64,000 bases of DNA from positions 6,091-70,090 of the forward strand of contig CBCPMW010000008.1 in NCBI GenBank assembly GCA_965120375.1, written 5' to 3'. The notes under the pieces were generated by a model. The model was given only the letters and a program-made list of their open reading frames with translations, did not search any database and was not told the origin of the DNA. Position numbers and translations under genes: made by a program. The stretch comes from an uncultured Eubacteriales bacterium. Lineage in GTDB: Bacteria; Bacillota; Clostridia; Oscillospirales; Acutalibacteraceae. Numbering within the stretch: position 1 is the stretch's first letter; each line of letters begins with the position of its first letter. Positions 1 to 64,000 of this stretch are shown in pieces.

Positions 1-173
1 TTTTAGGTGAACATAATTAGTTTTACACATATTTTCACATATATTCCTATTAATATATAAAATTTTTCTATTTAATAGGTAATGTTTAGATATTTCAAAC
101 AAAAAATCAAGAACAAACTCTATACAGAATCTGTTCCTGAAAATGTCTCTCAAAACGATCATACAAACTCAAC

Positions 174-428
174 CTAAAAATCGAGATCTTCTTCTGATCC
201 AGCCTCTGATCCGTCTGACCCTTCACCTTCAACCTTTGGTTTCGGAAGTCTTAGTGCACTTCCACAGTAATAACAAGACTTAAGTCCAGGAATAGAAGGA
301 TTTACAATAGTAGACCTTTTGCAGTTGCCGCATATTACTTGGACCATGTTTCTTGGATCATAAGACGAAGGAGCGGGAGTTGATGCTGCTTTTTTTTTGT
401 CCTTCTTTGCCTTTTTTTTCTTAGCCAT
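174..428 (-). CDS. small zinc-ribbon protein (84 aa) with a poly-Lys N-terminus and an acidic C-terminus
   Basis: Intact ORF. Two Cys pairs (CGNC ... CYYC) about 20 aa apart form a zinc-ribbon signature. N-terminus is MAKKKKAKKDKKK and the tail is Glu/Asp-rich. It lies directly downstream of rnpB on the same strand. Confidence 0.5.
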   Translation of the reverse strand: MAKKKKAKKDKKKAASTPAPSSYDPRNMVQVICGNCKRSTIVNPSIPGLKSCYYCGSALRLPKPKVEGEGSDGSEAGSEEDLDF

Positions 429-489
429 TGCGTCAAACCAACTCCTTTATTTAAAAATTGATAACTGATTTTGGAGAAGTCAAAATAGC

Positions 490-840
490 AAGAAGCAGAA
501 CATATAAGCCGGATTCTGTTTAAAGTAGTCATCTATCTTGGCTAGCTGTTACCAACTAGCTCGGTGCCACATTCGATGGGACTTGCCGAGCAAGCATACA
601 ATAGTCCCGAAAGTGTTGCTCCGGGTAGGGTTTACATAGATACTATGTCTCCACAATATCTGGTGAGCTCTTACCTCGCCTTTCCACCCTTACCTGATTT
701 CTCAGGCGGTATATCTCTGTTGCACTTTCCCTAGGGTCACCCCCGGCGGCCGTTAGCCGTTACCCTGCTCTGTGGAGCCCGGACTTTCCTCACAAACAAA
801 GCCAAAGCCTTATTATGCGCGACTACAAGATCTGCTTCAA
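490..840 (-). ncRNA. rnpB: RNase P RNA (bacterial type A)
   Basis: The reverse complement reads GAAGCAGAUC...GUGAGGAAAGUCCGGGCUCCACAGAGCAGGGUAACGG...GGGAAAGUGCAACAGAG...CAGGUAAGGGUGGAAAGGCGAGGUAAGAGCUCACC...ACCCGGAGCAA...AAACAGAAUCCGGCUUAUAUGUUCUGCUUC. It contains both universally conserved P4 strands (GAGGAAAGUCC and ACAGAAUCCGGCUUA). A P1 helix GAAGCAG/CUGCUUC closes the molecule. The region is a GC-rich island in AT-rich DNA. Ends are approximate, within about 5 nt. Confidence 0.95.
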
Positions 841-948
841 AGAAAAGTATAACATACCCAAATAAAAACTGTCAATATCAGCTGTGACTATAGCTTAAGA
901 TAAAGATTTATTTCGATTAATTTTAATAAATTTACAGAAACTAAAACT

Positions 949-2430
949 CTATTCATCATCGTTTTTACTCAATGAGCTTAATGTGCTAGCAGCTTTACTT
1001 GCAACTATAACCGAAGAAAATCCTCCGACAAAGCCGTAAATCAACACTCCCCAACCGAGAAGCCTAAGCACAGTATCGGGGAAGTTAAAGTTAAGTTTTT
1101 TAACTTCTTTGTATTTTTTCTCAATCTCTTTGAGTGTTGATTTAAGCCCATTCACCCAATCTGTTGCACTGGCCGTGTGACAATATTTGTCATAGTAGTA
1201 ATAATAGTAAATAGGTTGGTTTTGTTGTCTATAGGACTTACGGGGAATATGATAATCAATTTTTTTCTGAAAAAATTGATTGATTTTATTTAAGTTATCA
1301 TGTATTTTTATTATTTCGGTATGTTTTGTACTAAAAATTGATATGTTTTCGTATAACTTAATTAAAATTTTCTCAAATTCAAAAATTTTCTCAAAGCGTT
1401 CAGAGACAGCGTCTATTGTATTGTAACTAAAAAAGTTTTGATATTTGACAGAGTTCTTGAGAGTTTTTATATAAGTTTTAGCCTGGCATATCTTTTCTGG
1501 GATTTCTTTGTATGTCTCTATAAGCTTTCTGTATTTATCATTATTTCTATGTCGTGCAATAAACACAAAAAGATTTTTACTATGTTCCATTTCTGAAATA
1601 TGTTTTTGGATATCTTCAAACATTCTTTCTACCTTTCTCAGGATTTCCATAGCCTGTGAGTAACATTCGACTCTGTTAGTTTTTGCCTTGTTAAGTTGCT
1701 TTTGAACTGTGTCTTTCTTTTCGCGATATTCTTTTTGGAAGTCTTCTATCTGCTCTATAATTTTATCTATTACAGCTAACATACTTTCCCGTTTTTCGTC
1801 TATTACGCTCTCTTTCCCTGATCTTTTCTTTTTAGTTGTCTTCATATGGCCGCCTTCTTCAGCTATAATGTACTGATTTGCTTCACTTATGGCGGTCTTT
1901 TTAATTGCTTCCAGCTCACTTTTATCAAAAAATAACTTGAACAAGTTGTCAATGGAAGGTTCTTTCGACTTTCTAAGAAATTTACCAAATGTGGAGTTTA
2001 GTTGTTTTAAAGCCTTTCGGGCTATTTTTTCGCCATAAGCCGCAACCGCAACATTTTTTTCGCGCTTTGAGGACTGAAAACCGCAATCTATTAGGTAATA
2101 TGATTTAGCAACAGCTTTAGCTGCCTCAGCTATTTCTCTACTTTCTTTCATTTTTTCTCTAATTTTTTCTTTAGTACTTTCCTTTTGCGTAAAAAATGCT
2201 ACGCTACCAACGCTGTTTAGCAAGTAAGATTTTAGAGGGGCTTTTTTTAGACGTGAAAAGGATTTTTCAAAGTTACTAAATTCAGATTCTAAAACTTTAT
2301 TTAATAGTTCTTGTTTGCTACCTCTGTTCTTGTCATTATTTGTCCATGCTTTTTTCACTTTCTCAGCCAAAACTTTAAGGTGCTTTAAGATCTTTTTTTC
2401 TTCAACTTCAGTTCTTTCTGCTTGTATCAA
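949..2430 (-). CDS. hypothetical Lys/Glu-rich helical protein with a C-terminal membrane anchor (493 aa)
   Basis: Long intact ORF with a strongly charged, heptad-like composition. It has a single hydrophobic segment near the C-terminus (LLGWGVLIYGFVGGFSSVIVA) and an unusual YYYYYY run. No family was recognised. Confidence 0.6.
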   Translation of the reverse strand: MIQAERTEVEEKKILKHLKVLAEKVKKAWTNNDKNRGSKQELLNKVLESEFSNFEKSFSRLKKAPLKSYLLNSVGSVAFFTQKESTKEKIREKMKESREIAEAAKAVAKSYYLIDCGFQSSKREKNVAVAAYGEKIARKALKQLNSTFGKFLRKSKEPSIDNLFKLFFDKSELEAIKKTAISEANQYIIAEEGGHMKTTKKKRSGKESVIDEKRESMLAVIDKIIEQIEDFQKEYREKKDTVQKQLNKAKTNRVECYSQAMEILRKVERMFEDIQKHISEMEHSKNLFVFIARHRNNDKYRKLIETYKEIPEKICQAKTYIKTLKNSVKYQNFFSYNTIDAVSERFEKIFEFEKILIKLYENISIFSTKHTEIIKIHDNLNKINQFFQKKIDYHIPRKSYRQQNQPIYYYYYYDKYCHTASATDWVNGLKSTLKEIEKKYKEVKKLNFNFPDTVLRLLGWGVLIYGFVGGFSSVIVASKAASTLSSLSKNDDE

Positions 2431-2594
2431 CTTTATTACCCCCTTTTATTTGTGTGTTTAAAACAAAAATATGAAGTATAACCATACAAAATATATAACA
2501 CATTACCAAATAAATTTCAAGGGTAAAAACAAACATTTTAGATAAAAATTTTAAATTTTTAATTTATATTTTTATTATAACTTTAATAAGCAAG

Positions 2595-2624
2595 TTGAAA
2601 TATAAAATGAATATGTGTTAAAAT
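2595..2624 (+). promoter_or_regulatory. candidate SigA-type promoter for miaB
   Basis: TTGAAA (2595-2600), 18-nt spacer, TGt-TAAAAT extended -10 (2616-2624). It is followed by RBS AGGAGGG and a TTG codon at 2651. Confidence 0.4.
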
Positions 2625-2650
2625 TAACAAGAGTTCTAGGAGGGATTTTT

Positions 2651-4027
2651 TTGATAAGTACGAGCAAAATCAAGTTCAGACAAGAATTGAGTAATTTTAA
2701 GAAGATTGTTATTCAAAAAAAAGCATGCGTAAAAACATATGGTTGTCAGCAAAATGCTTCTGATTCAGAGATGTTAGCTGGAATGCTTGAAGATATGGGA
2801 TATTTGATTACAAAAAATGAAAATGAAGCTGATGTTATAGTGATAAATACTTGTGCTGTGCGAAAACATGCAGAAAACAGAATATTTGGGAATATTGGGG
2901 CTTTAAAGGTCCTAAAAAGCAAAAAACCAGATTTGATCATTGCTGTTTGTGGCTGTATGACAGAGCAAAGTGAGGAAATTGAGAAAATAAAAAATAGTTA
3001 CTCTTTTGTAGATTTAATTTTTGGAACTCATTCTCTAAGTCGTTTTCCTAAACTTTTAGAAGAAACGATTTTTGGTAAAAAAAGGATCTTTATACGTAAT
3101 GACAAAAACGAGAAAATTTTGGAAGGGGTTCCTGTAAAGAGGGGAAGTAAAGTAAAAGCTTTTGTTCCAATTATGTACGGTTGTGACAATTTTTGTTCTT
3201 ATTGTATAGTTCCACATGTAAGAGGGAGAGAAAGAAGCCGGAAATCTAAGGACGTAGTTAAAGAAGTAGAAAATTTACTCAAAAACGGATATAAAGAAAT
3301 AATGCTTTTGGGACAAAATGTAAATTCATATGGTAAGAATTTGGAAGAAGAAATAAATTTTGCTAAACTTTTAAAAAAAATAGATGATTTCCCCGGAGAA
3401 TACAGGATAAGGTTTATGAGTTCCCATCCAAAAGATGCAACTTCCGAGTTAATAGATACAATAGCTTCGAGTAAGCATATATCTAGAGGGATTCATTTAC
3501 CATTTCAGTGTGGGAATAATAGAGTGCTGGGACAAATGAACAGAAAGTATACAAGAGAAAATTATCTTGATATAATTAATTACGCGAGGGAAAAAATAGA
3601 AAACTTGACTTTATCTAGCGACGTTATAGTGGGATTCCCGGGAGAAACTTATGATGAATTTAGGGAAACAATTACCCTTATAAAGGAAGTTAATTTTGTT
3701 TCACTTTTCACCTTTATATATTCCCCTAGAAAGGGAACTTACGCAGCTTCTATGGAAGATCCAGTAAAAAGAGAAGAAAAAGTAAAATGGTTGTCTGAAC
3801 TCCTAAAAGTTCAAGAGCAGATCTCGTTTCAAATTTACGAAAATATGAAAGGTAAGGTTTTCAGGGTCTTAATAGAGTCGAAAAGTGAAAAAGAAAATGT
3901 GTTGCTTGCAAGAACTGATAGCAATATCACAGTAGAAATTAGTGGATCAGAAGATCTTGTTGGAAAGTTTGAAAATATAGAAATTATGAATGTATCTGGA
4001 AGAACGATAGAAGGGAAAATTGTATAA
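2651..4027 (+). CDS. miaB: tRNA-i6A37 methylthiotransferase MiaB (radical SAM MTTase)
   Basis: N-terminal UPF0004 Cys motif region (TYGCQQNASDSE ... NTCAVR ... GCM). Radical SAM CxxxCxxC is present (GCDNFCSYCIVPHVRGRERS), followed by a C-terminal TRAM-like region. The ORF opens at GTG 2615, but that codon overlaps the predicted -10. TTG 2651 has a good RBS, so it was used as the start. Confidence 0.9.
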   Translation: MISTSKIKFRQELSNFKKIVIQKKACVKTYGCQQNASDSEMLAGMLEDMGYLITKNENEADVIVINTCAVRKHAENRIFGNIGALKVLKSKKPDLIIAVCGCMTEQSEEIEKIKNSYSFVDLIFGTHSLSRFPKLLEETIFGKKRIFIRNDKNEKILEGVPVKRGSKVKAFVPIMYGCDNFCSYCIVPHVRGRERSRKSKDVVKEVENLLKNGYKEIMLLGQNVNSYGKNLEEEINFAKLLKKIDDFPGEYRIRFMSSHPKDATSELIDTIASSKHISRGIHLPFQCGNNRVLGQMNRKYTRENYLDIINYAREKIENLTLSSDVIVGFPGETYDEFRETITLIKEVNFVSLFTFIYSPRKGTYAASMEDPVKREEKVKWLSELLKVQEQISFQIYENMKGKVFRVLIESKSEKENVLLARTDSNITVEISGSEDLVGKFENIEIMNVSGRTIEGKIV

Positions 4028-4044
4028 AATTTGGAGGATAAAAA

Positions 4045-4455
4045 ATGAATTTAATAGAGCTTGCAAGACAGCTTGGAGAAGAAATACAAAATGATGAATT
4101 GTACATAAAAGTTAGAATGAATGAACAAAAACTTGAAATAGATGAAGAGTTTCAGAATTTGATGAAAGAATTTAACGAAGAAAAGATGCAAATAAACGAA
4201 GAGATGAGTAAAGACAGCCCGGATCAAAATAGAATAGATATTCTTAATAAGTCTATAGGGGAAAAGTACGAAAAAATTACAAAAAACCCGAATATGATAG
4301 CCTTTCAGGAATCACAGAAAGAATTTATGGAAGTTATAAACAAAGTAAGTTCAATAATACTAAAATCAGCTCAAGGAGAGAGTCCGTATTCTGATGGAAT
4401 ATTTGATAATTTAGGCTGTGAAGGAAGTTGTGATGGTTGCTCAGGGTGTAATTAA
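4045..4455 (+). CDS. YlbF/YmcA-family regulatory protein (UPF0342-like) with a Cys-rich C-terminal tail
   Basis: 136 aa, helical and acidic. The N-terminus LIELARQLGEEIQNDELYIKV...F is typical of the YlbF/YmcA family. The tail is CEGSCDGCSGCN. RBS GGAGGA lies upstream. Confidence 0.6.
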   Translation: MNLIELARQLGEEIQNDELYIKVRMNEQKLEIDEEFQNLMKEFNEEKMQINEEMSKDSPDQNRIDILNKSIGEKYEKITKNPNMIAFQESQKEFMEVINKVSSIILKSAQGESPYSDGIFDNLGCEGSCDGCSGCN

Positions 4456-4484
4456 ACAAGGTTAGATTTTTAGGAGGAATCAAA

Positions 4485-7124
4485 ATGGCGGAGCATTCTC
4501 CGATGATTAAACAGTACTTAAGTATAAAAGAGCAGCACAAAGATTCGATACTTTTTTTTCGTCTAGGTGATTTTTATGAGATGTTTTTTGATGATGCAGA
4601 ACTTGTGTCGAAAGAACTTGAAATAGCTTTAACTGAAAGAGGATGTGGGCAAGGAGAAAAAGCTCCAATGTGTGGAATTCCTTATCACAGCTGCGAAGCA
4701 TATATAGCAAGGCTTATTTCAAAAGGGTATAAAATAGCTATGTGCGACCAAGTAGGGGATCCATCTAAAAGTAGAGGTTTGGTTGACAGAGAAGTTGTAA
4801 GAGTTATAACTCCTGGAACTGTTATAGAGCCAAACATGCTCGACGAGTCTAAAAACAACTATATTTGCTCTATTTTTGTGGAAGATAATTCGTCTGGAAT
4901 TTGTTTTTGTGATGTTTCAACTGGTGAACTTAAACTTGCAGAGCTTTATGGGTCGGATATAGTACGACAAATTCAAAATGAACTTGGACGATTTTGTCCG
5001 AAAGAGGTTCTAATAGGTGGGAAAATAGCACTTTTAGATTCACTTAAGAGTTTTATGAAAGATAAGCTTTGTTGCAATGTAGAATTTCTAAATCAAGAAT
5101 GTTTTGATCTTGAAGCTTCAATAGATAAGTTTAATAAACATTTTGGAGATAATAAAGTAAGAAGTGATAACATATGCAAAAAAAAGTTTGTTTTAAGGGC
5201 TATAGGCGCATTAATTTTTTATTTAGAAATGACGCAAGAAGCTGGGCTTGAGAGAATAAACAGAATAAAACTTTATAACGATTCTGAGTATATGGGGCTA
5301 GATTTAAATACAATAAGAAATTTAGAATTAGTTGAAACAATGAGAAGTAAAGATAAAAAAGGATCACTTTTATGGGTTTTAGATCAAACAAAAACAGCTA
5401 TGGGTAAAAGACTTTTGAGATCTTGGGTTGAAAGGCCACTTGTAAATAGTGATAAAATAGTAAAGCGACAAGATGCTATCTCTGAAATATATAATGATGC
5501 TATTTTAAGAGACGAGCTTGCAGACATTCTCTGTGGAATTTATGATATAGAAAGATTAATGACAAGAATAACATACAGTTCAGCGAACGCAAGGGATCTA
5601 AAAGCACTTGCAAGTGTTATTCCAAGAATACCAAAACTTAAAAAGGTTATAGAAGGTAAATTGTCTACAATACTCCTATATATTTATGAAAATATAGATG
5701 ATTTAGAAGATATTTTTAAGCTAATTGATGAAGCTATTGTAGACGAACCTCCGTTTTCTGTAAAAGAAGGTGGAATAATAAAAAAAGGGTATAGCGAAGA
5801 AATTGATAAAGTAAAAAATGATATGAACGGAGGGAAAGATATAATTGCCTCAATTGAGGCTAAAGAAAAAAGTAAAACAGGGATACAAAAACTTAAAGTT
5901 GGATACAATAAAATTTCGGGTTACTATATAGAAGTTACGAACTCTTATAAAAAGTTAGTTCCGGATGAATACATAAGAAAGCAAACTTTAACAAACTGTG
6001 AAAGATATACAACTAGTGAATTAAAGGAAATTGAAGGAAGAATTCTAGGAGCAAGGGAAAGAGCAGCTCAGCTTGAGTATGAAGCTTTTGAGAAAATAAG
6101 AGAAAAAGTGGCAAATAATCTCAGAAGAATAAGTAATTCAGCTAATTTAATAGCTTTAATTGATGTTTTAAGATCTCTTGCAGATGTTGCTTCTAAAAAT
6201 GATTTTAAAAAGCCGAAAATAAGTCTAAATGATAAAATTTTGATTAAAGATGGAAGGCATCCTGTAATTGAAACACTTTTAATTAACGAATCTTTCGTTC
6301 CTAACGATATTGTACTTGATAATAGAGAAAATATGATTGCCATAATAACAGGTCCAAACATGGCCGGAAAGTCAACTTATATGAGGCAAGTTGCTTTAAT
6401 TGTTTTAATGGCTCAGATTGGAAGTTTTGTTCCAGCGAGCTATGCTGAAATCGGAATTGTAGACAGTATATTTACAAGAATTGGTGCGTCAGACGATTTA
6501 GCTTCTGGTCAGTCTACTTTTATGGTTGAAATGAATGAAGTAGCTCAAATTGTAAAAAATGCTACAGATAAAAGTCTTCTTATACTTGATGAAATAGGGA
6601 GAGGAACTTCAACTTTTGACGGAATGAGTATAGCAAGGGCAGTGCTTGAATATGTAGCCGATAAAAGTAAACTTGGCTCAAAAACTCTTTTTGCTACACA
6701 TTATCATGAATTGACATCTGTAAGTAGTATTTGTAAGGGAGTAAAAAATTACAATATAGCTGTAAAAAAAATAGGAGATAATATAACTTTTCTTAGAAAA
6801 ATTGTGCCAGGGGGAGCAGATGACAGTTATGGAATACAAGTTGCCAAACTTGCTGGAATACCAGAGTGGATTATATCTAGAGCAAAGGAGGTTTTACGTG
6901 AAATAGAAAACGTAGAAAAATGTTTATCATTTGACCAGCAAAAGTCAAATGATAAACTTGATTCGAAAGAAGAAATTGATCCATATAAAAAATTTGAAAG
7001 TTATAATGAGATTTATGCAGCGCAAAAAATAGTAGAAAAGCTTAAAGAAACAGATGTAAATATGATAAATCCAATGGAAGCTATAAATATACTTTTTAGT
7101 CTTGTAAATATGGTAAAAAGTTAG
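4485..7124 (+). CDS. mutS: DNA mismatch repair protein MutS
   Basis: N-terminus is TPMIKQYLSIKEQHKDSILFFRLGDFYEMFFDDA. Walker A is GPNMAGKSTYMRQ, followed by STFMVEMNE and DEIGRGTSTFDG. Length 879 aa. Confidence 0.97.
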   Translation: MAEHSPMIKQYLSIKEQHKDSILFFRLGDFYEMFFDDAELVSKELEIALTERGCGQGEKAPMCGIPYHSCEAYIARLISKGYKIAMCDQVGDPSKSRGLVDREVVRVITPGTVIEPNMLDESKNNYICSIFVEDNSSGICFCDVSTGELKLAELYGSDIVRQIQNELGRFCPKEVLIGGKIALLDSLKSFMKDKLCCNVEFLNQECFDLEASIDKFNKHFGDNKVRSDNICKKKFVLRAIGALIFYLEMTQEAGLERINRIKLYNDSEYMGLDLNTIRNLELVETMRSKDKKGSLLWVLDQTKTAMGKRLLRSWVERPLVNSDKIVKRQDAISEIYNDAILRDELADILCGIYDIERLMTRITYSSANARDLKALASVIPRIPKLKKVIEGKLSTILLYIYENIDDLEDIFKLIDEAIVDEPPFSVKEGGIIKKGYSEEIDKVKNDMNGGKDIIASIEAKEKSKTGIQKLKVGYNKISGYYIEVTNSYKKLVPDEYIRKQTLTNCERYTTSELKEIEGRILGARERAAQLEYEAFEKIREKVANNLRRISNSANLIALIDVLRSLADVASKNDFKKPKISLNDKILIKDGRHPVIETLLINESFVPNDIVLDNRENMIAIITGPNMAGKSTYMRQVALIVLMAQIGSFVPASYAEIGIVDSIFTRIGASDDLASGQSTFMVEMNEVAQIVKNATDKSLLILDEIGRGTSTFDGMSIARAVLEYVADKSKLGSKTLFATHYHELTSVSSICKGVKNYNIAVKKIGDNITFLRKIVPGGADDSYGIQVAKLAGIPEWIISRAKEVLREIENVEKCLSFDQQKSNDKLDSKEEIDPYKKFESYNEIYAAQKIVEKLKETDVNMINPMEAINILFSLVNMVKS

Positions 7125-7140
7125 GTTGGAGATTTTTAAA

Positions 7141-9231
7141 ATGAAAAGAATAGGAATGCTTGATAAGTGTGTATCTGAAATGATTGCAGCTGGAGAAGTT
7201 GTAGAGCGTCCAGCGTCAGTTGTTAAGGAGCTTGTAGAAAATTCAATAGATGCAGGAGCGAAAAAAATAACTGTAGAGATAAAAAATGGCGGAATTTCTA
7301 TGATAAAAATTTCGGATAACGGAAGTGGAATTCATAAAGATGATATAAAGATAGCTTTTTTTAGGCACTCAACTAGCAAAATTCAGAAGATATCGGATTT
7401 AAATTCAATAGAAACTTTGGGATTTAGAGGGGAAGCTTTGTGTTCAATTTCCTCTGTTTCTCGTGTTGAACTTATAACAGCTCAAGAAGGTCAGGATTTT
7501 GGGGTTAGATATCTGATTGAGGGTGGACAGGAAAAATGCTTTGAAGATGCAGGAAGGTCTCGCGGGACAACTTTTGTAGTTAGAGATCTTTTTTTCAATA
7601 CACCAGCAAGATTAAAATTTCTAAAGAAAGAAAGTACAGAAGCAAGTTTAGTATCTTCAGTTGTCGAAAAAATTGCTTTATCACACCCTGAAATTGCAAT
7701 TAGTTTTGTAAAGGATGGTAAAATATTAGCAAATACACCCGGAGACGGAAAAGTTTTATCGTGTGTGTATTCTATTTACGGCAGAAATATTTTTGAAAAA
7801 ATGATAGAAATTGAGTATAAAGCTAAAAACGTAAGTGTAACTGGCTATATTACTAAACCTGAAGCTGCAAGACCAAATAGATTACTTCAAAATTTTTTTG
7901 TTAACCGTAGATTTGCAAAAGTAAAAATTGCAAGTCTCGCTCTGGAAGAGGCTTTTAAAGGTTTTATGATGGTAGGGAAACATCCGGCTTGTGTAATTTA
8001 TATAGATATTCCTTATGCAACAGTTGATGTAAACGTTCATCCAGCTAAAATAGAAGTAAGATTTGAGAATGAAAAAGTTATATTTGAGGCTGTGTACAAT
8101 GCTGTAAGAAATGCACTGAAAAATGACAGGTCAAGAAAAGAAATAAGTTTAAGTGCTGGAAAGTATTTTCATAGCGAAGAAGATACTAGGAATGAAATGA
8201 AAAAAACAGTTGATCAAAATGTAAAAAATTGTACCAAAGGTTCAGTAGAGACTTATAACGGACGAGAGGTCAAAACCAAAATTTTTGATAGTTTATGTAG
8301 ACCAAATGAATCTATTTTTTCAGCTAGATTTTCAGATTTTACAAATGGCGAAGGGTTTTTAGAAAAAACTCATAAAATTTCTGTAAAAAAGCCTGATATA
8401 TTCTGGAGTAGTGAGGATTTAGGAAATTTTAATGAAGAAGAGCATCAAAAAAATACGGACCAAAACAGTGATATTTTCCAAAACGAAAAGTTTAATAGTA
8501 GCGAAGAAACAAGTGTGCTAAAAAATTTTAATTTTAAAGAACATACGCTAAAAAATGATGAAGAGAACGAATTTAAAAATATTAAAGTTCAAAGTTCGGA
8601 AGATGATAAATCTAAAAAAGAAAATTTTGAGGACATTAACTTAAGTGAAGTTATAGTTAAGGAGAAGTCTAAAAAAGTATTGGGGGAAATTTTTGAGTGT
8701 TATATTGTAGTTGAAGAAGAAGATCGTATAATTTTTATAGATAAACATGCAGCACACGAGAGAATTTTATATAATAGACTCAAAGAAAACGAAAGAGAGA
8801 TTACCTCGCAAGTTCTTTTAAGTGCAGTTGTGGTTTCTCTAGATAAAGAAAGTTACTATGCTGCAATAGAAAATGTAGATTTATTTTCTAAATCTGGATA
8901 CCAAATAGAAGATTTTGGGAATGGATCTGTTATAGTAAGAAGCGCGCCTACTTATCTTAGTGAAGCAGAGATCGAAAGTACAGTGATTGAAATTTCTGGA
9001 TATATAGTAAATAATAAAAGTGATCTTAGCACAAAATATCTTGGTTGGCTTTACCATAATGTTGCTTGCAGGTCAGCTATGAAAGCAGGAGAAAAAAGTA
9101 GTGAAGAGGAAATAAAAAGTTTGCTGGATATGCTTGAAAATAGTCCGGAAGTTGTGTACTGTCCACATGGAAGACCAGTTTATATAGAACTTAAAAAGAA
9201 GCACATAGAAAAACAGTTTGGGAGGAGCTGA
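7141..9231 (+). CDS. mutL: DNA mismatch repair protein MutL
   Basis: GHKL ATPase N-terminus (IAAGEVVERPASVVKELVENSIDAGA ... DNGSGI ... GFRGEAL). A long low-complexity linker follows, then the C-terminal dimerisation/endonuclease region (DKHAAHERILY ... ACRSA ... CPHGRP). The ORF opens at TTG 7126; ATG 7141 was preferred by comparison with typical MutL N-termini. Confidence 0.95.
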   Translation: MKRIGMLDKCVSEMIAAGEVVERPASVVKELVENSIDAGAKKITVEIKNGGISMIKISDNGSGIHKDDIKIAFFRHSTSKIQKISDLNSIETLGFRGEALCSISSVSRVELITAQEGQDFGVRYLIEGGQEKCFEDAGRSRGTTFVVRDLFFNTPARLKFLKKESTEASLVSSVVEKIALSHPEIAISFVKDGKILANTPGDGKVLSCVYSIYGRNIFEKMIEIEYKAKNVSVTGYITKPEAARPNRLLQNFFVNRRFAKVKIASLALEEAFKGFMMVGKHPACVIYIDIPYATVDVNVHPAKIEVRFENEKVIFEAVYNAVRNALKNDRSRKEISLSAGKYFHSEEDTRNEMKKTVDQNVKNCTKGSVETYNGREVKTKIFDSLCRPNESIFSARFSDFTNGEGFLEKTHKISVKKPDIFWSSEDLGNFNEEEHQKNTDQNSDIFQNEKFNSSEETSVLKNFNFKEHTLKNDEENEFKNIKVQSSEDDKSKKENFEDINLSEVIVKEKSKKVLGEIFECYIVVEEEDRIIFIDKHAAHERILYNRLKENEREITSQVLLSAVVVSLDKESYYAAIENVDLFSKSGYQIEDFGNGSVIVRSAPTYLSEAEIESTVIEISGYIVNNKSDLSTKYLGWLYHNVACRSAMKAGEKSSEEEIKSLLDMLENSPEVVYCPHGRPVYIELKKKHIEKQFGRS

Positions 9232-9238
9232 TAAATTT

Positions 9239-10180
9239 ATGGGAAAAATTCCAGTTGTAGCTATTCTGGGTCCCACTGCTTGTGGAAAAACAGATCTTTC
9301 TATAAAAATAGCTAAAAAGTTTTTTGGGGAAATTATTTCAGCAGATTCTATGCAGATATATAGGGAGTTTAAAATTTGTACAGCTAAGCCGGATGAAAAT
9401 CAAATGAATCAGGTAAAACATTATATGATAGATGAAATTTCTGTTGAAGAAGATTTTAGTGTTGCGGATTATATAAGAAAAGCACATTTTTTTGCTGAAA
9501 GGATAATAGAAAAAGGAAAAATTCCAATTGTTGTTGGAGGAACAGGCCTATACTTAGATTCCTTTTTAGGAAATTTATCACTGGAAGAAAAAAAATTTGA
9601 TACTTGCATAAGGGAAAAATTAAATGATAGGGCAAAATCTGATAAAGAAGGACTTTTTAAAGATTTGATGGATGTAGACAAAGAAAGTGCAGAGAAAATA
9701 CATCCCAACGATATAAAAAGGGTTGTCAGGGCCCTAGAATTTTATTATTCTTTTGGATATCCTATTTCGCTTCAAGTTAAAAGATCTAAAGAAAACGAGT
9801 CGCCTTATAATGCTACGTTTATAGGGATAAATTTTTTAGATAGAAATCTTTTACATAAGGCAATTGAAGATCGGGTAGATAACATGGTAGAAAAAGGTCT
9901 CATTGATGAAGTTTCCTATGTTTCTCATTTGAATGTTAGTAAAACAGCAAGTGCTTGCATAGGTTATAAAGAAATATTGCCGTATTTAGAGCAAAAATGT
10001 AGTCTCGATGAAGCGGTTTTGGATCTAAAAAAAGAAACAAAAGCTTATGCAAAGCGTCAAATTACTTGGTTTAAAAGAAACAAAAATGTAAACTGGATCT
10101 ATAAAGATGAAGTTGGTTCGGATATAGTACGGGAAGCATTTAAAATATTAAAGGAGAACGGTTTTGATGAAGCTATTTAG
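9239..10180 (+). CDS. miaA: tRNA dimethylallyltransferase MiaA
   Basis: P-loop GPTACGKT, then SADSMQIYREF...TAKP and GGTGLY. The ORF opens at TTG 9218; ATG 9239 follows RBS GGGAGGAG and the mutL stop. Confidence 0.93.
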   Translation: MGKIPVVAILGPTACGKTDLSIKIAKKFFGEIISADSMQIYREFKICTAKPDENQMNQVKHYMIDEISVEEDFSVADYIRKAHFFAERIIEKGKIPIVVGGTGLYLDSFLGNLSLEEKKFDTCIREKLNDRAKSDKEGLFKDLMDVDKESAEKIHPNDIKRVVRALEFYYSFGYPISLQVKRSKENESPYNATFIGINFLDRNLLHKAIEDRVDNMVEKGLIDEVSYVSHLNVSKTASACIGYKEILPYLEQKCSLDEAVLDLKKETKAYAKRQITWFKRNKNVNWIYKDEVGSDIVREAFKILKENGFDEAI

Positions 10181-11420
10181 AAAAAAATTTGCGTTATTTT
10201 TCCTGGTTTTTTTGGGAGTTTCGTATGCTTTATGTAAATCTTTTTTAAAAAATATTAATGCCATTAAGACTGAAACTGCGTGTTATTCAGTTGTAGAAGA
10301 CGTTATAAAGGCGGAAGGGTTTGTAGTTAGAGACGAGATTTTAATTGAATCAGAAGGCCAAGAACAGATTATTTATAGAGTAGATGACGGAGAAAGGGTT
10401 TCAAAGGGAGGAATTATAGCGGATGTATATAACAGCGAAGCCGATGCCAAAACTTTTAGCTTACTTAAATCCATAGATGATGAAATAAAATATTTAACTG
10501 AGCTAAAGCGTACTGAAGTTTCGGAGATGAGAGAGCCAGAGACTTTAGATACTGAAATAAATAGTATTATAGCCCGTATTCAAAAATATGTTCAAAAAAA
10601 AGATTTTAGCCAGATTTTAAAAAAAAGAAAAAAGTTAGCGTCTTCTATGATAGAAAAAAGAATATCTATGGGTAAATGGGAAAATTTGGATGGAAGAATA
10701 GAAACGTTGAATGAAAATAAAAAGAAAATCGAAAGTTCAGTTTTAGGGAATAGTAGACCGATTAAATCAAAAGATGCGGGTTACTTTGTAAAATATGTAG
10801 ACGGATATGAAAATGCATTTTCATATAAAGATGTAAAAAATTTAAATTTTAGCAACTTGGATTTTAACAAAATTCAGCATGAAGTCAAGAAAAACTATTT
10901 AGGAAAACTTATAAATTCTGTAGATTGGTACATAATTTGTAATATTTCAGAAGAAAATAAAGAAAGAATAGAAAAAAATGTACAATATCAATTAAAAATT
11001 CCATCTATAAGCGAAGAAAGTGTACCCTGTAGCGTGCATGAAATAAAAAGTAATGGCGATGGAACAGCTTTACTTGTTATTTGTTGTAGATCAATGGGAG
11101 GTGAGATTGTAAACTTTAGGAAAGGTGAAATCAATCTCAAATTAAATGAGTATTACGGGTTCAAAATTAGAAAAAAAGCCGTTTCTTATAAACAAGTTCA
11201 GAGTAAATCGGAAAAACAGGGGAATATTCCGGGAGTTAATGTAAAATGTGGCAACTTGATTTCCTTTAGAAGAATAAATATTGTCTACTCTGACAATGAA
11301 TACGTAGTAGTTTCAGATAATTTTTCAGATGATTCACCAGAAATTCCGTATCTAAAAAATGGAGATATGATAGTGGTAGAAGGTACTAATTTGTATGACG
11401 GAAAACTTATAAAATGTTAA
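10167..11420 (+). CDS. membrane-anchored HlyD-like (membrane-fusion fold) protein, function unknown
   Basis: N-terminal TM segment (FALFFLVFLGVSYAL). A lipoyl-like hairpin wording follows (AEGFVVRDEILIESEGQEQIIYRVDDGERVSKGGIIADVY), then a coiled-coil middle and a beta-rich C-terminus. The call rests only on this resemblance. Confidence 0.4.
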   Translation: MKLFRKKFALFFLVFLGVSYALCKSFLKNINAIKTETACYSVVEDVIKAEGFVVRDEILIESEGQEQIIYRVDDGERVSKGGIIADVYNSEADAKTFSLLKSIDDEIKYLTELKRTEVSEMREPETLDTEINSIIARIQKYVQKKDFSQILKKRKKLASSMIEKRISMGKWENLDGRIETLNENKKKIESSVLGNSRPIKSKDAGYFVKYVDGYENAFSYKDVKNLNFSNLDFNKIQHEVKKNYLGKLINSVDWYIICNISEENKERIEKNVQYQLKIPSISEESVPCSVHEIKSNGDGTALLVICCRSMGGEIVNFRKGEINLKLNEYYGFKIRKKAVSYKQVQSKSEKQGNIPGVNVKCGNLISFRRINIVYSDNEYVVVSDNFSDDSPEIPYLKNGDMIVVEGTNLYDGKLIKC

Positions 11421-11499
11421 AGAAGTCGAAAAAAGCACATTTTTGTAGAAATATTCAAAAAAACTGTCAAATTTTTTACATATAACATTAAAAAAATTA

Positions 11500-11528
11500 T
11501 TGACAATTCAAAATTGAGAAACCATAAT
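11500..11528 (+). promoter_or_regulatory. candidate SigA-type promoter upstream of sepF
   Basis: TTGACA (11500-11505), 17-nt spacer, CATAAT (11523-11528), about 95 nt upstream of the sepF ATG. Confidence 0.5.
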
Positions 11529-11623
11529 GTTATTATGAATGTCAGTTTTGGTGCATTCTTAGACTTGGATGTTAAAACAGGTTTATTTTTAGCAAAAGTT
11601 ATTATGTAAGAGGAGATGGGGAT

Positions 11624-12058
11624 ATGGCTGGATTAGTTCAAAAGTTTAAGGAAATGTGGTCGGTTGCAGATGAAGAGTATGAGGAAGAGCTAGAACAAGA
11701 AGAAATTTCAAACGAAGCTAGAAATCTAAAAAGTTCTAGAAAAGCTCAGGATAGTAGAGTCGTAAATATTCATGAAAATAAGTTGCAGGTTGTTTTATTT
11801 AAACCGGAAAGATTTGGTGAAGATACAAGAAATATAGCTGATGAACTTTTAAAAATGCACACAATTGTTTTAAATTTAGAGGAAACTAATAAAGATTCTT
11901 CTAGGCGTATAGTTGACTTCTTAAGTGGGGTTGCTTATGCAAACGGTGGAAAGATTAAGAAAGTTGCAACAGACACTTTTGTTATTACCCCGTACAATGT
12001 AAATATTACAGGAGACGATGTTTTGGACGAACTTGAAAGTAGCGGAGTTTATTTTTAG
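11624..12058 (+). CDS. sepF: cell division protein SepF
   Basis: 144 aa. After an acidic linker comes the conserved C-terminal domain (VVLFKPERFGEDTRNIADELLKMHTIVLNLEE...SRRIVDFLSGVAYANGGKIKKVATDTFVITP). Confidence 0.9.
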   Translation: MAGLVQKFKEMWSVADEEYEEELEQEEISNEARNLKSSRKAQDSRVVNIHENKLQVVLFKPERFGEDTRNIADELLKMHTIVLNLEETNKDSSRRIVDFLSGVAYANGGKIKKVATDTFVITPYNVNITGDDVLDELESSGVYF

Positions 12059-12120
12059 TTGCTTACGACTTCCAATTTAACTAATTTTAAGAGTTAATTT
12101 TGAGGGGAAGTGCTACGGTC

Positions 12121-12912
12121 ATGGTTAGTTTGGATGATATTAAAAATGTGACATTTAAAAAGGCGAATTTCGGAGGATACAAGCCGTTTGAAGTTGATAC
12201 ATTTATAGATAGCGTACACTCTTCTTATAAAATGCTAGAAGATGAAAATAAAAGTTTAAGGCTTAAAGTTGAAGAGTTGAATAGGAAACTTGAAAAATAT
12301 CAAATGGAAGAAGGGAGTATAAGAAAAGCAATTTTAAGTGCTCAGAAGCTTGCTGATTCTTCTATCAATAGTGCTGATAACAAGTCCAAGAGTATTATAC
12401 TCGATGCATCTAAAAGAGCAGATGACATGATAAGTCAAGCTAAAGATGAGGTTGAAAGGCAGAAAGAAATAGCTTGGAATCTTCGCGTTGAGTCAGAGAA
12501 TTTTAGAAGATTACTTGTTGAAAAATACGAAAATCAGCTTAAAATGCTCAGGCAAAGTGTTGAAAGTGAAAAGTATTTTAGTAAAATCGAATCAGATTTA
12601 AATGAAAAAATAAAATTTAACACACAACAAGCTGAAAAGTCGGATCCGGGTTCTGACGAGCTTGACAAATCTAATATTTTTGAGGTAGAATTTAACAAGG
12701 GTGAAGCTTCGAGCCAGGAAAATTTACAAAGTCAGGGTGGAGAAGTGCTTCTTGATTCTGGTGCCTTTAAAGAGACTGATGAAGATTGCAGCTCGAGTTC
12801 AGGAATTTTTAAGGAAAGAAACACTGATTTGAGATTTGGTGAAAGATACCGTTCGACGGACAATGATTCTGAGAGGGGCATGTATTCCGGGCTTTTTAGG
12901 CGAAAAAAATAG
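12121..12912 (+). CDS. divIVA: DivIVA-domain cell division protein
   Basis: N-terminus is MVSLDDIKNVTFKKANFGGYKPFEVDTFID (DivIVA lipid-binding domain), followed by coiled coil. It sits in the conserved position between sepF and ileS. The ORF opens at TTG 12100. Confidence 0.88.
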   Translation: MVSLDDIKNVTFKKANFGGYKPFEVDTFIDSVHSSYKMLEDENKSLRLKVEELNRKLEKYQMEEGSIRKAILSAQKLADSSINSADNKSKSIILDASKRADDMISQAKDEVERQKEIAWNLRVESENFRRLLVEKYENQLKMLRQSVESEKYFSKIESDLNEKIKFNTQQAEKSDPGSDELDKSNIFEVEFNKGEASSQENLQSQGGEVLLDSGAFKETDEDCSSSSGIFKERNTDLRFGERYRSTDNDSERGMYSGLFRRKK

Positions 12913-12933
12913 CAGTAAAAGGGGACCAATTTG

Positions 12934-15723
12934 ATGCCGGATTACAGTAAAACTTTGAATCTGCCTCGTACAGATTTTCCTATGAGAGCGGGCCTTTCAC
13001 AGAAGGAACCGGAGACTCTAGAAGAGTGGGAGAAGGCGAGACTCTACGAGAAAGTTATGGAGAAGAATGCGGGAAAGCGGACTTATTGTCTGTTGGATGG
13101 TCCCCCGTACGCGAATGGTGACATACATCTGGGGCATGCTCTTAATAAGATTTTGAAGGATATTGTGGTCAGGTATAAGAATATGACTGGATTTCGTGCT
13201 CCATTTGTTCCAGGGTGGGACACTCATGGGTTGCCTACTGAGCTTAAGGCTAGGGCAAAAGCTGGAATCCAGAAAGCGAAGAATTTGACGGATATAGAAA
13301 TTAGAAGAATGTGCAAAGAGTTTGCTTTGATGTATATAGATAACCAAAGAAATCAGTTTAAGCGATTGGGGGTTATTGGGGACTGGGAGAACCCTTACAT
13401 AACTCTTCTGCCTGGGTATGAGAAAAGGCAAATTGAGATTTTTGCTAGAATGGTAAGCCAAGGTTCGATTTATCGAGGATTGAAGCCGGTTTATTGGTGT
13501 CCTAGCTGTGAGACTGCGCTTGCAGAAGCTGAAATAGAATACCAAAATGACGAGTGTAGATCGATATATGTAAAATTTAAAGTTTCAAATGATAATGGAA
13601 AATTTTTGGATTTTGGTATTGATTGCAAGAAACTTTATTTTGTTATTTGGACGACTACAGCGTGGACTTTACCGGGGAATGTTGCCATTTGTCTCGGGAA
13701 GGATTATGACTATGCGATTGTGAAATCGGGCTCTGAGTTTTATATTATAGCAGACGATTTGGTCAAAAGTGCGATGGAGGCTGCGTCGATTAAATATTAT
13801 GAGATTTGTGGGAAGATAAAGGGAAGCAGTCTTGAAAATATAGAAGTCTATCATCCGTTTTTGCCTAGAAAATCTCTAGTAATTTTAGGTGATCATGTTA
13901 CTCTAGATAGTGGAACAGGGTGTGTACACACAGCTCCTGGACACGGTGTAGAAGATTTTGAAGTTTGTAAGAGTTATAAAGATCTTGAAGTTATTGTGCC
14001 GGTAGATTCAAAGGGGACTTTAACTGACGAAGCTGGGGAGTTTAAAGGTTTAAACACTAGAGATGCGAGTAAGGAAATTATAAAATACCTGAAAGAAAGT
14101 GGGTACCTTTTTGCGCAAAAAGATATAAACCATCAGTATCCACATTGTTGGAGATGTAAAAATCCGATTTTGTTTAGAGCGACTGAGCAGTGGTTTTGCT
14201 CAATAGATAAATTTAAAGAAAAAGCGATTTCTGAAATAAATAAAGTAAACTGGGTTCCTAAATGGGGTGGAGAGAGGATTTTTTCCATGGTAAACGATAG
14301 GAAAGATTGGTGTATTTCAAGGCAAAGAACCTGGGGTGTGCCCATACCTGTTTTTTTCTGTAAAAATTGCAATGAACCTTTGATGGAAGAAGAAGTTATA
14401 AATTACATAGCTGAAGTTTTTGGACTTAAAGGGTCTGATTCATGGTACACTGAAAGTGAGTCTAGTCTTTTACCAGAGGGGACCAGCTGTCTTAGGTGTG
14501 GCTCGGATAACTTTTATAGAGAAAAAGGGACTATGGATGTTTGGTTCGATTCAGGGGTAGCTCACGTGTCAGCTGGAAATATAAATAAAGATGTTAAATG
14601 GCCAGCGGACTTATATATCGAAGGGTCAGATCAATATAGAGGATGGTTTCAGTCATCGCTTTTGACTGCTGTAGCTGCTTTTGGAGAAGCTCCGTACAAA
14701 GCAGTTGCAACACATGGATGGGTTGTCGATGAAGAAGGGAAAAAACAGTCGAAATCTCAGGGGAATGGAGTTTCTCCTGCTAGTGTAGTTGAAGAGTACG
14801 GTGCTGATATTTTACGTTTATGGGTTGCTTCTTCTGACTACCATTCGGATGTTAGAATTTCTCATGATATACTAAAACAGCTTAGTGAGTCTTACAGAAA
14901 AATTAGAAATACGGCAAGGTATATTGTTGGAAATTTATACGATTTTGACCCAGATAAAGATATGGTTGCTTTATCGGAGCTTTGTGGTATAGACAAATGG
15001 GCCATTTTTAAGTTAAATGAGTTGATAACAAAAGTAAAAGATTCTTACGAAAAGCTTGAATTCCATAGTGTCTACCATATGATACATAAGTTTTGTATAG
15101 TAGATATGTCTAATTTTTATTTAGATATATTAAAGGATCGCTTGTATGTTTGCAAAGCTCAAGGGAAAGAGAGAAGGTCTGCTCAGACATGTATTTATTT
15201 GATAGTTGATGCTTTGGCTAGATTGTTATCTCCGATTTTACCATTTACAGCGGATGAAATATGGAAATACATGGTCCACAAAAAGTCTGAAAATTCAGAT
15301 TATGTCTTGCTGAACGAGATGCCTTTTGAGATATCTGTTTCTTTAGAAGAAGATTTTGCTAAAAATTGGGATTATATTTACAGGTTGCAAAGTGAAGTTA
15401 AAAAGATACTAGAAAACGCTAGAAAAGGAAAAGTTATAGGTTCTTCTCTTGAAGCAAGAGTGGATATTTTTTGTAATGAAAAGGATTTTAGCTTCCTAGA
15501 AAGTATAAAAGACACATTAAAAACTGTTTTGATTGTATCTGAAGTTGAGATTTTTGAAAGTGGAGAAGGCGAAGTTGAGGTAGAAGGGTTTTCCGGGGTT
15601 ACTGCTAAAGTAAGTCGTGCTAATGGATCTAAGTGTGAAAGGTGCTGGAGTTATAGCAAGACTGTGGGTTTAGACTCAGGGAAATCTGGGTTATGTGAGA
15701 GATGCCGGGAGATTTTAAAATAA
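12934..15723 (+). CDS. ileS: isoleucine--tRNA ligase
   Basis: Class I signatures: PYANGDIHLGHALNK (HIGH) and KQSKSQG (KMSKS). An editing-domain insertion is present. C-terminal zinc finger is CERCW...CERC. About 930 aa. Confidence 0.97.
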   Translation: MPDYSKTLNLPRTDFPMRAGLSQKEPETLEEWEKARLYEKVMEKNAGKRTYCLLDGPPYANGDIHLGHALNKILKDIVVRYKNMTGFRAPFVPGWDTHGLPTELKARAKAGIQKAKNLTDIEIRRMCKEFALMYIDNQRNQFKRLGVIGDWENPYITLLPGYEKRQIEIFARMVSQGSIYRGLKPVYWCPSCETALAEAEIEYQNDECRSIYVKFKVSNDNGKFLDFGIDCKKLYFVIWTTTAWTLPGNVAICLGKDYDYAIVKSGSEFYIIADDLVKSAMEAASIKYYEICGKIKGSSLENIEVYHPFLPRKSLVILGDHVTLDSGTGCVHTAPGHGVEDFEVCKSYKDLEVIVPVDSKGTLTDEAGEFKGLNTRDASKEIIKYLKESGYLFAQKDINHQYPHCWRCKNPILFRATEQWFCSIDKFKEKAISEINKVNWVPKWGGERIFSMVNDRKDWCISRQRTWGVPIPVFFCKNCNEPLMEEEVINYIAEVFGLKGSDSWYTESESSLLPEGTSCLRCGSDNFYREKGTMDVWFDSGVAHVSAGNINKDVKWPADLYIEGSDQYRGWFQSSLLTAVAAFGEAPYKAVATHGWVVDEEGKKQSKSQGNGVSPASVVEEYGADILRLWVASSDYHSDVRISHDILKQLSESYRKIRNTARYIVGNLYDFDPDKDMVALSELCGIDKWAIFKLNELITKVKDSYEKLEFHSVYHMIHKFCIVDMSNFYLDILKDRLYVCKAQGKERRSAQTCIYLIVDALARLLSPILPFTADEIWKYMVHKKSENSDYVLLNEMPFEISVSLEEDFAKNWDYIYRLQSEVKKILENARKGKVIGSSLEARVDIFCNEKDFSFLESIKDTLKTVLIVSEVEIFESGEGEVEVEGFSGVTAKVSRANGSKCERCWSYSKTVGLDSGKSGLCERCREILK

Positions 15724-15772
15724 AGCTTGGAATATATCCAGTGGCGTGTCAGTGCGATGCGCCACTGGAAGC

Positions 15773-16285
15773 ATGTTTGGAGATGATTTTATAAAAAAGA
15801 GACTTTCCTGTTTTTTTTATCCGCTGCTAGTAGCCCTAGTAGATTTAAGCATTAAATTTTTAGTTCTGACTAAGCTGAAATATGAGGACAGAATCAGAAT
15901 TTTTGGAAATTTGATAGAAATATCTTACGTAGAAAATGAAGGAGCAGCTTTCGGGATTTTTAACCAAAATAAATACTTTTTGATTTTAACTACAATAGTT
16001 TTCATTATTATTTACTTTTGTATAATTCTAAAAAAACGAGATTATAATCGGACTTTCCTGTTTTCATCATATTTTATAATCGGGGGAGGAATTGGGAATT
16101 TAATAAATAGATTAATTACAGGATGTGTTATTGACTACATAAAGATCTTTCCTATAACTTATTTTTGTAATTTTGCTGACTATTGCATAACTTTGGGGAC
16201 TATAGGTTTGATTATCTATACATTTTTTATAAGAAGTGATCACAAATCCAATTCAAGGGGAGAAAAATGCAACTTTTTGATATAG
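15773..16285 (+). CDS. lspA: lipoprotein signal peptidase (signal peptidase II)
   Basis: Motifs NEGAAFG and GGGIGNLINRL...VIDYI...FNFADYCITLG, with four TM segments. The ORF opens at GTG 15746 inside a hairpin; ATG 15773 was preferred. Confidence 0.88.
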   Translation: MFGDDFIKKRLSCFFYPLLVALVDLSIKFLVLTKLKYEDRIRIFGNLIEISYVENEGAAFGIFNQNKYFLILTTIVFIIIYFCIILKKRDYNRTFLFSSYFIIGGGIGNLINRLITGCVIDYIKIFPITYFCNFADYCITLGTIGLIIYTFFIRSDHKSNSRGEKCNFLI

Positions 16286-17184
16286 TGGTTAAAGATTTAG
16301 AATCGGGAGAAAGAATTGATAAAGTGATATGTCTCTATTTACCTGAATATACACGTTCATCTGTCCAAAAGTTGATTGAAGGTGGTTTTATCAAGGTAGA
16401 TAAAGAGATAAAAGATAAAAATTATAAAGTTAAAGAAGGTCAGGTTATCTCTGTATATATACCTGATTTAGAGGGACTGAACTTGAAACCAGAAAATATT
16501 CCCCTTGATATAAGATATGAAGATCAAGATCTTTTAGTTGTGAACAAAAAAAAAGGAATGGTAGTACATCCTGCTCCTGGGCATAACAGTGGAACACTTG
16601 TAAATGCTTTGCTTTATCACTGTAAAGATTCGTTATCTGGTATAAATGGCGTTGCAAGACCGGGAATAGTACATAGAATAGACAAAGATACAAGTGGACT
16701 TTTGATAGTAGCAAAAAATGATTTTTCTCATAAAATAATATCTAAGCAGATAAAACAACACAGCTTTAAAAGGGAATATAGGGCAATTGTACATGGAAAT
16801 TTAAAACATAATGAAGGTATAATTGAATTAAATATTGGAAGACACCCCAAAAATAGAAAAAAAATGGCGGTAACAGAAAAAAATTCAAAAATTGCAATAA
16901 CTCATTTTAAAGTTGAAGAAATGTACAAAGATTTTACGGATTTAAAACTTAGTCTAAAAACAGGAAGAACACATCAAATAAGAGTTCATATGGCGCACAT
17001 TGGGCATCCAGTAGTAGGAGATAAAGTTTACGGTCGTAAGAGTGAATTTAAATTTTTTTCTGGGCAGTGTTTGCATGCTAAGACTATAGGATTTTTACAT
17101 CCAAGAAGTGGAAAGTATATAGAAATAATCAGCGAATTACCTAAATATTTTTCAGATTTAATTTATATATTGAAATTAAGATAA
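16267..17184 (+). CDS. rluD: RluA-family 23S rRNA pseudouridine synthase (RluD-like)
   Basis: S4-like N-terminus and catalytic motif HRIDKDTSGLLIVAKN, plus GRTHQIRVHMAHIGHPVVGD. Confidence 0.9.
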   Translation: MQLFDIVVKDLESGERIDKVICLYLPEYTRSSVQKLIEGGFIKVDKEIKDKNYKVKEGQVISVYIPDLEGLNLKPENIPLDIRYEDQDLLVVNKKKGMVVHPAPGHNSGTLVNALLYHCKDSLSGINGVARPGIVHRIDKDTSGLLIVAKNDFSHKIISKQIKQHSFKREYRAIVHGNLKHNEGIIELNIGRHPKNRKKMAVTEKNSKIAITHFKVEEMYKDFTDLKLSLKTGRTHQIRVHMAHIGHPVVGDKVYGRKSEFKFFSGQCLHAKTIGFLHPRSGKYIEIISELPKYFSDLIYILKLR

Positions 17185-17464
17185 AAATATAGTATAATAT
17201 GATATGTTTAGTATTTCTATTTCATATTTTTATATGAAAATTATCTAAAAATAGCAACTTCGGGTCTTTGATAAGTTTTTTGATAGATGTCTGTATGCTT
17301 TTTATACTTGATTTATAAATAAGATTTATAAAATCATTTAGAATTCAGAGTAAGTTTTGCTAATTTGCAGGGAATATATTTTTATTTATTAGAAATATTA
17401 AATTGTATAGAAAAAAGAAAGAGGATTTTAGTCGAAGTTTTATACAGAAAGGGAGGAAATTGTT

Positions 17465-19594
17465 GTGGGAAAAGATAAATTTAACAAAGATGAAATGCCT
17501 TTTAATAACAGAGAGCTTAGCTGGATTGGTTTTAATGAAAGAGTGCTTGATGAAGCTATGAATGAAAGTAACCCTATAATGGAACGAGCACATTTTTTGT
17601 CTATTACGGCATCTAATCTTGATGAATTTTTTATGGTGAGAGTAGCTGGAGTAATGGATAAAAAAATTGATAAACCTAAAAATAAAGACGTTTCTGGGTT
17701 TAAACCAAAAAAACTTTTGAATGCACTTACAATTAAAATACATAAATTTTACGATAAGCAGTATGACTGCTTTTTTAATCAAATAGTGCCTTCCTTTGAG
17801 GAAAACGATATACATTTTTTAAAATGGGATCAATTGAGTTTAGAGCAGATGGATTATGTAGAACAATATTTTGAAAAGACTATATTTCCAGTTTTGACTC
17901 CCATGGCTGTCGATACAGGTAGACCGTTTCCATTTTTATCAAACAGAAGTCTTAATATTGCTGTAGAACTTAGAAAAGATAATGATTTATTATTTGGAAT
18001 AGTGCAAGTTCCGTCGATATTACCAAGATATTGCTTGATTCCAAGTATGTCGGGAAAAACATATATGTTTCTAGAAGATATAATTACTGGGAAGCTTCCA
18101 AGACTTTTTGAATTTTATAATGTACATTCGAGCTGTACATTTAGGATAACTAGAGATTCTGATTTAGAGATAAATTCAGAAGCTAAAAATCTATTAACTG
18201 AGGTAGAAAACTCTATAAAAATGAGAGTACGTGGGGATGTAGTAAGACTAGAAATAGGAAATCGAAAAAATAAAGACATAAAAAAGTTTTTGGTAAGCAC
18301 ATTAAATGTCGGGAAAAAAGAGATATACGAGGTAGACGGGCCGATAGATCTAAGTTTTCTTGCAAAATTTTATAGTGAACAAGATGAAAAAAAATTAAAA
18401 TTTAAACCATTAGAACAAGTAAATCCTCCGTATGATTTTGTTGGTTGTAACGATATATTTCAAGCAATAAGAGAAAAAGATAGAATGGTTTGTCACCCAT
18501 TTGAAAGTTTTGATTGGGTTACTAAATTTGTGGAATCCGCTGCAGAAGATAAAAATGTTCTGGCCATTAAACAAGTTCTTTATAGGGTAAGTGGTAATTC
18601 CCCTATTATTGATGCTTTAATAAGGGCTGCAGAAAATGGAAAACAAGTTACTGTTTTAGTTGAACTTAGAGCGAGATTTGATGAAGAAAATAATATAAGC
18701 TGGGCAAAAAAATTAGAAAAAGCAGGATGTCATGTAATATATGGACTTGCGGATTTAAAAACTCACTGTAAAGTTATATTAGTTGTAAGAAAAGAAGACA
18801 ATTGTATCAGGCGCTATATTCACATGGGAACTGGGAATTATAACGATAAAACGGCTAAAATTTACACTGATGTTGGTGTGTTTACATGTAAGAATGAATA
18901 CGGTTCTGATGCGTCTTTGCTTTTTAATTCTATAACTGGATATTTTAGTAATGCAAAATATCAAAAAATGATAGTAGCTCCAAGATATATGAGGGAATTT
19001 TTTGAAAAAATGATAAAAAATGAAACTAAAAATGCAAGTAAAGGAATTAAAAGTAGAATCATTATTAAGGTCAATTCTCTAGTTGACAAAAAACTTATAA
19101 AAGAACTTTATAGGGCGTCTAACGCAGGAGTTAAAATACAACTTATAGTGCGCGGAGTTTGTTCTTTAGTTCCGGGGCTTAGGGGTTATAGCGAAAATAT
19201 AAAAGTTAGGAGTATAGTCGGAAGATTTTTGGAACACAGTAGAATATTTTATTTTGAAAATGCAGGAAAACCTAAAATATATATGGGAAGCGCCGATCTT
19301 ATGCCACGTAACTTAGACAGAAGAGTGGAAGTTGTTTTCCCGATTGATTCCCATGATCTAAGAAAGAGAACTGTTAAAATTATAAATATGCTTCTTAAAG
19401 ATACAAGGAATGCAAAAATGCAAGACAAAAAAGGTTTTTACCACTCTGTAAAAAAGAACGGAAAAAACGCATTTGACAGTCAAGCAAAGCTTTTTGAACT
19501 TTTTGAACCTAAAAGTAAGAGCGAAGAGCGTTTTGGAAATAATGTAACGACATTTAAATTACTAAATAGAAAAGATTTGGAAGGGGTTTTGTAA
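17465..19594 (+). CDS. ppk: polyphosphate kinase 1
   Basis: N-terminus is FNNRELSWIGFNERVLDEA, then SNLDEFFMVRV. Two PLD-like HKD regions are present (THCKVILVV... and GRFLEHSRIFYF). Length 709 aa. GTG start follows RBS GGGAGG. Confidence 0.93.
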   Translation: MGKDKFNKDEMPFNNRELSWIGFNERVLDEAMNESNPIMERAHFLSITASNLDEFFMVRVAGVMDKKIDKPKNKDVSGFKPKKLLNALTIKIHKFYDKQYDCFFNQIVPSFEENDIHFLKWDQLSLEQMDYVEQYFEKTIFPVLTPMAVDTGRPFPFLSNRSLNIAVELRKDNDLLFGIVQVPSILPRYCLIPSMSGKTYMFLEDIITGKLPRLFEFYNVHSSCTFRITRDSDLEINSEAKNLLTEVENSIKMRVRGDVVRLEIGNRKNKDIKKFLVSTLNVGKKEIYEVDGPIDLSFLAKFYSEQDEKKLKFKPLEQVNPPYDFVGCNDIFQAIREKDRMVCHPFESFDWVTKFVESAAEDKNVLAIKQVLYRVSGNSPIIDALIRAAENGKQVTVLVELRARFDEENNISWAKKLEKAGCHVIYGLADLKTHCKVILVVRKEDNCIRRYIHMGTGNYNDKTAKIYTDVGVFTCKNEYGSDASLLFNSITGYFSNAKYQKMIVAPRYMREFFEKMIKNETKNASKGIKSRIIIKVNSLVDKKLIKELYRASNAGVKIQLIVRGVCSLVPGLRGYSENIKVRSIVGRFLEHSRIFYFENAGKPKIYMGSADLMPRNLDRRVEVVFPIDSHDLRKRTVKIINMLLKDTRNAKMQDKKGFYHSVKKNGKNAFDSQAKLFELFEPKSKSEERFGNNVTTFKLLNRKDLEGVL

Positions 19595-19633
19595 GTCTTT
19601 TTTAAATTTTTTCATTTCCCAACAAAACCCCTT
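19581..19633. terminator. candidate bidirectional terminator hairpin between convergent genes
   Basis: AAGGGGTTTTGT (19581-19592) is complementary to ACAAAACCCCTT (19622-19633), with T-runs on both sides. The loop is long (29 nt), so support is only moderate. Confidence 0.35.
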
Positions 19634-19683
19634 TTCATATAAAAAATTAAAATTTTGTTGTTTAATTGTACCTAAGGGTTAAT

Positions 19684-20379
19684 CTAACCTATTCCCCAGT
19701 CGGTGTTTTGAAGAAGAATGTCTGCTTTTGGGTTTTTACTAACTTTTGGATATACTTTTGTCATAAATTCATCAATCAAAGCGCGATTAGGTTTTTGTTT
19801 TGTGGTGTTTGGGGTAAAAACATTTAAACTAAAATATTCAAAATGTTTGTTTGCAATCTGGATATCATTTTCAATATCACAAATTTTTTGACCTTCTAGT
19901 CCGACCATTAAACTTACTCCACAGTAATATTTTGCAATATATTCAGGTTTTAAGTCTTGTGGAATACCTTTTTTCCACTTTTCACGAAGCTGTGGGTTAA
20001 AAGATTCAATACCAATTCTAAATTTTAAATTTATTTTGGGAAATAATTCCCTAAATTTGTCAAATTGTGTTCGGAAATTCCATCTAGCTTCAAACCATAT
20101 TGTATGTATATTCCTTTGTAGTACTTTTTTATAAAGATATAAAATTGTTTCTTTGTCAATTTCCATTGCAGAACCAGAGTTGCTTACGTCCAAAATACCG
20201 AATTTTCCTGTTAAACAATCTATTGCATTTTTATTAATTTCAAATGGATTTTCACTTGTATCTAAATAATAATCGCAAAAAATGCACTGTTTCCAGATGC
20301 ATCCTTTCCCTTGAATTAAAATTGATTCACGTGGCATTTTTGTAGTTATTTCAGAGTATCTTACAAGATCGCTTTGCAT
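19684..20379 (-). CDS. putative radical SAM-like enzyme with a non-canonical Cys triad (231 aa)
   Basis: GKGCIWKQCIFCDYY gives a C-x4-C-x2-C triad at aa 27-35, near the N-terminus. It is followed by SNSGS and a TIM-barrel-like alternation of segments. No specific subfamily was recognised. Confidence 0.4.
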   Translation of the reverse strand: MQSDLVRYSEITTKMPRESILIQGKGCIWKQCIFCDYYLDTSENPFEINKNAIDCLTGKFGILDVSNSGSAMEIDKETILYLYKKVLQRNIHTIWFEARWNFRTQFDKFRELFPKINLKFRIGIESFNPQLREKWKKGIPQDLKPEYIAKYYCGVSLMVGLEGQKICDIENDIQIANKHFEYFSLNVFTPNTTKQKPNRALIDEFMTKVYPKVSKNPKADILLQNTDWGIG

Positions 20380-20482
20380 TATTTTATCGTATCTCCCAAT
20401 AATTTAATTTTAGCTAAACCTTAAAAATATTATCATAAACTGTTTTTAATTTCAAGATTTACCTAAAAACTTTTCTTATTTA

Positions 20483-21739
20483 TCAAAAAAGTGCAAATTT
20501 AGAATTAAGCTGGGACTCAATAAATATCAATCTATTATATTTACAAATTCTTTCACCTCTGGCAGGAGCACCAGCTTTTATTTGAAAAGAATTTGTTGCG
20601 ACGGCAATATCAGAAATAGAAGTGTCGTCAGTTTCGCCACTTCTATGAGAAATGATGGTAGAATACCCATTTTTTTGGGCAAATCTAACAGTATCTAAAG
20701 TTTCAGAAAGTGTACCTATTTGATTTGGTTTTATTAAAACTGCATTTCCACTTTCTAAATTTATACCTTTTTTTAAACGGTTTATGTTCGTTACAAATAA
20801 ATCATCGCCAACAATTTGAATTTTATTGTTTGTTTTTTTTCTAAATTTTGCAAAATTTAGAAAATCATCTTCTGAAAATGGATCTTCAATAGAAAAAATA
20901 GGATAATTTTTTATCAAGTTTTCATAGTAATAAAAAAGTTCATCTACACTAACAGGTCTATTTTCTTTAGGAAAAATATAATTATTTTTATTTTTTGCCC
21001 ATTCTGAGGCGGCAATATCCAGACAAATAAATACATCATGTCCTGGCCTGTAACCAGCTTTTTCTATTGACTGAACAATCAAATCGAGAGCCTGGCTATC
21101 TTTTTCTAAATTAGGAGCAAAACCTCCCTCATCTCCAACAGCAGTAGAAAGGTTTTTAGATTTTAATATATCTTTTAAACTGTAATAAATTTCTGTTCCA
21201 ATTTTCATAGCATCTAAAAATGAATGTGCCCCGGATGGAAATATCATAAATTCTTGAATTTCCACGTTGTTATCAGCATGTGCTCCACCATTTAATATAT
21301 TCATCATCGGAATAGGTAAAGTGTTTGCATTTATTCCGCCTATGTACCTATAAAGTTCTAAATTTAGGGATTTTGCCGCAGCTTTTGCACAAGCAAGCGA
21401 GACAGAAAGTATAGCATTTGCGCCAAGTCGGCTTTTGTTTTGAGTTGCATCTTCATCTGTCATTTTTTTGTCTATTTCTGTTTGATTGAAAACAGATATA
21501 CCTTCAAGCAATTGATTTATTACAGTATTTACATTATTTATTGCGTTTTTTACGCCTTTTCCATTGTACTCATTTTTCCCATTGTCCCTTAGTTCTACTG
21601 CTTCATATTTTCCAGTAGATGCTCCAGATGGAACTGAGGCATAAGCGAAAACTCCAGATTCTAAAATTACTTTTGTACATATAGTCGGTATCCCTCTAGA
21701 ATCTAAAATTTGATGTGCCTCAATTTTTTTTATTTTCAT
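20483..21739 (-). CDS. eno: enolase (phosphopyruvate hydratase)
   Basis: N-terminus is IEAHQILDSRGIPTICTKV, then SGASTG..EAVELRD, DIAASE, IVGDDLFVTN, LIKPNQIGTLSET and ISHRSGETDD. Confidence 0.96.
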   Translation of the reverse strand: MKIKKIEAHQILDSRGIPTICTKVILESGVFAYASVPSGASTGKYEAVELRDNGKNEYNGKGVKNAINNVNTVINQLLEGISVFNQTEIDKKMTDEDATQNKSRLGANAILSVSLACAKAAAKSLNLELYRYIGGINANTLPIPMMNILNGGAHADNNVEIQEFMIFPSGAHSFLDAMKIGTEIYYSLKDILKSKNLSTAVGDEGGFAPNLEKDSQALDLIVQSIEKAGYRPGHDVFICLDIAASEWAKNKNNYIFPKENRPVSVDELFYYYENLIKNYPIFSIEDPFSEDDFLNFAKFRKKTNNKIQIVGDDLFVTNINRLKKGINLESGNAVLIKPNQIGTLSETLDTVRFAQKNGYSTIISHRSGETDDTSISDIAVATNSFQIKAGAPARGERICKYNRLIFIESQLNSKFALF

Positions 21740-21826
21740 AAAGATAAACCTACCTTTTTAAATTAAAAATCTAAAAATGCAAAAATTATATAAAAATAAA
21801 TATGCAAGGAACGAGTAATAAAATCA

Positions 21827-23551
21827 TTAATTAAAATCTTTTATTTTTGAGCGAAGGTCAGATTCAATTAGCTCTATTAAAGCTTTAGAATAATTTTTAT
21901 TTTTTCCATTTGTCATAATATAAACTTTGAGTTTAGGTTCAGTTCCTGATGGTCTTATTATTATTTGACTGTCTTCGTCTAAAGTAAACTCTACAATGTC
22001 AAGTTTTGGAAAGTTTAAAAAAGACTTTTGCTTATTAATTAAATTAAGTGAAATTGAGTTTTGGTAGTCGTTTATTGATGCAATCTTTTTATTTCCAATT
22101 GAGTTGAAATCAGGTGGATTTCGGAAATTTTGCATAATTGACTCTATTTTTTTAGATCCTGTAACGCCACTAAACTCAAAAGAAATAGTTTTTTCCAAGT
22201 AAAATCCGTATTTTTCATATAATTTTTCAAGGACATCTATTAATGTATGTGAAATATTTTTGTAAAAAGATGCCATTTCACAAATTAAAAGTGCAGAAGA
22301 GACTGCATCTTTATCCCTGGCATATGTTCCAGTAAGATAGCCATTACTTTCTTCAAATCCAAAAATAAAAGATTTTACTTGATCAATTTTTTCTAAATTT
22401 TCTATCTTTTCACCAATATTTTTAAATCCAGTTGGAACACAAAGAACATTGCAATTATAATCAGAAGCAATTTTATCAATCATTTTACTGCTAACCAAAG
22501 TTCTAATTGCAACAGATTTTTCTGGGAGAACACTTTTTTCCTTTTTTTGCGAAACTATATAGTAAAATAGCAGTATACCGATTTGATTCCCAGTTAACAT
22601 TTGGTATTTTCCATTATGAAAAACCATTATACCGATTCTATCACTATCTGGATCAGTAGCAATTATTATATCTGAGGAATTCTTTTTAGCTTCTTTTGAA
22701 GCAAGATCAAATGTTTGTAAAATCTCAGGATTTGGATATTTACATGTAGGGAAATTACCATCAGGATTTTCTTGAAGTTTTACAATATTCAGATTTTTAA
22801 CACCTGACAATGATAAAACATCTTTTACAAAGTCTCGTCCAGCCCCATTTAAAGGAGTGTACGTAACGTTAATAGGACAATTTACTAAAGCTTCTTTATT
22901 TATAGATTGGTCCAAGACCTGTTTTTTATAATCTAGGTAAATTCCATCTTCAATAAATTTGATGTTTCCTTTTTTTAATTCATTTTCAAAATCTGAAATT
23001 TTTATATCATCAAATATATCAACTTTTTTTATATATTCGTACACTTTTTCAGTAGTTTCAGTCGGCATCTGAGTTCCGTTTTCATTATAACACTTATATC
23101 CGTTATATTCAGCTGGATTATGACTTGCTGTGATCATTATTCCGCAGGTGCATTCTAAATTTCTGGTAGCAAAAGATAAAAATGGAGTGGGAGCAAGTTT
23201 TTTAGTTATAAAAACCTTAATCTTGTTTGCAGCTAGAACCTTTGCAGTTTCTCTAGCAAACAGTTCAGAATTTATCCTTGAATCGAATGAAATGCAAACA
23301 GAAGCAGAAGAACTTTTGTCTAAAATATAATTTGATAATCCCTGAGTAGCTTTTCTTATTGTGTAAATATTCAGCATATTTGTACCAATTCCCATAATTC
23401 CTCTAAGACCTGCTGTACCGAATTTAAGGTCCGATGAAAATCGATCAAAAATTTCAGATTCATTTGATTTTAACTTTTCAAGTTCAGACTTAACTTCCGT
23501 ATTTTTAGAAAAATAATTTAACCAGTAATTAAAAATTTTTTTACATTTCAT
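21827..23551 (-). CDS. alpha-D-phosphohexomutase (phosphoglucomutase/phosphomannomutase, PgcA-like)
   Basis: Active-site loop TASHNPAEYNGYK, metal loop DPDSDR, GFEESNGY and the phosphate-binding motif RPSGTEPK. Length 574 aa. Confidence 0.9.
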   Translation of the reverse strand: MKCKKIFNYWLNYFSKNTEVKSELEKLKSNESEIFDRFSSDLKFGTAGLRGIMGIGTNMLNIYTIRKATQGLSNYILDKSSSASVCISFDSRINSELFARETAKVLAANKIKVFITKKLAPTPFLSFATRNLECTCGIMITASHNPAEYNGYKCYNENGTQMPTETTEKVYEYIKKVDIFDDIKISDFENELKKGNIKFIEDGIYLDYKKQVLDQSINKEALVNCPINVTYTPLNGAGRDFVKDVLSLSGVKNLNIVKLQENPDGNFPTCKYPNPEILQTFDLASKEAKKNSSDIIIATDPDSDRIGIMVFHNGKYQMLTGNQIGILLFYYIVSQKKEKSVLPEKSVAIRTLVSSKMIDKIASDYNCNVLCVPTGFKNIGEKIENLEKIDQVKSFIFGFEESNGYLTGTYARDKDAVSSALLICEMASFYKNISHTLIDVLEKLYEKYGFYLEKTISFEFSGVTGSKKIESIMQNFRNPPDFNSIGNKKIASINDYQNSISLNLINKQKSFLNFPKLDIVEFTLDEDSQIIIRPSGTEPKLKVYIMTNGKNKNYSKALIELIESDLRSKIKDFN

Positions 23552-23742
23552 AAAATATTAAGACCGCCTTTTAAAGTATTTTACCCTAAAGAATTATAAA
23601 TAATTTTTGTTTGTAATTCAATAATAGATAAATTGAATAATAAAATTAAAATTTATACCAAAATAATATTGACATTGCATAAAATAAATGGTAAAATTTC
23701 CATGTAGGGGTTTTTACATGTGTATGGAAGGAGGAGTTTTGT

Positions 23743-24882
23743 ATGAATAAAAGATGGATAATTAAGACTTTAGTTTTGGCAGTTATTACAATACCATTGT
23801 TTTGGTTTGAAGATATAGATGTTTCTGCAAGGTCTGTGGTTAATAGTAACATAGAGTATGAATTGGATGATGATACTCTGACTGCGACTTTGTCAGATGG
23901 TAAAAATTCAGAGTTAAATTTTGAAGTTCCAAGTGAGATTACGGATAAAAAGAAAGTTTACACAGTTAGATGTATAGGTGAGAAGGCGTTTTATGGGTCA
24001 AACATTGAAGGGGTTATTTTACCTGATAGTGTGGAAATAATTGAAGCGGATGCATTTGCGTTTTGTAGCAATTTAAAGGCTATAAGTTTAGGTGAAAATC
24101 TTAAAAAAATTGATGATGAAGCGTTTTTCTGGTCAGGTTTGAATTCCATAAAGGTCCCAGATCATGTTTCGTATATTGGGGATAATGTTTTTGGCAAATG
24201 TACAAAGCTAGTTTCAGCTGAAGTTTTAGGAGGCAGTAATTACATGGGTGAGAGCCTTTTTGAAGGTTGCGTGCTTTTGTCTAGTGTAGTTTTGCCGGAA
24301 AGTTTAATTGAGATACCAGATAAAATGTTTTATGGGTGTGAAAAATTATCTGAAATAGATATTCCAAATACAGTAGAGTTAATTGGTGAAAGTGCTTTTG
24401 GACACTGTATTTTTTCAAAGCTATCTTTACCAGAAAACTTGAAAATAATTGAAAAAAATGCTTTTGAGTATTGTAGTGAAATTAGTTATATATATTTACC
24501 AGATAGTGTAACTACCGTGGGGGACTACGCTTTCGCTAGATGTGAAAATCTTACCTGTATAGAAATTCCAGTTGCGTTACAAAGTATTGGGTACCATGCA
24601 TTTGGTGGTGGCGAGTCGGATGAGTTAACTAGATTAAAAAAAGTTATATGCGTAAAGAACAGTCTTGTAGACAAAACTAAACCTTTTTTCTTCTGGACTC
24701 AATACGGGATCACGTACCCCGAATTTTTCTATAAAGTTTCGGGAGATTCAGTTTCAGGTTCGATATTTGGTCAATATTCTTTGATGGCGTATGTTGGTGT
24801 TGCTGTGATACTGATCGCTGCATTTTTAGTGGTCGTATTAATATTTAAAAAGAACAGATCAGATGACAGTGTTGATATGTAA
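23743..24882 (+). CDS. BspA-type leucine-rich-repeat surface protein with a signal peptide and a C-terminal TM anchor
   Basis: N-terminal signal-like segment. It has repeated units of about 23 aa: I(G/E)xxAFxxCxxLxxIxLPxxLxxI. The C-terminus carries a hydrophobic anchor (VGVAVILIAAFLVVVLIF) followed by KKNR. Confidence 0.75.
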   Translation: MNKRWIIKTLVLAVITIPLFWFEDIDVSARSVVNSNIEYELDDDTLTATLSDGKNSELNFEVPSEITDKKKVYTVRCIGEKAFYGSNIEGVILPDSVEIIEADAFAFCSNLKAISLGENLKKIDDEAFFWSGLNSIKVPDHVSYIGDNVFGKCTKLVSAEVLGGSNYMGESLFEGCVLLSSVVLPESLIEIPDKMFYGCEKLSEIDIPNTVELIGESAFGHCIFSKLSLPENLKIIEKNAFEYCSEISYIYLPDSVTTVGDYAFARCENLTCIEIPVALQSIGYHAFGGGESDELTRLKKVICVKNSLVDKTKPFFFWTQYGITYPEFFYKVSGDSVSGSIFGQYSLMAYVGVAVILIAAFLVVVLIFKKNRSDDSVDM

Positions 24883-24917
24883 ATATACTAAATTAAGTGG
24901 AAGGGTGGATTTAGGCT

Positions 24918-25568
24918 TTGAACTACGCAACAATAACTTTTTTCGATATGTTTTTTAAACTTTTAATATTTACCTTTACTGCACATGCCAGCTTTAAAAA
25001 TAGAAAAACTCTGTTTTTAAAGATACTGGCGTGTGCTTTGGGTTGTTTTTTTCTAGCAAGTTTGTATGACTTTTGTTACTTTTTTTGTCTAAACATTAAG
25101 CCACTAAAATTTACAATAGGCAGACTTGGAGAATTTGGAGGAGTGTTCTTTTTATTTTCCTCTTACTATGGCGCAATGAATAGAATAGGAGATGATAAAC
25201 GAAAAGATTTAGTGAAATTTAAAGCAATATCTTTTCTTTTAGCTTTGTTAAATGTCTTTACCTGTTTAATTCTAAAATTGTATATAGCAAATGTTAGCAA
25301 CTATTCACTTATTTTTTCATTTTGTTCTTCTGCAGTTTTGTATTTTGCGTTTAAAAATTTAATTTTACCGGATATAAGTGGAGGAATACTCGATTCTATC
25401 AGAGCTTATAATTTTTTCATAGTTATTTTTTGTTTTGCTCAAAGCTTACATGGGATACTCATGGTATTCTGGTTGGAAGCAGCGATATTTTTCAAAATTA
25501 TAATATGTTTATGTGAATTGTTTGCAGCTAAATTTGCTTGTGAAGGGGTGAAAAAATGGTTTATATAA
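24918..25568 (+). CDS. polytopic membrane protein, function unknown
   Basis: 216 aa with about six hydrophobic segments. It overlaps the next gene by 13 nt, suggesting translational coupling. TTG start. Confidence 0.55.
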   Translation: MNYATITFFDMFFKLLIFTFTAHASFKNRKTLFLKILACALGCFFLASLYDFCYFFCLNIKPLKFTIGRLGEFGGVFFLFSSYYGAMNRIGDDKRKDLVKFKAISFLLALLNVFTCLILKLYIANVSNYSLIFSFCSSAVLYFAFKNLILPDISGGILDSIRAYNFFIVIFCFAQSLHGILMVFWLEAAIFFKIIICLCELFAAKFACEGVKKWFI

Positions 25569-26170
25569 TTTTTGCATCTGTTGCTCTACCACTTGTACTA
25601 CTTTTGATTATGGCTAAAGGAAAGCAGCGAAATATGATTGGATTTATTGTAATTGGAATAATATGCGCTATCTTATCCTTTGAGATAAACAGTCTGACAA
25701 AATATATTTATAATGTCAACGAGTTTGATTTCAGAGTGTTTGTTTCCCCTATAACAGAAGAAGTAATAAAATTTATACCAATTTTATTTTTTGCAATCCT
25801 TGTTTCCAGGAGAAGAGATATAATAATGCAGTTTTCTATGGCTTTGGGAATAGGATTCGCAATACTTGAAAACATATATCTCTTAGTTGTAAACGCTGAG
25901 TTTGTAAATATATTCTGGGCACTTATGAGAGGACTTTCAACCGGGCTTATGCACGGCATGACCACAGTTGCAGTAAGTTACGGTATAAGTTTTATTAAGA
26001 AAAAAAAGCTTTTTTATACAGGGATTTTAGGGCTTTTATGTCTAGCTTTCACTTACCACGGTATATACAATTTGTTAGTAGAATCTGGGTACGGATATAT
26101 TGGCTTTATGCTTCCTATTTTTACTTATATTTTCATGCTAAACACTATAAAAAAGGTACCTGTACATTAA
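25556..26170 (+). CDS. PrsW-family intramembrane metalloprotease (putative)
   Basis: Polytopic protein with EEVIKF (EExxK), GFAILEN and two His motifs (LMHG, YHGIYN) placed in TM segments, as in PrsW/CPBP-type proteases. Confidence 0.5.
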   Translation: MVYIIFASVALPLVLLLIMAKGKQRNMIGFIVIGIICAILSFEINSLTKYIYNVNEFDFRVFVSPITEEVIKFIPILFFAILVSRRRDIIMQFSMALGIGFAILENIYLLVVNAEFVNIFWALMRGLSTGLMHGMTTVAVSYGISFIKKKKLFYTGILGLLCLAFTYHGIYNLLVESGYGYIGFMLPIFTYIFMLNTIKKVPVH

Positions 26171-27915
26171 TGCACCGCATTTTCGGAAAATTGATTTTGA
26201 TGAAGGTTATAATAAAACCCTTTATTTTCAAGCAAAGCGGAGTGATTGCCTATTTCCACTATTTTACCGTGATTTATCACGACTATTTTATCAGCGTTTT
26301 CTATTGTAGATAGCCTGTGGGCGACAATTATGCTAGTTTTTCCTTGCATAAGTTTGTTGAAAGCGTCTTGGACTTTAAGCTCAGTTCTAGTGTCAATGTT
26401 ACTTGTTGCTTCATCCAAAAGTAGAATTTTAGGTTTTATTAGCATAGTTCGTGCAATTGATAAAAGCTGTTTTTGTCCTTGAGAAATGCTGCAACCGTTT
26501 TCATAGAGTATAGTATCATATCCATCTTCCAGTTTTTTTATAAAGTTGTGGGCATTTGCAAGTTTAGATGCACTTATTATTTCATCAAGCGAAGCATCTG
26601 GTTTTCCGTACGCTATATTATCTCGAACTGATGCATTATAAAGCCATGTATCTTGTAAAATCATACCAAATAAACTTCTTAAATCCTTAAGATCAAAAGC
26701 GTCTATATTAACACCATCAATTTTTATGTTTCCCATACTTGGAGAATAAAAACGCATAAGAAGGTTAATTATGGTTGACTTTCCACACCCAGTTGGACCG
26801 ACTAAAGCGATTCTTTCTCCGGGATTTATATTTAAATTGAAATCACTTATTACAGGTTTTCCTGGTATATATGAGAAGAACAAATTTTCTATTTCTATCT
26901 TACCTTTACAATCAGGAAGTGTTTCATTTCCACTAGATTCATGACTTTCTGAGACTAAATGTATAAATTCTAAATATCTGTTTGTTGACGCAACTGCTTC
27001 TTGGATTTGTGTAATAACACTCATTATGTCGGTGAAAGGACGAGTATACTGGGCAACATAAATTAATATTGAGGATATACCCCCTATGGTTATACTACCT
27101 GATTTAAGTAGTCTATAAACGCTAGCAGTACCTACAGATGCATAAATTATTAGTGATATAAATCTAATAGAAGGATTTGCAGTTGACGATAAAAATTGCG
27201 ATTTAACTCCACATTTATGCATTTTTTCATTTATTTTTTTAAACTTTTCTATAGCCGTGTCTTGAAAATTGAAAGCATTAACTACAATTTGATTTGATAT
27301 CATTTCTTCTGAAAGACTTATAAGCCTACCTTGTGCGTTTGCGTATTCTCTAAAACTTTTGTATGAATATTTTGTAACAAACCATGAAATAAATACAATA
27401 AGAGGAGTTAAAAGTAAAACTAGAAACATTATTTGGGTGCTTATTAGTCCTAAAAGAATTATTGAACCGAGTACTACTGTAATACCGGGAAACACTTGAG
27501 TTAAAAATTGAAAAATACCATCACCTATCATCTCGAGATCATTTATGGTACGGCTGACTATTTCTCCATGTGGAGTGGAATCAATATTATTTAGCGTCGT
27601 AGAATTAACATTTCTAAATATTTTTTCTCTTAAAAGTGTTTCAGTTTTATACGCAAGTAAACCACTATAAAATGCAGATAAAAAACGCGAAACAGTTCCT
27701 ACAACTGTAAAAATTGCAATTATTAATAGATTAAAAAATATATCATCAAATTGAACTTCGCCTGGGTACAAGGCAAAGTCTAAAGTTTTTCCAATTAAAC
27801 CTGAGATAATAAGAGCAGCACTTGTAGCTATAATTTCAGATGCAATAGCAGTAGACAAGCAAAAAGGGAAAAGCTTTATTTTATTTACTATATATTTTAT
27901 AGCATTATTTTTCAT
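26167..27915 (-). CDS. ABC exporter, fused permease/ATPase (type I exporter half-transporter)
   Basis: Six-TM N-terminal domain. NBD motifs are GPTGCGKST (Walker A), ISQGQKQLLSIAR (signature) and LLLDEATS (Walker B). Confidence 0.9.
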   Translation of the reverse strand: MKNNAIKYIVNKIKLFPFCLSTAIASEIIATSAALIISGLIGKTLDFALYPGEVQFDDIFFNLLIIAIFTVVGTVSRFLSAFYSGLLAYKTETLLREKIFRNVNSTTLNNIDSTPHGEIVSRTINDLEMIGDGIFQFLTQVFPGITVVLGSIILLGLISTQIMFLVLLLTPLIVFISWFVTKYSYKSFREYANAQGRLISLSEEMISNQIVVNAFNFQDTAIEKFKKINEKMHKCGVKSQFLSSTANPSIRFISLIIYASVGTASVYRLLKSGSITIGGISSILIYVAQYTRPFTDIMSVITQIQEAVASTNRYLEFIHLVSESHESSGNETLPDCKGKIEIENLFFSYIPGKPVISDFNLNINPGERIALVGPTGCGKSTIINLLMRFYSPSMGNIKIDGVNIDAFDLKDLRSLFGMILQDTWLYNASVRDNIAYGKPDASLDEIISASKLANAHNFIKKLEDGYDTILYENGCSISQGQKQLLSIARTMLIKPKILLLDEATSNIDTRTELKVQDAFNKLMQGKTSIIVAHRLSTIENADKIVVINHGKIVEIGNHSALLENKGFYYNLHQNQFSENAVH

Positions 27916-27929
27916 CCCAAAACCTCCAT

Positions 27930-35556: not shown

Positions 35557-36600
35557 ATGGTTTTTGATAACAAAATATTTGATAATCTAGAAAATTTTTA
35601 TTTTTCTACGAGGAAAAAAGTTAGAAATTTGGATAGATTGATGGTTTTATTTTTAGCTTTTTTAGTAAGTTCAATCTATATATTATCTTTTTTTGGATTG
35701 ACTCAAGGATCGAAAATATTTATATTTTCTGTATTAGTCTTGAGCTGGTCTATTGTTTCGATTTTAGGTTTAGAAAATTATATAAAAAAACTTCAAAAAG
35801 GATCAGATATTTTCAAGAAAAAATCTGAAAATGAATATAAAAGCTATAAGCAAAATACCCCAATAAAAGGAGATGTAATAGTAGTTAAATCTGGTGAGAC
35901 AATTCCAGTTTATGGAAAGATTGTTGAAGGGAAAGCTTTATTGGATGAAAGTAAAATAACAAAATCAAAAAATCCAATCTTTCGGGAAGAAGGTTTAGTT
36001 TTTTCTGGATCTACTTTAATATCAGGTTGGCTTGTAATAAAGGTTTTAGGAGAAAATGAATCAGATACTGCAGAGAACATAAAATTATTTGACTTATTTC
36101 CAGAAAAAAATGCAGGTAAAAATGAAAATGTATTAACTTTATTTAAAAATCTGTTAACTTTAATTCTCACAGTGTCTGTGTGTTCGTTATATTTTTATGT
36201 CCATTTCTTGATTTATCAAAGTGGAGGTAGCGAAAAATTACCGGTAATTTTCTTTATATCTTTTTTATTATGTTTGATTCCAACCACATTTTGGGGACTT
36301 TTGTCAGTTGCAGCAAAATATTTTTCATTTATTCCCCTTTTGTTTTCCCTACTGTACCCCGTAGTTTCACCACTCAATATAATGAATATTTCAAGTCTAG
36401 AAAGTGCTGCAATAGCTTCTCTGATTTACGATATTTTACTGATGATTTTTTTGATATTTTTTGACAAAATTATGATTAAACTTAGGGAGAATTTGACAAA
36501 AAGTAATGTATTGGCTTTTTTTATTTTTTTAGGAGTTGTTGTTCCATTTTTTGTGATTAAAGCAGTAGATATCGTGATTTCATCTACAGGGATTTTTTAA
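35557..36600 (+). CDS. kdpB: KdpB-derived membrane protein lacking the P-type ATPase phosphorylation (P) and nucleotide-binding (N) domains
   Basis: 347 aa, against about 680 aa for KdpB. It retains the N-terminal TM pair and an A-domain-like block (KGDVIVVKSGETIPVYGKIVEGKALLDESKITKSKNPIFRE...GSTLISGWLVIKV). TM4 (LLCLIPTTFWGLLS) is retained and fused directly to the C-terminal TM bundle (AKYFSFIPLLFSLLYPVVSPLNIMNISSLESAAIASLIYDILLMIFLIFF...). No DKTGT, TGDN or GDGxNDxP motif is present. Confidence 0.8.
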   Translation: MVFDNKIFDNLENFYFSTRKKVRNLDRLMVLFLAFLVSSIYILSFFGLTQGSKIFIFSVLVLSWSIVSILGLENYIKKLQKGSDIFKKKSENEYKSYKQNTPIKGDVIVVKSGETIPVYGKIVEGKALLDESKITKSKNPIFREEGLVFSGSTLISGWLVIKVLGENESDTAENIKLFDLFPEKNAGKNENVLTLFKNLLTLILTVSVCSLYFYVHFLIYQSGGSEKLPVIFFISFLLCLIPTTFWGLLSVAAKYFSFIPLLFSLLYPVVSPLNIMNISSLESAAIASLIYDILLMIFLIFFDKIMIKLRENLTKSNVLAFFIFLGVVVPFFVIKAVDIVISSTGIF

Positions 36601-36616
36601 AATGGGGGAATAGAAT

Positions 36617-37216
36617 TTGTATAAAATAAAAGAAATAATTAAAAGAGCATTCATTTTTACTGTTATAATTACGTTTTTTTGCTTAATTTATACTTTGGCT
36701 GTAACTTTAATTGCTCAATGTTTTTTTCAAAAAAAGGCAAATGGTAGTCTAATAGAAAAAGATGGCATAAAATATGGAAGCCTCTTAATTGGACAAAATT
36801 TTACTTCTAATGTTCACCTATGGGGAAGATTTGATAAAATTCAAGAAACTTATAAAGAACCACAAGATTCTAGTGAAAGTCAAGTTTCAAATTCAAAAGC
36901 ATCTAATATTTCTCCTGTTAGTGTAAAGTATAAAAAAATTATAGACCAAAGATTGCAAAAAATTAAAAATGCACATTCAAACGATTTGAAAGTTCCAGTT
37001 GAACTTGTTACAGGATCAGCCAGTGGTTTAGATCCGCATATATCTTATGATGCAGCTGTTTATCAAGCTCAAAGAATAGCAAAAAATAGAAATTTAAGCC
37101 TAGATAAAGTAGTTGAAATTATAGATAAATGCTCAGAGAAAAAATTTTTAGGAATTTTTGGAGAAAAAATAGTAAATGTTCTTTTAGTAAATTTATATTT
37201 GGAAGGAATATTATGA
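36617..37216 (+). CDS. kdpC: potassium-transporting ATPase subunit C (KdpC)
   Basis: N-terminal TM segment, then ANGSLIEKDG...LIGQNFT, VPVELVTGSASGLDPHIS and NVLLVNLYLE. TTG start follows RBS GGGGGAA. Confidence 0.88.
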   Translation: MYKIKEIIKRAFIFTVIITFFCLIYTLAVTLIAQCFFQKKANGSLIEKDGIKYGSLLIGQNFTSNVHLWGRFDKIQETYKEPQDSSESQVSNSKASNISPVSVKYKKIIDQRLQKIKNAHSNDLKVPVELVTGSASGLDPHISYDAAVYQAQRIAKNRNLSLDKVVEIIDKCSEKKFLGIFGEKIVNVLLVNLYLEGIL

Positions 37217-37222
37217 ATTTCA

Positions 37223-38158
37223 CTATTTTTTCATAATTTCTAAAGCCGCGTTTACTATATTATCACTATTTAGTTTATAATAATTCTTTAGCTCATCAAG
37301 TTTTCCAACTTGCCCAAATTCATCTTCTATGCCGATGGATTTTGCTGGTACGGGGCAATTTTCCATCAAAACTTCACATATTGCAGATTTTAGTCCACCC
37401 ATTTTATTATGATTTTCAGCGATAATTACTCTTTTTGTTTTTTGTGCCGATTGTATGACAGTTTCTTTGTCTATTGGTTTTATTGTGTGAATGTCAATAA
37501 TTTCAGCATCTATTCCTTGTCTTTCTAATTCTTTGCAAGCGTTCATAGATTCAAAAACCATTATCCCTGAGCAAAAAATTGTTATGTCGTTTCCCTCTCT
37601 TACTATCGATGCTTTAAATAAATCAAATTCAGCATCACTGCCATATATATCTGGGACATTTTTTCGGCTCATGCGCATATAAACTGGTCCGTTATAGTTA
37701 GCAATTTGGGGGATAGCTTTTTTTAATTGAGCTTTATCACTTGGCTCAAATATTACTATTTTCGGGATACTTCTTAAAACGCCAATATCTTCGACGCTCA
37801 TATGTGTTCCACCGTTTAGTTCAGCAGTTATTCCCGGATCTGAACCAATAATTTTTACATTTTGCTTTGCATAACATATAGAAACAGCTATCTGATCGCA
37901 TATTCTTCTTGTTGCAAAAGGGGCAAAAGTAACAATAAACGGGATAAAGCCATAACTACTTATCCCGGCTGCAACAGATGCCATATTTTGTTCAGCAACT
38001 CCAACATTAAAAACATTATTTGGATATTTTTTTATTAAATTAGTAAAGCCATTTGGTTTAGCAAGATCGGCGTTTAAAACTACAAAATTTTCATTTTGAT
38101 TAATCAATATTTCCAGTTCTTGTGCTAAAATTTCTCTCATTTCCACTTTATAGATCAC
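37223..38158 (-). CDS. transketolase, C-terminal (pyrimidine-binding) subunit
   Basis: 311 aa with NVGVAEQNMASVAAGIS, a split-transketolase/DXS-like Pyr domain and a C-terminal domain. It overlaps the upstream N-terminal subunit gene by 4 nt. Confidence 0.9.
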   Translation of the reverse strand: MIYKVEMREILAQELEILINQNENFVVLNADLAKPNGFTNLIKKYPNNVFNVGVAEQNMASVAAGISSYGFIPFIVTFAPFATRRICDQIAVSICYAKQNVKIIGSDPGITAELNGGTHMSVEDIGVLRSIPKIVIFEPSDKAQLKKAIPQIANYNGPVYMRMSRKNVPDIYGSDAEFDLFKASIVREGNDITIFCSGIMVFESMNACKELERQGIDAEIIDIHTIKPIDKETVIQSAQKTKRVIIAENHNKMGGLKSAICEVLMENCPVPAKSIGIEDEFGQVGKLDELKNYYKLNSDNIVNAALEIMKK

Positions 38159-38976
38159 CTCTTTTTAGAATTTAGTTCGCTTATTGTTTCGTTTAGCATT
38201 TCATTTGTAACCGTCATACTGTGGTTTTCAGGATACGCATTTTCGGCAAACTTTACCCCATAACCTTTAGTCGTATTTAGTATTATCATAGATGGTTTGT
38301 CAGAAGATTTTACATTTTCGATTGCATTATCAATCTCTTTACAGCTATTCCCATTTTCAACGTTTATTACATTCCATCCAAAAGCTTTCCATTTATCATA
38401 TAAAGGATCAATATCACATATGTCACTTATCTTTCCATCGAGCTGCAATTTGTTGTAATCTGTAAAAGCTATTAAATTATTTAGTTTCCAATGAGAAGCA
38501 AGCATTGCAGCTTCCCAAATTTGTCCTTCTTGAGATTCGCCATCGCCAATTATCGAATATATAGTTGCAGAGTCTTTACGAAGCTTTGATCCCATGGCAA
38601 CCCCCACAGCGCACGAAAACCCTTGTCCAAGTGACCCAGTTGTCATGTCGATTCCTGGAGTTTTGTTCATGTCGCAGTGACTCGGAAGTTTAGTTCCGAA
38701 CTTGTTTAAAGTTAGCAGTAAATCTCTATCAAAATAACCAGCATTACTTAAGGTGGCGTACACAGCTGGACCAGCATGTCCTTTGGAAACAATAAGCCTA
38801 TCGCGTCCTGGTATATTAGGGTTTTTCGGATCGATTTTCATGTGTTTAAAATATAGAACTACCAAAAGTTCAACTATAGAAAGTGATCCACCTACATGAC
38901 CGGATCCGACCGAAGCAATTGCCGAAATTATATCTTTTCTTATTTGTAAGCATTTTAAATCAAAATTCAAAACCAA
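38155..38976 (-). CDS. transketolase, N-terminal (TPP-binding) subunit
   Basis: 273 aa with SGHVGGSLS, SKGHAGPAVYA and GDGESQEGQIWEA (the TPP GDG motif). The exact start is uncertain (TTG at 38976 or 38970). Confidence 0.9.
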   Translation of the reverse strand: MVLNFDLKCLQIRKDIISAIASVGSGHVGGSLSIVELLVVLYFKHMKIDPKNPNIPGRDRLIVSKGHAGPAVYATLSNAGYFDRDLLLTLNKFGTKLPSHCDMNKTPGIDMTTGSLGQGFSCAVGVAMGSKLRKDSATIYSIIGDGESQEGQIWEAAMLASHWKLNNLIAFTDYNKLQLDGKISDICDIDPLYDKWKAFGWNVINVENGNSCKEIDNAIENVKSSDKPSMIILNTTKGYGVKFAENAYPENHSMTVTNEMLNETISELNSKKR

Positions 38977-39080
38977 ATACCCCCTAAAGATATTCTAAAA
39001 ATGTAAAATTTTTGTGTTATAAAATAGTCTAAATTTGAGTCTTTTAAAAATTTTTATAATGTTTTTGATAAAATTCAAAT

Positions 39081-39503
39081 TTATCCCAAGTTCTCAGGAC
39101 CAAAACTGTAAGGAAGAAGTTGGTCTAATGTAAAAACTTTAAAGTCTTTTTCGTTTTTAGCAAGTATTATTTCAAAACTACTCGGTACACAAAACTCTCT
39201 CAGCATTTGTCGGCAAACTCCGCATGGGGGAGAATAATCAGAAAAGTTGTCTTGTTCATCTTCTTTTCCTCCAACTACTGCTATAGCTTTAAATTTTCGA
39301 TGTCCGTCATATAGAGATCTAAATAACGCTGTACGTTCAGCGCAGTTAGTTGGGGAATAAGAAGCACATTCGATATTGAACCCTGAGTATATTTTGTTAT
39401 TATCTGTTAAAATTGCAGCACCGACTTTAAACCTAGAATAAGGAGTATAAGCTTTTTTGCGAGAAGAGATTGCTTTTTTAATCAATAAATTTACTAGATC
39501 CAC
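39081..39503 (-). CDS. cdd: cytidine deaminase
   Basis: Zinc motifs CAERTALF and PCGVCRQ, plus YTPYSRFKVGAA. GTG 39503 follows RBS GGAGGAAA; the ORF track opens earlier, at 39536. Confidence 0.9.
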   Translation of the reverse strand: MDLVNLLIKKAISSRKKAYTPYSRFKVGAAILTDNNKIYSGFNIECASYSPTNCAERTALFRSLYDGHRKFKAIAVVGGKEDEQDNFSDYSPPCGVCRQMLREFCVPSSFEIILAKNEKDFKVFTLDQLLPYSFGPENLG

Positions 39504-39567
39504 GTTATTTCCTCCATTTGATACTAAATGACACAAAGAATTATAGTACAGAAAAAGTATAAATAAA

Positions 39568-39593
39568 ACTCCACAAAAATTTATTTATGGAGT
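39568..39593 (-). terminator. weak candidate terminator downstream of the yabE-like gene
   Basis: On the minus strand, ACTCCA ... TGGAGT forms a 6-bp stem followed by TTTTATTTAT. The stem is short and the loop AT-rich, so confidence is low. Confidence 0.3.
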
Positions 39594-39604
39594 CTCCATT
39601 TAAA

Positions 39605-40852
39605 TCAATCTAAAATATAAACTTTTACAGTTCGTCTGCCAAAATTCAAACACTCTCTATTAGAGCTCATATAAAGGTCAACTAAAGCAGACCCTTGCCG
39701 GAGTGCACCTCCAGTATCTTCAGCTCTTGCGTAGCCATAAACAAATCCATCAGTTGAAACTATATACATTCTAGTTCCGTAAGGTATTATACTTGGATTC
39801 ACAGCTACAGTTCCGTGTCTGGGAGTTGTTCCAGTTGAAGTTAAAGCTCCAGATCCAGCTGTATAGGCAGTTCCCGACCCAGTTAAAACTTTTGAGTATG
39901 AAAAAGATTGCCCTTTACTATCTTTACTTGTTGCCGATTTATCATTTGATAATGCACCAGATGTAGACTTACTGCCAGAAATTTTTACAGGCTGTCTTTT
40001 CTTTTTTGTCCCAACTAAAACTACTTCATCAATTGGTTCGAGAGTTACCTTATTTTTCACTTCTTCTGATTTTACAACTTCTCCATTTACCAAAGTCTCT
40101 TTTATTATAACTTCACTTTCTCCATTTATACCTTTGACAGATGTTTGTAAAACCCCTTCATCGAGATAGTCGGCGTCTTTCCTTATAGTTTTATACGGAA
40201 CAGATTTGGTCGTGATTTTGTTTCTGTACCCAACTCGCTCAATAGAAATTTCCATTTTATCTGAAATGGTTTCAGATACGTCTTTGCTCAGTACATCGTT
40301 TTCATAGAGAGGAATTTCAGCAAACGAAAGAGCTTCAGAGACACTCGACCCAACCGGGACACAGTAATCTTTACTGCGCCCATCAGCATGAATAGTAACC
40401 TTATGGCGACGATCAACCAAAATTTCCATATTTGGTTCAAGACTGGCATGTAAATCAGGAATAACAGCGTCATTCTCTCCAATGTCTACAGATGAACTCA
40501 ATATAGCATCAGATACTGTACCCATAACAAACTTCATGGGAATAATTTCGCCATCAACTAGAATACTTACGTCAAAAGCCCTCTTAACTACAATCTCAGT
40601 TGAACTATCAGGATTATCAACCCTGAATATCAAATCATCTGGGTTAAGATCAATGTTCGCCTGTTTCAAAATTTTGTTTGTATCAGTGTTTATAGTTAAA
40701 ACCGAAATGATTTGAGATCCATCATGTATATCTACCCTTTTACTAAAAGCGCTTACAGTAAATACTGAAACAAAAAGTAAACATCCCATTGTAGTCAAAG
40801 CAACTAAGCGTTTAAGCTGCTTAGAGACCTCTTGTTTTGCTGCATTTTTCAT
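39605..40852 (-). CDS. YabE-like cell-wall protein (DUF348 repeats, G5 domain, C-terminal 3D domain)
   Basis: N-terminal TM segment. The middle has a G5-like segment (ITTKSVPYKTIRKDADYLDEGVLQTSVKGINGESEV). The C-terminal 3D domain reads GTAYT...TSTGTTPRHGTVAVNPSIIPYGTRMYI...GYARAEDTGGAL. Confidence 0.8.
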   Translation of the reverse strand: MKNAAKQEVSKQLKRLVALTTMGCLLFVSVFTVSAFSKRVDIHDGSQIISVLTINTDTNKILKQANIDLNPDDLIFRVDNPDSSTEIVVKRAFDVSILVDGEIIPMKFVMGTVSDAILSSSVDIGENDAVIPDLHASLEPNMEILVDRRHKVTIHADGRSKDYCVPVGSSVSEALSFAEIPLYENDVLSKDVSETISDKMEISIERVGYRNKITTKSVPYKTIRKDADYLDEGVLQTSVKGINGESEVIIKETLVNGEVVKSEEVKNKVTLEPIDEVVLVGTKKKRQPVKISGSKSTSGALSNDKSATSKDSKGQSFSYSKVLTGSGTAYTAGSGALTSTGTTPRHGTVAVNPSIIPYGTRMYIVSTDGFVYGYARAEDTGGALRQGSALVDLYMSSNRECLNFGRRTVKVYILD

Positions 40853-41288
40853 ACATGTATCCTCCTTGGAGATAAATAAATTTCACAAGAATATAGAATT
40901 TTGTAATATCTCTGAAACATTTAATGAAAAAAGACATATGACCTATTTTATTCTGCAAAGCGTATGGTGTCAAATAATATAAAACTTATTTTTTATGAAT
41001 AATAACGATAAATAACTAAATTAGAGTTAAATGAATAAATTAATTATTAAGAAAAGTGCCAGAATAGGATCTCACAACTTAACATTTAAGCGTAGTCAAC
41101 TGGTAAATTTGTAGAAAGTGCCGAAATTATTATTTACAAAAATATTACAACCGGTTACACGCAGAAAGAGCTGTTCAATACTATGTATAAGTATTTTACT
41201 ATTTTGAGAAAATATATGCATAATAATTGCTACAATTAATCATATGTAGGGATTTTTTTGTGCAAAACATCATATAAAGAAAAAGGCC

Positions 41289-41317
41289 TTGCAATTGTGC
41301 AAGTAGTGTGCTATAAT
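41289..41317 (+). promoter_or_regulatory. candidate SigA promoter for rplS, with an extended -10
   Basis: TTGCAA (41289-41294), 17-nt spacer ending in TGc, TATAAT (41312-41317). Confidence 0.6.
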
Positions 41318-41323
41318 GCTCTC

Positions 41324-41469
41324 TGTGTCGTGTCTCTGCCGGGATACCTTGTTTTTGTGGGGATGTTGTCTCGAGTTCAGAGCCTCGGTTTTGGTAAGAT
41401 ATCTGTGTGAAGTAGAATGCATTCCTCTGATCTTGTTAAAGGTCAAGAATGTAGGTGTTTGGAGGATTT
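41324..41469 (+). promoter_or_regulatory. long GC-enriched 5' leader of rplS (possible L19 autoregulatory leader)
   Basis: About 145 nt separate the predicted start site from the rplS ATG, and this stretch is notably more GC-rich than the flanking spacer. Firmicutes are known to carry an L19 leader upstream of rplS. The specific fold was not verified by eye. Confidence 0.3.
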
Positions 41470-41814
41470 ATGGAAGCATTAAGAAAAATTTTTGAAAAAT
41501 CAATGAAAAAAGAGGTACCGGACTTTAAAGTTGGAGATACTGTAAGAGTTGACGTGAACATAAAAGAAGGAGAGCGGGAGCGTGTACAGGCTTTTGAGGG
41601 TACTGTTATAGCCAGAAGGGGTAGTAATATAACAGAGACATTTACGGTAAGGAGAATTTCCTACGGTGTTGGCGTAGAGCGCGTGTTCCCTTTGCATGCC
41701 CCCAGTGTTAAGTCTGTGACGGTTGTGAGAAAAGGGAAAGTAAGAAGGAGCAAGCTTTATTACTTAAGAAAAAGAGTAGGGAAAGCTGCAAAAGTTAAGG
41801 AACAGATAAATTAA
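41470..41814 (+). CDS. rplS: 50S ribosomal protein L19
   Basis: Sequence reads [68 protein letters not shown] is present. The ORF track opens at GTG 41455. Confidence 0.95.
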
Positions 41815-41840
41815 GGGCTTTTGGTTAAGCCCTTTCTGTT
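41813..41840 (+). terminator. rho-independent terminator or attenuator after rplS
   Basis: AAGGGCTT (41813-41820), 6-nt loop, AAGCCCTT (41827-41834), followed by a T-rich run TCTGTTGGTTT. Confidence 0.55.
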
Positions 41841-41859
41841 GGTTTAAAAGCGGTAGGGG

Positions 41860-42438
41860 GTGAAAATTTTGGGGAATATAGGTGATGAGAGATGGCAAGA
41901 CAAAGAGGAAGTTAACGGGTTTGTTGTTAGTTGTTTTGAGTGGACTGAGGCTGTGGTCGAGGCGGTTATACCAGTAGTTTTTATTTTAGCATTTATTTTC
42001 AGGATAGTAAGTGTTTCTGGGGGATCTATGCTTGATACGCTACATGATATGGATAAAGTCTTAGTTACAGAGTGGTACTATAAACCTAGGAATGGAGATG
42101 TTGTTGTAATAAGGAGAGGTCAAAATTTAAATGAACCCCTTATAAAAAGGGTTATTGCAACAGAGGGGCAATCTTTAAGTATAGATTTTACTACTGGAAC
42201 GGTTACGGTAAATGGGGAAGTGTTGGATGAGAGTGGCTATATAAAGGAAAAAATGTGGCTACGTGAGGATGGAGAGATTCCAACGCTTATTCCGGAAGGA
42301 TATTGCTTTGTTATGGGGGATAATAGAAATAATTCATTAGATAGTCGTTCTACGGCCATAGGGTTAGTTAAGAATGAAGATATAAAGGGTAAGGCTTCTT
42401 TTGTGGTGTACCCAATAAATAGAATTAAGAAAATATAG
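41860..42438 (+). CDS. lepB: signal peptidase I
   Basis: TM anchor, then the catalytic Ser box VSGGSMLDTL, the Lys box LIKRVIA, and GDNRNNSLDSR. The start is uncertain (GTG 41860 or TTG 41869). Confidence 0.9.
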   Translation: MKILGNIGDERWQDKEEVNGFVVSCFEWTEAVVEAVIPVVFILAFIFRIVSVSGGSMLDTLHDMDKVLVTEWYYKPRNGDVVVIRRGQNLNEPLIKRVIATEGQSLSIDFTTGTVTVNGEVLDESGYIKEKMWLREDGEIPTLIPEGYCFVMGDNRNNSLDSRSTAIGLVKNEDIKGKASFVVYPINRIKKI

Positions 42439-42520
42439 ATTTTATTTTGCTCAAAGATGATTTTTGTTTTAAGAGTTACTTTTGGCTTTTTTGGCGAACT
42501 GTCTGTGATTTTTTACTTTA

Positions 42521-43432
42521 ATGGTATATACTCTTAAAGGTGTAAAAGGGGAGATATGTGTGGAAGTGCCCCAAGTTAGTTGGTTTCCTGGGCATATGGC
42601 CAAGGCTATGAGGGATATAAAAGAGAGGCTTGGATTAGTTGATTTAGTTGTAGAAGTTGCTGATGCTAGGGCAGCTATAAGTAGTAGAAATCCAGATATA
42701 ATGAAGATCGCTTCTGGGAAACCTATTCTCCTGGTTTTAAATAAAGCCGATCTTGCAGATCCTACGTGTAATAGGCAATGGTCCGAATATTATGAAATTA
42801 TGGGGCTTAGATCAATGCTTGTGGACTGTAGGTCTGGAATAGGATTAGAGATCTTTAGGGAAAAAGTAAATAATGTGCTAAAAGGGAAGATAGAGGCGCG
42901 GGAGAACAAGGGTGCAGTAAAAAGCACAGTAAGGATAATGGTGCTGGGTGTGCCCAATACAGGAAAATCTTCTCTAATAAATAAGTTGACGGGAAGTAAT
43001 GTTGTAAAATCTGAGAATAGACCCGGGGTTACAAGGGGGAATCAGTGGATACGTGTAAATAATGATATACAAATCTTGGATACCCCAGGGGTTTTGCCTC
43101 CGAAGATTCAAGACGGTGAGTCTAAGAGTAACCTTGCTTTTATAGGTTCAATAAAGGATGAAGTTTTAGATATAGAAAGTGTTTCACTTCATTTAATGAG
43201 ATTTATTCTAGATAGTAGTTATATAGGAATGTTAAAAAAAAGGTATAATTTAGAAAACGATAATATTGAGAACATGGATCCATATGAAGTTTTAAGTTTA
43301 ATAGGTAAAAGACGGGGGTTTTTGGTTAAGGGAGGGGAGATAGACACATTCAGGGTCTCCAAAATGTTTGTAACTGAATTTCGTTCAGGGAAAATAGGGA
43401 GGATTACACTTGAGAAAGCGCAGAACTTGTGA
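42521..43432 (+). CDS. rbgA: ribosome biogenesis GTPase A (RbgA/YlqF)
   Basis: Circularly permuted GTPase: WFPGHMAKA, NKADLAD (G4) placed before GVPNTGKSSLIN (G1), and DTPG (G3). The start may instead be GTG 42560. Confidence 0.9.
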   Translation: MVYTLKGVKGEICVEVPQVSWFPGHMAKAMRDIKERLGLVDLVVEVADARAAISSRNPDIMKIASGKPILLVLNKADLADPTCNRQWSEYYEIMGLRSMLVDCRSGIGLEIFREKVNNVLKGKIEARENKGAVKSTVRIMVLGVPNTGKSSLINKLTGSNVVKSENRPGVTRGNQWIRVNNDIQILDTPGVLPPKIQDGESKSNLAFIGSIKDEVLDIESVSLHLMRFILDSSYIGMLKKRYNLENDNIENMDPYEVLSLIGKRRGFLVKGGEIDTFRVSKMFVTEFRSGKIGRITLEKAQNL

Positions 43433-43442
43433 AAGCGGTGCG

Positions 43443-44090
43443 ATGCTTGGTTCAGATGAAGTAGATTGGTTAAAATTTGAAAATAAGTATAAATACGAAG
43501 GTTATAGGATAGTTTGTGGAATTGACGAAGCTGGTAGAGGACCTTTGGCAGGTCCGGTGTGCGCCGGTGCAGTAATATTGAAAGATGGAGACATGATTTC
43601 TGGTGTAGATGATTCTAAAAAGTTGAAGCCTAAAAGGAGAGAAGAACTTTCCAAAATTATAAAAGAGAGGGCCTATGCTTATGCTATAGCCTATGCTAGT
43701 GAAGAGGAGATAGAAAATTTAAATATACTGGGAGCAACGTACGCTGCCATGAAAAGGGCTGTTGAAAAGCTAGATATAAAACCTAGCTTAGTACTTGTGG
43801 ATGGAAATAGTACACCTGATTTTGGTATCCCTGCAAGATCAATAGTAAAAGGTGATTCTCTTTCTATGTCGATAGCGTGTGCTTCCATACTTGCGAAAGT
43901 TGAGAGGGATAAGTATATGGCAAATCTTAGCAAAATGTATCCAAGCTACGGGTTTGATAAACATAAAGGATATGGCACTAAACTCCACATTCAAAAAATA
44001 AAAGAGCATGGGCCATGTTCAGTACACAGGTTGAGTTTTCTTAAAAATATTTTGGAGGATAATTATGCAAACAGCAAAGAAGCTAGGTAA
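43443..44090 (+). CDS. rnhB: ribonuclease HII
   Basis: Motifs GIDEAGRGPLAGPV, DSKKL, ASILAKV and HRLSF. ATG 43443 follows the rbgA stop; the ORF track opens at TTG 43410. Confidence 0.92.
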   Translation: MLGSDEVDWLKFENKYKYEGYRIVCGIDEAGRGPLAGPVCAGAVILKDGDMISGVDDSKKLKPKRREELSKIIKERAYAYAIAYASEEEIENLNILGATYAAMKRAVEKLDIKPSLVLVDGNSTPDFGIPARSIVKGDSLSMSIACASILAKVERDKYMANLSKMYPSYGFDKHKGYGTKLHIQKIKEHGPCSVHRLSFLKNILEDNYANSKEAR

Positions 44091-44448
44091 TATGGGGGAA
44101 AAAACGGTGGCAGATTACGCTAAACAAAAAGGGATGTGCTTGATAGCTTCGAATTATTATAGTAGGTACGGGGAAATAGATTTGATTTGTCAAGATAAAG
44201 ATCATATAGTCTTTACTGAGGTAAAGATGAGGAATGAAAGGTCACCTATTTATGGCTTGGAATTGGTTAGTAAAGGAAAAAGAAAGAAAATAATAAAAAC
44301 GGCATACTCTTATATACAGAAAAATAATATAGAAACACAACCAAGATTTGATGTCGCCGAAATTAGGTGTAATAATCAAGGGAATCCTGTTAAGATAATA
44401 TATATAAATGATGCATTTGGTTTGGAGGAATGTGATGAAATTTTTTGA
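44065..44448 (+). CDS. yraN: YraN-family (UPF0102) endonuclease-like protein
   Basis: 127 aa with GEIDLI...VFTEVKMR and RFDV, the PD-(D/E)xK-like core typical of YraN. It sits in the conserved position after rnhB. Confidence 0.8.
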   Translation: MQTAKKLGNMGEKTVADYAKQKGMCLIASNYYSRYGEIDLICQDKDHIVFTEVKMRNERSPIYGLELVSKGKRKKIIKTAYSYIQKNNIETQPRFDVAEIRCNNQGNPVKIIYINDAFGLEECDEIF

Positions 44449-45361
44449 TTTACATTGTGATACTCTCTATGAAATGTATAATAGAGGATCCTGTTTGTAT
44501 CAAAATGATTGTCACGTTTGCCTAAAAGATATAGGCGAACTTGAATATTATATAGGTTGTTTTGCTATTTGGATGCCAGATGATTATCGTGGGAATTATG
44601 CAGTTGAATTTTTCAATAAAATATATGAAAAATTTGAGCGAGAGAAAGTAAAAAATGCTTCTAATTTAACTTTAATAAAAAGTTCGGAAAATATCAATGA
44701 AGTTTGCACTGAAAAACCTGGAATTATTTTGACAATTGAAGGTGGGTCAGTACTAAATTCTGATCTAAAAATGGTGAAAAGACTTTATGATATGGGTGTT
44801 AGAGTTATTACGCTTACATGGAACGGTGGAAATGAAATTGGAGATGGGAATGAGGTTGAAAGTCCAAAAGGAATAACAGAATTTGGGATCAAAGCTGTAG
44901 CTGAAATGGAGAAAAGTGGGATTATAGTTGATGTTTCGCATGCAAGTAAGCCACTTTTTTATAATGTAAGTGAAATAAGTAAAAAACCGTTTATTGCAAC
45001 TCACTGCAATGCTGATAGTATTTGTAAACATAGCAGAAATCTTACTGATGATCAGTTTAACATAATACGGGAAAAAGGAGGACTTGTAGGGATTACATTT
45101 TGTAAAAAGTTTTTGAATTCTGAAAAAGAAGCTAGTATATGTGATATTATGAAGCATATAGAGCACTTTCTTTCTATGGGAGGAGAAAAAATACTTGCGA
45201 TTGGTAGTGATTTTGACGGGACAGATGTTCCAAAAGATTTAAAAGGAATACAATCTGTAGGGATTTTGTATGAGTATTTACTAAAACACAATTACAGTGA
45301 AGAATTAGTCGATAGGATTTTTTATAAGAATTCTGTTGATTTTTTCAAAAAAATGTTGTAG
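44435..45361 (+). CDS. membrane dipeptidase family protein (peptidase M19)
   Basis: N-terminus MKFFDLHCDT gives the His/Asp metal site. Further motifs are LTWNGGNEIGDG, DVSHAS, ATHCNA and GSDFDG. Confidence 0.8.
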   Translation: MKFFDLHCDTLYEMYNRGSCLYQNDCHVCLKDIGELEYYIGCFAIWMPDDYRGNYAVEFFNKIYEKFEREKVKNASNLTLIKSSENINEVCTEKPGIILTIEGGSVLNSDLKMVKRLYDMGVRVITLTWNGGNEIGDGNEVESPKGITEFGIKAVAEMEKSGIIVDVSHASKPLFYNVSEISKKPFIATHCNADSICKHSRNLTDDQFNIIREKGGLVGITFCKKFLNSEKEASICDIMKHIEHFLSMGGEKILAIGSDFDGTDVPKDLKGIQSVGILYEYLLKHNYSEELVDRIFYKNSVDFFKKML

Positions 45362-45385
45362 CTTAGTCAAAAGGGATTGAAATAT

Positions 45386-46075
45386 ATGTCTATTTATGCA
45401 ATAGCTGACCTGCATTTATCTTTAGGTACGGAGAAACCGATGGATATATTCAAAGGTTGGGACAATTACGTTAGTAAATTAGAAGAAAATTGGAAGAAAG
45501 TAGTAAGAGATACGGATACAGTAGTGATTGCTGGTGATATATCATGGGCTTTAAAATTAGAAGAATCTGTGAACGATTTTAAATTTATAGAGGCGCTTCC
45601 TGGTAAAAAAATTATAATTAAAGGTAATCATGATTATTGGTGGTCAAGTGCAAATAAAATAAACGAATTTTTTAGTAAAAACTCTATAAATTCGATTTCC
45701 ATTTTACATAATTCAGCAATACAGATTGGTGAGACATGTATTTGTGGTACAAGAGGATGGCTTTATAATTCTGAAGAGGAAAGTGATAAAAAGATACTTG
45801 TTCGTGAAGCGGGTAGATTAAAAAGATCTATTGAGGTTGCTGAGGGCAAAGGTGGGAATCCTATTGTATTTTTACATTATCCACCTGTTTATGGAGATAA
45901 AGAATCTGATGAAATTATAAATATTTTAGTTGAAAGAAATATAAATAAATGTTATTATGGTCATATTCATGGGGGAAAATCTTCAGGAAAATTAAAAACA
46001 GGTGTGTATAAAGGGATAAGTTTAGAGCTTATTGCGTGTGACTACTTAGATTTTTGTCCAAAGTTGATTGTTTAG
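45386..46075 (+). CDS. calcineurin-like metallophosphoesterase
   Basis: Motifs in order: IADLH, GDISW, GNHDYWW, FLHYPP and GHIHG. Confidence 0.8.
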   Translation: MSIYAIADLHLSLGTEKPMDIFKGWDNYVSKLEENWKKVVRDTDTVVIAGDISWALKLEESVNDFKFIEALPGKKIIIKGNHDYWWSSANKINEFFSKNSINSISILHNSAIQIGETCICGTRGWLYNSEEESDKKILVREAGRLKRSIEVAEGKGGNPIVFLHYPPVYGDKESDEIINILVERNINKCYYGHIHGGKSSGKLKTGVYKGISLELIACDYLDFCPKLIV

Positions 46076-46162
46076 GAATTTTAGTGAAATTCGTAAAAAT
46101 ATCAAATGCGTGTTGTAAAGTTTTAAATTTTAGGATAGTTTTTAGAAAGGACTGGTTTGAAA

Positions 46163-47443
46163 ATGGAATTGAAGTCAAAAAACAAAATTTCGGCGAACGA
46201 GTATGAACTTGAGATAGCTATTTCTCCTGATGTTTTCAATAAGGAGGTTGATAAAGTTTATAAAAAGGAAATAAAGAGTGTTGCTGTTCCTGGATTTAGG
46301 AAAGGAAAAGCTCCGAGAGCATTTGTGGAAAAGTATTATGGCGAAAATGTATTTCATGAGGATGCTGTAAAAAATTTATACCCAAGCGCTATCGAAGAAG
46401 CTAGTAAAAAGTCAAAAATAGATCTCGTAGGAGTAAATAAGTTGGATATTGTTAAGTCAAGCAAGGAAGAAGGGCTTGTCTTTAAAGTTGTTGTTGTTTC
46501 TGAACCTGATGTAAATATAGGTAAGTATAAAGGCATCGAAATAAAAGAGGATAATAAACAGATCGGTCAAGAAGATGTGGATAAAGAAATTGAAAGGGTT
46601 CTTGAGAAAAATAGCAGATTAGTAAAAGTAGATTCTAGAAATGCAAAAATTGGCGATACAGTTTTGATTGATTTTGAAGGATTTATTGATGGAAAAGCTT
46701 TTGATGGAGGAAAGGCTACAAATTTTAATTTACAGCTCGGGAAAAAGCAGTTTATTGAGGGATTTGAAGATAAAATAGTGGGTCACAAAACTGGGGATGA
46801 ATTTGAAATTCAAGTAAAGTTTCCAGAAGAGTATCACAGTAAAGAATGCGCGGGAAAGGAAGCTGTGTTTAAGATTGTATTACATGAAATAAAAGAAAGA
46901 GAACTGCCGGCATTTGATGATGAATTCGTAAAAGATATAAGTGAATTTGATACTGTGGAAGAGTATAAAGAAAATTTAAGATCAACGCTAGACGAGAGAA
47001 ATAAAAAAAGAAAAGAAGAAGAGCTTGATAAATTGATTTCGGATAAGTTAGTTCAGCTGACAGAAGCTGATATACCCGATATTATGATAGAAAAGAAAAT
47101 AGATTCAATGGTTGAAGAATTTAAGTACCATTTGAATTCACAAGGTGTTAGTATAAAGGACTATGAAACTTTAACGGGTTTTAGCTCTGATAAAGTTAGA
47201 GAGCAGTTTAAAACACAAGCGCAGTCACAAGTTAAATTGAGTCTTGCGCTGAAAAAGATAGCTGAACTTGAAAAAATCAGCGTAACAGGGGAAGAGATAG
47301 AGAAAAAATACGATGATATGGCTAAGAATTATAAAGTCGATAGAAAACATTTAGATGCACTTGTAGATAAGTCTGATATTGAAAAAGATATAAAGTTTCA
47401 AAAAGCTATGGAATTGGTAAAAAATAATATAGTTTTGATTTAA
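46163..47443 (+). CDS. tig: trigger factor
   Basis: Ribosome-binding signature GFRKGKAPR, a central FKBP-like domain ([14 protein letters not shown]) and a position immediately upstream of clpP-clpX. Confidence 0.95.
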
Positions 47444-47474
47444 GTTTTTAACTAATACTTATGGAGGTATTTTT

Positions 47475-48065
47475 ATGAGTTTAGTCCCTTATGTTGTAGA
47501 ACAGACTAGCCGCGGTGAGAGGTCATATGACATATATTCTAGGCTATTAAATGATAGGATTGTAATGTTGCATGAAGAAGTTAATAGTACAACAGCTAGC
47601 TTAGTAGTAGCTCAGCTTTTGTATTTAGAAGGTCAGGATGCATCAAAGGATATAAACCTTTATATAAATAGTCCAGGGGGCTCTGTTACTGACGGTTTTG
47701 CAATTTACGATACTATGCAGTATATAAAATGTGATGTTTCGACGATATGTATGGGTTTGGCTGCAAGTATGGGAGCTTTCTTGCTTGCTGCGGGAGCAAA
47801 AGGAAAAAGATTTGCACTACCAAACAGCGAAATAATGATACATCAGCCGCTGGGAAGGGTCCAAGGACAGGCAACTGATATGAGAATTCATACTGAAAAC
47901 ATCTTAAAAACTAAAGAAAGACTGAACAAAATTTTAGCTGAAAGAACTGGTCAACCCCTTGAAAAAATAGAACAAGATACTGAAAGGGATAATTTTATGG
48001 TTGCCGAAGAAGCAATGAAATACGGTATTGTTGATAAAGTTATAGATAGAAGAGTAGAGAAATAA
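47475..48065 (+). CDS. clpP: ATP-dependent Clp protease proteolytic subunit
   Basis: Sequence includes [13 protein letters not shown]. The catalytic Ser context is GLAASMGAF and the catalytic His context is MIHQP. Confidence 0.97.
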
Positions 48066-48080
48066 ATTGGAGGGGTCTTA

Positions 48081-49424
48081 TTGAATATGAGTAGAGGGGA
48101 TAAAGACAGAGAACTTTGTTGTTCATTTTGTGGAAAACCTCAAGATCAAGCTAAAAAGTTGATTGCAGGTCCCGGGGTTTGTATATGTGATGAGTGTGTT
48201 GATCTTTGTTTGTCTATAATAGAAGAAGGAAAGGATGAAGCTAAATCGAGCGAAAATATAAAGTTAAAAAAAGATGAGGCAGAATCAAAAAAAGTTTTAC
48301 CTAAACCGCACGAGATAAAAGAGTATTTAGATCAGTATGTGATAGGTCAGGATGCTGCGAAAGAATCTCTTTGTGTAGCTGTCTATAATCATTATAAAAG
48401 GGTTTATTTTGGTAAAAGTGATGATACTGAAATTGCAAAAAGTAATGTTCTTCTTCTTGGCCCAACAGGGGTAGGAAAAACGCTGCTTGCACAGACTTTA
48501 GCTAAAAAGCTTGATGTTCCCTTTGCGATTGCTGATGCAACAACTCTTACAGAAGCTGGATATGTCGGTGAAGACGTTGAAAATATTCTTCTTCGCCTGA
48601 TACAAGTTGCTGATTTTGATATAGAAAGAGCGGAACTTGGGATAATATATGTAGATGAAATAGATAAAATAGCAAGAAAGTCCGAAAATGCTTCAATTAC
48701 AAGAGATGTAAGTGGAGAAGGGGTGCAGCAGGCGCTTTTAAAAATTTTAGAAGGAACTGTTTCGAATGTGCCGCCCAAGGGAGGAAGAAAACACCCGCAG
48801 CAGGAGTTTATACAGATTAACACGTCGAATATACTGTTTATATGTGGCGGGGCTTTTGATGGTTTAGAAAAGATAATTGAGAAAAGAGTAGGGTCCTCTT
48901 CTATGGGCTTTGAAGCTAAAGTTATGAGCAGAAAAGAACTAGATACAACTGATTGGATGAGTAAGACAGTGCCTCAGGATCTAGTTAAATTTGGATTGAT
49001 CCCGGAACTTGTAGGAAGACTTCCGGTCATAACCGCTTTAAATGGACTTGATGAAGATGCTCTTGTAAAGATATTAACTGAACCTAAAAATTCACTTCTA
49101 AAACAGTACAAAAAATTATTCAGTCTTGATAATGTTGAGCTTGAAATAACACAAGAGGCTCTTAGGGCCATTGCTAAAGAGGCTATTGAGCGACACAATG
49201 GAGCGCGTGGTTTAAGAGCGATTATGGAGTCTGTGCTTCAGAAGATAATGTTTGAGGTTCCGTCTAGACATACAATAGAAAAAGTTATAGTAACAGAAGC
49301 GACAGTTAAGGGTGATTCTGAACCTGAACTTGTTTTCGATGAAACCAGGCATCCTACCGTGATATCTATGGATAATAAAAACCCGAATAATAAATTTGAT
49401 AAAAATAATATTGATGCATCGTAG
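48081..49424 (+). CDS. clpX: ATP-dependent Clp protease ATP-binding subunit ClpX
   Basis: Zinc-binding N-terminus CSFCGK...CICDECV, Walker A GPTGVGKT, Walker [10 protein letters not shown], and GARGLR. Confidence 0.97.
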
Positions 49425-49461
49425 GTTTTGTTTTTTAAAGACTTAGAGTGGGGGTAGACCA

Positions 49462-51846
49462 ATGGAAGGTAAAAATATACTGCCTGTTGTACCACTTTGT
49501 GGATTTGTTATGTTTCCTAGTTCTAGCTTTAACTTTGAGCTTTCTAGGAAAAGGTCAATTTTAGCGGCCGAAGAAGCAATAAAAACTGACCAAAAGGTTT
49601 TTATTGTTACACAGAGAGAAATATTAGAGGACAGTCCCAAACAGGAAGATCTTTATGAAATGGGGATAGTCTCAAATGTCAAACATATTATTCATCAAGG
49701 CAGTTCTTCAGTTAGAGTACTAGCGGAGGGTCTTTACAGAGCGAGAATGTCTGATTTTTTAGATGATGGACCTTTTATTTACGCAGATGTAGAAAGATGT
49801 GAAGTGATAGATTATGAAAATACACACGAGATAGAAGCTTTAGGAAGGAAAGCTAAAGATCTTTTTGAGTGCTATTTAAGATTTTTATCAAAAGTTCCTC
49901 CAGATTTGATTATGAAAATGAGAAATATTAGTGATATAGGAGAAATTTCTGACTATATATCTTCTAATATTATTTTAAATACTGATAAGAAACAAGAACT
50001 GTTAGAGCTGTTAGATTCAAAGGAAAGAATGGAAAAACTCCTTTCTTTTTTGGCAAACGAAATTAAAGTTATGGAGATAGAGGAAAAAATAGCCATTAAA
50101 CTAAAAAATAACATGGACAAAAGTCACCAAGATTATGTCTTGAGAGAACAAATGAAGGTTATTTCACAAGAACTTGGTGAAGAAGACGATTTAAGAGCTG
50201 AGGCAGTTGAATACAAATCTAAACTAGAAAGGTTAAATCTAAAAGGCGAAGTATTAAAAAAACTTTCAAAAGAATGTGACAGGTTCTCAAGGCTTCCAGC
50301 AGCATCTAGTGAAGCGAGTATAAGCCGAAATTATATTGAAACTTGTCTTGGTTTGCCGTGGAATAAAAGAACTAAAGATAAAATTGATCTAAATGAAGCA
50401 AAAAAAATACTAGATCAGGAGCACTTTGGACTTTCTGAAGTTAAAGATAGAATAATAGAAATTTTAGCTGTTAGAAAGTTATCTAAAACTAGTAGAGGGC
50501 AAATTATTTGTCTGGAAGGGCCACCTGGAGTAGGAAAAACATCAGTTGCAAGGTCAATTGCCAGAACTATGGGGCGGAAATACCAGAGAATATCTCTCGG
50601 CGGAATAAAAGATGAGTCGGAAATAAGGGGGCATAGAAGGACGTATCTTGGAGCTTTGCCTGGCAGGATAATTTCATCTATCAAACAAAGTGGTGTGAAA
50701 AATCCGCTGATTTTACTAGATGAAGTTGACAAAATGACAACTGGTTATAATGGTGATCCTTATGCAGCTTTGTTAGAAGTTTTAGATCCGGAACAAAATA
50801 GTGAATTTTTTGATCATTATATAGATTTACCTTTTGATTTAAGTGAAGTTTTGTTTATAACTACAGCTAATGATAAATCTAGAATACCAAAACCCTTACG
50901 AGACAGAATGGAAATTATAAACCTGTATAGTTATACTTACGAGGAAAAGTTTAATATAGCAAAAGAACATCTAATTCCTAAACTTTTTAAGAAAAATGGT
51001 TTAAAACCGGATAATTTTTCCATTTGCGACGAGGCTATTAGTTTTTTGATCAAAAATTATATCAGAGAAGCTGGAGTTAGGGAACTTGAGAAAAAGATAA
51101 ATTTACTTATGATGAAAACGGCAGTTAAAATTGTTTTAAAAGAAGTAAGTTCCGTTAAGATTGACAAGAAAGCGATAATTAAAATGCTTGGGCCAGAAAA
51201 ATATAAAACAAATGAGATAGATAGAGATAGTCAAGTAGGGGTAGTGAATGGTTTAGCTTGGACTGCAGTTGGCGGCGAAACTATGCCGATTGAGGTAACT
51301 TTGATGAAAGGAAAAGGTAAGGTTCAAGTTACGGGATCACTCGGCGATGTTATGAAGGAATCGGCCCACATTGCTGTAAGTTATATTAGAAGTAATGCAG
51401 GTATGCTTGGTATAAGTTCAGATTTTTATGAAAAAACAGATATACACATTCATGCTCCTGAAGGTGCCGTACCGAAAGACGGACCTTCGGCAGGGGTGAC
51501 AATGACTACAGCATTGGTTTCGGCTTTAAGCGGTATTCCTGTTAAGCAGAATCTTGCAATGACCGGAGAGATTACGTTAAAAGGTAGGGTTTTAGCTATA
51601 GGAGGTCTTAAAGAAAAGACGATGGCGGCTTATCGCGAAGGATTAAAAACTGTTATAATTCCGTCTGAAAATAAAAATGATCTAGAAAAGATAGATAAAA
51701 AAGTTAAAAAATCATTGAAATTCGTTATGGTAAATGATTTGAGTTCAGTTTTTAAACATTCTTTTGATGTTGAATATACGGGAAAAAGAAGTAGGATAGG
51801 TATTAGGTGTACTAAGGACGAAGTGCTTACTACGGCTATTTGTTAA
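49462..51846 (+). CDS. lon: endopeptidase La (LonA protease)
   Basis: LON N-domain, Walker A GPPGVGKTS, Walker B LLDEVDK, and the protease Ser-Lys dyad context PKDGPSAGVTM ... GGLKEK. Confidence 0.96.
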   Translation: MEGKNILPVVPLCGFVMFPSSSFNFELSRKRSILAAEEAIKTDQKVFIVTQREILEDSPKQEDLYEMGIVSNVKHIIHQGSSSVRVLAEGLYRARMSDFLDDGPFIYADVERCEVIDYENTHEIEALGRKAKDLFECYLRFLSKVPPDLIMKMRNISDIGEISDYISSNIILNTDKKQELLELLDSKERMEKLLSFLANEIKVMEIEEKIAIKLKNNMDKSHQDYVLREQMKVISQELGEEDDLRAEAVEYKSKLERLNLKGEVLKKLSKECDRFSRLPAASSEASISRNYIETCLGLPWNKRTKDKIDLNEAKKILDQEHFGLSEVKDRIIEILAVRKLSKTSRGQIICLEGPPGVGKTSVARSIARTMGRKYQRISLGGIKDESEIRGHRRTYLGALPGRIISSIKQSGVKNPLILLDEVDKMTTGYNGDPYAALLEVLDPEQNSEFFDHYIDLPFDLSEVLFITTANDKSRIPKPLRDRMEIINLYSYTYEEKFNIAKEHLIPKLFKKNGLKPDNFSICDEAISFLIKNYIREAGVRELEKKINLLMMKTAVKIVLKEVSSVKIDKKAIIKMLGPEKYKTNEIDRDSQVGVVNGLAWTAVGGETMPIEVTLMKGKGKVQVTGSLGDVMKESAHIAVSYIRSNAGMLGISSDFYEKTDIHIHAPEGAVPKDGPSAGVTMTTALVSALSGIPVKQNLAMTGEITLKGRVLAIGGLKEKTMAAYREGLKTVIIPSENKNDLEKIDKKVKKSLKFVMVNDLSSVFKHSFDVEYTGKRSRIGIRCTKDEVLTTAIC

Positions 51847-51863
51847 ATAAAGATGGGGGATAT

Positions 51864-52442
51864 ATGCTTAACTTTAATAAAGCCGAGTTTGAATATTGTA
51901 TAGGTGAGATTGAGCAAGCTCCCGTGTCTGAATGTCCCGAAATTGTTTTTTCTGGGCGATCTAATGTTGGAAAGTCTTCCTTTATAAATAAAATTCTTAG
52001 TAGAAAATCTTTGGCTAGAATCAGTAGTAAACCGGGAAAAACAGTTACAATTAATTTTTATAGAGTTGAAAATATAAGACTTGTAGATATGCCAGGATAT
52101 GGATATGCTAGGGTTTCGGTTTCTGAAAAAGAACGCTGGTCTAGATTAGTGGAAGGTTACTTTAATTCCTCTAGAAACATAGCACTAGTTTTTCAGATTG
52201 TAGATTTAAGGCACCCACCTTCAAAACAGGATATGGAAATGATATCGTATCTCAGTTTTAGAAAAATTCCTTTTGTTGTAGTTGCGACGAAACTAGATAA
52301 GCTAAACAAAACGCAGAGGGAAAAAAGAACAATTGGACTGAAAGAGGAACTTTCTAATTTTAATGGTATAAAGATAGTTTTGTTTTCTGCAGTTACGGGA
52401 GAAGGATCGGATAAAATAAGGGAGATTATAAGTAGTTTATAG
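51864..52442 (+). CDS. engB: ribosome biogenesis GTP-binding protein YsxC/EngB
   Basis: G1 motif GRSNVGKSSFIN, G3 motif DMPGYG, G4 motif TKLDK. It sits in the conserved position after lon. The ORF track opens at TTG 51840. Confidence 0.9.
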   Translation: MLNFNKAEFEYCIGEIEQAPVSECPEIVFSGRSNVGKSSFINKILSRKSLARISSKPGKTVTINFYRVENIRLVDMPGYGYARVSVSEKERWSRLVEGYFNSSRNIALVFQIVDLRHPPSKQDMEMISYLSFRKIPFVVVATKLDKLNKTQREKRTIGLKEELSNFNGIKIVLFSAVTGEGSDKIREIISSL

Positions 52443-52484
52443 TAGAAGAATAAAAATGTGTGAAAATGAAAGGGAAAAACTAAA

Positions 52485-53774
52485 ATGAAAGGGATAAGCG
52501 TAAATAGTCAAGGTTGTTTAATGATAGGGTCTTGTAGCACTTTGGAATTAGCTAAAATTTATAAAACGCCACTTTATGTTATGGATGAAGAGGTTATAAG
52601 GGGTAACTGCCGGTTTTTTGTAGGTACAATGAAGGAATTTTACGGAGAAAATTTTAATGTAATTTATGCAAGTAAAGCTTTTATGTGTAAAGAGATTTGT
52701 AAAATTGTAGAAAGTGAAGGTTTAAATATCGATGTAGTTTCCTCCGGAGAGCTTTACACTGCTGTGAAAGCTGGATTTAATAGTAAAAAAATATATTTTC
52801 ATGGGAACAATAAAACATATGACGAACTAAAGCTTGCCATTTCTAGTGAAGTCGGGATAATTGTTATTGATAATAAATATGAAGCCGAAATGATATCAGA
52901 TATTGCGGTAAATTTAGGTAAAGAAGTAAATGTTTTAGTTAGGATAAAACCAGGAGTGGAAGCCCATACGCACAGTTTTATAAAAACTGGGCAAATTGAT
53001 TCTAAGTTTGGATTTGCTATAGAAAATGGCGAGGCTTTAGATATAATTTTGAAATTGAAAAATACAAAAGCTATAAATTTTAAAGGTATTCACTGTCATA
53101 TAGGTTCCCAAATTATAGGGGTGGAGCCTTTTGTTAGGGCAGCTGAAGTTATGCTTGAATTTGTTAATGTACTTAGCAAAAAATTTAATGTTAAGGTAGA
53201 TGAATTAAATTTAGGTGGGGGATTCGGAATAAAATATTTAGATAGCGATTTTCCATTAAATTGCAGGGAATGTATAGAAAAAGTTTCTAAAACTATAAAG
53301 AATAAATGCGACGAATTTTCTATAAAAACACCAAAAATTTCAATTGAACCAGGAAGATCGATTGTAGGGGAAGCAGGATTAACTCTTTATAAAGTAGGAA
53401 ATATAAAAGAAATAAAAAATGTTAGAACGTATGTATCCATTGATGGAGGAATGACAGATAACCCAAGGTACATATTGTACGGATCTGAGTATGAAGTTGT
53501 AAATGCAGGTAAAATGAGAGAAAAAAAAGAGAAAGTAGTCACTATAGCAGGAAAATGTTGTGAAAGTGGAGATTTAATCCAAAAAGACGTAAATATTTGC
53601 AATTCAGAAGTAGGTGATGTTTTAGCAGTTTTAAGTACAGGGGCATATAATTATTCGATGGCATCCAATTATAACCGTATTCCAAAAGCTGCAGTAGTTA
53701 TGGTGAAAAATGGCGAGCATAGACTAATTGTGAAGAGACAAACTTTAGATGACATTGTAAAACAAGACATTTAA
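52485..53774 (+). CDS. lysA: diaminopimelate decarboxylase
   Basis: PLP-Lys context YASKAF, plus HCHIGSQI, GGGFGI, EPGRSIVG and the CESGD motif typical of LysA. Confidence 0.92.
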   Translation: MKGISVNSQGCLMIGSCSTLELAKIYKTPLYVMDEEVIRGNCRFFVGTMKEFYGENFNVIYASKAFMCKEICKIVESEGLNIDVVSSGELYTAVKAGFNSKKIYFHGNNKTYDELKLAISSEVGIIVIDNKYEAEMISDIAVNLGKEVNVLVRIKPGVEAHTHSFIKTGQIDSKFGFAIENGEALDIILKLKNTKAINFKGIHCHIGSQIIGVEPFVRAAEVMLEFVNVLSKKFNVKVDELNLGGGFGIKYLDSDFPLNCRECIEKVSKTIKNKCDEFSIKTPKISIEPGRSIVGEAGLTLYKVGNIKEIKNVRTYVSIDGGMTDNPRYILYGSEYEVVNAGKMREKKEKVVTIAGKCCESGDLIQKDVNICNSEVGDVLAVLSTGAYNYSMASNYNRIPKAAVVMVKNGEHRLIVKRQTLDDIVKQDI

Positions 53775-53935
53775 AAAGTAAGAGTTTATTTAATATACGA
53801 ATAATTTTCTTGACACCTGCTATGTATAAATAATACACTATATAAGTGTGCTTTTGCGCTATATTCAGTGTAGACGCAGAAAATTTACGGATTTTTTGTT
53901 TTAATTGTATTATTTGTGGGAGGTAGTGGTCATAG

Positions 53936-55474
53936 GTGACTGTATTTTTGATTTTATTACTAGTTTTATTGTGTATAATTTCGTTTGTAAGCGGTATTGT
54001 ATATAGAAAAAAGATAGGAGAGAAAGCGATAGAGTCAGCTGAAAAAGAGGCTGAAAGGATAGTCAGGGGAGCGAAAGAATCGATAGAAGCAAGGAGAAAA
54101 GAAGCAGCACTCGAAGGAAAAGAAGAGGTTCACAAATTTAGAGTAAGTGTAGAGCGGGAAATTTCTGATATGAGACGGGATATTCAGCATCATGAAAGAA
54201 GGATACAACAAAAAGAAGAAAATGTAGATAAAAGGGTAGAAAGCTTAGAAAAGAAAGAGAATATGCTTAAAGGCAAAGAAAAAGAAATTGCTGATAAGAT
54301 GAAAGAAATAGAAAGAATTAAAAAAAGTCAGTTCGAAATGCTTGAAAAAATTTCTGGGTTTACAATTAAACAGGCAAAAGAATATTTGCTCAGGGGCTTA
54401 GACGAAGAACTTGCTCACGAAAAAGCTGTAAAGATTATGGAATACGAGCAGAAGATAAAAGAAGAAAGTGATTTAAAGGCTAGAAATATACTTTCTATTG
54501 CTATGCAAAGGTGTGCAGCTTACCATGTTTCCGAGACTGTTGTGTCTGTTGTTCCTTTGCCAAATGACGACATGAAAGGCAGAATAATAGGAAGAGAAGG
54601 AAGAAATATAAGGTCGATTGAAAATCTCACAGGAGTGGATTTAATTATTGATGATACTCCGGAAACAATTACACTTTCAGGATTTGATCCTATTAGAAGA
54701 GAAATTGCAAGAGTAGCACTTGAAAGTTTGATAGCTGATGGTAGAATACATCCATCTAAAATTGAAGAGATGGTAGAAAAAGCTAAGGCTGACGTGGAGA
54801 AAGATATAAAAGAGGAAGGCCAAAATGCTGCACTTGAAGTAAAAATAAATAATCTCCATCCAGAGATAGTAAAAATTCTTGGTAGATTGAAATATAGGAC
54901 AAGTTACGGGCAGAATGTTCTTAGGCATTCTATAGAGGTTGCGCACCTTTGTGGTATGATAGCTAGTGAATTAGGATTAGATCCAAGCGTTGCAAAGCGC
55001 GCCGGTCTTTTGCATGATATAGGGAAAGCTCTTGATCACGAAATAGAAGGATCTCATGTCGATATAGGTCTTGATATAATGAAAAAATATAAAGAGAATG
55101 AATCAGTTATGCATGCGGTACATGCTCATCATGGAGATGTAGAACCAAAAACTGTAGAAGCTTTTATATTGCAAGCAGCAGATGCTTTATCAGCGGCTAG
55201 ACCAGGGGCTAGACGTGAAAATATTGAAAACTATATAAGAAGATTAAAAAAACTAGAAGAATTGGTATCTTCTTTCACTGGGGTTAGTGCGTGTTTTGCA
55301 ATTCAAGCTGGGAGAGAAGTCAGGGTTATGGTGAAACCAGAAGTAATTGACGATGAAAAAATGATACCTCTTGCAAGAAGTATGTGTAAAAAAATAGAAT
55401 CTGAACTTGAGTATCCTGGCCAAGTTAAAGTGAATATAATAAGGGAAAGTAAAGTCATAGAATATGCAAGGTAA
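53936..55474 (+). CDS. rny: ribonuclease Y
   Basis: N-terminal TM segment and coiled coil. KH domain reads [14 protein letters not shown] domain reads [10 protein letters not shown]...LLHDIGKA. Length 512 aa. Confidence 0.96.
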
Positions 55475-55501
55475 TTAATGTTATTAACAAGGGGATTTTG
55501 T

Positions 55502-56284
55502 ATGAGAATTCTCTGCATAGGTGATGTTGTAGGACGGTGTGGTTGCGAGTTTTTGCGGATTAAGCTAAGGAGAATTAAAGAGAGGAAAAATATAGATTTG
55601 GTTATAGCAAATGGAGAGAATTCAGCTGAAGGTAACGGAATTACGGTACTTTCTTCTGAGCATTTGTTCAAAAGTGGTGTAGATGTTATAACTGCTGGGA
55701 ACCATACCTTTGCAAGAAGAGAAATAAGAGAGTATCTTGACTCCAATAAAAGGCTTATTAGACCTTTTAATTATCCGAAAGGAACGCCTGGAACAGGGAT
55801 TTGTAAATTGGAGTTAGGTGGGGTAAAAGTGGGAGTTTTAAATATTCTAGGAACTGTTTATCTAGAAAGTTTACAGTCTCCTTTTGAAGTACTTGACGAA
55901 GCGCTCACAAACCTTAGTGACTGTAAAGTAAAGATAGTAGATTTTCATGCAGAAGCTACGGCAGAAAAACGCGCTTTAGGTTTTTATTCTGACGGTAAGG
56001 TTTCAGCATTTTTTGGTACTCACACGCATGTACAGACTTCTGACGAAACTATATTACCTTTAGGTACAGGATACATAACAGACGTTGGTATGACTGGTGC
56101 AATTGATTCGGTTTTAGGAATAAAAAAAGAAATATCAATAGAAAGATTTAGAAAAAAGCTCCCGATTAAATTTAAGAATGCATCAGGGGATGCTAGAATC
56201 GAATGTGTAGTATTTGATGTGGATCCAAATACAGGGAAAACTAGATCTGTAGAAAGACTAAGAATTTTCCCAAGTTTCAGTTAG
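55502..56284 (+). CDS. ymdB: YmdB-family metallophosphoesterase (2',3'-cyclic-nucleotide 2'-phosphodiesterase)
   Basis: Sequence is MRILCIGDVVGR...VIANGENSAEGNGIT...TAGNH...DFHAEATAEK...GTHTHVQT. It sits in the conserved position after rny. Confidence 0.9.
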   Translation: MRILCIGDVVGRCGCEFLRIKLRRIKERKNIDLVIANGENSAEGNGITVLSSEHLFKSGVDVITAGNHTFARREIREYLDSNKRLIRPFNYPKGTPGTGICKLELGGVKVGVLNILGTVYLESLQSPFEVLDEALTNLSDCKVKIVDFHAEATAEKRALGFYSDGKVSAFFGTHTHVQTSDETILPLGTGYITDVGMTGAIDSVLGIKKEISIERFRKKLPIKFKNASGDARIECVVFDVDPNTGKTRSVERLRIFPSFS

Positions 56285-56370
56285 TAGTTTGTCGATATAT
56301 ACTAAATTTTCAAAATTACTTATAAAAGAATAAATATTCCCAGAAGATTTATTCGAGAGAAGTTCTATAT

Positions 56371-57123
56371 CTAATAGAATTTCTGACGCACAACTTCATA
56401 CATTATTACGGCCGATGCAACAGAGACATTTAGCGAGTTGATTTTTCCAAACATAGGAATAGAAACTAAACAATCACAGTTTTCTTTAACTATTCTGCTA
56501 AGGCCCTTTCCTTCAGACCCTACAACTATAGCTATTGGCCCTTTAAAATTCCGCTTATATAAATTTTCTCCAGAAGCGTCAGCACCAAAAATCCATATAT
56601 TTTGCTGTTTTAGCTTTTTAATAGTAGATGAAATGTTAGTTTCTTTAGCAACTAAAATGTGCTCCAGTGCTCCGGAGGATGTTTTTTCAACTGATGAGTT
56701 TAAACCGACAGCATTTCTCTTAGGGATGATTACACCATGCGCTCCGGAACATTCTGCAGTCCTAATTATCGCACCCAAATTACGAGGGTCTTCGATTCCA
56801 CTTGCAATGATAATAAAAGGATCCTCCTGTTTTTTGTAAGCTAAATTTAATATTTCATTAACACTAGAATACTTTTTTACTGAGCTTATAGCAATAACTC
56901 CTTGGTGAGAATGTTCTCTTGACATCAAATTTAATTTTTCTTTACTAGTTTTCCTTATTTCTACACCTAAATCCTTCGCTTTAGATACTATTGGAATCAA
57001 GGATCCGGAAGGTTTATCAAAGCAGGTTAAGATGTATTCTATATTTCTACCAGATTTCAATGCTTCCATGACAGGATTTCTGCCAATTATTATATTTACC
57101 GGTAATTCACCTAAATTTTGCAT
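56371..57123 (-). CDS. rlmB: TrmH-family 23S rRNA (guanosine-2'-O)-methyltransferase (RlmB-like)
   Basis: SpoU substrate-binding N-terminus (GRNPVMEALKSGRNIE). SPOUT motifs are DPRNLGAIIRTAE, VVGSEGKGL and SLNVSVA. Confidence 0.88.
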   Translation of the reverse strand: MQNLGELPVNIIIGRNPVMEALKSGRNIEYILTCFDKPSGSLIPIVSKAKDLGVEIRKTSKEKLNLMSREHSHQGVIAISSVKKYSSVNEILNLAYKKQEDPFIIIASGIEDPRNLGAIIRTAECSGAHGVIIPKRNAVGLNSSVEKTSSGALEHILVAKETNISSTIKKLKQQNIWIFGADASGENLYKRNFKGPIAIVVGSEGKGLSRIVKENCDCLVSIPMFGKINSLNVSVASAVIMYEVVRQKFY

Positions 57124-57538
57124 ATTTTTTCACCTAAATTTTAAGATTTTAAATAAAAAGCGAACTCTTGCATATATGAAATTTAATTGACTCTATTTAG
57201 ATTTTGCTAAAAATTAACAAAACCGAATAAGAAATTTCTGAATCTAAATCGATTTTAAATTTTAAATCAAACTTTGTCAACTAAAGCTATTTTTTATCCG
57301 ATTTTTTCTTTAATATTTACAAATTTACACTAGAAATTTAATTTTAAATTGTGACTAATTGTATAGTCGATAAGGTTTTGTTTCTATCCAGTTTAAAATT
57401 ATAAAAAATAAAGTTAAAAATTTATTATTTTTATAGGTGTATGGTAGTAATTATGATGAATATAAATATTAATCTAAGAAATTTTTTAATTTAAAAGCGA
57501 AGGTTATACAAAATATAAATTTAAGCTCATTATAACTG

Positions 57539-57568
57539 TTGACTTATTCGCTTTAATTGTGGTAGAAT
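57539..57568 (+). promoter_or_regulatory. candidate SigA promoter for the rplU-prp-rpmA operon
   Basis: TTGACT (57539-57544), 18-nt spacer, TAGAAT (57563-57568). About 80 nt of leader follow before the rplU ATG, which is where an L21 leader is found in Firmicutes. The fold was not verified. Confidence 0.5.
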
Positions 57569-57651
57569 GTACATGCCGCTTATTGCAGGTTTAAAAGAGT
57601 TGTTCTACCTGATCCAATAGCGAGATATTTCAAGGCAGGTGCTGTAGTTTT

Positions 57652-57978
57652 ATGTACGCAGTATTAGAGAGTGGAGGAAAACAGTACAAGGTAAAAAAGG
57701 GGGATATTATTTTTGTTGAAAGGCTTTCGGGTGAGGAAGGAGCGTCAGTTGAATTTAAAGTTTTGGCTCTTTGTGACGAAAACGGACTGAAAATAGGTAA
57801 CCCTTATATCGATTCAGCGAGAGTTTTAGGGAGTGTCCTAGAAACTAAGCGGGGAAAAAAGATAACTGTTTTTACTTACAAACCTAAAAAAAGTTGCAAA
57901 AGGAAGATGGGGCATCGCCAGTGGGTAACAAAACTTGAGATTAGCGAGATTGTTCCAGATGTAAGCTCGTATGCTTAA
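57652..57978 (+). CDS. rplU: 50S ribosomal protein L21
   Basis: Sequence is MYAVLESGGKQYKVKKGDIIFVERL ... KITVFTYKPKK..KRKMGHRQ. Confidence 0.95.
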   Translation: MYAVLESGGKQYKVKKGDIIFVERLSGEEGASVEFKVLALCDENGLKIGNPYIDSARVLGSVLETKRGKKITVFTYKPKKSCKRKMGHRQWVTKLEISEIVPDVSSYA

Positions 57979-58297
57979 TGTGGAATTTTGCGCTTTGCAG
58001 GATGGCAGTTTAGTTGGTTTTTGTATAAAGGGTCACTGTGGATTTAGTGAATCTGGAACGGACATCGTTTGTGCAGCTGTTTCGTCGGCGGTTTACATGG
58101 TGGTAAACACATTTACTGATATACTTGGGGTGAGTCCCAAAGGTTTGTATGTGGGCAATGGTGAGATGAGATTTATTATACATAAACATGATGAATCGCA
58201 GGGGAGATTACTGTTTCAGGGGCTAAAGTTACACTTATCTTCGCTAGAGGAAATATACCCAAAAAATATTAAGGTTAATTATGTGGAGGTTGTTTGA
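57971..58297 (+). CDS. ribosomal-processing cysteine protease Prp
   Basis: 108 aa between rplU and rpmA. It has the GHCGF...G.DIVCAAVS motif (catalytic His/Cys) typical of Prp/YsxB. Confidence 0.88.
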
Positions 58298-58299
58298 CT

Positions 58300-58581
58300 A
58301 TGCTAAAGATAAACATACAGCTATTTGCCCATAAAAAAGGGCTTGGGTCGACTAAAAATGGTCGTGATTCTAATCCGAAATATCTGGGGGTTAAAAGGTC
58401 TGATGGTCAATACGTGTTGACTGGAAACATTATTGTTACTCAGCGTGGAACTAAGATTCATCCTGGAAAAAACGTTAAAAGGGCTTCTAATGACTCTCTT
58501 TTTGCGTTAATTGATGGAAGAGTTAAGTTTGAGCGCATGGGGAAACATCGCAAAAAAGCTAGCGTTTATGCTTGCAGTTAG
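58300..58581 (+). CDS. rpmA: 50S ribosomal protein L27 with a Prp-cleaved N-terminal extension
   Basis: [24 protein letters not shown] matches the Firmicute pro-L27 pattern. The ORF track opens at TTG 58294. Confidence 0.95.
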
Positions 58582-58621
58582 CAGATTTGGTTGGTGGTTT
58601 TTGTAAAGATAGGTGTGGAGC

Positions 58622-59890
58622 ATGTTTGCAGATACGGCAGTTATAACGGTTAGAGCGGGGTCTGGTGGGCATGGAGCCGTTTCTTTTCACAGAGATAAGT
58701 TTACATCTTCCGGTGGGCCCGATGGGGGTAACGGCGGAAATGGTGGAGATGTAATATTTCAAGCTGATAAAGGGCTTTCTACGCTCGTCGATTTTCGCTA
58801 CAAAAGGAATTATTTGGCACAAAACGGAAGAGATGGATCGTCTGCAAAAAGAACCGGAAAAAGTGGCGACAATATGCTGATAACAGTTCCTTTGGGAACG
58901 GTTTTGAAAGATAACAAAAACGGGAGAATAATTGCGGATCTGTCTGATTTTAGGTCTGTGGTTGTTGCGAAGGGTGGCAAAGGTGGAGCTGGAAACATGA
59001 ATTTTGCTACACCTACAAGACAGTCACCTCGATTTGCCAAACCCGGAACTTTAGGAGAAGAGCTGGAGCTGAAATTGGAGCTAAAACTTATAGCAGACGT
59101 CGGAATCATTGGGTATCCAAATGTCGGCAAATCTACTCTCATTTCTGTGGTTAGTGCTGCAAAACCTCAAATAGCAAATTATCATTTTACAACACTTTCC
59201 CCGGTTTTAGGTGTCGTAAAGTATAGTGGTGACTATTCGTTTGTGATGGCTGACATTCCCGGGTTGATAGAAGGAGCCTGGAAAGGTATTGGACTGGGGC
59301 ATCAGTTTCTGAGACACATAGAGCGATGCAGGGTTTTTTTACATGTTGTTGATATTTCTGGGAGCGAGGGCAGAGATCCAGTAAAAGATTTTGAAATAAT
59401 AAACAAAGAGCTTGAGAATTACAGCGCTGATCTTATGCAAAGACCTATGATTGTAGTTGGAAATAAATGTGAGCTTTCGGACAGTAAGTCTATAGAATTG
59501 TTTCGAAGGTATGTTGAGAAAAAGGGCTATAAGTTTTTTGCGATAAGCGCTGTTTCTCGAACTGGAGTGGGAAATCTCTTGGATGAAGTTGTTAAGGTTT
59601 TGCAAAAATCGCCAGATACGGTGATTTTTAGTCCCGATGAGACATACATTAGTGTTAAGAAAGATGAAGATGAGGTTTGTGTTGTTAAAAATGGCGAAAT
59701 TTATGAATTAAAGGAAAACTCAAGGCTGAGAAGTTTAGTAGATTCCGTTAATTTTTGTGATTATGATTCTATGAAGTATTTTCAAAGGATGCTAATAAAG
59801 TATGGTGTAATTTCAGCTTTGAAAGGATCTGGAGCTAAAGAAGGGGACACTGTAAAGCTTTGTGGCATAGAGTTTGATTTTTTTGATTAA
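58622..59890 (+). CDS. obg: GTPase Obg/CgtA
   Basis: Glycine-rich Obg fold (MFADTAVITVRAGSGGHGAVSFHRDKF...GGPDGGNGGNGGDV). G1 motif is GYPNVGKSTL, G3 is DIPGLIEGA, G4 is NKCE. A C-terminal TGS/OCT-like domain follows. Confidence 0.95.
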   Translation: MFADTAVITVRAGSGGHGAVSFHRDKFTSSGGPDGGNGGNGGDVIFQADKGLSTLVDFRYKRNYLAQNGRDGSSAKRTGKSGDNMLITVPLGTVLKDNKNGRIIADLSDFRSVVVAKGGKGGAGNMNFATPTRQSPRFAKPGTLGEELELKLELKLIADVGIIGYPNVGKSTLISVVSAAKPQIANYHFTTLSPVLGVVKYSGDYSFVMADIPGLIEGAWKGIGLGHQFLRHIERCRVFLHVVDISGSEGRDPVKDFEIINKELENYSADLMQRPMIVVGNKCELSDSKSIELFRRYVEKKGYKFFAISAVSRTGVGNLLDEVVKVLQKSPDTVIFSPDETYISVKKDEDEVCVVKNGEIYELKENSRLRSLVDSVNFCDYDSMKYFQRMLIKYGVISALKGSGAKEGDTVKLCGIEFDFFD

Positions 59891-59914
59891 ACTGAAAGGA
59901 GGGATGGCATTTTA

Positions 59915-60328
59915 GTGCAAGAAGCCAGTTTTTGTTGCGATTCCGGGTTTAATAAGCAGTTGAGTGTTTTGAAACTTGCTTTTTTGGGTGATGCAGTTTT
60001 TGAGCTTTATGTAAGAAGATTTTTAGTTTATAAATATAGAGAGAAACTTGGAAAATTAAACGAGAGAAAATCTAAATTTTCTTGCTGCAGGGGGCAGTCA
60101 TTTATACTAAAAAAAATATCAAAGTTTCTTACAGAAGAAGAAATTCGGATTTGTAAATCAGGGCAAAGTGCGCATATAAATAATTTTTCTAAAAAAGCTA
60201 TTTTTTCGGAATATCGCAAAGCTACAGGGTTTGAGTGTTTGCTTGGGTATTTGTACATTAACAATAAAATGGAAAGAATTGAGCAAATATTTAGTAAAGC
60301 GATGGCGGTTTGTGAAGAAGTTTATTAG
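59915..60328 (+). CDS. mrnC: Mini-ribonuclease 3 (Mini-III)
   Basis: LAFLGDAVFELYVRRFL is an RNase III-like signature. About 137 aa. The start codon is uncertain because GTG 59915 lies far from the RBS. Confidence 0.8.
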   Translation: MQEASFCCDSGFNKQLSVLKLAFLGDAVFELYVRRFLVYKYREKLGKLNERKSKFSCCRGQSFILKKISKFLTEEEIRICKSGQSAHINNFSKKAIFSEYRKATGFECLLGYLYINNKMERIEQIFSKAMAVCEEVY

Positions 60329-60373
60329 GCGTTTAAGTTAATTGTTAATAAAAAATGGGGGTTAGAATTTTTT

Positions 60374-60613
60374 ATGAGTTGTGCAGGTCCGATTATGGGT
60401 GGAGTGGTGGCTCTTCTTGCTGTTTTGTTTGTTTTTTCTAAAATGTTCAGAATCTGGAAAGAGTATCTTGGGATAAGACAAATTGCTTCGAAAGTTTCAG
60501 AGTCCATTTCCAAATCTAGTTCGGAGTCCAGTACTGAATCCAACGCTGATTCTAATTCAGAGTCCAGTGCTGTATCCGGTTCTACGACTGATTCAAGATC
60601 CACTAAAAAATAA
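60374..60613 (+). CDS. small single-pass membrane protein with a Ser-rich tail (79 aa)
   Basis: RBS GGGGG lies upstream. The N-terminal TM segment is IMGGVVALLAVLFVF. The C-terminal half is Ser/Glu/Thr low complexity. Confidence 0.45.
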   Translation: MSCAGPIMGGVVALLAVLFVFSKMFRIWKEYLGIRQIASKVSESISKSSSESSTESNADSNSESSAVSGSTTDSRSTKK

Positions 60614-60650
60614 TAAATCAAGTGATTATTAAAATATATTACGAGGAGAA

Positions 60651-60848
60651 TTGCTTATGGCAAAATCGAATAGTGAAACGATTTATCGTATTTTTGAACT
60701 GGTAGGATTTACTTCATGTTTTATACTTACCATTATTAGTTGTGCTGGAATGCCTTTTAAAATTGCGAAAGTTATGAGAAACATGAAAGGGAGACAGTTT
60801 GAAGGTACATGGGATAAATTTAAATTTATTGTTACGGAAACATTTTAG
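60651..60848 (+). CDS. small hypothetical membrane protein (65 aa)
   Basis: RBS GAGGAG lies upstream and there is one hydrophobic segment (LVGFTSCFILTIISCAG). TTG and ATG starts are adjacent. Confidence 0.4.
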   Translation: MLMAKSNSETIYRIFELVGFTSCFILTIISCAGMPFKIAKVMRNMKGRQFEGTWDKFKFIVTETF

Positions 60849-60859
60849 GTAGATTAGAT

Positions 60860-61372
60860 TTAATGAGTTGCTTGTGGTGTTCTTAGCTTTTTATGTAGAA
60901 GTCTCCTTAGTCTTATTCTGTTGTATCGTTGTATGAATATGAAAGGTAGGTTTGTCATTATAGATATACATGAAAAAAGTAGAGCGTAGTAAAATGAATT
61001 TATTGCAAATGATATTAAAGCGAAAAAGCAGCACATGAAGTGGTTCCATTCTGCTCTGCAAGTTTCCAAAATAAACTCTTGGATGTAATCAATAGAAAGC
61101 CTCGAAAATTTTATAAGATGTCGTTTAGAGAATCCATTTCTTCCAATGTGTTGGGGAAGATGGTCTTTCCACTTTTTTATGAGAAGGGTTTCTGTATAAA
61201 ACTTTCCACTTTTTTCCCAAGATTTTTCTTTAAAAATTTTTCCGTTTGGGTCTAAACGTCTTTTATCTATATTTACTGAAAATATAAAAACCAGAGTATT
61301 CCATATCGTTATAAGAAAAAAATTCAAGACGATTATCTCTAGCGTGGAATATCTGCTCGTCATTTGTGTCAC
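60860..61372 (-). CDS. membrane protein of the CrtO family (glycosyl-4,4'-diaponeurosporenoate acyltransferase family)
   Basis: FKEKSWEKSGKFYTETLLIKKWKDHLPQ, ETCRAEWNHF and IQRYNRIRLRRLL parallel the S. aureus CrtO blocks as I recall them (ETKRAELIHW, VQRYNRPRLTQLL). No other carotenoid genes are nearby, so the function may differ. Confidence 0.6.
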   Translation of the reverse strand: MTQMTSRYSTLEIIVLNFFLITIWNTLVFIFSVNIDKRRLDPNGKIFKEKSWEKSGKFYTETLLIKKWKDHLPQHIGRNGFSKRHLIKFSRLSIDYIQEFILETCRAEWNHFMCCFFALISFAINSFYYALLFSCISIMTNLPFIFIQRYNRIRLRRLLHKKLRTPQATH

Positions 61373-61378
61373 TCCTTT

Positions 61379-61831
61379 TTACTTGATGCTTTGAAGTTTT
61401 TCTCTTGCTTGTTCAAATTTATCTTCAGCCAATTTTATATTTTCTTTACGCTCATTACCTAGTGCGAGGGGAACGTTGGTTTTGTATAGCAGAAGACCCT
61501 CTTTGTAAAGATCATACGCTTCCATCATGCTGTTGTAATGGTCAAGCGATTCGTCAGGAACTTTGGGTCCGAGATCGTTTTTTAGGTAGTCAATAAGTTC
61601 AATTGTGGAATCAATAAGGCCATTGAGTCTTTCTACTGAAGCCGAAGTTCCAGTAAACGTTTCAATCTGATCTAAAACGTCTCCAATCATGTTGTTAAAT
61701 TTTAGATTCTGTTTTACCACTATTTTTACGTATTCTGGATTTGTTATTTTGTCACTATTTTTAAAAAACGAGCACGCGGAAAATATCAACAAAATAGCAC
61801 AAAAAATTGAGAGTTTAATTATATTTTTCAT
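61379..61831 (-). CDS. putative lipoprotein, function unknown
   Basis: ATG 61831 follows RBS AGGGGA. The signal peptide MKNIIKLSIFCAILLIFSAC has a lipobox-like FSAC. The mature part is helical. Confidence 0.6.
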   Translation of the reverse strand: MKNIIKLSIFCAILLIFSACSFFKNSDKITNPEYVKIVVKQNLKFNNMIGDVLDQIETFTGTSASVERLNGLIDSTIELIDYLKNDLGPKVPDESLDHYNSMMEAYDLYKEGLLLYKTNVPLALGNERKENIKLAEDKFEQAREKLQSIK

Positions 61832-61968
61832 AAAGATTCCCCTAATATGTGATCCATCTTTATATAGCATGGTACCACATATGTTTTTTCATGTCAATTA
61901 TGATTAAATAACTAATTTTGGAAAAAGCTTGACTATTTTTAATAATTGTGTTACCCTCATGGAGGTGT

Positions 61969-62061
61969 GGAGAGGTGTCCGAGTTGGCCGAAGGAGCACG
62001 ACTGGAAATCGTGTAAACCATTAAACTGGTTTCTGGGGTTCGAATCCCCATCTCTCCGCCA
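61969..62061 (+). tRNA. tRNA-Ser (anticodon GGA), type II with a long variable arm and encoded CCA
   Basis: Acceptor stem GGAGAGG/TCTCTCC. Anticodon stem-loop is CACGA-CTGGAAA-TCGTG. Variable arm is AACCA...TGGTT. T arm is GGGGTTCGAATCCCC. The 3' end is GCCA. Confidence 0.93.
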
Positions 62062-62090
62062 TATAATGTATACAAAATTGATACAATGTA

Positions 62091-62113
62091 AAAGCCCAGT
62101 ATTACTGGGCTTT
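62091..62113 (+). terminator. hairpin terminator after tRNA-Ser
   Basis: AAAGCCCAGT-ATT-ACTGGGCTTT is a perfect 10-bp stem, followed by GTAGCGTTTT. Confidence 0.55.
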
Positions 62114-62412
62114 GTAGCGTTTTGAATCTAATTTTATATATGAATTTTAAGGGATTTTTTACTCCTTTTTGAGCTTTCCGTATGAATGTATGCAACCGGT
62201 TGAATATGTTCACACAGTTGAAATTTATAAAAATAATCATCCGCCAATATTTTTATTGACGGATTTGTTATTTGTTTCTTAAATTATTTTTTTTGTCAGT
62301 TTAAAAATGGTCAAGAAGCATCTTTGAATTTTTAGAAATATTGATGAATAAAGGGAATTTAATTAAGTATAATGCACAAATAATTGCAAAAAGTCCTAAA
62401 AATAGAAAATTA

Positions 62413-62441
62413 TTGACTTTATTTTTTAGTTATTATACAAT
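62413..62441 (+). promoter_or_regulatory. candidate SigA promoter for the ADP-ribosyltransferase-like gene
   Basis: TTGACT (62413-62418), 17 nt, TACAAT (62436-62441). RBS AAGGGAG precedes ATG 62481. Confidence 0.5.
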
Positions 62442-62480
62442 ATACAATGACAATATTTAAGAGTAAGGGAGTGCATTAAA

Positions 62481-63320
62481 ATGTCAGGTAAAAGTAAGGA
62501 TGATAGTTATTTAAAAAATAGTAAGATTGACAAAGAATTTGATTATCTAAACACGGTAATAAAACAGTCTAGAAAATGGGATTCTATAGATATTCTTAAT
62601 GACCTTATTGAAAGGTGTAGAAAAACAAAATCTCCTAAGATGGCAGAGATGGGAACAATTTTTGAAACGTTACTACGCAAATATGTTGAATGCAAAGAGT
62701 GCTATTACTACAATGGTATACCTAGAGGTAATTATAAAATAACTGGGAATCCGTTTGACAAGCTTTTAACTTCTAAACAGGAAAAACTCGTAAAAGAGTA
62801 TATAAGTCCAGAACTTTTTAAAAAGATGACAGTGGAACTTAGAACACTTGGAAAATATTTAAAAGGAGCTTGTACAATTGAAGATATGACGGTTTATAGA
62901 GGAATTCCTTATGAGGTTTTGCGATCGTTAATGGGTAGTGTGAGAATAAGTTTTCCGGATTTGGGTAGGTTTTTAAAAGGAGAAGAAAAAGGTGCTGTTA
63001 AACGCGCTAGGCTTGATGAGCTTAAACACGCTTTGGAAGAGGTTGAATCCCGGAATCCTATAACAAGAGAAAAATCTTTTATGAGCACTAGTGAGAAAAG
63101 GTACGTCACGTGGGGTTTCGGAATAGTTCGTCTTGATATTACCGTTCCTAAAGGAACAAAAGGAGGACTGAAGTGCAACACCATATTAACCCATAATAAG
63201 TATGCAGAAGAAGTTGAGGTACTTTTTCCTCAGGGGACCCAGTTGAAATGGAAAAGAGGCGGCTTTACGAATTTTTTTAATCTGAGTCAGTTTTTGTATT
63301 TCGACATTGAGGTGGTTTGA
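62481..63320 (+). CDS. ADP-ribosyltransferase-like protein (R-S-ExE class, C3/VIP2-type fold)
   Basis: 279 aa. The ordered catalytic triad motifs are VYRG (R140), FMSTS (S202-T203-S204) and EEVEVLFPQGT (E244-x-E246). Spacings are 62 and 40 aa. The N-terminal region of about 130 aa is helical, and there is no signal peptide. Confidence 0.55.
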   Translation: MSGKSKDDSYLKNSKIDKEFDYLNTVIKQSRKWDSIDILNDLIERCRKTKSPKMAEMGTIFETLLRKYVECKECYYYNGIPRGNYKITGNPFDKLLTSKQEKLVKEYISPELFKKMTVELRTLGKYLKGACTIEDMTVYRGIPYEVLRSLMGSVRISFPDLGRFLKGEEKGAVKRARLDELKHALEEVESRNPITREKSFMSTSEKRYVTWGFGIVRLDITVPKGTKGGLKCNTILTHNKYAEEVEVLFPQGTQLKWKRGGFTNFFNLSQFLYFDIEVV

Positions 63321-63864
63321 ATAAATTCAGCTATTTTTAAAATTAACGCATGAACAAAAATTGTGTTTATAGAACACATAACGGAAAGTTTCAATCTAAC
63401 AAAGAATTTAAAAGTTCTATTTTACGATCGTTTATGAAGCCGGTTATTTCTTTATATTTAAGATTTATGGATGGCAAAATATCTATAGAATTTACAGCTT
63501 CAAAAACTATCCATTATTTTGTGTAAGTTTATAACAGGTGATTTAGGCATACATAGGGGATAAAAGTAAATAAACACTACCTTTACGCACATTTTTGGAT
63601 TTTAAAAGTCCGAATAAATTAAGTTAATAGGTTTTAAAATGAACATTTTTGAAAGCATGAAAGTAGAGTTTAACGGACTAAGCTGTGAACACATCACAAA
63701 ATATGTAAGCAATTTCTGGAAGCCAACCATCTAAATACGTGATATTTTTGTGTTAATTTATATCGTAAACTCACAATTTAAAAGTTTATATTGACAAAAA
63801 TAATCTAATTTTATACAACATTCTTGTGTATTTGATCACATAAAATTAGAAGGGGGTGTTTCAT

Positions 63865-64000
63865 ATGCCGATGAAAAAGGTAAAACCAGAGGATTGTAAA
63901 TTTAAAGATGATTATGTGATACAAGCTAATAAGAAAAAAGACTTAAAAAAACTTGTAAATGGATTAAATGAAATAGTAGAAATGATTGATAATTTTATTT
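63865..64000 (+). CDS. hypothetical protein, 5' part only (runs off the window)
   Basis: ATG 63865 lies 7 nt after RBS AGAAGGGGG. The frame MPMKKVKPEDCKFKDDYVIQANKKKDLKKLVNGLNEIVEMIDNFI stays open to the window end. Confidence 0.4.
   Translation, partial: MPMKKVKPEDCKFKDDYVIQANKKKDLKKLVNGLNEIVEMIDNFI

Follow-up and report, generated by a model that had tools for sequence, protein, structure and literature searches.

What does a kdp operon do once the gene for its ATPase subunit has lost the P and N domains? The question is raised by a locus on the plus strand of the window (the whole 64,000-nucleotide stretch of DNA that was analyzed), in which the open reading frames for KdpA (568 amino acids [aa]), a short protein (347 aa, compared with about 680 aa for KdpB), and KdpC (199 aa) follow one another across positions 33826 to 37216. 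To our knowledge, KdpFABC is the only channel/P-type pump chimera, and the locus bears on two questions about it, namely, the role of KdpC and whether KdpA conducts alone. A reading made from the sequence only had placed a truncated kdpB at 35557 to 36600, between kdpA and kdpC, and had taken it for part of a maintained ATPase-less membrane complex. The open reading frames confirmed the gene at this position, and no prior description of an ATPase-less Kdp complex was found in the literature searched on truncated, dead, or pseudo-KdpB. The shortened gene is referred to as kdpB' below. The features of the locus are as follows.

33712..33756, plus strand: terminator-like hairpin, TATTCCC...GGGAATA then a T run, ending the upstream 991-aa gene (sequence read; also in the related locus L093 by alignment)
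33826..35532, plus strand: kdpA, channel-like K+-binding subunit, 568 aa (Pfam KdpA, 572 bits; TIGR00680, 481 versus a cutoff of 387.7; aligned to Escherichia coli KdpA)
35545..35551, plus strand: Shine-Dalgarno sequence AAGGAGG, 5 nt 5' of the kdpB' ATG (sequence read)
35557..36600, plus strand: kdpB', ATPase-less KdpB remnant, 347 aa (Pfam, NCBIfam, phmmer, and tblastn; identical on 22 contigs)
35629..35805, plus strand: M1-M2 helical pair, residues 25 to 83 (AF2 helices 25 to 44 and 53 to 83, pLDDT 85 to 93; clade pairwise identity, 42 to 44%)
35806..36102, plus strand: degenerate A-domain remnant, residues 84 to 182, with the beta core GDVIVVKSGETIPVYGKIVEG kept (PF00122; AF2 strands)
36103..36288, plus strand: M3 and the periplasmic half of M4, to the conserved CLIPTT (phmmer, clade alignment, and AF2)
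36289..36588, plus strand: M5-M7 bundle, residues 245 to 344 (phmmer block versus E. coli 575 to 681; AF2 helices 245 to 273, 281 to 309, and 316 to 344)
36304..36315, plus strand: deletion junction, with E. coli KdpB residues about 274 to 584 absent (P and N domains and the cytoplasmic halves of M4 and M5; phmmer, tblastn, and alignment)
36617..37216, plus strand: kdpC, 199 aa, TTG start after GGGGGA (Pfam KdpC, 183 bits; TIGR00681, 161.8 versus a cutoff of 152.55)

Gene layout and the remains of KdpB

The ribosome-binding sites of kdpA, kdpB', and kdpC are intact, with that of kdpC lying 6 to 7 nt ahead of its start. The hairpin 5' of kdpA implies a separate start region for the kdp genes; a promoter scan 5' of kdpA performed no better than a shuffled background, and no riboswitch was found in the intergenic region (33681 to 33825) by an Rfam search at an E value of ≤1. 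The 145-nt region 5' of kdpA contains no kdpF gene, its sole open reading frame being 11 codons long, and a KdpF peptide gene 5' of kdpA is not universal. Neither kdpDE nor a TrkA_N/RCK gene was found within the 64-kb window, and a PHROGs search returned no match for the CIS_tube-like gene or the 991-aa gene upstream. The same 347-aa protein was present, without a single difference, on 22 contigs from separate metagenome assemblies; assembly error was rejected because kdpB' was read identically on all of these. The kdpB' frame is open and free of internal stops in five lineages (see below), the other frames of this DNA contain 7 to 56 stops, and the probability of such an open frame arising by chance is 1e-14 to 1e-20. 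The ATPase-less kdpB' is neither a chance frame nor an assembly artifact.

The sole Pfam match within KdpB' is E1-E2_ATPase (PF00122, residues 104 to 252), with no match to the HAD/hydrolase domain (PF00702), and its scores fall below the KdpB equivalog cutoffs (103.5 versus 527.9 for TIGR01497 and 83.7 versus 1323 for NF010609). Using phmmer against the KdpB chains in the PDB, two collinear blocks were identified, in which residues 90 to 251 correspond to E. coli residues 110 to 273 and residues 243 to 346 to 575 to 681. Similarly, tblastn with E. coli KdpB placed residues 32 to 273 at nt 35623 to 36309 and residues 585 to 677 at nt 36313 to 36582. The protein is therefore collinear with the N- and C-terminal membrane parts of KdpB, as had been proposed, and the N domain between them is deleted. 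A motif search for DKTGT, TGDN, and GDGxND found none in the 347 residues, again in agreement with the sequence-only reading, which had also located TKSK in place of the TGES dephosphorylation motif at exactly nt 35959 to 35970. The sequence LLCLIPTTFWGLLS lies at nt 36265 to 36306 and SVAAKYF at nt 36304 to 36324; the canonical-site Asp (Asp583) said to be replaced before AKYF is indeed gone. The further statement that all transmembrane helices are retained held only in part. Helical segments M1 to M7 are all represented, but M4 and M5 lost their cytoplasmic halves with the deletion, as only 11 residues separate Pro242 (Pro264 of E. coli, mid-M4) from Lys254 (Lys586, mid-M5). In the AF2 model, the junction consists of a helix at 230 to 240, a 4-residue break, and a helix at 245 to 266. 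A fold search with this model gave KdpB chains as the best matches, with a loose superposition (TM-score, 0.3 to 0.54).

The ion site of the window KdpB' keeps Pro264, Cys261, Thr265, and Lys586, lacks Asp583, and has Asp in place of Asn624. Cys239 and Pro242 (Cys261 and Pro264 of E. coli) are invariant in the clade of related lineages described below. Asp583, Lys586, and Thr265 are not conserved across the clade, where position 583 is absent/D/N/N/A, 586 is K/K/K/Q/I, Phe232 is L/F/C/A/V, and Thr75 is I/T/T/I/F. In E. coli KdpB, D583N and K586Q leave little to no activity, and D583A hydrolyzes ATP without transport (PMC12629597). Judged by its sequence, KdpB' is unable to run a Post-Albers cycle and is functionally no P-type ATPase.

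Related lineages and selection on kdpB'

Four further species-level lineages were found to carry kdpA, a short motif-less kdpB' without stops or frameshifts, and, where the contig allows, kdpC. The kdpB' products range from 411 to 462 aa (411 aa in L093/L094, 424/428 aa in L091/L092/L177, 457 aa in L095, and 462 aa in L178); L179 has the same KdpA as L178, and its contig ends 21 codons into the following gene. KdpA proteins of the five lineages share 51 to 76% identity and are monophyletic in a neighbor-joining tree (bootstrap, 100/100), with the nearest canonical KdpA, at 47%, in the Clostridium tertium group. The clade is a small group of uncultured, low-GC, gut-type, Firmicutes-like bacteria. 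About 138 other kdp loci were examined, none with the same architecture; the short KdpB frames there were almost all cut by contig ends. A scan of GTDB species genomes with KdpA gave no relative above 45% identity among the matches listed, and a scan of JGI metagenomes with the clade KdpA alignment gave no clade member among the matches listed (maximum, 46%). A word-indexed single-sequence search with the 347-aa protein recovered its own cluster and two weak P-type ATPase matches only.

Gene order could be compared with L093/L094, the sole related locus with long flanks, and five upstream genes (LRR_5, p216, PrsW, CIS_tube, and a large acidic protein) are collinear between the window and L093. 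Weak C-terminal similarity suggests the same upstream arrangement in L095 and L177. All five lineages lack the catalytic motifs, each keeping different remnants, which points to a single inactivation of KdpB in the common ancestor of the clade followed by independent in-frame deletions; here these would have left the membrane helices and a dead A-domain stub. Across four of the proteins, which are 31 to 37% identical to that of the window, 48 columns are invariant, including Cys261/Pro264, LYP..LNI, and K..D..IF.

Between kdpB' of the window and that of L096 there are 10 synonymous and 9 nonsynonymous differences, giving a dN/dS ratio of 0.24 (binomial P = 0.003 against neutrality); only the L096 comparison was used, as SNP counts in L001 to L010 are biased, these loci having been retrieved by protein identity. 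A ratio of 0.23 was obtained for L095 versus L091, and the overall range was 0.18 to 0.39, with dS saturated (>1.2) in all between-lineage comparisons. For L095 and L177, dN was 0.28 in the transmembrane part versus 0.46 in the cytoplasmic remnants. Likewise, clade identity was 40% in the helices versus just 23% in the A-domain remnant, many columns of which are deleted in other lineages. These substitution patterns indicate that purifying selection acts on KdpB', most strongly on its transmembrane part. Together with the open frames in four more lineages, they bear out the earlier preference for a maintained ATPase-less complex over a fresh pseudogene. The rate of change was set against 4,753 pairs of canonical operons; at KdpA identities of 50 to 55%, these have a KdpB identity of 63.5% (minimum, 54.7%) and a KdpC identity of 44.7%. 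Clade pairs with the same KdpA identity share 25 to 34% in KdpB' and 51 to 56% in KdpC. KdpB' is evolving at roughly double the rate of a functional KdpB.

KdpA, KdpC, and the role of the complex

The three proteins differ in how many family-conserved positions they keep: 38 of 41 in KdpC, 120 to 134 of 166 in KdpA, and 54 to 92 of 301 (18 to 31%) in KdpB'. By this count KdpC is canonical, in line with the conservation first noted for it. The filter glycines G233, G234, G345, and G468 of KdpA are kept, as is Arg493, and G232 is Ala in the window. Glu370, at the entrance of the KdpA-to-KdpB tunnel, is Glu in 51 of 51 canonical proteins, Gly in the window, and G/K/G/G/N in the clade; in E. coli, E370K raises the Km about 3,000-fold (PMC12629597, from which the roles of functional residues are taken). 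Arg400, a contact with the KdpB P domain, is likewise present in 51 of 51 canonical proteins and is Lys in the window and K/E/K/K/K in the clade. Changes cluster in residues 339 to 401 and 505 to 545 and spare 111 to 338 (windows chosen post hoc). Within the clade, the window KdpA diverges furthest (120/166), with the filter-adjacent changes N114G, W115F, T230N, N231S, and G232A, of which N114G, W115F, and G232A occur in two nonsister lineages and may have arisen in parallel. Since residues next to the filter that do not vary in canonical KdpA have changed, the window lineage may be further relaxed. Within its population, KdpA polymorphism (12 nonsynonymous to 7 synonymous) does not fall significantly below the neutral expectation (P = 0.10), nor do the variable residues avoid conserved columns.

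We favor, with some confidence, a maintained ATPase-less KdpA-KdpB'-KdpC membrane complex that most likely provides a passive, ATP-independent K+ pathway. All three kdp genes have been kept by selection; the complex would no longer pump, acting instead as a low-affinity K+ channel or uniporter powered by the membrane potential without ATP. KdpA would be the conducting subunit and KdpC its periplasmic partner, with the KdpB' membrane domain a structural scaffold that does not handle ions. Canonical KdpA has no open direct exit to the cytoplasm (PMC8385062). K+ could leave straight through KdpA or via the space vacated by the lost M4 and M5 halves; the Lys at KdpA position 370 in L093 speaks against the tunnel route.

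A role outside transport is unlikely, though it fits several of the same observations. The complex would then be a K+ sensor or receptor, or a structural element, with KdpA binding K+ in its filter without conducting it. Constraint has been lost at the tunnel entrance (Glu370) and at the KdpB ion site (Asp583, Lys586, and Thr265), with the KdpA filter and KdpC kept, the canonical subunit is closed toward the cytoplasm as noted above, and the operon lies directly 3' of the CIS_tube-like and large acidic protein genes in both the window and L093/L094. However, no signaling domain or partner (kinase, cyclase, or RCK) was found in KdpA, KdpB', KdpC, or the neighboring genes, and a terminator-like hairpin lies between the upstream gene and kdpA. 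Nor do we know of an earlier example of a sensor derived from Kdp.

It is a good deal less probable that KdpA and KdpC form the functional unit and that the kdpB' frame stays open only for expression of kdpC, through polarity or translational coupling, its product being useless. KdpB' does evolve far faster than any canonical KdpB, does not conserve its ion-site residues, and is still shrinking by in-frame deletions. Against this stand dN/dS ratios of 0.18 to 0.35, well below 1 and with smaller values for the helices than for the remnants, the 48 invariant columns, and the ribosome-binding site of kdpC itself. Moreover, in-frame removal of the whole gene would escape polarity, yet it is seen in none of the five lineages.

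Continued ATP-driven pumping, with the P and N domains supplied in trans or a second intact kdpB elsewhere in the genome, is very improbable. Split enzymes do occur, and the view is of 64 kb of the genome. Within that window, tblastn with the E. coli P and N domains found no separate segment (best E = 0.18). TGES is destroyed and Ser162 lost in five of five lineages, Asp307 is lost where part of the P domain survives (GALAIGPTEK is aligned in place of the DKTGT segment), the P-domain contact Arg400 of KdpA is gone, and the window has lost the M4/M5 stalks on which a P domain would sit. Least credible of all is a decaying, functionless relic or an assembly deletion, which the loss of half the gene and of all catalytic motifs and the hints of relaxed KdpA constraint within the population might suggest, but which is contradicted by the comparative data: identity on 22 separately assembled contigs, five deeply diverged lineages (dS > 1.2) with open frames and start signals, and significant purifying selection on recent changes.

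A bolder claim, which we regard as possible and put forward tentatively, is that this is a natural pump-to-channel conversion, from KdpFABC to a self-sufficient K+ channel or uniporter in which KdpA and KdpC are joined by a vestigial P-type ATPase membrane domain. In that case KdpA would be able to pass K+ into the cell with no catalysis by KdpB, KdpC would have a role independent of ATP hydrolysis, and the parallel N114G/W115F/G232A changes would represent adaptive retuning of affinity. The locus can be regarded as a deletion experiment by evolution, in which the whole ATPase engine has been removed and KdpA, KdpC, and the KdpB membrane stub long kept under selection. It thereby offers a handle for telling the parts of the Kdp complex used in ion binding and assembly from those used in energy coupling, with KdpC fully constrained without any ATPase and KdpA residues 339 to 401 and 505 to 545, including Glu370 and Arg400, released. 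It would also be an example of a P-type ATPase turned pseudoenzyme scaffold, and the 347-aa protein, as a minimal natural construct, should suit structural and electrophysiological studies. In annotation pipelines such genes will be called ordinary or partial kdpB, from which high-affinity, ATP-driven uptake of K+ would be wrongly predicted.

Comparison with known systems

Full-length KdpB homologs with dead motifs were also identified: P0026 and P0051 (DKSAA, TGKN, and GHCASEA) and P0033 (GKTGT). Unlike KdpB' of the window, these are 674 to 705 aa long and belong to unrelated lineages. P0026 adjoins a cation-chloride cotransporter gene and has no kdpA directly upstream, its contig ending about 30 nt past the gene; P0033 has kdpA and lacks kdpC.

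The locus resembles KdpFABC of E. coli (PDB 5MRW, 6HRA, 7NNL, and 9OC4) in its kdpA-kdpB-kdpC order, in KdpA and KdpC proteins that pass their family thresholds, and in the collinearity of KdpB' with KdpB M1-M4a and M5-M7. It differs from it in lacking the P and N domains, DKTGT, TGES, TGDN, GDGxND, and Asp583, as well as Glu370 and Arg400 of KdpA, a kdpF upstream, and kdpDE in the 64-kb window.

KdpA is a member of the SKT superfamily (PMC8385062). If the proposed passive pathway is right, the complex would share with KtrB/TrkH a fourfold pseudosymmetric pore through which K+ moves down its electrochemical gradient without ATP hydrolysis. In contrast to KtrB/TrkH, its pore subunit is KdpA by HMM, and that subunit is partnered by KdpC and the membrane remnant of a P-type ATPase, not by a cytoplasmic RCK ring (KtrA/TrkA).

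The kdp operon and its 347-aa product

The operon comprises three genes, each preceded by a good ribosome-binding site, with no riboswitch found upstream of kdpA:

33826-35532, co-directional with the next two genes: kdpA, 568 aa (ORF and family profiles)
35557-36600, co-directional with kdpA and kdpC: kdpB', 347 aa (ORF)
36617-37216, co-directional with kdpA and kdpB': kdpC, 199 aa (ORF and family profiles)

Using Pfam and NCBIfam, it was found that KdpA and KdpC both exceed the curated cutoffs of their families. The 347-aa protein matched only the E1-E2_ATPase model (A domain/M1-M4), contained no HAD/hydrolase domain, and scored 103.5 bits against the NCBIfam KdpB equivalog threshold of 527.9 bits. 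Against solved KdpB chains the protein aligned in two collinear segments, residues 90-251 with E. coli 110-273 and residues 243-346 with E. coli 575-681, and tblastn agreed, placing E. coli KdpB residues 32-273 at nt 35623-36309 and residues 585-677 at nt 36313-36582, as expected if the protein joins the N- and C-terminal membrane parts of KdpB, as the sequence-only reading had proposed. The motif coordinates of that reading were exact when re-read: TKSK at the TGES position (nt 35959-35970), LLCLIPTTFWGLLS (nt 36265-36306), and SVAAKYF (nt 36304-36324). Its statement that all TM helices are retained holds for M1 to M3, M4a, and M5 to M7 but not for M4 and M5 in their cytoplasmic halves. Between Pro242 (equivalent to Pro264, mid-M4) and Lys254 (Lys586, mid-M5) there are just 11 residues, implying that these halves disappeared along with the P and N domains. 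In an AlphaFold2 model (pLDDT 76, pTM 0.65), helices M1 to M3 precede a short M4a (230-240), a 4-residue break, and M5 to M7, and the A-domain stub is beta-rich. The closest PDB folds were KdpB chains, and as global TM-scores were only 0.3 to 0.54, the model was relied on for secondary structure alone.

The window otherwise has the gene content of an ordinary Firmicutes-type chromosome (miaB, mutS, mutL, miaA, divIVA, ileS, lspA, ppk, eno, pgm, tig, clpP, clpX, lon, RNase Y, ymdB, and obg), with a GC content of ~30%. Neither kdpDE nor a K+ transporter besides Kdp was found within it, and no ClpP relative at ≥90% identity was found outside its own population. Two further features were identified:

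488-838, minus strand: class A bacterial RNase P RNA (Rfam RF00010, 256 bits), the one match in the window to pass an Rfam gathering threshold
62481-63320: ORF whose product has a toxin domain of the ADP-ribosyltransferase exoenzyme type (PF03496, E = 3e-9)

Related loci and the loss of the ATPase

The 347-aa protein is identical on 22 contigs from separate metagenome assemblies, each copy flanked by the same kdpA and kdpC, which argues against an assembly deletion. A second kdpB' allele, on contig L096, differs by 8 amino acids. It carries 19 nucleotide differences (L096 3001-4044 versus window 35557-36600; dS 0.046), whereas the adjacent kdpA and kdpC differ far less (dS 0.014 to 0.016), suggesting an imported or recombinant allele. 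In the sampled population (window versus L001-L010 and L096) there are 10 protein variants of KdpA and two each of KdpB' and KdpC, with N105, A111, H130, and G158 among the minority alleles in the window's KdpA haplotype.

In the ~138 kdp loci examined (species-representative genomes and JGI metagenomes), kdpA is followed by a full-length, motif-bearing kdpB; nearly all short kdpB frames among them are cut by contig ends. In an exhaustive HMMER search covering 1.8 billion representative proteins, no homologue exceeded 50% identity. Among the best matches were three short KdpB-like proteins without any catalytic motif, encoded by AT-rich DNA (P0019, 411 aa; P0039, 424 aa; P0023, 457 aa), and a KdpA profile search added two KdpA lineages. 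The same architecture was thereby recovered in related genomes:

L093/L094: kdpA, kdpB' (411 aa), kdpC
L091/L092/L177: kdpB' (424/428 aa), kdpC; kdpA upstream in L177
L095: kdpA, kdpB' (457 aa)
L178: kdpA, kdpB' (462 aa), kdpC
L179: same KdpA as L178; contig stops 21 codons into the following gene

With the window these form five lineages (L179 counted with L178), which a neighbor-joining tree of 56 KdpA sequences resolved as a clade (100/100 bootstraps), the nearest canonical KdpA being that of the Clostridium tertium group (47% identity). Consistent with the tree, the clade shares KdpA substitutions at otherwise invariant positions (F69L, A141P, L178F, and A265S, with E370 and R400 lost). 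Pairwise identity across the lineages is 51 to 76% for KdpA, 51 to 61% for KdpC, and 28 to 52% for KdpB'.

Five upstream genes occur in common order in the window and L093, encoding in turn an LRR_5 protein, a protein of 216 aa, a protease of the PrsW type, a CIS_tube-like protein, and an acidic protein of 940 to 990 aa (30 to 68% identity). The last two of these genes, which adjoin kdpA on its upstream side in the window (29764-33680) and in L093/L094 (L093 4499-8080), encode the CIS_tube-like protein (PF19266, 34 bits) and then, in the window, a highly acidic 991-aa protein; weak C-terminal similarity suggests the same pair upstream of kdpA in L095 and L177. The 991-aa protein had no Pfam or PHROG match, and its gene carries 4.9 copies of a 48-nt tandem repeat (32438-32670, SPERDLLADEIIDEVD units). 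No further contractile-injection genes were found near the pair. Two ABC-transporter genes (ABC_membrane plus ABC_tran) on the minus strand at 26167-29729, between the PrsW and CIS_tube-like genes, are missing from the otherwise syntenic L093/L094.

TGES, Asp307/DKTGT, TGDN, and GDGxND are missing from KdpB' of all five lineages, and the seven-helix membrane part is present in every one. The remnants differ. Approximately 70 to 110 residues of degenerate P-domain sequence are left in L095, L177, and L178 (in L095, GALAIGPTEK aligns where the DKTGT segment would be), L093 has a 40-residue Lys/Asn-rich linker, and the window has neither. The A domain can be recognized in the window and L093; elsewhere it has mostly been deleted or has given way to low-complexity sequence. 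As all five lack the catalytic motifs but carry different remnants, the simplest history is that activity was lost once, in their common ancestor, and that each lineage then eroded its cytoplasmic domains independently.

Selection and functional residues

The kdpB' frames (347 to 462 codons) are open in all lineages, against 7 to 56 stops in the five alternative frames and a chance expectation, from base composition, of 2e-14 to 2e-20; simple decay is not seen. Synonymous sites are saturated between lineages (dS 1.3 to 1.8). Between the window and L096, kdpB' has 10 synonymous and nine nonsynonymous differences (dN/dS 0.24; binomial test against neutrality, P = 0.003; P = 0.002 once pooled with L091/L092). 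For L095/L177, the least saturated between-species pair, dN was 0.15 in kdpA (dS 0.89), 0.28 in the retained membrane part of kdpB', and 0.46 in its cytoplasmic remnants. Together with the 22 identical contigs, these values favor the earlier view of a maintained gene over a fresh pseudogene. Mean pairwise KdpB' identity within the clade is 40% in the helices, 55 to 60% in two periplasmic loops, and 23% in the A remnant, which has many deletions.

Subunit rates were compared with 98 canonical loci having complete A, B, and C genes (4,753 pairs). At a KdpA identity of 50 to 55%, canonical pairs are 63.5% identical in KdpB (minimum, 54.7%) and 44.7% in KdpC, versus 25 to 34% in KdpB' and 51 to 56% in KdpC for clade pairs. 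Of the positions with ≥90% conservation among canonical proteins, the following numbers were retained:

KdpC: 41 positions; canonical proteins keep at least 35, the clade 38 to 39 (31 in L178, where the contig ends within kdpC)
KdpA: 166 positions; canonical proteins keep at least 151, the clade 120 to 134
KdpB': 301 positions; canonical proteins keep at least 275, the clade 54 to 92

By these identities and retained positions, constraint on KdpC equals that in working pumps, KdpA is mostly constrained, and KdpB' only weakly so.

Residue roles follow Hussein et al. 2025 (PMC12629597) and, in addition, Silberberg et al. 2021 (PMC8385062), with E. coli numbering. The KdpA filter glycines and Arg493 are retained in 5/5 lineages. 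Position 370, at the mouth of the inter-subunit tunnel and Glu in 51/51 canonical sequences, is G/K/G/G/N across the clade; in E. coli, KdpA E370K raises the Km ~3000-fold (PMC12629597). Position 400, likewise Arg in 51/51 canonical sequences, is K/E/K/K/K across the five lineages; we take Arg400 to form the coupling-helix salt bridge with the KdpB P domain. Canonical-invariant KdpA positions altered in at least three of the five lineages are enriched in residues 339-401 (14/35 versus 26/170; Fisher P = 0.002) and 505-545 (8/13; P = 0.0007) and depleted in residues 111-338, all three segments being chosen post hoc. In KdpB', Pro264 and Cys261 are invariant across the clade. Conservation is absent at the residues that supply essential charges and ligands, namely Asp583 (absent/D/N/N/A), Lys586 (K/K/K/Q/I), Thr265 (T/N/V/V/T), Phe232 (L/F/C/A/V), and Thr75 (I/T/T/I/F); E. 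coli KdpB D583N and K586Q have little to no activity, and D583A hydrolyzes ATP without transport (PMC12629597). Taken together, the KdpA and KdpB' residues indicate that the clade has abandoned both the ion route through the tunnel to KdpB and the contact of KdpA with the P domain, with the periplasmic entrance (filter and KdpC) preserved.

The filter-adjacent changes N114G, W115F, and G232A are common to KdpA of the window and L095 (1066-2802). As L177, the sister of L095 (76% KdpA identity), keeps canonical residues at 114, 115, and 232, parallel retuning of the filter is suggested; either parallel change or gene conversion could account for the shared residues. The classical determinants of affinity and selectivity in KdpA are G232 and Q116.

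Putative role and other degenerate KdpB proteins

At the level of sequence, the analysis establishes a dead and mostly deleted ATPase within a three-gene unit held by selection in a monophyletic clade. We infer that the complex is an ATP-independent K+ pathway, in which KdpA would be the conducting subunit, KdpC an obligatory partner to it on the periplasmic side, and the membrane domain of KdpB' a scaffold. Potassium could exit to the cytoplasm by a direct path re-opened in KdpA, with constraint released in the D3M2 region, the gate in KtrB/TrkH; in the window, the void from the missing M4/M5 halves could be an alternative exit. The proposal is weakened for the window's lineage because KdpA has 12 nonsynonymous and seven synonymous segregating sites (window, L001-L010, and L096), not significantly below neutral (P = 0.10), its variable residues do not avoid conserved columns, and it is the most diverged KdpA of the clade; constraint on KdpA may have relaxed recently in this species.

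A sensor or other non-transport role is conceivable for such a complex, although no signaling partner was found among the neighboring genes. That a separate gene supplies P and N domains in trans is improbable, since TGES, Asp583, and Arg400 have been lost and tblastn of E. coli KdpB found no such segment within the 64-kb window, the part of the genome covered. Retention of the ORF merely so that kdpC is expressed is contradicted by protein-level constraint on KdpB' (dN/dS <1), by 48 invariant columns in a four-protein KdpB' alignment, and by complete deletion of kdpB' in none of the lineages. A pseudogene or assembly artifact is contradicted by the identical contigs, related lineages, differing remnants, open frames, and purifying selection.

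No account of a KdpB family that is truncated or lacks the ATPase came up in full-text literature searches, and a Kdp without its ATPase is of clear interest for the P-type ATPase and K+ transport fields. Outside the clade, full-length KdpB homologues with degenerate motifs were identified: P0026 (L181 4489-6606), P0051, and P0033 (L182 3410-5434). P0026 and P0051 read DKSAA, TGKN/TGQV, and GHCASEA/DDDSNDA; the P0026 gene adjoins one for a cation-chloride cotransporter (CCC), has no kdpA immediately upstream, and lies on a contig that stops ~30 nt past it. P0033, with GKTGT, follows kdpA without kdpC on a contig also encoding BamE and ankyrin-repeat proteins. These three are sporadic, full length, and not in conserved A-B'-C units, whereas KdpB' of the clade is short and occurs in such units.
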